Source: an uncultured Nitrospina sp.
GTDB taxonomy: Bacteria; Nitrospinota; Nitrospinia; Nitrospinales; VA-1
NCBI GenBank assembly: GCA_964570185.1
Contig: CAZMXD010000002.1
Span: 1 to 34,022 of the forward strand
Reading direction: 5' to 3'
Length of the DNA: 34,022 nucleotides
Below, piece by piece: positions 1-34,022 of the stretch. Made by a program: the position numbers and the translations under genes. The notes under the pieces were generated by a model that worked only from the letters and a program-made list of their open reading frames with translations, did not search any database and was not told the origin of the DNA. Position 1 is the stretch's first letter. Each line of letters opens with the position of its first letter.

Positions 1-2
1 AA

Positions 3-404
3 GATCACTTCCTTGACTATACAATCCACGGTATGATGACTTATATAGCGCCGTGGAAAGAGGGAAATGGTTTTGTGGTTGGTTCCACCATGGAAGACCG
101 AGGGTTTGATTCTGCTATTGAAGAAAAAGTAATTGATGCTCTTATTGAAAGAGCGGGAGACATTCTTCCCTGCCTTAAAGAGGCATCTTTAATAGAGTCG
201 TGGACCGGACTTCGTCCTGCAGCAAAAGACTTGATGCCTGTAATGGGAAAAAGTGAAAGATATAATAACCTTTTTTATTCTTCCGGACATTACCGGAATG
301 GAATTTTGCAGACTCCCAATCAGGCCGATTATATGGTTTCTATAATTAAGGGTGGACGGGAAAATGAAATTCCAGAATTTTCCCCTTCTCGTTATAACAT
401 TTAA
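3..404 (+). CDS. thiO: Glycine oxidase ThiO / FAD-dependent D-amino acid oxidase family, C-terminal part (5'-truncated by the window edge)
   Basis: Frame is open from base 3; motifs VVGSTMEDRGF, WTGLRP and GHYRNGIL are typical of the ThiO/DAO C-terminus. Confidence 0.75.
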   Translation, partial: DHFLDYTIHGMMTYIAPWKEGNGFVVGSTMEDRGFDSAIEEKVIDALIERAGDILPCLKEASLIESWTGLRPAAKDLMPVMGKSERYNNLFYSSGHYRNGILQTPNQADYMVSIIKGGRENEIPEFSPSRYNI

Positions 405-417
405 ATCAAAATTCAAA

Positions 418-1770
418 ATGCAGGATCAAAAAACAGAATTTGATTTGGCCCGAGACTTTCAAAATATCTGGCACCCTTGTACGCAACATAAGGATTTTGA
501 AACCATAAAGCCTTTATTGGTGGAACGAGCGGAAGGGGTATACCTTTATGATAGGGAGGGCAAACGATATTTGGATGTGATTTCTTCCTGGTGGGTAAAC
601 TTATTGGGACATAATCATCCCAGACTCAATACGGCTTTAAAAAACCAATTGGATAAAATGGCTCATGTGATGTTCGCCGGTATAACACATCAGCCTGCGA
701 TTGATTTAGCTTCATCTCTCACGGAAGCATCTCCTGATAAATTAAGCAAAGTTTTTTTCTCCGACAACGGCTCGACTTCGGTGGAAGTAGCCTTAAAAAT
801 GAGTTTGCAATATTGGCGGCAAAGCGGGCAAAGTAATAAGACCCGATTTATTTATTTAAAGGGGGGATACCACGGAGAAACATTGGGAGCGTTATCAGTA
901 TGCGGACTGGATATATTTAGAGATAAATTTGAAAAGGTTTTGTCGAGTAACTTGGGTATAGAAGGGCCCGACTGTTTTCGTTGTCCTTATGGTTTGAATC
1001 GAGATAGCTGTCAGGCCGAGTGTTTTGAACCTATGGAAATTGCTTTAGAGGAAAACGATATCGCGGGTGTGATAATTGAGCCTTTAGTGCAAGGGGCCGC
1101 GGGTATGAAAATCTATCCCCCTGTTTATCTAAAAAAACTGCAATCTGCTTGCGATTCTCGTTCGGTTCATTTGATTTTTGATGAGGTTGCGGTGGCGTTT
1201 GGCCGTACTGGTTCTCTTTTTGTATGTGACGAGCTTAATTTTTCCCCGACTTTTTTATGTCTTAGTAAGGGAATTACATCAGGCTACCTACCCCTTGCGG
1301 CGACTTTAACCACAGAAGAAATCTATTCTGCTTTTTACGATGATTTTCCTAGTTGGAAACTGTTCATTCATAGTCACAGTTATTCGGCGAATCCTCTGGC
1401 TTGTTCGGTGGCAAACGAAACATTGGTAATATTAAACGAAAATAATTTCATGCGAAAATTGAGACCCAAAATAAATTTAATAGGGCAATTAGGGAATAAA
1501 ATATTTGAAGAATCGAAATGGTGCGGTGAGTTTCGTCAGCAGGGTATGATAGCCGCATTAGAATTGGTAAGGAATAAAAAGGATAAAGAGCCTTTCCGTC
1601 AAGAAAGTAGGATAGGTTATAAAATTTATTTGGAAGGTCTTAAACGAGGGGTTTTTTTGCGGCCGTTGGGTGATGTGATTTATTTTATTCCACCTTTGGT
1701 AATTTCTGAAGGGGAGATAAAGACGATGATGAATATTGCTCAAGAATGTATCGCGGCGGTTTTAGATTAA
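418..1770 (+). CDS. bioA: Adenosylmethionine-8-amino-7-oxononanoate aminotransferase
   Basis: IWHPCTQ, SSWWVN, DNGSTSVEVALKM, GYHGETLG, DEVAVAFGRTG and the PLP lysine in LSKGITSGYLPL; start moved to ATG 418 to avoid overlap with thiO. Confidence 0.95.
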   Translation: MQDQKTEFDLARDFQNIWHPCTQHKDFETIKPLLVERAEGVYLYDREGKRYLDVISSWWVNLLGHNHPRLNTALKNQLDKMAHVMFAGITHQPAIDLASSLTEASPDKLSKVFFSDNGSTSVEVALKMSLQYWRQSGQSNKTRFIYLKGGYHGETLGALSVCGLDIFRDKFEKVLSSNLGIEGPDCFRCPYGLNRDSCQAECFEPMEIALEENDIAGVIIEPLVQGAAGMKIYPPVYLKKLQSACDSRSVHLIFDEVAVAFGRTGSLFVCDELNFSPTFLCLSKGITSGYLPLAATLTTEEIYSAFYDDFPSWKLFIHSHSYSANPLACSVANETLVILNENNFMRKLRPKINLIGQLGNKIFEESKWCGEFRQQGMIAALELVRNKKDKEPFRQESRIGYKIYLEGLKRGVFLRPLGDVIYFIPPLVISEGEIKTMMNIAQECIAAVLD

Positions 1771-1794
1771 TTTCATTTTTCTATCGAGGTCATT

Positions 1795-2163
1795 ATGTAC
1801 GATGTGACGGTTAAAACAGGTTTTGCTGCCGCCCACCAATTGCGTTTGTATGACGGTAAATATGAAAACTTGCACGGGCATAATTGGACCGCACAGGTAA
1901 CTGTTGAAGCAGATGAACTTGACCCCATTGGCGTGGGCATAGATTTTGTGAAGCTAAAAGATATGGTCGAGAAAGTTTTAAGTCAATTGGATTACCATAA
2001 TATTAATGAAATTCCCCCCTTTGACGAGCAAAATCCTTCCGCAGAAAATATTGCCCGTTGGTTATTTCTGGAATTGAAGGAGCAGATAAATACTGACTCC
2101 ACGCGTATAAAACGAGTAGAAATTTGCGAAATGGAAGGTTGTGGTGCCAGTTATTTTGAATGA
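1795..2163 (+). CDS. queD: QueD/6-pyruvoyl-tetrahydropterin synthase family protein (would conventionally be annotated queD, but the motif is PTPS-III-like)
   Basis: FAAAHQL, LHGHNW, IDF, LDYHNIN, NPSAENIA; GAGG RBS upstream; Tyr occupies the catalytic Cys position (KYENLHGH). Confidence 0.85.
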   Translation: MYDVTVKTGFAAAHQLRLYDGKYENLHGHNWTAQVTVEADELDPIGVGIDFVKLKDMVEKVLSQLDYHNINEIPPFDEQNPSAENIARWLFLELKEQINTDSTRIKRVEICEMEGCGASYFE

Positions 2164-2202
2164 ATTATCCTCTTCTAAAATCCATTCAACTAAATTATTG
2201 AT

Positions 2203-2227
2203 GCGCTGTTTCGAAAGTTTGCAGCGC
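2203..2227 (+). terminator. GC-rich hairpin after the thiO-bioA-PTPS run (possible terminator)
   Basis: gcgctg...cagcgc stem, extendable by AT pairing; no immediate U-tract. Confidence 0.25.
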
Positions 2228-2330
2228 GATAAAATAATTCTCCGATATCTTTGTTTTTTTTTAAAGTTCCATCGGTATAATTAATGCCAGTAACATTATT
2301 TATTCCAGATTTCTACCGAACGGTCTATTT

Positions 2331-4295
2331 ATGGCTCATTTGATTGAAGATCTAGCGGTTTTACTCCTCGTATCCCTGCCGATAAACTTATTATTCCATA
2401 AAATCAAATTACCGTCAGTGATGGGTTACCTTATCGCCGGTGTATTGATTGGACCTTATGGGTGGCAATTGAATGGGGATATTGAGTCTGTCAAGCACCT
2501 TTCTGAACTAGGGGTGATCCTACTTTTATTTGTTATCGGCTTGGAGTTTTCCCTCACTCGTCTTTTAAAGGATCTTGTATCCATTTTGGGAGTGGGCGGG
2601 CTTCAATTGATTCTAACAGTGGGTGTTGTTGCTTGGTTGTTACATATTTACGGGTTTTCACAAAGCAAGAGTATTGCTTTTGGATTCATTATTGCTTTAA
2701 GCAGTACTGCCATTGTTTTAAAAATGATTACGGACCTTGCAGAGATAGATACGCTTCAAGGCAAGCTTTGTATAGGCACTCTTTTGTTCCAAGACATTTG
2801 CGTCGTTCCTATAATGCTTGTTATGCCTCTGCTTGCTCAGGCGGGAGCTACTTCTCCCATAGATTTTGCCATTGCGATACTCGAGTCTGTTGCCGCGGTG
2901 ATTGCTATATTCTTTCTTTCTAAGCTAATTGTTCCCAGGACGTTGGCTTGGGTTGCGCATATAGGCAACAAGGAGCACCTAACTCTTTTTGTGATTTTTA
3001 TAATCCTCATTACGGGTTGGATTTCTCAAAAGATGGGGTTGACTTTAGCCATGGGTGCCTTGATTGCCGGAATGATAATTTCAGACTCTGAATACAACCA
3101 CCAAATAATTCTCGACATCCTTCCTCTTCGCGATTATTTCAGTAGTATATTTTTCATCTCAATTGGGATGCTTTTGCAAATTCAGATATTTTTTGATTCT
3201 TTCTTGTTTTTTCTGGGGCTTGCGGCAGCGGTTGTTTTAGTAAAAATATTTATTACGTTTTTATCATGTGTTTTTGTTCGAACCCCGCTCAGAATTTCTT
3301 TGATTGTTGGAATGAGACTAGCTCAGGTTGGAGAGTTTTCACTGATTCTAGCCGCAATTGGCCTGGAGAAAGGAATTTTTGATAACGAGCAATATCAATA
3401 TTTATTAATCGTATCTATTTTATCGATGCTGGTCGCTCCTTTGCTCATTCAAGTTTCCAATAAGTTTTCTATTTGGTTTTTTTCTGGGATGAAGGCGCCT
3501 GAACCAAATAGGGAAGAAAAAGAAACTTTTTCGGATCATGTTATTATTTCGGGTTACGGATTGGGAGGCAGGACGCTGGCTAAAGTTCTGCAGGAAGCTA
3601 AAATACCTTTTGTAATTTTAGAATTAAGTGGCGAAAAAATAAAGCGCGCTTTGAAGGAAGGTCACAAGACATATTACGGAGATTGTGCTCAAGAGGATAC
3701 GCTTTTAAGGGTGGATGTAAAACGAGCGCGGATGATTGTCTACTCGATTAGTGATCAGGTGAGCACTGAAAGAGCCGTGCGTTTGACACGTAAATTGAAT
3801 CCCCAAATAAAAATCATTGTAAGAACCCGACTTTTTTCTCAAGTGGAAGAGTTTAAAACAGCCGGCGCTGATGAAGTTATCCCCGAAGAATTTGAAACCT
3901 CCATTGAAATCTTTTGCAGAGTTTTAAGGGATTACAGGATTCCGAACAATATTATTGAGCAGCAGGTGGAGTTGATTCGTTTGGAAGGCTACAGTATGCT
4001 CCGAGGACTGTCTCTCAACATGGAGAGTTTGAAAAAGTTTTCAACTTATTTGACTGCAACCTTGACAGAGTCCCATATGATTTTGAATGACTCGTGGGCT
4101 TGCGGCAAAACTTTGGCTGAGATAAATATTAAATCAGGGGCTATTATTATTGCCGTGGTTAGAAATAATAAGTCGCATCCTAATCCCGGGCCTGAGTTTT
4201 TAATTTTGGCCCGCGATATGCTCATCTTGTTCGGTAGTCATATTCAATTAAATAATGCGATTAAAAATCTTCAAGAAGGCTCTCGGGATAAGTAG
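2331..4295 (+). CDS. Kef-type CPA2 monovalent cation:proton antiporter with TrkA-N and TrkA-C domains
   Basis: Many TM segments; GVILLLFVIGLEFS, LSSTAIVLK, LLFQDI, LAQVGEFS; Rossmann motif HVIISGYGLGG; C-terminal IIAVVRNN..PNPGP. Confidence 0.92.
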   Translation: MAHLIEDLAVLLLVSLPINLLFHKIKLPSVMGYLIAGVLIGPYGWQLNGDIESVKHLSELGVILLLFVIGLEFSLTRLLKDLVSILGVGGLQLILTVGVVAWLLHIYGFSQSKSIAFGFIIALSSTAIVLKMITDLAEIDTLQGKLCIGTLLFQDICVVPIMLVMPLLAQAGATSPIDFAIAILESVAAVIAIFFLSKLIVPRTLAWVAHIGNKEHLTLFVIFIILITGWISQKMGLTLAMGALIAGMIISDSEYNHQIILDILPLRDYFSSIFFISIGMLLQIQIFFDSFLFFLGLAAAVVLVKIFITFLSCVFVRTPLRISLIVGMRLAQVGEFSLILAAIGLEKGIFDNEQYQYLLIVSILSMLVAPLLIQVSNKFSIWFFSGMKAPEPNREEKETFSDHVIISGYGLGGRTLAKVLQEAKIPFVILELSGEKIKRALKEGHKTYYGDCAQEDTLLRVDVKRARMIVYSISDQVSTERAVRLTRKLNPQIKIIVRTRLFSQVEEFKTAGADEVIPEEFETSIEIFCRVLRDYRIPNNIIEQQVELIRLEGYSMLRGLSLNMESLKKFSTYLTATLTESHMILNDSWACGKTLAEINIKSGAIIIAVVRNNKSHPNPGPEFLILARDMLILFGSHIQLNNAIKNLQEGSRDK

Positions 4296-4307
4296 TATTT
4301 CTCTCTT

Positions 4308-5045
4308 ATGAAAAACTCAATTACACAGGCCGTAATACTTGCCGCGGGAATGGGATCGCGTCTTAAGGAATTGAATAAAGGTCTTCCAAAAGGTTTTATA
4401 AGGATTGGGGGTGTCCCGATTATTGAACATTCTGTCAAAGCTTTATTGGCTTATGGTATTGAGGAAATTATTATTGTAACGGGTTATATGAATGAGCATT
4501 ATGAGAATTTTTCCGTTCAATGCCCTCAAATAAAAACAGTCCGAAATGAAAAATTTTCAGAAACAGGAACCATGTATTCTTTATGGTGCGCCCAAAAACT
4601 TATCAGCTCGGATTTCATTTTGTTGGAATCAGATCTGATTTTTGAGGCTAAAGCTATTCAGGAAATAATAGAATCACCCTATGATGATTGCATATTGATT
4701 TCGGGAAAAACGGAAGCCGGAGACGAAGTTTTTGTAACCGCAGAAGAAAATATAGTTAAAAACATATCCAAAGACAGGCCATCGTTGGGCGCGTTGGTCG
4801 GTGAATTTGTCGGCATCTCCAAAATAAGTAATGATTTTTATAAATTTATGATTCAAATGGCTGAAGATAAATTTCAGTCAAATTTAAAAAGCAATTATGA
4901 CACTGATTGTTTTGTTGCCGTTTCTGATATAAGGCAGTTGAGTTATTTGAAAATAGAAAACCTTTTATGGGCTGAAATTGATAATGAAGCACAGTTAAAT
5001 AACGCGTATAAAGTTTGGGAAAGAATAATAAAGCGGAATTCCTGA
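4308..5045 (+). CDS. Phosphocholine/phosphonate cytidylyltransferase (LicC-like NTP transferase)
   Basis: AVILAAGMGSRL, LPKG, GTMYSLW, FILLESDL, WAEID. Confidence 0.8.
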   Translation: MKNSITQAVILAAGMGSRLKELNKGLPKGFIRIGGVPIIEHSVKALLAYGIEEIIIVTGYMNEHYENFSVQCPQIKTVRNEKFSETGTMYSLWCAQKLISSDFILLESDLIFEAKAIQEIIESPYDDCILISGKTEAGDEVFVTAEENIVKNISKDRPSLGALVGEFVGISKISNDFYKFMIQMAEDKFQSNLKSNYDTDCFVAVSDIRQLSYLKIENLLWAEIDNEAQLNNAYKVWERIIKRNS

Positions 5046-5068
5046 AACTTTTAGTATGGTCTGAAGCT

Positions 5069-5728
5069 TTACTTAAATTCGTATTCGGTTTTTGACATCC
5101 AGACAATAGGAATAGATTCGGGAAGCAGGGTTTCTTGATCAATAAAAGCTGTTTCAACTTGCTCAGGAGTGAGATTTAACGCTGACTTGAGATTGGCACC
5201 AGAAAGGTCAGCATGATTCAGGTAAGTATTATATAAATTTGTTCCTGTAAGGTCGGATCCCGCCAAATCAGCGGCGATAAGTTCTGAGTTAGTAAAATCG
5301 GCACCAGAAAGGTTTGCGTTTGCCAGAAATGCCCCAGTCAAGTTGACTTCACTAAGATCGGCATTTTTCAAAGTGGAGCCGATTAAATTTGCGCCTTCAA
5401 TATTCGATTCCTTAAGGTTTGCCTGACTGAAGTTTGCGCCGCTTAAATTTGCCTCGACCAGATTGGCCTGCGTTAAAACAGTATTTGAAAAATCTGTATT
5501 TTTAGCTCTGCAGCGATATAAAACAGCGCGGTGAAGGTTAGCGCTTTTTAAGGTGGCGGCACTTAAATCAGCTCCGCAAAGGTCGGCTTCCGACAAGTCA
5601 GATTCTTCAAGACAGGCTTCGATCAATATTCCATCACTGAGGTCTGCTTCTTGGAGTTGGGCCCTCTTTAAATTTGCGGTTTGTAGAGATTTTTTGGAAG
5701 CTTCGGCTTTTTGTTTATCGAAAGTCAT
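5069..5728 (-). CDS. Pentapeptide repeat protein
   Basis: Long run of A(D/N)Lxx pentapeptides; C-terminal cap ALNLTPEQV...ETLLP. Confidence 0.92.
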   Translation of the reverse strand: MTFDKQKAEASKKSLQTANLKRAQLQEADLSDGILIEACLEESDLSEADLCGADLSAATLKSANLHRAVLYRCRAKNTDFSNTVLTQANLVEANLSGANFSQANLKESNIEGANLIGSTLKNADLSEVNLTGAFLANANLSGADFTNSELIAADLAGSDLTGTNLYNTYLNHADLSGANLKSALNLTPEQVETAFIDQETLLPESIPIVWMSKTEYEFK

Positions 5729-5864
5729 TAAAATAATACAAATAATTTAAGGATTAACAGGCTAATTCCAGTTCTTCATTTCGTCAATAGGCATTTTTTT
5801 GGTAATTGAGTGTATACTTGTTAAATTTTATGACGGACTTTGTTTTGAATCTTTTGAGGGCTTA

Positions 5865-6383
5865 ATGAAAAAATTTAATAAAAAGAAAAATTTAATTTGG
5901 TTAATGCTAATTATTGTCCTACTGATTACAACTGTAACACTAGTTTTTTCTGAAACCGAAAAAGAGAGAGACATCATAAAACTACTGGAAGTCTCCGGCA
6001 TTCGAAAACAATTAAGCTATATGCAAGATACATTGACGAACTCGATGTCTATGATGATTTCCGGATCTTTTCCCAAGGTTCCCGATGAATTTTGGAAAGA
6101 GTTCAATCAATTGATAGGTAAAAAAGAAATGGATGATCTGGTGCAAAAAGTCATTCCTGTTTATGACAAGCATATGTCTCATGAAACTGTGAAAAAGCTG
6201 ATTGAAATGTTTGAAACACCTTTCTGGGAAGAATGGAAAGAAAACATGCCACAAATCAGCCGTGAAGCGGGATTAATTGGCAGTGAATGGGGCAAGGAAA
6301 TTTCCGAATCACCTGCGTTTAATAAAAAATTAGATGAATTGGTTAAAAAATATGAGTTGGAAAAAATAAACAAAAAAAATTAA
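5865..6383 (+). CDS. DUF2059-domain exported protein
   Basis: GAGGG RBS before ATG 5865; basic then hydrophobic N-terminus; VIPVYDKHMSHETVKKLIEMFETP motif. Confidence 0.75.
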   Translation: MKKFNKKKNLIWLMLIIVLLITTVTLVFSETEKERDIIKLLEVSGIRKQLSYMQDTLTNSMSMMISGSFPKVPDEFWKEFNQLIGKKEMDDLVQKVIPVYDKHMSHETVKKLIEMFETPFWEEWKENMPQISREAGLIGSEWGKEISESPAFNKKLDELVKKYELEKINKKN

Positions 6384-6640
6384 ATTAGTACCGCTATATA
6401 ATTTTATTTAATAGTTATTTTAATTTTCTTCTTGGATGGAAAAAGTTATACGAAAGCCTTAGATATAATGCCTTTATTGGGGTTATGAGTATAATATCTT
6501 ACTAGCTATAGGATAAATAACTATATGTAAATAAGTTTTAATACTACCATAAAAATAATTTTAGTCTGATATTGGTTGAGCCTTTAACTATATAGAATCA
6601 GTGTTGTAGATTTTAAAACAATTAAGGATCTGCTTAAACA

Positions 6641-7000
6641 TTGATTCGTTACGCTAAAACAACACTTTTTGCTATATTATTCTTCTCGGCAATATCTGAA
6701 GCCGATTCGGGTGTGATCAATCTTGGTCCGCTAGAGAAAAAAACTGGGTACCAAAAGGTATACCAGGATGCGTATGTTGAAATCAGCAATTCCTTTAGTT
6801 CTGTTTTATATAATATTACGGTAACAGAATCCCCATCTCAAAAAAGAGTTCTGTTTATTGATGATTTCCAGTCCGGACAGTCTTTTGAGATATCTTTTGC
6901 TAAAGCGGGCAAATATGAAATTTGTTATTCCAGCGAGAAACGGATAAGTAGCTTGCGAACTTGTTTGAAAGTAGATGTTTTAAAAGCTAAATTAATCTAA
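6641..7000 (+). CDS. Exported hypothetical protein, possibly cupredoxin-like fold
   Basis: Signal peptide; AAGGA upstream of TTG; SGQSFEISFAKAGKYEICY resembles cupredoxin C-terminal strands. Confidence 0.55.
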   Translation: MIRYAKTTLFAILFFSAISEADSGVINLGPLEKKTGYQKVYQDAYVEISNSFSSVLYNITVTESPSQKRVLFIDDFQSGQSFEISFAKAGKYEICYSSEKRISSLRTCLKVDVLKAKLI

Positions 7001-7053
7001 GCCTTCAAATATTTAAAGACAGACTTTTTTGCCAACCTAGTAGAAGACTTTTC

Positions 7054-8001
7054 CTATTTAATTACTTGCCAAAGTGAGTCCACAAAATATTGTCTGGAAT
7101 CATAAAAATTCTCTTTAATTTTAAACCCGGATTCAAAGGCTAGTTCTTCTATTTCTTGAATGGAATATTTTAAGGATTGCTCGGTTTGCATTGCCTCCCA
7201 TTCGACGAATTCAAAGGTTTTATTCAAAGCCTTAATGTAAACGGTTTGATTACAGGTGCTATATAAAAAACATTCTACGGCTTTCGAGTCCGGATTATAG
7301 TGGCTTTGTTGTACAAAGAACTTTTTGTCAAAATTCCCGCCAAGACATTCATTGATCCTATCTAAAAGATGCAAATTAAACTCTTCAAATAATTTATCAT
7401 TATACGATTGATTAAGGAGTTTGGGATTCTTCATAAGATCGAACCCGATCAATAATAAGTCGTCTTGTCTCAATGATTGGTAAAGGTTATTTAGGAATAA
7501 TTTGGCATCCGGGATATCCATATTATTAAGTGTTACACCTAAAAATAAAACCATTTTCCTTGCTCTATCATGGTTGGATATTGAGGCTAGACCTTCAAAA
7601 TAATCACCCACCCATCCCGTTATTTTTAAAGAAGAGCCGATAAAATTTTGGTTGAGTGTGTTAGTCAGGTTGTTGATGGCCCCTTCAGAAATATCTATGG
7701 GAGTGTATTGAACCTTAGTTCCGTCTCCGAGTAGTTGCTTTATGAGGACGGAGGTTTTTTTGCCGTCTCCCGAGCCTAATTCAACTAAATGACTTGGAAT
7801 GCCGGAAAATATTTTTGAGAGTTTGGATTTGTGTGTATCAAATATTTCCATTTCACATTTCGATGGATGATAGTTGTCCAACTGTGTGATTTGATTGAAA
7901 ATTTCACTTCCCTTTGAATCAAAAATTAACCAAGAGGGGAGTTTCTTTTTTTCAAGAGAAAGCCCCTTGAGAACGGCATCTTCAATTGTTTTTGTTTTCA
8001 T
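7054..8001 (-). CDS. egtD: EgtD-family (histidine N-alpha-methyltransferase-like) SAM methyltransferase with a divergent active site
   Basis: KKLPSW..FDSKGSEIF.QIT, LVELGSGDGKKT, YTPIDIS, LLIGFDL.K, FNL.LL.RIN..LGGNFD, TEQSLKY. Confidence 0.85.
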   Translation of the reverse strand: MKTKTIEDAVLKGLSLEKKKLPSWLIFDSKGSEIFNQITQLDNYHPSKCEMEIFDTHKSKLSKIFSGIPSHLVELGSGDGKKTSVLIKQLLGDGTKVQYTPIDISEGAINNLTNTLNQNFIGSSLKITGWVGDYFEGLASISNHDRARKMVLFLGVTLNNMDIPDAKLFLNNLYQSLRQDDLLLIGFDLMKNPKLLNQSYNDKLFEEFNLHLLDRINECLGGNFDKKFFVQQSHYNPDSKAVECFLYSTCNQTVYIKALNKTFEFVEWEAMQTEQSLKYSIQEIEELAFESGFKIKENFYDSRQYFVDSLWQVIK

Positions 8002-8079
8002 CTTCTAGAATATTGTTATGTTTTAGAGGTGTTTGATTAACAATGCATTAATTTAAAATTAACAAGAAATTACGGAAAC

Positions 8080-8108
8080 TTGACCTTCGAAAATACGTTT
8101 GTTATATT
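8080..8108 (+). promoter_or_regulatory. Sigma70-type promoter for the diiron enzyme gene
   Basis: TTGACC (8080-8085), 17-nt spacer, TATATT (8103-8108), with an extended -10 TG at 8100-8101. Confidence 0.6.
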
Positions 8109-8111
8109 ACC

Positions 8112-8127
8112 TATATATATATATATA
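8112..8127. repeat. (TA)8 dinucleotide tract
   Basis: tatatatatatatata read directly in the divergent intergenic region. Confidence 0.9.
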
Positions 8128-8226
8128 AAGCGTTTGTCCAGATTGACTGAAAAATGATTAAGCTTTTCAAGACTAATTGATAGACCCTAATGGTTCCGCC
8201 TTATTAAATCAAATACTAGAAATCAG

Positions 8227-9288
8227 TTGTATCCATATGATAAGGCCGAACAGGATTTTGTTTCCTTATTAAATCATGCGGATCTTGATGAAAAACTTGC
8301 AATCGAGCCCCATACCGCACAACCTTTCAACGAAAAAATCTACGATGCCTTGAGTGCGGCGTTTTTAAGTGACAATGAATCCGCACACATTTTTGTTCAA
8401 AGATGTTTATACCGTATCAATCGATTAAAACTTTTTTGGTACGATGAATTAAATAACTATTCAAATGAAAACTCACGCTTTCTTTTTGATCTTCGCGTAA
8501 AAATTGAAAAAAAATGGTCTGCTTGGGAAGAAAATCAAATTCCCTCTGAAAGTTTGCAAAGGACAGATGTTTTTCAATCATTATGTGAAAGAGCGGGAGA
8601 AGATCTTAATCCGGACCTGACGGAAGAAGGGCGTTATATTCGTGACCGTATTTCCGAACCAGGCTATAGGCGGCTTCTATCTATTGCCTCGCTGGATGGA
8701 TTGGTGGAGGCAAGTCAGCTATCCAGAGTGTTGGGAGGGGCTGGATCGGAAGTGCAGCTAATGTTGGCAAAAATTTTATGGGAAGAATATGGTGGAGGCA
8801 AATTCGAGAGAAAACATTCTTCTCATTTTGCTGCCATGATGGAAGAACTTGGATTGGATCCAAGACCCGAGGCTTATTTTGAAATGGTTCCTTGGGAAGT
8901 ATTAGCTAATATAAATCATTCATTTTCTTTGTCTGAGCAAAAACGAAAATTTTTAAGATATATTGGTGGTCTGTTGTATATCGAGATATCTGTTCCCGCA
9001 TCATTTAAGAATAATAAATTGGCGGGGCAGCGTTTAGGTTTGAGTTCTAAAGCCACTAGTTATTGGGATATTCATATTAAAGAGGATATCCGTCATGGAC
9101 AATGGATGCTTAGGGATGTTGCCCTGCCATTGGTTGATATGTATAAGAATGATGCGTGGGAAATTTTATTAGGTTACGACCAACAAAAATTTTTATCCGC
9201 AAGAGCCACAGCCGCTATTGTTACTAGCATACGTAAAGCCGAGAACGATCCCGCAACAATTAATGAAAAAATCGAATCCGTAGTATAA
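8227..9288 (+). CDS. Iron-containing redox enzyme family protein (heme-oxygenase-like diiron oxidase, HDO)
   Basis: Ligand pattern EEYGGG..RKH, YIE and YWDIHIKEDIRH (E..H / E / HxxxDxxH); TTG start uncertain. Confidence 0.85.
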   Translation: MYPYDKAEQDFVSLLNHADLDEKLAIEPHTAQPFNEKIYDALSAAFLSDNESAHIFVQRCLYRINRLKLFWYDELNNYSNENSRFLFDLRVKIEKKWSAWEENQIPSESLQRTDVFQSLCERAGEDLNPDLTEEGRYIRDRISEPGYRRLLSIASLDGLVEASQLSRVLGGAGSEVQLMLAKILWEEYGGGKFERKHSSHFAAMMEELGLDPRPEAYFEMVPWEVLANINHSFSLSEQKRKFLRYIGGLLYIEISVPASFKNNKLAGQRLGLSSKATSYWDIHIKEDIRHGQWMLRDVALPLVDMYKNDAWEILLGYDQQKFLSARATAAIVTSIRKAENDPATINEKIESVV

Positions 9289-9294
9289 TTCCTC

Positions 9295-9807
9295 TTACAT
9301 TTGTAATAAAAAATCATCATCCATTTCCTCTTCAATATAATCTGGAAGTTGGGTTTTTGAATCCGTTTTAGACATGCTAATTTGGCTGGAGCTTAGCCCG
9401 GTTGCCCCTTCAAATAGAGCCCCCTTTATATTTGTCTGATTAAAAATGGTTCCCTCGTTAAATTGAGCCCCCTCTAATTTAGCGTTTTCCAAGTCTGTAA
9501 ATTGGAGGTTTGACTCCAATAATCCCGCTCCTGAAAGATTAGCATTTTTCAATTTAGCACTTTGTAAATTGGTTTCTAGCAGTTTAGCTTTACTCAAGTC
9601 TGCTTTTTCAAGGTTAGCTTCATATAAATTAGAGTATTGAAGTTTTGTTTCCTTCAAGTTGGCATTGTTTAGATTTATTTTTTGAAGCTTATATCCGCGA
9701 ATATCCGCATTAGAAAGATCGGGAATTTCATTGGGGTTTTCCTCTCTCCACTTATTCCAAGCGTCGACCCCTTGCTTAATTCTCTTTAAATGTTCTTCAA
9801 TTGCCAT
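9295..9807 (-). CDS. Pentapeptide repeat protein
   Basis: EHLKRIKQGVDAWNKWR N-cap typical of the family; ANLxx repeats; GGGG RBS. Confidence 0.92.
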   Translation of the reverse strand: MAIEEHLKRIKQGVDAWNKWREENPNEIPDLSNADIRGYKLQKINLNNANLKETKLQYSNLYEANLEKADLSKAKLLETNLQSAKLKNANLSGAGLLESNLQFTDLENAKLEGAQFNEGTIFNQTNIKGALFEGATGLSSSQISMSKTDSKTQLPDYIEEEMDDDFLLQM

Positions 9808-10136
9808 TTTTGTTTCCCCGTTAAATTAAAATTCTAATGTTATTAAAAAAAATTCCTCAATATTGAGGTTTTAGATTTTAAAGTTTTTTTTTAAAAGTGC
9901 GTGATTTACCTTTTCTCCATTAAAACTTCCATCTAATGAGCATTGAAGAACGTGGCACCTGGCGTATATATTGCGAGGAAAAAGATCTGGTTTCCTGCTT
10001 ATTCGCAATATTTTCGCATGCTGGAAGTGAGGGAGCTACGATAATTTTAAGATTAATCCCAATAATGAGCGTAAATTTAAATCAGCCAAAAAGGTTTTTT
10101 TTCGGGATTTGCCGCATTGGATGAGAATTTCTCTTT

Positions 10137-10268
10137 TTAATCCATAAAAAATTCCATATATATCATCCAGCCAATTACTGATAGGATAAGCACCGTATAG
10201 CCTGTATGAACCCAGATAGTAAAAATTATACTCTCCTTGCGTTTTTCCTGAGTCTTTTTTTTCTTCAT
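10137..10268 (-). CDS. Small 43-aa single-pass membrane protein (not in the ORF track)
   Basis: Manual translation MKKKKTQEKRKESIIFTIWVHTGYTVLILSVIGWMIYMEFFMD: basic N-terminus then a hydrophobic helix. Confidence 0.55.
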   Translation of the reverse strand: MKKKKTQEKRKESIIFTIWVHTGYTVLILSVIGWMIYMEFFMD

Positions 10269-10464
10269 TTATTGCTCTTTCAGACCGTAATAATAATAGT
10301 AGTTAAAATAGATAACCACTGGCAAATTATAGCTTTTCAAGGAATTGAAAAGAGAAAATTAATGTCCCTGAAATTCAGTAACTGCTAGTTTTTTATTCCT
10401 ATTCGCATGGCGAATTGTTTTTGGCTTTAAATGAGAATAACATAATTTCTATTTTCCCTGACGA

Positions 10465-11616
10465 ATGAAAAATATATCAAAATTTCTAATAACTTTTATT
10501 TTGCTGAGCCAACCTGCTCACGCAAATGACGTTGAAGAAGGCTTAAAGGCATTAAAACGAGGAGATTATAAAACCGCTTTCAAAAAATGGAAACCCATGG
10601 CTGAAAAGGGAAACAGTAATGCTCAATTTAACTTGGGTTTGATGTATGACAGAGGGGATGGGGTCGGACAAAGCTTTTCCAAGGCGATCAAATGGTACCG
10701 ATTCGCCGCCAAACAGAAAAATGTAGGCGCACAATTTAATCTTGGGCTGATGTACTACAACGGGGAAGGAGTTGGCAAAAATTATGAGAAAGCCCTTAAG
10801 TGGTTTTTATATGCAGCCGCGCAGGGAAACATTGGTGCTCAGTACAATCTTGGTTGGATGTTTGAAAAAGGTGAGGGGACCAAACCCAACCACAAAAGAG
10901 CGATAAAATGGTACAGGCTTGCCGCTAAAAATGGAAATTCCTTGGCACAATACAATCTGGGCTTGATTTATGAGAAGGGCGAAAGGATCCGTCGGAACTT
11001 TGCAAAAGCTTTTAAATGGTATTTAAAAGCGGGCAATCTTGGAAACGCAGAAGCCCAACTAAAACTGGCTCAAATTTATGACCGAGGTAACGATAATGTT
11101 AAAAAAGATATCAAAAAAGCAATCAAGTGGTACGTATCTAGTGCCAAACAAGGCAAGGTTCAAGCGCAGTTAAGGCTTGCAAAGATTTATGAAAAAGGGT
11201 CCTGGATTGAAAAGAATTTTTATCACGCCGTCAAATGGTATAAAGCCGCTGCGGATAAAGGCAGTTTGGAAGCGCAATCTCGTTTGGGGTTGCACTATAT
11301 CCATGGAAAAGGGGTTAAAAAAAACTTCACAAAAGCCATTTACTGGTTTCATAAAGCCGCAAAAAGGGGGGATCCTAAGGCTCAATATAATCTGGGTCTT
11401 TTGTATGAAAAAGGGGATGGAGTCTCAAAGAATCTCAGAAAAGCAGTGAAATGGTACCTTATGGCCGCCGAACAAGACCATAAAAAAGCACAGGCAAATC
11501 TGGGTTGGATGTATGTAAACGGAATGGGTGTTAAAGAGGATTTTGATGCGGCCGCTAAATGGTACAAAAGATCTGAAGGTCTGCGAAAATATTCTAATAA
11601 AAAACACTTCAATTAA
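10465..11616 (+). CDS. Secreted Sel1-like repeat protein
   Basis: Signal peptide ending AHA; about 9 repeats of AQ(F/Y)NLG.MY..G.GV....KA.KWY..AA..G. Confidence 0.95.
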   Translation: MKNISKFLITFILLSQPAHANDVEEGLKALKRGDYKTAFKKWKPMAEKGNSNAQFNLGLMYDRGDGVGQSFSKAIKWYRFAAKQKNVGAQFNLGLMYYNGEGVGKNYEKALKWFLYAAAQGNIGAQYNLGWMFEKGEGTKPNHKRAIKWYRLAAKNGNSLAQYNLGLIYEKGERIRRNFAKAFKWYLKAGNLGNAEAQLKLAQIYDRGNDNVKKDIKKAIKWYVSSAKQGKVQAQLRLAKIYEKGSWIEKNFYHAVKWYKAAADKGSLEAQSRLGLHYIHGKGVKKNFTKAIYWFHKAAKRGDPKAQYNLGLLYEKGDGVSKNLRKAVKWYLMAAEQDHKKAQANLGWMYVNGMGVKEDFDAAAKWYKRSEGLRKYSNKKHFN

Positions 11617-11788
11617 ATAATTCTCAAATCAACTACCCGCGAACGTCTGCAATAATTTTGAAAATAGAACCAGGAAAAAATTATCCTCTTAGCCATTAGA
11701 TTATATCTACGGGACCAATCAGCCTAAAAGAATTTATATTAAAGCTATAAATTTCAATACCTTATGAAATATCCGCGCATTGTTAATT

Positions 11789-11804
11789 TGGCATGAACTT
11801 TGCT
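11789..11804 (+). promoter_or_regulatory. Sigma54 (-24/-12) promoter
   Basis: TGGCATGAACTTTGCT: GG-N10-GC spacing and a close match to TGGCACG-N4-TTGCW; about 50 nt upstream of ATG 11855. Confidence 0.75.
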
Positions 11805-11854
11805 TTATATTGGATTGCCAGCAAATTGCGTCAAAATTCAACCGTGGAGGATTT

Positions 11855-12004
11855 ATGAAAAATTGTACTGTTGATGAGTTTTTAACTCAGATGTTCAGGG
11901 ACACCGCAGAAAAAAGTGGGTGGAATATTTACCGTAAAGGCAGGAAATGGGTTCCGCCTGTTAAAAGGCGAAAATCATCCGCAAAAGTAAAAAGTTTCAA
12001 TTGA
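11855..12004 (+). CDS. Small 49-aa basic hypothetical protein
   Basis: GGAGG RBS at 11846-11850; MKNCTVDEFLTQMFRDTAEKSGWNIYRKGRKWVPPVKRRKSSAKVKSFN. Confidence 0.65.
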   Translation: MKNCTVDEFLTQMFRDTAEKSGWNIYRKGRKWVPPVKRRKSSAKVKSFN

Positions 12005-12020
12005 ATTTTGAGGAATTAAT

Positions 12021-12269
12021 ATGAACGAAAGAACAACGGTTGCTAAATTAGAAGACTTAGGTATTCAGCCAGAAACAATTGAGCAAGAAACCTGGCTGGA
12101 TTGTATTGCTGAAGGGATTGATGAACTACCCGTACAAAAACGTTTGATTATTTCATTGTATTACTATGAAGGCTTAACGATAAAAGAAATTGCCCTTGTT
12201 CTTGAAATGCCAGAGTCCGAGGTTTCCAAAATCCATTACAACACCGTTTTAGAACTTTTAAAAAGATAA
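12021..12269 (+). CDS. Stand-alone sigma-70 region 4 domain protein, FliA/sigma28-like
   Basis: IAEGIDELP..KRLIISLYYYEGLTIKEIALVLEMPESEVSKIH aligns with the FliA/SigD C-terminus; own GAGGA RBS; no sigma region 2. Confidence 0.85.
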   Translation: MNERTTVAKLEDLGIQPETIEQETWLDCIAEGIDELPVQKRLIISLYYYEGLTIKEIALVLEMPESEVSKIHYNTVLELLKR

Positions 12270-12521
12270 CAGAGGGAGCTCAAGCCTGTTTAGTTTGGGT
12301 TTCTCTCATCTTATAATTTTCTGATTATATTTGTTATTAATTTTTCCCCGCGTTGAAGTTTACAACTCCTTATAAATATTAAGATACACCCTGGCTATCC
12401 AAAACAACCTGCCAGACTTCTATAATAAAAAAAATAATCAGCCATCCTCTTTTCTAAATCGCTTTTTTGCAGTATAAATAACTCGTATATCTTATCCTTT
12501 TAGATTTGTCTTACAAAACCA

Positions 12522-13403
12522 ATGAGAGAAACAAACGAAAAACCCTGGGCCGGAATAGGTGTTGCGGTGAATAGAAGTTTATCTAGCCGCGAAATGCTTT
12601 ATAAAGCCAAGTTAGACTGGGAAGTCTCCAAAATTCCATCACAAAGGCCCAAATCGCACTCGAATCAGGAGACCTTTCGTTTTTATAAAGCATATTTTGA
12701 TGCCGGAAATGCGGAGATCGAAACGGTTGGCAGTTTGGATGGCGCTCGAATTATTTGGGCTCTTGCCAGGTTAAACCAAAATTTTATTCTACCAGGGGAT
12801 GATGAGTTGCAAGGATATATCCTCCTTGCTTCTCGTCATGAGGACAGAGAGAAAATTGAAATACAATTCTTGACCGTTAGATCCGTATGCAACAGTATGC
12901 TGAAGATATCTTCTACGGCAAGACCGACGGTTAAAAACTCCTTTAGGCGAGTATTTAAACCTACCCTTCCTTTTTTGTCTGAGTCCGCATTGGAGTTTGA
13001 CGAGGATATGATTCAAAAAACAAAAGAAACCCATGAGAAAGGCAGGTCCGCAATATCAAAATTCTCCAAAGATGCGCAGAGACTTGTTGATAAAAAAGTA
13101 AACGAAAAAATCGCCGAAGATTATATGGTAGAGGTTTTCGAGCCAGATATTTTAAAAGATGCAGGCGGGGAGGCTAAAGAGAAGGCAAAAGTTCATACGC
13201 GGTCCGCATTGGATGCCTTTGGCTCAGCACCCGGACAGAATTTGGAATCGACGCGAATGACAGCTTGGGGACTACTGACAGCGGTGACTTATACGGCGGA
13301 TGGTATCGGCAAAACCGCGGATTCTAGATTGAGACAGTCTTGGTTTGGGCCTAACGCAAAAATCAAAAAACGAGCATTGGAATTGGCGCTAAAATTAATA
13401 TAA
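12522..13403 (+). CDS. DUF932/DUF945 family protein (phage/plasmid-like, TIGR03299-type)
   Basis: KPWAGIG, A.LDWEV, ETVGSLDGARIIWALA, VRSVCN, TAWGLLTAVT, RL.QSWFG....IK.RA. Confidence 0.8.
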   Translation: MRETNEKPWAGIGVAVNRSLSSREMLYKAKLDWEVSKIPSQRPKSHSNQETFRFYKAYFDAGNAEIETVGSLDGARIIWALARLNQNFILPGDDELQGYILLASRHEDREKIEIQFLTVRSVCNSMLKISSTARPTVKNSFRRVFKPTLPFLSESALEFDEDMIQKTKETHEKGRSAISKFSKDAQRLVDKKVNEKIAEDYMVEVFEPDILKDAGGEAKEKAKVHTRSALDAFGSAPGQNLESTRMTAWGLLTAVTYTADGIGKTADSRLRQSWFGPNAKIKKRALELALKLI

Positions 13404-13411
13404 TTTTCAGA

Positions 13412-14062
13412 TCATCGATAAGGCAGGCCCCAGGAAAAGGACCCTATTTTAGGGCTTTCCACCACAATTCTGTCACCGGGCTTGAGGCAAGCAACCCCCG
13501 CGGGTGTTCCTGTGTATATAATATCTCCGGGTTTTAACATCCACCAACCACTTAGGATGTGAATTAGTTTTGCGACAGGGAAAATCATTTCCCGGGTATT
13601 ACCATTTTGGCGGAGATCACCATTGACGGAACAGGAGAAGGGCAGGTTGTCCAGGTCTATATCCTGGTATTTTTTAAAAATACCCAGAGGAGCACTACCA
13701 TCAAAAGACTTTGCGCGCTCCCACGGTAGTCCCTTCAGTTTTAATTCTTTTTGAATGTCACGCAGAGTCAAGTCCAGTCCCAGAGTTATGTCGGATATGT
13801 AAGATAAGGCTTGGGATTCAGGAATATTATTACCCTCTTTGCCTATTAATAATACAACTTCGACTTCGTGGTGAAGTTCCTTTCCATAGGGTGGAGGACA
13901 AATATTACCCGGGGCTACGATGCTGCACAAAGGTTTCATAAACACGACAGGCTCATCCGGAATCTGCTTACCACCTAATTCCTTGATGTGTTTATCATAG
14001 TTTTTTCCGATACAAAAAATTCGGTTGGGTTTTATTGTCTTATGGTGGACAAAAAAATTCAC
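13412..14062 (-). CDS. Fumarylacetoacetate hydrolase family protein (YcgM/FAHD1-like)
   Basis: IFCIGKNY.KHIKEL, PVVFMKP, LHHEVE, GLDLTLRD.Q, PWERAKSFD, PGDIIYTGTPAGV. Confidence 0.93.
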   Translation of the reverse strand: MNFFVHHKTIKPNRIFCIGKNYDKHIKELGGKQIPDEPVVFMKPLCSIVAPGNICPPPYGKELHHEVEVVLLIGKEGNNIPESQALSYISDITLGLDLTLRDIQKELKLKGLPWERAKSFDGSAPLGIFKKYQDIDLDNLPFSCSVNGDLRQNGNTREMIFPVAKLIHILSGWWMLKPGDIIYTGTPAGVACLKPGDRIVVESPKIGSFSWGLPYR

Positions 14063-14183
14063 AGGTTGATTCCTTTAAACACAAATTTATTGGAATTCAT
14101 TAATACCCTCTAAAAACTGCGGCTTGAATTAATGGTATTGTTCGGTTAACCTTCGTATTCGCAATAATATCACGAATAGAAAG

Positions 14184-15590
14184 ATGATCCGGACTACATT
14201 GATTGGGCATGCTTGCCTTTACATACAATCCAAGGAAACTAATATACTTACCGATCCTGTTTGGTTCGATTATCTTTGGGAGGAAATTAACGTCCTATGT
14301 CCCAGTATTGTGCTTGAAAAGGATAAGGTTCCACCTTTGGACGTCCTCAATATTTCACACCGGCATCAAGACCATTTTGATGTTCGAACTTTGGCTTATC
14401 TTGTACAGAACGACAGAATAATTACACCCGATACGATTGTTTTGGCTCCTAAAGATGACCTCCTTTTAGGTATTCTCGATGAACTGGAGTTTAAGAATGT
14501 AAAGGTCGTTGCAGATTTTGAACAGATTCAGGTCAAGGATGTGACTTTGACTCCGACTCCTTCGCGAAATCAAATCAGCACGGCGGAAGATGATTTTCCT
14601 GAGCATGGACTTTTGGTCAACGATGGCGAAGTGACCATTTGGAATCAAGTGGATTCTCAGGTCAACCCGGATATTATCCAACGCATAGTAGAGTTGTATG
14701 GCCATATTGACTTTTTTCATTCCCGGTTTGTTCCACTTTTGGAAGGCAATTTTTCTTACAATAAACCTCTCGCCCTACCTTTTGATGAATATTGTACCTA
14801 TCTAAATGTGGTGCGGGCACTTTCTCCAAGAATGGTTGTTCCCGGTTCTGCTGCATTCCGTTATAGAGACGAATTAAATTTTTTAAACCAGTATTCATTT
14901 CCCACAACCCAGGAACAGTTTCTTCGAGATTTGAATGCTTTTTGTCCTGAGGTACCTAGTTCGCCATATTTTTCCGGAGATGTTGCGTATATAACAAAAG
15001 ATCAGATTGAAATAAAAAAACAAGATTCTAATTTTGTGCGGGTCAAAGAGGACGATAGCCAAAAAATTATATTTAAGCCTGGAGCACCCGTTCCTTCAAT
15101 AAAGACTCAAACCACGGACCCTCTTGATTACGATAAGGAAATGAAGGGGGTGAAAGCTTTCATTGAAAACAGTTTCCTGGATCGGTTACTAAAAAGTGAA
15201 CTGCTGGGAGGTTGGCAGCATTGGCAGATCGTATACCAAATTGAAGTTTTTGGCCAGGAAGGATCGCAAATCTGGTCCATAGATTTTGCGCAACCCGGAT
15301 CTCCTAAACTTCATAAAGGTGACATTGGGAAAATAAACCTCTATGAAGGGATTTCATCTTCAGAGTTGTTCGCTTTGATAGAAGGAAATACCTCATGGGA
15401 CTATATTACCTTGTGTGGTAATTACCGAACCTTTAACAATATTTATCGGATAACCGAAGGAGGATTCGAACTCCCCCCTGAAGATAAATCGAACTATGCG
15501 CTAGAACCTCTAATGGATCTTTTTCCATGGGATAAAGATATGGATAAAAGAAAATTTATGCGGGACGTCCATCGTTGGAAAGGAAAGTAA
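14184..15590 (+). CDS. MBL-fold metallo-hydrolase (UlaG/CMAH-like) with a long C-terminal extension
   Basis: GHAC, ILTDP, ISHRHQDHFD (HxHxDH). Confidence 0.8.
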   Translation: MIRTTLIGHACLYIQSKETNILTDPVWFDYLWEEINVLCPSIVLEKDKVPPLDVLNISHRHQDHFDVRTLAYLVQNDRIITPDTIVLAPKDDLLLGILDELEFKNVKVVADFEQIQVKDVTLTPTPSRNQISTAEDDFPEHGLLVNDGEVTIWNQVDSQVNPDIIQRIVELYGHIDFFHSRFVPLLEGNFSYNKPLALPFDEYCTYLNVVRALSPRMVVPGSAAFRYRDELNFLNQYSFPTTQEQFLRDLNAFCPEVPSSPYFSGDVAYITKDQIEIKKQDSNFVRVKEDDSQKIIFKPGAPVPSIKTQTTDPLDYDKEMKGVKAFIENSFLDRLLKSELLGGWQHWQIVYQIEVFGQEGSQIWSIDFAQPGSPKLHKGDIGKINLYEGISSSELFALIEGNTSWDYITLCGNYRTFNNIYRITEGGFELPPEDKSNYALEPLMDLFPWDKDMDKRKFMRDVHRWKGK

Positions 15591-15603
15591 TTTTTATATT
15601 TTT

Positions 15604-16434
15604 TTACCCCACACGCCCTATGAAAAATGGATTATGATTTTTCTCTTGTCCCACCGTAGTTGCCGGCCCGTGGCCTGGGTAAATGCCGATGTTATCTGGT
15701 AGCTGTAAAACTTTTTCTGTGATGGAATTAAACAAGTCGCTCCAGGAAGAGTTGGCTCGTCCCATTGATCCCGCAAAAATCACGTCTCCTGAAAGTAAGG
15801 TTTGGTTTATTAGGTAAGAGACACCTCCAGTCGTATGGCCCGGAGTTTCTATACATCGGATTATCAATTTGCCAAGTTTCAATTCATCTCCGTCCTTCAC
15901 AACTTTAAAATTGTTACTCCCTCTTGGTCTGGGTTCCTTGTGATCAATGTAGGTAGGACAATCAAAAGCACTGCTAAGCTCTCCCAAACCACCGGCATGA
16001 TCTGGATGAGCATGGGTTAATAGAATCATGCTAGGGTAAACGCTCATTTCTTTGGCCTTGCTGATGATCTTTTTTGGGTTGGCTCCGGTATCCACAACCG
16101 CGGTCTCATGCGTTTCTTTACAGCGAAGTAAATAGCAATTTACTGGATACTCTCCCATAAAAACATTTAGACAAACCAGATCAAAATCGGGATCACTGCT
16201 AGGTGGTTCAGGTATCCACCGCTCTTGAGCAATTTCTATCAGGGCGGGCCCGTCTAAATCTAAAGTTTTCGCAAGTTTTTCTATTACCGGATTCTCGGGC
16301 GTCAACTGATAGCTTTCTATACGCCGGATGTCTTCGCCTGAAATGTCCGCTGCCTTTACAAGGTCTTCCTGCGACCACATTTTTCCGTCCCGGGCCTTTT
16401 GTAAAATATCTCCCAATTCATCTTCCAGTGGCAT
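15604..16434 (-). CDS. XRE-type HTH fused to a glyoxalase II-like MBL-fold hydrolase
   Basis: N-terminal LGDILQKAR....SQEDL..AADIS...IRRIES; then VVDTG, THAHPDH, TPGHT, GDVIFAGSMG, YPGHGP. Confidence 0.88.
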   Translation of the reverse strand: MPLEDELGDILQKARDGKMWSQEDLVKAADISGEDIRRIESYQLTPENPVIEKLAKTLDLDGPALIEIAQERWIPEPPSSDPDFDLVCLNVFMGEYPVNCYLLRCKETHETAVVDTGANPKKIISKAKEMSVYPSMILLTHAHPDHAGGLGELSSAFDCPTYIDHKEPRPRGSNNFKVVKDGDELKLGKLIIRCIETPGHTTGGVSYLINQTLLSGDVIFAGSMGRANSSWSDLFNSITEKVLQLPDNIGIYPGHGPATTVGQEKNHNPFFIGRVG

Positions 16435-16478
16435 TGCTTTATTCTCCTTAAGACAAAAAAAGTACCGTAATCAAAATT

Positions 16479-17372
16479 CTATTTTTTTCTATCCTTAAAT
16501 ACCAATTCTGCCACACCTGATTTGTCAAGTGCACCTTTACCTACTTCAACGAGACGCTGGTATTGATTGAAAGTAGCTTGAGCCAAAGGCAACTCTAATT
16601 CAGCTGATTTTGCAAGGCTGAGGGCGATTCCAGAATCTTTAGCTGCATGGGCGGCAGAGAAATAGCACTCATGATCACGATTTTCCATGTCTTCGCCGTC
16701 CGTTTCAAGAACGCGCGAAGCGGCACCTGTTTGACTAAAGACCTCACGAAGCATTTCCAGGTTAATCCCGAGGGCATTTCCAAGACCTAATCCTTCTGCT
16801 AACGCGGCAGTGTTACAGTTCATGACCATATTAACGAGTGCTTTGACTTTCGCGGCTTCACCGGCCTGGCCAATATAAAGAAGTTTTGAACTCAGCTCCT
16901 GAAGTATTGAACGAGACTGTTCAAAACTTGACCTTTTCCCTCCACACATAAGGTAGAGTGTTCCTTCCCGTGCCTGTGTAATGCTGCTCGCCATTAGGGC
17001 TTCGAGGTTGGTTCCACCATTTTGTTCGACAAGAGTTTCGGCGCTGATATGGGCTTCTGGACTGACCGTTGCAAAATTGATAAACAACCGGTCCTTTGCA
17101 TGGCAAAGCAGGCTTGAGGGACTGTCCTCAGCAAAAATCTGGGACATGGCCACATCATCGGTTACCACCGTAAGTACAACATCACTTAGTTCGGCAACTC
17201 GAGCTGGCGAAGATGCTGCTTCGCAGCATATTTCGTGCGCCAATGAATTAGCCTGATTAGAATTGCTATCGTGAAGTGCGGAGATAGTATAGCCCTTATC
17301 CTTGAGTCTTAGGACCATATTTTTTCCCATGCGGCCAACTCCCACAAAACCGATACGACTGTTTCCTGTCAT
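16479..17372 (-). CDS. NAD(P)-dependent beta-hydroxyacid dehydrogenase (3-hydroxyisobutyrate dehydrogenase family)
   Basis: IGFVGVGRMG Rossmann motif, GTLYLMCGG, catalytic Lys in AAKVKALVN, AAKD; start placed at ATG 17372. Confidence 0.9.
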   Translation of the reverse strand: MTGNSRIGFVGVGRMGKNMVLRLKDKGYTISALHDSNSNQANSLAHEICCEAASSPARVAELSDVVLTVVTDDVAMSQIFAEDSPSSLLCHAKDRLFINFATVSPEAHISAETLVEQNGGTNLEALMASSITQAREGTLYLMCGGKRSSFEQSRSILQELSSKLLYIGQAGEAAKVKALVNMVMNCNTAALAEGLGLGNALGINLEMLREVFSQTGAASRVLETDGEDMENRDHECYFSAAHAAKDSGIALSLAKSAELELPLAQATFNQYQRLVEVGKGALDKSGVAELVFKDRKK

Positions 17373-17643
17373 AATTTTAATTTTCCTTGAAAATGTGAGC
17401 GGGTTGAACAGATCCAACTATTTATACCAGAATGTGGAATTGAGTATATAGCATATATATGTGTTTGAATTGAACGGGTCTGAAAAATGCACCTGATTTA
17501 TTTTTTTATGAAATATCCAATGTAAAATTTATAAAGGACAGACTGGAAAAAATATCAAAGAGGCTGTTAGGTTGATTGTAATGTGGGAGTTTTATATAAT
17601 GGCCCTTAAAGCAAACTGTTTTTACTCTTTAAAGAGGTCCCTT

Positions 17644-17922
17644 TTGTTAGTAAAGAGAAATAATCAGTATTCAATGGTATGTAATGCCCGAGTGGCTGAG
17701 GACTGTTCAGAGAATGGTGAATGGTGCGACAGCGAGGAAGAAGCTCAGGAGTGGGTTGAGGAAGAATGCTGGATATTTTCAGGTGAGGGATGGTTTTGTA
17801 ATGAATGTAACTCCCATTTTATGAGAAACCTTTCACAAACACGACGCGACAAAGGTCTCGATTCATTGTTGCCCGATGGATGGGACGATGACCTTGAAGT
17901 TGGCATCAACACCGTAAGATAG
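17644..17922 (+). CDS. Small acidic Cys/Trp-rich hypothetical protein (possible zinc ribbon)
   Basis: GAGG at 17634-17637 before in-frame TTG 17644; C-x6-C ... WFCNEC. Confidence 0.6.
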   Translation: MLVKRNNQYSMVCNARVAEDCSENGEWCDSEEEAQEWVEEECWIFSGEGWFCNECNSHFMRNLSQTRRDKGLDSLLPDGWDDDLEVGINTVR

Positions 17923-17985
17923 CCCCCCGCCTAACCCTGGTAATTATTCTCAATATACAGATAGTTTTAAGGTTTCTAAAAACGA

Positions 17986-18699
17986 ATGCTTAAAGGTTCT
18001 TCAAAAATATTTGTATTTATTATAGTTCTTTTAATTACTTTTTTTTCTGCTTGGAATACTGCATTCTCAAACACCATGGTTTTAGTTCCATCAGGCTCCT
18101 TTTTAATGGGTGGAGAGTCTGAGACAGATCAGGTTCCGATCCACGAAGTTTTTCTGGATAGCTTCTATATTGATGTGAAGGAAGTAACTCAAGGGGAGTA
18201 TGAAATTGTAATGGGTTTTAATCCATCCGAGGATAAAGGTGTCGATCTCCCTGTTGAATCTCTTGATTGGTTTGAAGCAAATGATTATTGCCGAATACTA
18301 GGCAAACGGTTACCGACGGAAGCCGAATGGGAGAAAGCGATACGGGGCGATACCAAGACCAAGTTTTTCTGGGGAAATAAGATGAATGCGAGGTTTTCTT
18401 GGTTCAAAGGAAATTCAAATGGTAAAACCCATCCTGTTGGAACCAGAATACCTAATTCGTATGGAATCTATGATATGTCAGGCAATGTTTGGGAATGGGT
18501 TTCTGATTGGTACGGTAAAAGCTATTACAAAAACAGCCCCTACTCCAACCCGCAAGGGCCAAAAACAGGGGAATTCAAGGTCCAGAGAGGAGGCTCCTGG
18601 TCTAACATTGCAGACTACCATTCCTCAAGCTATAGAATGGTATACGGTCCTGAAGGAAAAGATGAATTCAATGGTTTCAGGTGCGCAAAATCAAAATAA
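17986..18699 (+). CDS. Exported FGE-sulfatase (SUMF1-like) domain protein
   Basis: Signal peptide; GSFLMG, KEVT, KRLPTEAEWEKA, YDMSGNVWEW, RGGSW, GFRC. Confidence 0.92.
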   Translation: MLKGSSKIFVFIIVLLITFFSAWNTAFSNTMVLVPSGSFLMGGESETDQVPIHEVFLDSFYIDVKEVTQGEYEIVMGFNPSEDKGVDLPVESLDWFEANDYCRILGKRLPTEAEWEKAIRGDTKTKFFWGNKMNARFSWFKGNSNGKTHPVGTRIPNSYGIYDMSGNVWEWVSDWYGKSYYKNSPYSNPQGPKTGEFKVQRGGSWSNIADYHSSSYRMVYGPEGKDEFNGFRCAKSK

Positions 18700-18931
18700 C
18701 TATGGCGTATAAAAAATTTGGGGTTTTCGATTGTTAAAGCGGTTAGCGCAACTGGTGAATGCTCTGATGGGATATCCATACACCGAACCAAAAAATAGCA
18801 AAAAGGAGCCAGCCCCACCATCTTATTTTTGCCTGTCTATTCGGTTTTATTTTCCAATCTTTATTAGATTTCATTCGTCAATATTATTTCAGTTTATTCA
18901 TTAAGTACAGGTTTAATAACAGGAGGAGATA

Positions 18932-19183
18932 ATGCAATCTTCAATGCAAACCACAATAGAATCCACGGGGGTTTTAAGCGATTTACTCTATCTTATTACG
19001 GGAGGTTATATAGGGCTTTTCCTGCTTGGCCTTGTAACTATGGTTCTATTTTTCTTTTTACCGTTCTTTATATTTGGAATATGGAATCAAACTAAACGAA
19101 CAAATAAAAATTTACAAAAGCTCATTGAAGTGGTTCAGGTTTGCGAAAACAGGTTAAAACTGCTGGAGAAAGATCCTGAATAA
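18932..19183 (+). CDS. Small membrane protein
   Basis: AGGAG RBS; one long hydrophobic segment and a coiled-coil-like tail. Confidence 0.65.
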   Translation: MQSSMQTTIESTGVLSDLLYLITGGYIGLFLLGLVTMVLFFFLPFFIFGIWNQTKRTNKNLQKLIEVVQVCENRLKLLEKDPE

Positions 19184-19289
19184 CTGGAAGAGGGGCTTAA
19201 TTTATAATGTGTCGTTGAAGGTATTGGCTATTTTCCAAAAAAATTCCTCCGGTTGCTTGAAACGTTGCGTCACTGATATTTGATAAGGC

Positions 19290-19330
19290 AAAAAAATGGG
19301 CTACGGTTTTCACCGTAACCCATTCTTTTT
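19290..19330. terminator. Bidirectional intrinsic terminator
   Basis: aatgggctacgg-ttttca-ccgtaacccatt hairpin flanked by A7 and T-rich tracts. Confidence 0.75.
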
Positions 19331-19633
19331 ATGTTCAGCGAATAAAGGCAGGGAAATCTAAGAAACGTATTGAAAGTTTAAATTTTATTTGCATTAGGGC
19401 GGTGGAACGATCAGCCTCTTATCAATAAATGATTATTATTGAGAAAAATTAATAACCTGGAGAGGGAGTGAATTATTCTTGTTTTATAAGATTTAACAGT
19501 TTTTAATTTTTTTATTAAATCTTTATAAATAGAATAAGTTAATTATGTAAAATTAAATTGTGTTTGGTTATAGAATTTTAAAGAAATATTCCTATAGGAA
19601 TTATTCAGATTTTGTTGTATAAGAATCCTTTTT

Positions 19634-19649
19634 TACCTCATTAGGGGTA
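19634..19649. promoter_or_regulatory. NarL/LuxR-type 7-2-7 inverted repeat
   Basis: TACCTCA-TT-AGGGGTA versus NarL consensus TACYYMT-NN-AKRRGTA; lies upstream of a LuxR-HTH gene. Confidence 0.5.
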
Positions 19650-19716
19650 GTTATTGAACCCCTGAGAACCCTTTTGCGATTATATTTGGAGCAATATTGG
19701 TTGGATTAACCTTTTT

Positions 19717-20892
19717 TTGATAGGAAGCTTTTTAGTAATGAATAGATTTGTAACAATCAATGAAATAATGCCTGAAAGTTTTTTAGATCCAGAGAGTGCT
19801 TTAAGTCATGCAGATGATAACGCCATAATTTTTAACATCCAAACCAATAAAATACTATTAGCTAATACATCAGCTTGTCAAACCCTTGGATACAAAAAAA
19901 ATGAAATAATTGACGCTGACGTGAGTACTATTATTTCCACACGCTTTTCCCCCGTTAAAATCCAAGAGCCTAAGTATGGCAAAAAAATATCAATAGATCT
20001 TTGCCAGTTTATTTCAAAATCCGGTTTTTCTTTTATTGCTGAAAGAATAAACCGGGAAATTAAAATTGATAATCAAACCTATCAGCTTATTTGTTTTAAA
20101 GGTTTGGCTGAAATAGTTAGTGATTCGGCCAATAAAAATAAAGCTAAAGGATTAGCACCTTTTTATAAAAAGATTTTAGATATAAACCAAGAAGTTCTTT
20201 GTGTTAATCAGGATATGTTTTTTAAAAATATGGTTTATAGTCTATCCAATAAACTTAATGTCCGTTGGGTTATGGTTTGTAAATTAATACAGTCGTCTGG
20301 ACCCAAAAAATCTCAAATTCTTTCATTATGGGACCAGTCAAAATTTCAAAGTGAAATAGTTTATGACCTAAAAGGAACTCCATGCGAAAAAGCATATAAA
20401 ACCAATGAAGTAATTTTTTGTGATAAAGATGTAATAAAGTTGTTTCCAAAAGATTTATTAGCTATTGATTGGGGTGTAGAATCTTATTTGGGAGTACCTA
20501 TTCTTTCAGATAACGGTGACCCGCTAGGTTTAATGATCGCTATGGATGACAAACCCATGCATAAAGACCAATATATGGAATACAGAGCCATCATGGAGTT
20601 TTTTAGTTTGCGGTGTGCAAATGAAATTATTTTAGACGCAAATAAGCATAAAATAAAATTTATTCAACCTCTTAAGGACCGATTAGAATCTTCTAAAAAG
20701 TATAAACCTCTTAGCAAGCGAGAATGCGAGGTTTTTAATTATCTTGCTTCTGGATTATCCAGCAAATCCATAGCGGAAAAAATATCCGTTACCCTCCCTA
20801 CCGTTAAGTTTCACCTCAAAAATATATATAAAAAACTAGATTTAAAGGGCAGAAAAGGGGTTTTAAAACTTTATGCTCAACATAGCGCATAG
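19717..20892 (+). CDS. PAS-GAF-LuxR(HTH) one-component transcriptional regulator
   Basis: PAS: ILLANTSACQTLGY; GAF: YDLKGTPC...FPKD...ESYLGVP; HTH: LSKRECEVF..LASGLSSKSIA....TVKFHLKNIYKKL; start may be ATG 19738. Confidence 0.9.
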   Translation: MIGSFLVMNRFVTINEIMPESFLDPESALSHADDNAIIFNIQTNKILLANTSACQTLGYKKNEIIDADVSTIISTRFSPVKIQEPKYGKKISIDLCQFISKSGFSFIAERINREIKIDNQTYQLICFKGLAEIVSDSANKNKAKGLAPFYKKILDINQEVLCVNQDMFFKNMVYSLSNKLNVRWVMVCKLIQSSGPKKSQILSLWDQSKFQSEIVYDLKGTPCEKAYKTNEVIFCDKDVIKLFPKDLLAIDWGVESYLGVPILSDNGDPLGLMIAMDDKPMHKDQYMEYRAIMEFFSLRCANEIILDANKHKIKFIQPLKDRLESSKKYKPLSKRECEVFNYLASGLSSKSIAEKISVTLPTVKFHLKNIYKKLDLKGRKGVLKLYAQHSA

Positions 20893-21293
20893 ATAAATTT
20901 ATAATAAAAAATAGTAGTTCAAGGTCATAATTAAGTTTCTCCATTCCTTAAATCGACTTGATTATCTTGCTTTTCCCGCACTATAGTTTCTGGCTGTCAC
21001 AATCTCCGATCACATTACATAAGCAGATCAAAAAGTAATGCGCTAAAGAATACTTGGAAATCTTATGTGCAAAAAAAGAGAGCACAAGTAATTAAGTTTT
21101 TATTTTCAATAGAATTAAATATTTTTAGAATATAGTTTATTTTCCAGGCAAATGACCTACACTATTCTTGCAACTATTGTGCTTGGGAGTTGTTAAAAAC
21201 TTTTGCTAACAGTTTTTCCGAAAAAGATTTTAGTGAGTAAAAAGTCAAGCATAATTTATGAAACTCAATTTTTAAATACTTATTCATTAAATC

Positions 21294-22145
21294 ATGACGG
21301 TTCATTTCATATATCGTGTTATTGCGATTTTATTTTTTCTGCTGATCCTCAACTCCTGCAGCAAAACTCGATTACTTTATAATAATGCTGATTTGTTTCT
21401 TCTTAATCAATTTGATATTTATTTTGATTTGAATGATACACAGAGATCAAATCTCAAAATAAGTATTACTAAGTTTTTGGATTGGCATCGCAAATCAGAA
21501 CTTGATTTGCTGGCAGTGCGTCTTAAGCAGTTAAAGTTGCGTTACAAAAGGGGGATCAGAGAGGAAGATTTTAATTGGATTTTTGAGCAGTATGATATTT
21601 TCCGGAAAAGAATTTTATATAAGATCGAACCTGATTTGGCGGCCTTTTTTTTAACTCTTGAAGAAAATCAGATTCGACATATGGAAAAAAAAATACTTGA
21701 GCGGGACGACTGGTTGACAAAACAAAATAGTATGACCGATGATGAAGCTTATGAGGAAACTTTCCAGTGGTTTTGCGACAGCTTGGAAAACTGGTTGGGT
21801 GATTTAAAATCTGACCAACGAGATAAGATTGCCTCGTGGTTGCGGATTGATCGAAATTGGATCGTAATTCAATTGGAAAACCGAATAAAAAAACAGAATC
21901 TTTTTGGACGTTTATTAAGGTCGAAAGAAAACATATCGGAAGGCTTGCATAAAATATTGCATCAACCTGAAGCTTATTGGATTCATTCCTTTAAAGAAAA
22001 GGCAGAAGACAAGAAAAAAGAGTGGAAAACAATTTTGTTGCAAGTAGATGCTATTACTTTGCCCACCCAGAGGGAAAATGCGGCAAATGAGTTACAACGT
22101 TATATTGACGATTTCCTTTTTCTCAGCCAAGAAAACGCCAGTTGA
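21294..22145 (+). CDS. DUF6279-like lipoprotein
   Basis: Lipobox LNSC; LLYNNAD.....IYFDL...Q and FLDWHRKSEL motifs. Confidence 0.75.
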   Translation: MTVHFIYRVIAILFFLLILNSCSKTRLLYNNADLFLLNQFDIYFDLNDTQRSNLKISITKFLDWHRKSELDLLAVRLKQLKLRYKRGIREEDFNWIFEQYDIFRKRILYKIEPDLAAFFLTLEENQIRHMEKKILERDDWLTKQNSMTDDEAYEETFQWFCDSLENWLGDLKSDQRDKIASWLRIDRNWIVIQLENRIKKQNLFGRLLRSKENISEGLHKILHQPEAYWIHSFKEKAEDKKKEWKTILLQVDAITLPTQRENAANELQRYIDDFLFLSQENAS

Positions 22146-22203
22146 AAATCTTACAAATCTAATTATGGCAGGGTTTTTATTTTATAAGTGAATTAAAATC
22201 AAA

Positions 22204-25200
22204 CTAGCTTGATTCCTCTTTTTCTTCATCATCCTCGCTAGATTCTTCTGAAGATTCCTCAGTGGATCCTCCTTCTGATTTTTCTCCAGATCCATCCGCA
22301 TCGGCTGTTTCTTCAGATCCACCCCCTTCAGAACTTTCTCCAGAACCGCCCTCTCCAGATTTTCCTCCGGGTCCGCCTCCTTCAGATTTTCCTCCTGAAC
22401 CGCCACCCGATTTCGCGCTTGTTGAACCGCCGGCCGGTTTTGCGCTGGGAGCCCTAACCGGCTGCGCACTTGATGAACCACCCGGTTTTACACTTGGACT
22501 TACTGCAGGTGCCGCCGCTGGAGCGGCCTTACTTGAAATTCCGATCAGGGGCGCGGACTGGCTTGGAATAGCTGCGGATCGAGCCCCAGGTAAAGCTACG
22601 CCGCCGCCTGGCCGAGCTCCGGAGAACCCTTGGCTGGCAGTCGGCGGGGGCGCCATAGGCAGCGCAACCAGCACCGTCATCTGCTTGAGCAGTTTTTCTC
22701 TCATGACAATGATTTTATCCTTAGGTAAATTACTGGTGCCCAGGACGGTTACCTTGCCAAGCGTCGTTACTTTACCTACCTTAGCGTTTGCTCTTAAATT
22801 ACCGCCAATAAAACTACCTCTTGTTAATTTTAAATTGCGATCATTTAAAATAGTTGCATGACCCCTTCCATGGGTAGTAAGTCGAACATTTCCGTCAACT
22901 GCCAGTGTATTCAGGTTGATCATACCGCTGTTGGCATCGGTTTTTACGGAAAGATTACCGCCAACAGTTACCTTGCCGCTATCCCAAATTCCCAGTTTAT
23001 TTCCGCTTGTTAACGTCATGTTGCCGCCCACTGATGATGTCCCAATGTTAAGAGCGCTCGTTCCATTATCTAGCGTGGCATGGCCCGTTCTTCCGGTTGT
23101 GTTCAAACTAACTGCGCCAATGAATGACTTGGTCGTGTTGTTGATAATAATATCAGCGTTTTTGGCAATCGTTGTCAGACTCGAAGTTCCCCCGATAGAA
23201 AGCGGGGCACTATCCGTGATGTTTCCCGTGGTGGCGGTTGCGGAAAGATTTCCGCCAACCGTAGATGTTGCCAACTCTAATCCCGCATCATTTACAACGG
23301 TCGCATTACCGCTTCCGTTTGTCGTAAGGGCCACCGTCCCATCAACCGCCAGCGTACCCAGATTGATCACACCGTTGTTCGCATCCGTCGTTGCAGCAAG
23401 ATTTCCACCCACGGTCACTGTACCGCTATCCGTAATACCTGCCGCTGCTCCACTCGTTACGGCCAGACTGCCTCCCACATTTGAAGCGGCAAGGTCTAAA
23501 TTAGCCGTCCCATTATCAAGCGTCGCGTTACCTGAACCATTTGTATTCAAGGCAACGGTTCCCGTGACCGTCGTCGTACCCAGATTGATCACACCATTGT
23601 TCGCATCCGTAGTTGCAGCAAGATTTCCACCCACGGTCACTGTACCGCTATCCGTAATACCTGCCGCTGCTCCACTCGTTACAGTCAGGTTACCTCCCAC
23701 ATTTGAAGCGGCAAGGTCTAAATTAGCAGTGCCATTATCAAGCGTTGCGTTACCCGAACCATTCGTATTCAATGCAACCGTTCCCGTTACTGTAGTCGTA
23801 CCCAGATTGATCACACCGTTGTTCGCATCCGTCGTTGCAGCAAGATTTCCACCCACGGTCACTGTACCGCTATCCGTAATACCTGCCGCTGCTCCACTCG
23901 TTACAGTCAGACTGCCTCCCACATTTGAAGCGGCCATATTAAGAGCGGTCGTTCCATTATCAAGGGTCGCATGACCCGTCAACCCGGTTGTATTCAAACT
24001 AACCGCACCAGTGAGTGCGTTGGTCGTGCTATCGATAGCAATATCTGCGTTAGTGACACTCGTTGTAAAAGAGGAAGTACCGGAAATGGTTAATACCCCG
24101 TTATCTACAATATCTCTACTAACCTTGCCATAGGTGCCTCCACTGTTGGTGGCAACCAGGCTGCCTGCCGTAATATTGCTTAAAGTAATGTCACCACTTG
24201 TTCGATTTGTTTTTCCCGTGCCTGGCTTAATCTCTGAAGTAAATGCACCCGTGCCGGTGTTCATCGTCGTACCCGATGCTAATGTGATTACCGCCGCGCC
24301 CGAGTCGCGTTGAGCATCAACAACACCATTACTGCCGTCGGCATTATTGGTATTATCATTTGCTATTAACGAAAGATCACCATTGTCTGTCGTAATATTT
24401 GCGTTGACGAGGACAGAACGGCCGGCCTGCAAGGTTAAGTCACCGCCATCACCGCCGGAGTTGCTTGCGGTTATGGCTTCCGAGACCGTGATGTCGTTGT
24501 TGGCTTGCATAACAACATTGGTTCCGGCAGACAACAACGTGGTGACCGTGTCAGGAGTGATTGTGGAATTGCTTGAAGAGTTTGTTGCGAAGACAGCCGA
24601 ACTGACCGCATCCCCGGCCGGAGCAGCGGTGTAAAGGTAGACTTCGCCTGAATTACTCCTGCTATTGCTATTGCCATCGCCACGACTTGCACCGACCGCT
24701 AAACGATTATCATCCAAAGAGACATTCCACCCAAAGTAATCACTGGCATCTAAGGAGGATTGGTTTACATTTTTTCCGCCGGTAAAACCACCACCGATTA
24801 TTGCATCAAGCTCACCCCCGCTGAACACGCTGTCTGTAAATGTAAAGACAAAAGCTTGACCTGAACCCCCTTTATCGTGTTCGCCTTCGCAGTGAAAGCA
24901 GCCAGTAACCAACGTATTTCCATCCAGTGAGACTCCGACTCCATTATTGGGATATGTGTTAGAAAATTGACCGGTAAGGCTTATATTCTTACCGCCCGTG
25001 TAACCAACCCCGATCATCCCGGCAAGAGTGGGATTACTGAATGCGCTGTCTGAAAAGGTGAAAAGATAAATATCGCCGGAATTAGCGTAGCTATTGTTGT
25101 GGCCGTTAGCCCATCTTGCTCCTACCACTAACCGGTTCCCGTCCAGCGAAACCGAGGAGAAGACATCGCTGCCATCAAGGTCCTGGTTAAAATTTTTCCC

Positions 25201-27630
25201 GCCGGTATAACCCTCACCAATGGTGGCGGCAAGTTCACCCCCGCTGAATACGCTGTCCGTGAAAGTGTAAAGACGGACTTCGCCAGAGCTACTTTGCCGA
25301 TTGTCCAAACCATCACCATAGTAGGCACCTACCGCTAAACGGGTTCCATCCAATGAAACAGAATAACCAAAGCGATCATCTGTGTCTAATGTCTGATTAA
25401 TATTCTTACCGCCGGTGTAGCCGTGCCCGATCATCCCGGCAAGAGAACCGCCGCTAAATGCGTTGTCACTGAAGGTATAGAGATAAACCTCTCCTGAATT
25501 CGATCGACTGTTGTTCGATCCGTCACCTGTCCATGCCCCTACGACGAGTCGATTTCCGTCTAAAGACACTCCGGTACCAAAATAATCTGAATTACCCAGG
25601 CTTTGGTTTATATTTTTACCGCCAGTGTAGCCGTCACCAATCATAGCCTCAAGCGTTGCCCCGCTAAAGGATGAATCCGTAAAAGAGTAAAGATAGACTT
25701 CGCCTGAGTTAGACCTGCCATTGTTGTTACCGTCACCAGCATAAGACCAGCCAGCTGAACCTACCGCTAAACGGTTTCCGTCTAATGAAACAGCTGCACC
25801 AAAACCATCGCTAGTATCTAGGCCCTGGTTAAAGTTCTTACCACCGCTGTAACCATGTCCCATCATTGCGGCCAGGCTGAAGGCCCCTGTTCCAACCCCT
25901 GAGGAAGTGATAGTGATATTTTTTGGATCAAGAAGCAGCTGTCCGCGTCGGTCATCGATACCGGTAAGAACTTTCGCCCCGAAGGTCAATGTGTCGGCTG
26001 AAGAAACCTCTACGAAACCGCCCGCACCTGTTTGAGTTCCCGGCTTAACATCCAATTGGCCAAATACTGCTGCCTGCTCATCAGCCCAGACAATGACGCG
26101 CCCGCCCGAACCATCAGTGCCCGTGGTTTTTGCCGCAACTTGGGAGGCATCCGTCATGAGAAGCGTTTGCGCGTTTTTAATTTCATCCACGGAAAGGTTT
26201 TTGCCGCCTTGATATTCACCACCTAAACGGATCGTGCCGCCTCCCTTTGTTCCGGAGGCATCGATGGTGTTGGATAAAAACTTGAGTGCGGATGCCGTAA
26301 CATCAATACTTCCGCCCTTGCCGTCGGTACCTAGAGCAAAATATTTTCCGGATGTTTGAATTTCCTGCCGGGTAAAATGTTTAATCGAGCCTCCTGTTGC
26401 TCCTGTAACATCAAGCAATGCGTCCACATTTTCCCATGACCTTGAAAGGGTTTTGATATCGATGCTGCCGCCTTGGCCCGTGGTGCCCTGGGCCAGAATA
26501 GGTGCCGCAATGGAAAGGCCACCTGCTGTCAATTTAATATTGCCCCCGCTATCGCCGCTCACATCCATTTGTCCGCCTATGCTGAGCCAGTTGGCACCAA
26601 CGATGGTGATGTCACCGCCTTTCGCGCCTTTGCCCCTGGCTTGAATCAGCCCCTTATCGATGGTGACACTTGCACCCTGTACAAAAATTTCACCACCCGA
26701 ATCTCCCGAATTTTCTCCGGAAGCGTTTAATTTGCCCGCGATATTTACTTTCCCTTCATCTCCTCCACCGAGAAAAATTCGCCCATCTTTTTTGACAACC
26801 GTGTTCGCTTCTATCATCCCCTCCATATTGATGACATTTCTTATAATTTCGCTGGCGTTTCTAGCAGTCAGTATGGCCTGTCCCCCCTTCGCCTGGATGG
26901 AACCCGAGTTTGAGATCTGGTCGTTGATCAGGTTGCCGTCCTTGTCCAGAACCTGTCCCTGTACCGGTCTGTCGACGGTAAAAGCAATGAGCTCGTTTCC
27001 GATAAAATCGACGGTTACGGCTTCACCTGATGCGATACCCACCGTGCCCAGGTTTGCCACAACCACTCCCTTGTTATTGACCGATGGAGCAATCAAGGCA
27101 GCGAATTCGGAGGCATGGATCTTGCCCTCGTTTAATATCGCTGCCAACGGCCTGCTGGGATCCGAGGAGAATTTGTAGAGGCCATCTATAAAGTCCTGTT
27201 CAGATATTTTAAGGGTGCTTGCGATCAGGCTGGCCACGTTAATATTGGCAGTCGGCGAGATGTAGATACCGTTAGGATTACTTAAAACGATCTGGCCGTT
27301 TGCCGCAAGATTGCCTTCGACCACCGTTCGGCTGTTACCAAGAATATTGTTAAGAGCGGAGGAGTTGGAACCCGGCTGCAGGAAGATAACCGACTCATTG
27401 TTTCCTACACTAAAACTTTCCCAATTGATAACAATCTTGTCTGAGGTTTGAGTAACCGTCAGAGAGGGACCGGAACTTTCAATGGAACCCGCACCAGAGG
27501 AGATCACTCCGCCTTTAGGCAAGGCATACCCCAAGGTTGGAAACCCGCCAATCAGATAAACCAAAAAACCGATCAGGAAACGGGTTATTTTGTGCCTACG
27601 TCTGAGATCATAATCCAGCACACGAAACAT
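22204..27630 (-). CDS. TpsA / filamentous haemagglutinin family exoprotein with FG-GAP repeats
   Basis: Signal peptide ending GYA-LP; TPS motifs INWESFSV and NPNGI; Gly/Ser/Thr beta-helix; six FG-GAP repeats; adjacent tpsB. Confidence 0.93.
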   Translation of the reverse strand: MFRVLDYDLRRRHKITRFLIGFLVYLIGGFPTLGYALPKGGVISSGAGSIESSGPSLTVTQTSDKIVINWESFSVGNNESVIFLQPGSNSSALNNILGNSRTVVEGNLAANGQIVLSNPNGIYISPTANINVASLIASTLKISEQDFIDGLYKFSSDPSRPLAAILNEGKIHASEFAALIAPSVNNKGVVVANLGTVGIASGEAVTVDFIGNELIAFTVDRPVQGQVLDKDGNLINDQISNSGSIQAKGGQAILTARNASEIIRNVINMEGMIEANTVVKKDGRIFLGGGDEGKVNIAGKLNASGENSGDSGGEIFVQGASVTIDKGLIQARGKGAKGGDITIVGANWLSIGGQMDVSGDSGGNIKLTAGGLSIAAPILAQGTTGQGGSIDIKTLSRSWENVDALLDVTGATGGSIKHFTRQEIQTSGKYFALGTDGKGGSIDVTASALKFLSNTIDASGTKGGGTIRLGGEYQGGKNLSVDEIKNAQTLLMTDASQVAAKTTGTDGSGGRVIVWADEQAAVFGQLDVKPGTQTGAGGFVEVSSADTLTFGAKVLTGIDDRRGQLLLDPKNITITSSGVGTGAFSLAAMMGHGYSGGKNFNQGLDTSDGFGAAVSLDGNRLAVGSAGWSYAGDGNNNGRSNSGEVYLYSFTDSSFSGATLEAMIGDGYTGGKNINQSLGNSDYFGTGVSLDGNRLVVGAWTGDGSNNSRSNSGEVYLYTFSDNAFSGGSLAGMIGHGYTGGKNINQTLDTDDRFGYSVSLDGTRLAVGAYYGDGLDNRQSSSGEVRLYTFTDSVFSGGELAATIGEGYTGGKNFNQDLDGSDVFSSVSLDGNRLVVGARWANGHNNSYANSGDIYLFTFSDSAFSNPTLAGMIGVGYTGGKNISLTGQFSNTYPNNGVGVSLDGNTLVTGCFHCEGEHDKGGSGQAFVFTFTDSVFSGGELDAIIGGGFTGGKNVNQSSLDASDYFGWNVSLDDNRLAVGASRGDGNSNSRSNSGEVYLYTAAPAGDAVSSAVFATNSSSNSTITPDTVTTLLSAGTNVVMQANNDITVSEAITASNSGGDGGDLTLQAGRSVLVNANITTDNGDLSLIANDNTNNADGSNGVVDAQRDSGAAVITLASGTTMNTGTGAFTSEIKPGTGKTNRTSGDITLSNITAGSLVATNSGGTYGKVSRDIVDNGVLTISGTSSFTTSVTNADIAIDSTTNALTGAVSLNTTGLTGHATLDNGTTALNMAASNVGGSLTVTSGAAAGITDSGTVTVGGNLAATTDANNGVINLGTTTVTGTVALNTNGSGNATLDNGTANLDLAASNVGGNLTVTSGAAAGITDSGTVTVGGNLAATTDANNGVINLGTTTVTGTVALNTNGSGNATLDNGTANLDLAASNVGGSLAVTSGAAAGITDSGTVTVGGNLAATTDANNGVINLGTLAVDGTVALTTNGSGNATVVNDAGLELATSTVGGNLSATATTGNITDSAPLSIGGTSSLTTIAKNADIIINNTTKSFIGAVSLNTTGRTGHATLDNGTSALNIGTSSVGGNMTLTSGNKLGIWDSGKVTVGGNLSVKTDANSGMINLNTLAVDGNVRLTTHGRGHATILNDRNLKLTRGSFIGGNLRANAKVGKVTTLGKVTVLGTSNLPKDKIIVMREKLLKQMTVLVALPMAPPPTASQGFSGARPGGGVALPGARSAAIPSQSAPLIGISSKAAPAAAPAVSPSVKPGGSSSAQPVRAPSAKPAGGSTSAKSGGGSGGKSEGGGPGGKSGEGGSGESSEGGGSEETADADGSGEKSEGGSTEESSEESSEDDEEKEESS
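23305..23970 (-). repeat. Three near-identical 222-bp (74-aa) tandem repeats in tpsA; a diverged fourth copy at 22858-23079
   Basis: cagattgatcacacc recurs at 23359, 23581 and 23803. Confidence 0.93.
24630..25870 (-). repeat. Six ~70-aa FG-GAP (integrin-alpha-like) repeats in tpsA
   Basis: D.FG..VSLDGNRL.VGA...DG.NN.RSNSGEVYLYTF....GYTGGKN.NQ repeated six times. Confidence 0.88.
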
Positions 27631-28040
27631 GTTGAATATCCAAGGTGAAAAGATTTAAAAATCTTCTTCCACAAGGTCCCAACGGCAAATACTAAATACG
27701 ATTTAAAATAAAATATTTAGACGGGAAAGATTCATAAAATACACGGACCTCCACCCTATAGTATAGTATAGTTTTGGTGAGTTATTTTGGCCAATCCGGA
27801 AAAACTCTCGAAGAAGGAATATAATACTTCTATATTTTTAAAGCCCGCACTAGATAACTTGTTGATAACGTTATGCCTTCATTGTCGCAAGATATTTCTG
27901 CCGTAACCATGGAAAAACGGAAATAATTGGATCTTTTTAAAACGATGGGTGTGAATCGGTGGTTTCCCGCTAAAAAGGAAAATTTAGATGAAGCGAGGCG
28001 TTAAGGGTTAACCAGAGAGATTTTTACAATACCTTGATTT

Positions 28041-29789
28041 TCAATAATTGATCATACCGTTTAGATAAATAGTTCCGTGGGAGCCATCGTCAGGCGCAAT
28101 ACTATTAAACACGGGTATGCCGTAAGTGAGCGCAAAACTGGCAGTGGGGCTGTTCTCATCTTTTTTCGGAACGTTAATTTTTATACCAGCCCCTGCCCCT
28201 GTGATGGCTTGGTCACCCTCTCCCGACTGTTTTTCACGGACAAAAACATGACCGTGATCCAGAAAGGAAATGAAGGAAACTATTTGACTAAGTTTTGGAA
28301 GGTCATTGTGCCATTTAATATCCCATGGAAACGGAACGTTATATTCTGCCGAAACATTAAACCCCATATCACCAGAGAAGGCAGACAGGGGATAGCCGCG
28401 AACCGTTCCCACCCCGCCGACTATGAACAGAAAAGGAGCAAGTGCTCGGTCATTGTTAACCTGCCCTTTAAATTTTAATATAAAGTAGCTGTTTAGGATT
28501 TTGGCGGATTGAAGTCGGGTTAGGTCGATATTGGCGGATAAAATTTCCCCGTGTCCTCCTGCTCTTGAAGCCAGAGCCCGGTTGGCATCTCCTTCACGCA
28601 GCCCCATCTGCAATTTTAAGTCGTAAAAGGTTCTGCCAAGATAAGAATCAGAAAAATTGCCTCCCAATCCTAAAGATATATTGGTCAAATTGTCCTTGCT
28701 GGTATTGGCTCCTTCCGATTCATTTTCGGCACTTTTAAAATCCAGTCCTGTTCTTGCCGAAAAACTAGCGGTCAGGCTTTTATAAAATAAATGGGAAACT
28801 TCCAGCCCAACAGTGGTTGAAGTTCCTCCGGCTGCCAGACTTTTAAGAGAGTCACCCAGTTCATTTTCCGTAAAGGTATAAGCCACTTTCATACGTGTCC
28901 CATATGAATTGATGGGAAAAGTATAAAAGGGACTATAGGCATCCTGTAGACTTGTACGCGTCCATCGGGCCGAAAACTGATCTCCCAAAGTGAAAATATT
29001 AGCGTAGGTCATATTAAATCCGGAACGAAAAGCTCCTGTAAAACGCGAGCCAAAGTTATCAGAATCAAAAGATACGTTATAGGGTCTTAACTCCGTAACA
29101 TCCATAACCAAATCCGAGGTTCCGGGCAAGTCTCCGGGTTTCAATACTGCCCTGACTTTTACTCCCATAAGTTCGTTTAATTCAAGGAGTACCCGTTCTA
29201 AGGTTTGCTCTCTTAAAACCTTTTCTTCCTGAACCATCTTCATTCTTTGTTTAAACTTTTCTTCGCTTAGCTTTTTGTTTCCCTGAACGATGACTTTGTT
29301 GACCCTGCCCTCGGTTATAACCATTTCCACGATACCGTCTTTAACTTCTTGTTTAGGAATAAACGCGGTTGCCAAAAGGTACCCTTCACTAGCGTAAAAA
29401 GCGGAAACCTTATCGGCCATGATGGTTAGGGTGCCCAGGTTGATCTCTTTGCCTTCCCCCAAATCAACCAAGGGCATCAATATTTCATCACTAAAAATCG
29501 TGTTGCCGGTAAGCTTTATCTTCTTTACGAAAATTAAAGGCCCGGCATTGGGGTCCTTTCGAGTTTTGCGTGTCTTGCTGCTTTCGATGTACATTCCAGG
29601 GTCAGGTACTGGTTTAAACGGGCGAGATTGCTCAAGTGATTTTTCTATTATTCCGGACTGGCCTTCAAGGGGAACCTTTGTTTGAGCTAGCATCACCTCG
29701 GGTACTAAAACGCAACCGAGCGCAAGAAGAGGGCAGTAGATCAGAAAAACAAATTGTTTGTGTATGATGTGTCTCATCAAGTAATTCAT
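28041..29789 (-). CDS. TpsB / ShlB-FhaC-HecB family outer-membrane secretion protein
   Basis: Signal peptide; POTRA motif Y.SEGYLLATAFIPKQE...G.V...ITEG; DNFGSRFTG; VRGY loop motif; C-terminal aromatic residue. Confidence 0.93.
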   Translation of the reverse strand: MNYLMRHIIHKQFVFLIYCPLLALGCVLVPEVMLAQTKVPLEGQSGIIEKSLEQSRPFKPVPDPGMYIESSKTRKTRKDPNAGPLIFVKKIKLTGNTIFSDEILMPLVDLGEGKEINLGTLTIMADKVSAFYASEGYLLATAFIPKQEVKDGIVEMVITEGRVNKVIVQGNKKLSEEKFKQRMKMVQEEKVLREQTLERVLLELNELMGVKVRAVLKPGDLPGTSDLVMDVTELRPYNVSFDSDNFGSRFTGAFRSGFNMTYANIFTLGDQFSARWTRTSLQDAYSPFYTFPINSYGTRMKVAYTFTENELGDSLKSLAAGGTSTTVGLEVSHLFYKSLTASFSARTGLDFKSAENESEGANTSKDNLTNISLGLGGNFSDSYLGRTFYDLKLQMGLREGDANRALASRAGGHGEILSANIDLTRLQSAKILNSYFILKFKGQVNNDRALAPFLFIVGGVGTVRGYPLSAFSGDMGFNVSAEYNVPFPWDIKWHNDLPKLSQIVSFISFLDHGHVFVREKQSGEGDQAITGAGAGIKINVPKKDENSPTASFALTYGIPVFNSIAPDDGSHGTIYLNGMINY

Positions 29790-29925
29790 GCCTTTTAATA
29801 AAAAAACACCACAAGCTGTTTATCGGCAGAATTTCATTAAAATGTGACATCAAATCCGCCAATAGAGCATTAAAAAACAGTTACGCAATGGAGAATGAAC
29901 AAGGAAAAAATCTCCCCTTCAATAG

Positions 29926-30045
29926 ATTTTGTTTTTAAGGTTAACCTTAGATGCAATTATTAAGCTAAAACCAGTAAACAGAACTTCTAGTTTTAGAAGC
30001 ACGGCATTTCATCAAGAAACTTTCGAGATCTAATCATGGTTTTAT
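29926..30045. repeat. Imperfect direct repeat, copy 1 (upstream of tpsB)
   Basis: attttgtttttaaggttaacc and agaagcacggcatttcatcaa...tctaatcatggttttat match 30689-30782. Confidence 0.8.
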
Positions 30046-30637
30046 CCTGAAGAAAAATACATCCCTGTTTTTGGGTCACCGTTTTCGCCTCTATCATGCC
30101 CTCCATATTGATGACATTCCTTATGAGGTTGCTAGCATTTCTGGCCGTCAGTATCGCCTGGCCTCCTTTTGCCTGCAAGGAACCGGTGTTTGAGATCCGG
30201 TTGTTGATTAGGTTCCCGTCTTTGTCAAGAACCTTGCCCTCTATCGGCTTGCTAACGGTAAAAAGAATAAGGTCATTTCCAACGAAATCAACAGTTGCAA
30301 CCTCTCCGGATACCATACGGACCGAACCCAGTTTTGCCACTACCATCCCGTTTCTGTTGACCGATGGAGAAATCAATGCAGCGAAATCAGATGCATGGAA
30401 TCTTCCCTTGTTTAAAACCGATGCCCTTGCCTTGCTTGGATCCTGGGGAACCGATTTGGGGGGAATGGATTGACGCAGTGATTTTTCAATTATCGCGGAC
30501 TGGCCTTCAAGGGGAACCTCTGTCTGTGCTAACGCTGCCCGAGAAAAAGAATGTGACATTAAGCCCAGCATCAATAAAACAAAAGTGAATAAGAAAAGAC
30601 CTCTATTACAATAAAAACTTTGCTTAAAATGCTCCAT
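29993..30637 (-). CDS. Chimeric ORF: signal peptide plus TpsB-like N-terminus fused to a TpsA TPS-region fragment (functional gene or intact relic)
   Basis: AQTEVPLEGQSAIIEKSL matches TpsB; the next ~131 aa match TpsA without gaps; GGAG RBS before ATG 30637. Confidence 0.75.
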   Translation of the reverse strand: MEHFKQSFYCNRGLFLFTFVLLMLGLMSHSFSRAALAQTEVPLEGQSAIIEKSLRQSIPPKSVPQDPSKARASVLNKGRFHASDFAALISPSVNRNGMVVAKLGSVRMVSGEVATVDFVGNDLILFTVSKPIEGKVLDKDGNLINNRISNTGSLQAKGGQAILTARNASNLIRNVINMEGMIEAKTVTQKQGCIFLQDKTMIRSRKFLDEMPCF

Positions 30638-30677
30638 AAGTACAACTCCATTTATACAAGTACAATTCCATTTATAC
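30638..30677. repeat. 20-bp tandem duplication directly upstream of the chimeric ORF start
   Basis: aagtacaactccatttatac followed by aagtacaattccatttatac (1 mismatch). Confidence 0.9.
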
Positions 30678-30688
30678 TTCTGCCGCAA

Positions 30689-30782
30689 ATTTTGTTTTTA
30701 GTTAACCATAATTAAGAAAATAAGTTAGAAGAAGCACGGCATTCTATCAAAATAATTCTGATAGTTCTAATTATGGTTTTAT
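30689..30782. repeat. Imperfect direct repeat, copy 2 (upstream of the chimeric ORF)
   Basis: attttgtttttagttaacc and agaagcacggcattctatcaa...tctaattatggttttat. Confidence 0.8.
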
Positions 30783-30810
30783 GGGGGAATACAGATAATC
30801 AGAAATAATT

Positions 30811-31356
30811 TTAATGGCTGGATGGTAGAAATCTTGGGTTATTGAGAATCAGGCCATATATTTTTACTTTTTTACTTTGTACTGTGAACAATCGGTACAT
30901 CTTTTGAAAAGACTCGGTATCCAAAGTCTCATCCATTAACATGGCCAGTTGGTGTGAAGTGATTGGGCTCATAGAGTTTTTCCCAAACATGGAGGTACCC
31001 ATCCCAAACCAGTTTTCAGATATAAGTCCCTGATTGACCAAATGTGTGGTTCCTAAAGAGTATTTTTTTGCTTTTTTAAGAAAATATTGAGCAAGGTACA
31101 CTGGAACACAGCGACCTATGGCTATAATTCTGGAAGGATTTTCCGCGGGATATATAAAGAGGCCTACTTTAGTATTTCCCATCTCCAAAAACTCTTTTTG
31201 AATATCTAGAAAATTTTTCTCATATTTTTTAGAAAGCCATGCCTCGACTTTTACTTTATTATTTGTTGCCAAGCAATCCTCTTTCGCAAAACTCAGATTA
31301 ACTGTGTTAAAAAGAAAAAAGGCTGAAATGTATAAACAGGAAAATAAAAATTTCAT
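30811..31356 (-). CDS. Exported hypothetical protein
   Basis: AAGGA RBS, signal peptide ending SFA, 181-aa ORF; no family recognised. Confidence 0.75.
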   Translation of the reverse strand: MKFLFSCLYISAFFLFNTVNLSFAKEDCLATNNKVKVEAWLSKKYEKNFLDIQKEFLEMGNTKVGLFIYPAENPSRIIAIGRCVPVYLAQYFLKKAKKYSLGTTHLVNQGLISENWFGMGTSMFGKNSMSPITSHQLAMLMDETLDTESFQKMYRLFTVQSKKVKIYGLILNNPRFLPSSH

Positions 31357-31459
31357 TTAATTCCTTCGGAAAGTTTGACTTAAAACCTGGCTGCCATTTT
31401 TCCATAAGGACACGATATAATCTAGCTATAATTTCGGTAAAACCGACTACAAAATTTAC

Positions 31460-31684
31460 CTAAAGCTTGATCCAACCTTTTTTTTTGCCATTTCTCCAGG
31501 TAATTTTTGTCCACTCGCCTTTAATATTAACAAGATAAATCTTTGTACCTGTTTTAAGACGATTACAGATTTCCCCGTCAGGTTTAAGATGTACAGTGAA
31601 GGATTTTTTCAAAAATATAAAATCGTTTTCTTTCATCTTATGATTATCATAAGGGAACATATTCCAAAGGACGGGAATGACCAA
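31460..31684 (-). CDS. Small SH3-like domain protein (start uncertain, possibly a fragment)
   Basis: LKTGTKIYLV..KGEWTKI.W...KKGWI resembles bacterial SH3. Confidence 0.5.
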   Translation of the reverse strand: MVIPVLWNMFPYDNHKMKENDFIFLKKSFTVHLKPDGEICNRLKTGTKIYLVNIKGEWTKITWRNGKKKGWIKL

Positions 31685-31848
31685 TGTTTAAATCTAGTTT
31701 AACAAGGGTTTCAATTAAAAATAATGTTGAGCGAGAATCAATTTCTTATAAGAAGTAACTTCAGGGGAAATTGAATGCCAATTTCAGGAATATGAAGCCG
31801 GTAAAATAATTAGCTAAGGTAAAGGCTGAGAATATGTACACAAACTTT

Positions 31849-33507
31849 TTACTCAAGGTTCCGTAAACGGAGTTTAGTAAATTCAAGATACCTGCGTGCT
31901 GCAACAAAATCGGGTTTAAGCATTAAAGCTGTCTTGAAATAATGAAGAGCCTGTTTAATCTCTCCTTTTTTAAGCAGAACGACCCCGAGATTATAATGCG
32001 CGGAAGTCAAGTTAGGGTTGAGCTTAATAGCTATCTTGTATTGAGAAATTGCTTCCTCGGTCTTTCCGTTAGCAAACAGAGCAATCCCGAGATTGTAATA
32101 TGGTTTGATGAGGGTAGGCTTGAGCTTAATAGCCATCTTGTAATGAAAAATAGCTTCCTCATATTTTTCCTCAGAAAACAGCGCTATCCCTAAGTTGTTA
32201 TGCACTATTGCGAGATTAGGGTACTTTTTATCTGTTACTTTTATGGTATGTTTGAAAATTGTGATAGTGTTTTTCCAGTGGCTCACTTGCTCCCGCGTTG
32301 TGATCATTAATGCCAAGATCACTATACCTGCTGAAACAGCCAACACCCTTTCTTTGTAGCGCCACTTTGATATAAGTTCTGGTAATCCCCAAGCAATAAT
32401 GATGAATATTCCTATTAAGGGCATATAAGAGTAGCGGTCTGCCATTACTGAACCAGGCCAACCCCCACCAGCCGGTACAATTCCAATGACAGGTACAAAG
32501 GTTCCAAGATACCAGAACCATCCAACCGCAAGGTAAGGCGCCTTTCTAATAAGCCTGATTGAAATAATGGTAATGCCCGCCAAAGCTATGCTACACAATA
32601 TTCCTTTCCATATAGTATCTCCAGGATAGGGATAGAAAAAAGCCAGGTTCTCTGGCCATACCACCCTTCTTAAATATTCCATATAAGATACTATTGCGTT
32701 GATGAGGCGTTCAGAAAACGGAAGGAGCTCTGTATAATTTCCGTTTTCTTGGAAACGTTTTTGAGCGATAACAGTTAAAATGCTAAAACCAATGGTGAGT
32801 AAAAATAAGGGGACTTTTTCGAGCACAAGTCGAAAGATTTCCGATTTCTTAGCGGTGTTTTTTTCTGAAGCTTCATTATTATCTCTTACTTGTCCCAGTT
32901 TCAAGCGGCCTATGGGCCAATAGTCCAGTAAAAGAAGCGCAAATGGTAAGGTGACCAACATGGATTTTGACATCAAGCCCAGGCTGAAAAATAAAAAAAC
33001 TAAACCATAACTTTTGACGGTAAGCTTTTCGGAATAATGGATATAAGCCCACATAGTTAGTAACAAGAATAAAGTGCTCAGAACATTTTTACGTTCTGCT
33101 GCCCATGCAACCGACTCAACACTTAGGGGGTGGAGCGCAAACATGGCTGCTACAAATGCGCTTCGCCAAATTGCTCCGGTCATACGATAGAAAACCGAAA
33201 AAAGTAATAGAGAATTAGCTATATGAAAAAACAAATTGGTCAGATGGTGACCTTTTGGGTGGAAACCATAAAGTTGGAAGTCCAACAGGTGTGATAGTAA
33301 AGTCACAGGAAACCAAAATGATCCGTCAAAAGTAGTAAATGCCCATTTGATATTTTCAATGGTAAACCCCTTTGAGTAAGCCTCAAGGCAGCAGTATATT
33401 GTGTCATCCCAATTAGTAAACTCATGGTCTGCGACTTGGGAGTAAATACAAAATGTTGCTATCATCAAAAAAATAAAGATTACAACTTTTACTCGAGCAT
33501 CTTTCAT
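31849..33507 (-). CDS. TMTC-like GT-C membrane glycosyltransferase with C-terminal TPR repeats
   Basis: WDD acidic loop, WFPVTLLSH.LD, HPLSVESVAW..ERKNVL, MADRY.Y.P; three TPRs with a 102-bp DNA period. Confidence 0.88.
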   Translation of the reverse strand: MKDARVKVVIFIFLMIATFCIYSQVADHEFTNWDDTIYCCLEAYSKGFTIENIKWAFTTFDGSFWFPVTLLSHLLDFQLYGFHPKGHHLTNLFFHIANSLLLFSVFYRMTGAIWRSAFVAAMFALHPLSVESVAWAAERKNVLSTLFLLLTMWAYIHYSEKLTVKSYGLVFLFFSLGLMSKSMLVTLPFALLLLDYWPIGRLKLGQVRDNNEASEKNTAKKSEIFRLVLEKVPLFLLTIGFSILTVIAQKRFQENGNYTELLPFSERLINAIVSYMEYLRRVVWPENLAFFYPYPGDTIWKGILCSIALAGITIISIRLIRKAPYLAVGWFWYLGTFVPVIGIVPAGGGWPGSVMADRYSYMPLIGIFIIIAWGLPELISKWRYKERVLAVSAGIVILALMITTREQVSHWKNTITIFKHTIKVTDKKYPNLAIVHNNLGIALFSEEKYEEAIFHYKMAIKLKPTLIKPYYNLGIALFANGKTEEAISQYKIAIKLNPNLTSAHYNLGVVLLKKGEIKQALHYFKTALMLKPDFVAARRYLEFTKLRLRNLE

Positions 33508-33728
33508 AACAGAACCTGGAATAATTTGAATTTGTCGGGCTCTTACAATAAGAAGGAAACAGCAGCAAGATAAGGGCTTGCGAAGTGCTCAAGGGATCCC
33601 TCGCTTAACAGATAGGCATCCCAAACTTAAAGGTTAAGGTTGAGAATTTATTAAGAAACCTTTTTACTTAAGTGCCAATAACCGAACAGAGCAAACCTAA
33701 TCTCAGTGCGTCGCAAAACTGAGAATGT

Positions 33729-33782
33729 AAAAAGCCCGTGGTTCTGAGAAAAATAAGACCTTTTTTCTCAACCCCACGGGCT
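33729..33782 (-). terminator. Intrinsic terminator for the minus-strand repeat gene
   Basis: agcccgtgg/ccacgggct outer stem, tgagaaaaa/tttttctca inner stem, U-tract on the minus strand. Confidence 0.75.
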
Positions 33783-33798
33783 CAGTTCACCTAATTGT

Positions 33799-34022
33799 TT
33801 ATTGACCAGATCCACCGTGACTGCCCATCGGAGGCATTCCGCCGTGGCTACCCATCGGAGGCATTCCGCCGTGGCTACCCATCGGAGGCATTCCGCCGTG
33901 GCTGCCCATCGGAGGCATTCCGCCGTGGCTGCCCATCGGAGGCATTCCGCCGTGGCTACCCATCGGGGGCATTCCGCCGTGGCTGCCCATCGGAGGCATT
34001 CCGCCGTGGCTGCCCATCGGAG
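33799..34022 (-). CDS. C-terminal end of a protein with His/Met/Gly/Pro-rich repeats (5'-truncated by the window edge)
   Basis: Open frame (PPMGSHGGM)n ending HGGSGQ-stop, followed by a terminator; repeat variants are synonymous in this frame. Confidence 0.75.
   Translation of the reverse strand, partial: PMGSHGGMPPMGSHGGMPPMGSHGGMPPMGSHGGMPPMGSHGGMPPMGSHGGMPPMGSHGGMPPMGSHGGSGQ
33812..34022. repeat. 27-bp tandem repeat, at least 7.8 copies, running off the window
   Basis: Unit ccgccgtggct(a/g)cccatcggaggcatt, head-to-tail with no spacers. Confidence 0.97.

Follow-up and report, generated by a model that had tools for sequence, protein, structure and literature searches.

A conserved two-gene module of Nitrospinaceae with a sigma-54-type promoter, encoding a basic peptide and a possible mimic of sigma-28 domain 4

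The locus, its promoter and its two products

The window, i.e. the whole 34,022-nt stretch of DNA that was analysed, is contig C2 of a Nitrospinaceae genome that was assembled from a metagenome, measures 2.26 Mb and is 86% complete. It carries, in this order, a sigma-54-type promoter, a leader, an ORF for a basic peptide of 49 aa and an ORF for an acidic protein of 82 aa, hereafter named mini-sigma4 (Table 1). The operon is surrounded by unrelated housekeeping genes, not by flagellar genes. The first-pass annotation of this DNA had described a near-consensus -24/-12 promoter, a 49-aa basic peptide preceded by GGAGG, and an acidic 82-aa protein with its own GAGGA that comprises only a FliA-like region 4, and each of these elements was found as described.

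Table 1. Coordinates of the features at the locus (positions in the window)
Feature	Position	Strand	Remarks
GGAAAAA..T block	11673..11682	+	about 115 nt upstream of the promoter; tentative feature
Sigma-54-type promoter TGGCATgaactTTGCT (TGGCAT-N5-TTGCT)	11789-11804	+	near-consensus -24/-12; GG at 11790-11791, GC at 11802-11803
Conserved leader GCGTCAAAATTCAACCGTGGAGG	11828..11850	+	contains the Shine-Dalgarno sequence of the peptide gene
49-aa peptide gene	11855..12004	+	GGAGG at 11846-11850, ATG at 11855; product pI 10.5
Shine-Dalgarno sequence GAGGA of the second gene	12010..12014	+	6 nt before the ATG
82-aa acidic mini-sigma4 gene	12021..12269	+	sigma-28 region 3.2-tail/region 4; product pI 4.5

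The promoter sequence TGGCATgaactTTGCT has the -24 GG and the -12 GC at the canonical spacing (TGGCAC-N5-TTGCW). It is the sole match in the window to the pattern TGGCAYN5TTGCH, for which shuffled versions of the window give an expectation of 0.11 and of which at least one copy was present in 10 of 100 shuffles. Such a single match would be weak by itself; what sets the promoter apart from chance is that the -24/-12 pattern has been kept in all 25 module-bearing loci, from two genera (that is, the window, 10 orthologous loci, 13 loci of a second genus, and the locus of genome G060). Furthermore, the distance from promoter to ATG is 64-67 nt in 22 of the 22 sequences where it could be measured among the 25 examined, one of which is a duplicate contig; in the window it is 66 nt, counted from the first nucleotide of the promoter match to the ATG of the peptide ORF. 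No sigma-70-like site scoring above shuffled sequences was found. Over the whole genome the strict -24/-12 pattern occurs 15 times, against about four occurrences expected from our own base-composition calculation. We infer that the operon would be transcribed with sigma-54. Further upstream, the GGAAAAA..T block represents the only invariant columns in an alignment of eight loci of the window's genus, and may be a binding site for an activator or for IHF, or may be meaningless.

Alignment of eight loci of the window's genus showed no variation in the leader GCGTCAAAATTCAACCGTGGAGG, and its core, GTCAAAATTCA(A/G)AC, is common to both genera. A search of the leader against Rfam gave no match. 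A long-range RNA pairing between the leader (positions 11829-11840) and the intergenic region (12002-12013) was rejected as a conserved structure, because the intergenic arm varies without compensation within the window's genus and the second genus lacks the complementarity. Control of the leader by CsrA was likewise dropped as a candidate, no CsrA having been found in the 86%-complete genome. The ATG of the mini-sigma4 gene comes 16 nt past the stop codon of the peptide gene, and its Shine-Dalgarno sequence reads GAGGAA, or GTAAGGAA/GTGAGGAA, in the listed loci of the window's genus. In a marine RNA library, for which DNA carry-over is possible, one contig of 187 nt spans positions 11928-12114 and reaches across both ORFs, which is compatible with co-transcription of the two genes without being proof of it. 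In a second RNA run, only 37 nt matched, with less than 90% identity.

Database searches with the 49-aa peptide retrieved homologues in 44 clusters, all of them hypothetical, and the few clusters that carry a name are assigned to Nitrospinae or to an unclassified bacterium. No family match was obtained in Pfam (E up to 1), NCBIfam or PHROG, and there was no usable match in the ESM Atlas. In the AlphaFold2 (AF2) model, the peptide consists of one helix (residues 6-21, pLDDT 82-87), which is amphipathic (muH 1.36), and of a Lys/Arg-rich tail that is predicted to be disordered and has a net charge of +10.

The second product, mini-sigma4, matched only Sigma70_r4 (38.8 bits, cut-off 24.1) and Sigma70_r4_2 in Pfam. 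The best NCBIfam model was FliA_WhiG (TIGR02479), but the match covered only positions 156-219 of the 224 positions of the model, with 56 bits versus a cut-off of 189.6. That is, the protein has region 4 and lacks the region 2 of a FliA/WhiG sigma factor, nor did Pfam or NCBIfam reveal a receiver domain. The upstream ORF holds no region-2 remnant either, as had been noted at first pass, since it encodes a conserved peptide unrelated to FliA (hhalign probability 0.4%, not significant). Without domains 2 and 3, mini-sigma4 cannot act as a sigma factor. The AF2 model shows four helices at residues 22-81 arranged as a sigma-4 bundle, the pLDDT exceeding 90 from residue 31 to residue 80. The closest PDB chains are region 4 of SigD, WhiG, FliA and ECF sigma factors, and SigE region 4 was also among the PDB matches. 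The Pfam matches, the AF2 model and the PDB matches all indicate the region 4 helix-turn-helix fold. Conservation is lowest in the linker-like N-terminus, which is modelled with a pLDDT of only 43-50.

Mini-sigma4 aligns with residues 151-241 of Nitrospina FliA with 46% identity and a single 21-aa gap (E 5e-21). About 20 of its residues are homologous to the FliA 3/4 linker. More specifically, the sequence LEDLGI..E..WLDC.AEG at its N-terminus corresponds to the 3/4-linker motif LGIAKESGEQQSLLDCLAGKGD, which is common to the Nitrospinota FliAs retrieved and is not apparent in the compared FliAs of other phyla. In phylogenetic trees, all 28 of 28 mini-sigma4 rows formed one clade (SH-aLRT 96) with long stems. 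The trees, which are based on few columns and contain long branches, do not place this clade among the FliAs (one mini/FliA tree included two wrong-strand ORF rows). Judged by the alignments, mini-sigma4 is evidently a paralog derived from the C-terminal part of FliA. Probably, the 3′ part of fliA was duplicated within the Nitrospinaceae and the copy then diverged fast.

Conservation of the module and its relation to flagellar genes

A database search with mini-sigma4 yielded 233 homologs. Among the 120 matches listed, the length is 73-88 aa and all those with a name belong to Nitrospina or Nitrospinota. The same order of promoter, peptide gene and mini-sigma4 gene was found at the 10 orthologous loci, which come from species-representative genomes; the peptide ORF is frameshifted in one of them (L013, from a metagenome-assembled genome), another is partly masked (L009), and a third has a 48-aa variant of the peptide (L010). 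A search of 120 Nitrospinota genomes detected short frames in three genera. In the window's genus, the module frame is present in 14 of 17 genomes, the three genomes without it being 59-76% complete. In the second genus, a short frame with 35-49% identity is present in 13 of 23 genomes. The third genus is represented by one genome, in which the frame lies on a 2.6-kb contig identical to locus L015 and is probably a binning artefact. In all other Nitrospinota genera searched, only the FliA frame of about 253 aa was found. Moreover, a metagenome scan for the contexts of the divergent clusters P0166, P0167 and P0169 revealed no new mini-sigma4 locus in 80 loci: 71 of the 80 frames have at least 224 aa, i.e. 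the size of a full-length FliA, and among the nine shorter ones (85-177 aa) all but one run off the end of the locus, the remaining frame retaining RVSQ.

The 13 loci of the second genus have the same promoter pattern, a peptide of 51 aa and a mini-sigma4 of 80 aa. Their flanking genes differ from those of the window's genus, in that neither the Sel1-repeat gene nor the DUF932 gene is present; the DUF932 neighbour, which had been considered as a part of the module, was dropped for this reason. As the flanks differ between the genera, the conserved unit is exactly the promoter, the leader and the two genes. Median pairwise dN/dS values are 0.107 for the peptide and 0.125 for mini-sigma4 in the window's genus, and 0.170 and 0.161, respectively, in the second genus. 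By these ratios both ORFs are evidently under purifying selection, and the module is a real and selected unit. The first-pass annotation had pointed to the conservation of the promoter and both ORFs, and to their dN/dS, as a check, which the 25 loci thus bear out, and had also envisaged that relatives might have a full-length sigma factor at this locus, of which the 82-aa gene would be a truncation relic; this is not the case, as every relative has the short form.

The flagellar components presupposed at first pass, namely fliA, flgM and rpoN, are all encoded elsewhere in the genome. FliA scores 228 bits, which is above the cut-off, and is represented by a 195-aa open frame covering model positions 39-224 of 224, the 5′ end of the gene being cut by a contig end. 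RpoN scores 432 bits, and four strong matches to Sigma54_activat were obtained, so that the genome contains RpoN along with at least one enhancer-binding activator. There are two FlgM paralogs above the cut-off, and the gene for one of them lies directly 3′ of a flagellin-like gene. A strict -24/-12 match precedes flgB and adjoins a divergent gene for a 933-aa GAF-domain sigma-54 activator. Another strict match precedes an SLT-domain gene. A relaxed scan of the genome for sigma-28 promoters was too noisy to be used.

In the second genus, the presence of the module could be compared with the state of the flagellar genes. FliA above the cut-off was found in 13 of the 23 genomes, and 10 of these 13 have an intact module. 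As for the other three, G060 has the promoter and the peptide gene, with mini-sigma4 truncated 230 nt from a contig end, and no module could be found, even by profile searches, in G056 (87% complete) and G062 (92%). Conversely, one genome without FliA, G064, has both the module and FlgM; this genome is 90% complete and split into 370 contigs, and the absence of FliA probably reflects incompleteness. Where FliA above the cut-off is lacking in second-genus genomes that are closed or 93-98% complete, flagellin is missing or broken. Among the genomes with damaged flagellar genes, the module is found in various states. G053, whose FliA and flagellin genes have in-frame stops, has kept the module intact, the peptide lacking 3 aa and mini-sigma4 having Cys at two otherwise conserved positions. 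In G074, which has no flagellin, the reading frame of mini-sigma4 shifts at a run of A within the recognition helix. In G073, where only a flagellin fragment is left, the -12 element is mutated to TTAC, with loss of the GC, and a deletion has removed half of the peptide gene and the whole mini-sigma4 gene. No trace of the module was seen in G072 with profile searches, nor in G054 and G075 with a protein query. The module decays where FliA and flagellin have been lost; the link is suggestive, not statistical, since the aflagellate genomes are close kin and represent one loss of flagella plus at least two independent lesions of the module, rather than many trials. The number of FlgM paralogs was dropped as a correlate of the module, two copies being common both with and without it. 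Most flagellated Nitrospinota among the 120 genomes are without the module.

Possible roles of mini-sigma4 and of the peptide

The operon could well have an accessory role in regulating the flagellar sigma-28 (FliA) circuit, specific to two genera of Nitrospinaceae, a reading that we put forward while considering it somewhat more likely to be wrong than right. Much the same reserve applies to its molecular core, suggested by the sequence comparisons, according to which the operon supplies, from a sigma-54 promoter, a mimic of sigma-28 domain 4 that would compete for FlgM or for RNA polymerase. The sigma-54 promoter would drive a bicistronic mRNA encoding the 49-aa helix-plus-tail peptide and the 82-aa copy of the FliA C-terminus, which corresponds to the end of the 3/4 linker and domain 4 of FliA. 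When the sigma-54 tier is active, the mimic would compete with FliA, more likely for FlgM than for core polymerase, and this competition would shift the amount of free, active sigma-28. Both the binding and the direction of its effect are presumed here. FlgM would be the likelier target, as a domain on its own should be a poor competitor for core polymerase.

Several observations do not favour such a mimic. The module lies away from the flagellar genes and is missing in most flagellated Nitrospinota, including the FliA-positive genomes G056 and G062, and mini-sigma4 is truncated in the FliA-positive G060. In addition, the peptide is frameshifted in L013, and the presence of the module is not reflected in the number of FlgM paralogs. 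A further argument comes from the recognition helix. As stated in the first-pass annotation, this helix reads ESEVSKIH in mini-sigma4; the genome's own FliA has ESRVSQIH. In Pseudomonas sigma-28, a structural study (PMC12784957) identifies Ser224 and Gln228 as residues reading the -35 element, and reports that changing Q228 to Ala lowers transcription. The equivalent of S224 is conserved in mini-sigma4 (S66), whereas in 119 of 120 members of the family in the window's clade K or R stands at the Q228 position (residue 70), and in 115 of 120 the R225 position (residue 67) is occupied by Glu. The second genus has SKVKKIR as its helix sequence, with KVKK in most of the genus. The full mini-sigma4 profile comprises six clusters at 50% identity, and in the five in which the recognition helix is readable the R-V-S-Q of FliA has become EVSK, KVKK, HLET, KAEE or KVNE; in each of these clusters the -35-reading motif S-R-V-S-Q is thus lost. 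Among other short region-4 matches (145 aa or less), which are indistinguishable from gene fragments, 65 of the 69 parsed retain R[VI][SC]Q. The replacement of R-V-S-Q across clades fits with a loss of -35 reading. Nevertheless, the recognition surface cannot be taken to be idle, as each clade conserves its own residues, implying some function of this surface. The claim made at first pass that mini-sigma4 is a DNA-blind mimic therefore holds only in part: the base-reading Gln has indeed been lost, but blindness to DNA is doubtful, given that in the second genus Arg is replaced conservatively by Lys and the helix is Lys-rich, which suits binding of nucleic acid better than a DNA-blind decoy.

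It is conceivable, although on balance we think it rather unlikely, that mini-sigma4 is a small helix-turn-helix regulator of transcription or RNA that has acquired a new specificity and binds a nucleic-acid site, alone or together with the basic peptide. Its targets could be its own leader GCGTCAAAATTCA, in which case it would be autoregulatory, or sites in flagellar promoters. The conservation of the recognition helix within each clade, the Lys-rich helix of the second genus and the +10 tail of the partner peptide would all suit such a regulator, which would also account for a leader motif that is invariant across two genera and has otherwise found no explanation. Besides, stand-alone sigma-4-like helix-turn-helix structures exist (1s7o, 1xsv; TMq 0.62-0.67). 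On the other hand, mini-sigma4 is acidic, with a pI of 4.1-5.7 in 19 of 20 loci, and a single sigma-4 domain outside the holoenzyme binds DNA weakly. Moreover, the helix differs sharply by clade while the leader motif is constant, which is a poor fit to co-evolving protein-DNA recognition.

The groove of domain 4 is the part of mini-sigma4 on which competition for FlgM would depend. FlgM contacts of Pseudomonas sigma-28 reported in the same study are L187, I191, L200, A203, L204, Y206, E209 and L210 (PMC12784957). Alignment mapping places at these positions I29, I33, L42, S45, L46, Y48, G51 and L52 of mini-sigma4, and mini-sigma4 has the same residue as Nitrospina FliA at seven of the eight positions in each genus. 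The sigma-28 groove also contacts the beta-flap tip, and its residues do not single out FlgM, since they contribute both to the fold core and to the beta-flap surface. With regard to the first-pass interpretation as a whole, what stands, judged from sequence, is a selected two-gene module whose second product is derived from FliA and has kept the groove; in addition to the doubts about DNA-blindness, what is weakened is the specific link to FlgM, as the groove residues could equally serve folding or beta-flap binding.

Accordingly, mini-sigma4 with its linker stub might instead occupy the beta-flap tip and RNA-exit region of core RNA polymerase, and thereby lower holoenzyme formation by sigma-28 or by sigma factors generally; we consider this improbable. 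Such a competitor would make sense of the retention of both the hydrophobic groove and the approximately 20 residues of the FliA 3/4 linker, and a sigma-54 promoter would presumably spare its own transcription, because sigma-54 binds core differently and would be unaffected. However, domain 4 by itself is expected to have a far lower affinity for core than a complete sigma factor, the linker-like N-terminus is precisely the least conserved and least confidently modelled segment, and a general inhibitor would leave the link to flagellar loss unexplained.

The peptide may be the mimic's partner or a nucleic-acid binder. Prediction of a complex between mini-sigma4 and the 49-aa peptide gave scores of 0.06 and 0.07, where the mark is 0.32, an outcome that speaks neither for nor against binding. 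A more elaborate role, to which we give only a slim chance, would be that of an antagonist: the peptide would be a minimal anti-sigma-like helix acting on FliA domain 4, mini-sigma4 would be its decoy or antidote, and the ratio of the two would set sigma-28 activity. The two genes always occur together and their products are oppositely charged, and the confidently modelled amphipathic helix has a general shape that appears similar to that of the groove-binding helices of FlgM described in PMC12784957. Nevertheless, the peptide has no sequence relation to FlgM: it gave no Pfam match (E up to 1) to the C-terminal sigma-28-binding domain (PF04316), and hhalign comparison with the two FlgM paralogs of the genome gave non-significant probabilities of 0.3% and 0.6%. 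Those two paralogs are, besides, already present to do the job of an anti-sigma factor. Finally, that the 82-aa gene is a functionless, decaying remnant of a duplicated fliA, as its nature of a partial FliA copy with an internal 21-aa deletion might suggest, is barely credible in view of its conserved length (73-88 aa among the 120 matches listed), the dN/dS of 0.11-0.17 for both ORFs in two genera, the conserved promoter and leader, and the different appearance of true decay, i.e. the frameshift and deletion seen in the aflagellate relatives.

Returning to the domain-4 mimic, the two products might be combined in a minimal partner switch, in which the mimic would sequester FlgM, and the co-evolved peptide would either gate the groove of the mimic or bind FliA domain 4, thereby wiring the sigma-54 tier to the sigma-28 tier. 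We regard this extension as speculative and unlikely to be correct in full.

Comparison with known systems and implications

The closest structural counterpart of mini-sigma4 is domain 4 of the FliA/WhiG sigma-28 factors in complex with FlgM (9WSF, 1RP3/1SC5; PMC12784957), with which it shares the fold (E 9e-13 to 9WSF) and, at the FlgM-contact positions, residues that are hydrophobic or identical. It differs from FliA in that it lacks domains 2 and 3, so that neither -10 binding nor DNA opening is possible, in that the base-reading Gln and the neighbouring Arg have been replaced, and in that its gene lies away from fliA, accompanied by a peptide gene and behind a sigma-54-type promoter of its own.

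With the PhyR-NepR-sigma-EcfG system of Alphaproteobacteria (PMC4551977, PMC4814048), the module would share the concept of a sigma-like domain that directs no transcription itself but competes with the genuine sigma factor for its anti-sigma factor. PhyR is described as a mimic of the sigma-2 plus sigma-4 domains of an ECF-type sigma factor, joined to a receiver domain and switched by phosphorylation. Compared with this arrangement, mini-sigma4 corresponds to domain 4 alone of a group-3 sigma factor and has no sensor domain, and its control would be transcriptional, through sigma-54, and perhaps also exerted by the peptide. Sigma mimicry as a concept is thus already known from PhyR, and the operon form with a peptide and a leader is apparently a new variant. 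Full-text searches, mostly of open-access journals, turned up no account of an FlgM decoy or of a sigma-28 region 4 occurring as a stand-alone protein.

The YlxM/UPF0122 proteins (1s7o, 1xsv) are likewise small and consist only of a sigma-4-like helical bundle. Unlike mini-sigma4, with which they share 18% identity and for which no such Pfam match is listed, they have no link to FliA, and their genes adjoin ffh.

Control of sigma-28 through the export of FlgM is the textbook checkpoint of flagellar assembly. If mini-sigma4 is indeed a separately transcribed FlgM-binding domain, it would add a second, cytoplasmic input to this checkpoint, and would represent the second natural case of sigma-factor mimicry after PhyR, in this case by a single domain and of a group-3 sigma factor. 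If, moreover, the partner switch were true, early-gene expression would set the threshold at which the late genes fire, independently of FlgM export, and the module would be a separately arisen counterpart of PhyR, in the form of a stand-alone, transcriptionally controlled decoy for a group-3 sigma factor. Should mini-sigma4 prove not to be a decoy, there would still be an uncharacterised regulator made up of a sigma-4-only protein, an obligate basic peptide and an invariant leader. The organisms carrying the module are the main marine nitrite oxidisers, and the control of their motility would bear on how they find nitrite and particles.

The leader and product of the peptide gene

The 5′ leader of the gene for the 49-aa basic peptide contains a core, GCGTCAAAATTCA, that is unchanged across the two Nitrospinaceae genera carrying the module, though the encoded proteins share only 35-49% identity. 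This core is more strongly conserved than the promoter spacer, and it has no match in Rfam. In the window, positions 11829-11840 of the leader motif are complementary at 11 of 12 bases to positions 12002-12013, an intergenic stretch that overlaps the second gene's ribosome-binding site, which hinted at translational coupling. The pairing was rejected as a conserved structure, since the complementarity is not kept in the second genus and no compensatory changes are seen.

Two short resemblances, both statistically insignificant, were also seen in the window's peptide: residues 18-27 (AEKSGWNIYR) are similar to the FlgM motif AIEKGYNVDS, and residues 31-41 (KWVPPVKRRK) resemble DWVPRSVRQK, a FliA motif; this second likeness is confined to the window's genus. 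Both are probably due to chance.

Coordinates of features in the window, in its own genome (the metagenome-assembled genome holding the window) and in G060, a second-genus genome
Feature	Location	Strand	Remark
Leader core GCGTCAAAATTCA	window 11828-11840		immediately 5′ of the peptide's ribosome-binding site; also in L091-L103, module loci of the second genus
DUF932/TIGR03299 "phage/plasmid-like" gene	window 12522-13403		immediately downstream of module
Two-partner secretion pair	window 22204-29789	minus	1808-aa protein and ShlB/FhaC-type transporter
FlgM paralogs	own genome C42:73-228 and C17:11749-12060		
Loci with the strict -24/-12 pattern 5′ of flgB and of the SLT-domain gene	own genome C13:13531-17039 and C87:260-1110		
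Truncated mini gene (L105)	G060 C71:12132-12514		genome FliA-positive

Neighbouring genes and a truncated copy

The DUF932/TIGR03299 gene keeps its position in the window's genus and is missing near the module in the second genus. Farther along the window, the 1808-aa protein of the secretion pair combines a TPS domain with FG-GAP repeats. At L105, the gene for the 82-aa region-4 protein ends after WKADIA, 230 nt short of the contig end, and continues into unrelated sequence. The cause is either a chimeric assembly or a genuine disruption of the gene.

Flagellar genes in Nitrospinaceae

Most Nitrospinaceae genomes in the family-wide comparison carry two FlgM paralogs. In the window's own genome, the gene for one of the two lies immediately downstream of a flagellin-like gene, which is itself preceded by a sigma-28-like motif (TCAAG-N14-GCCGTAA). 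The strict -24/-12 pattern of the module also stands upstream of two genes that may belong to a sigma-54 flagellar tier: one encodes an SLT-domain lytic transglycosylase, and the other is flgB, beside which a divergent gene encodes a 933-aa sigma-54 activator with a GAF domain. Within the second genus, flagella are being lost or have already been lost in the clade of G053, G073, G074, G072 and G075 (loci L097, L098 and L106): FliA and flagellin both contain in-frame stops in G053, flagellin is present as a fragment in G073, and no flagellin was found in G074, G072 or G075. Despite this flagellar decay, a FlgM-like gene is still found in G053, G073 and G074.
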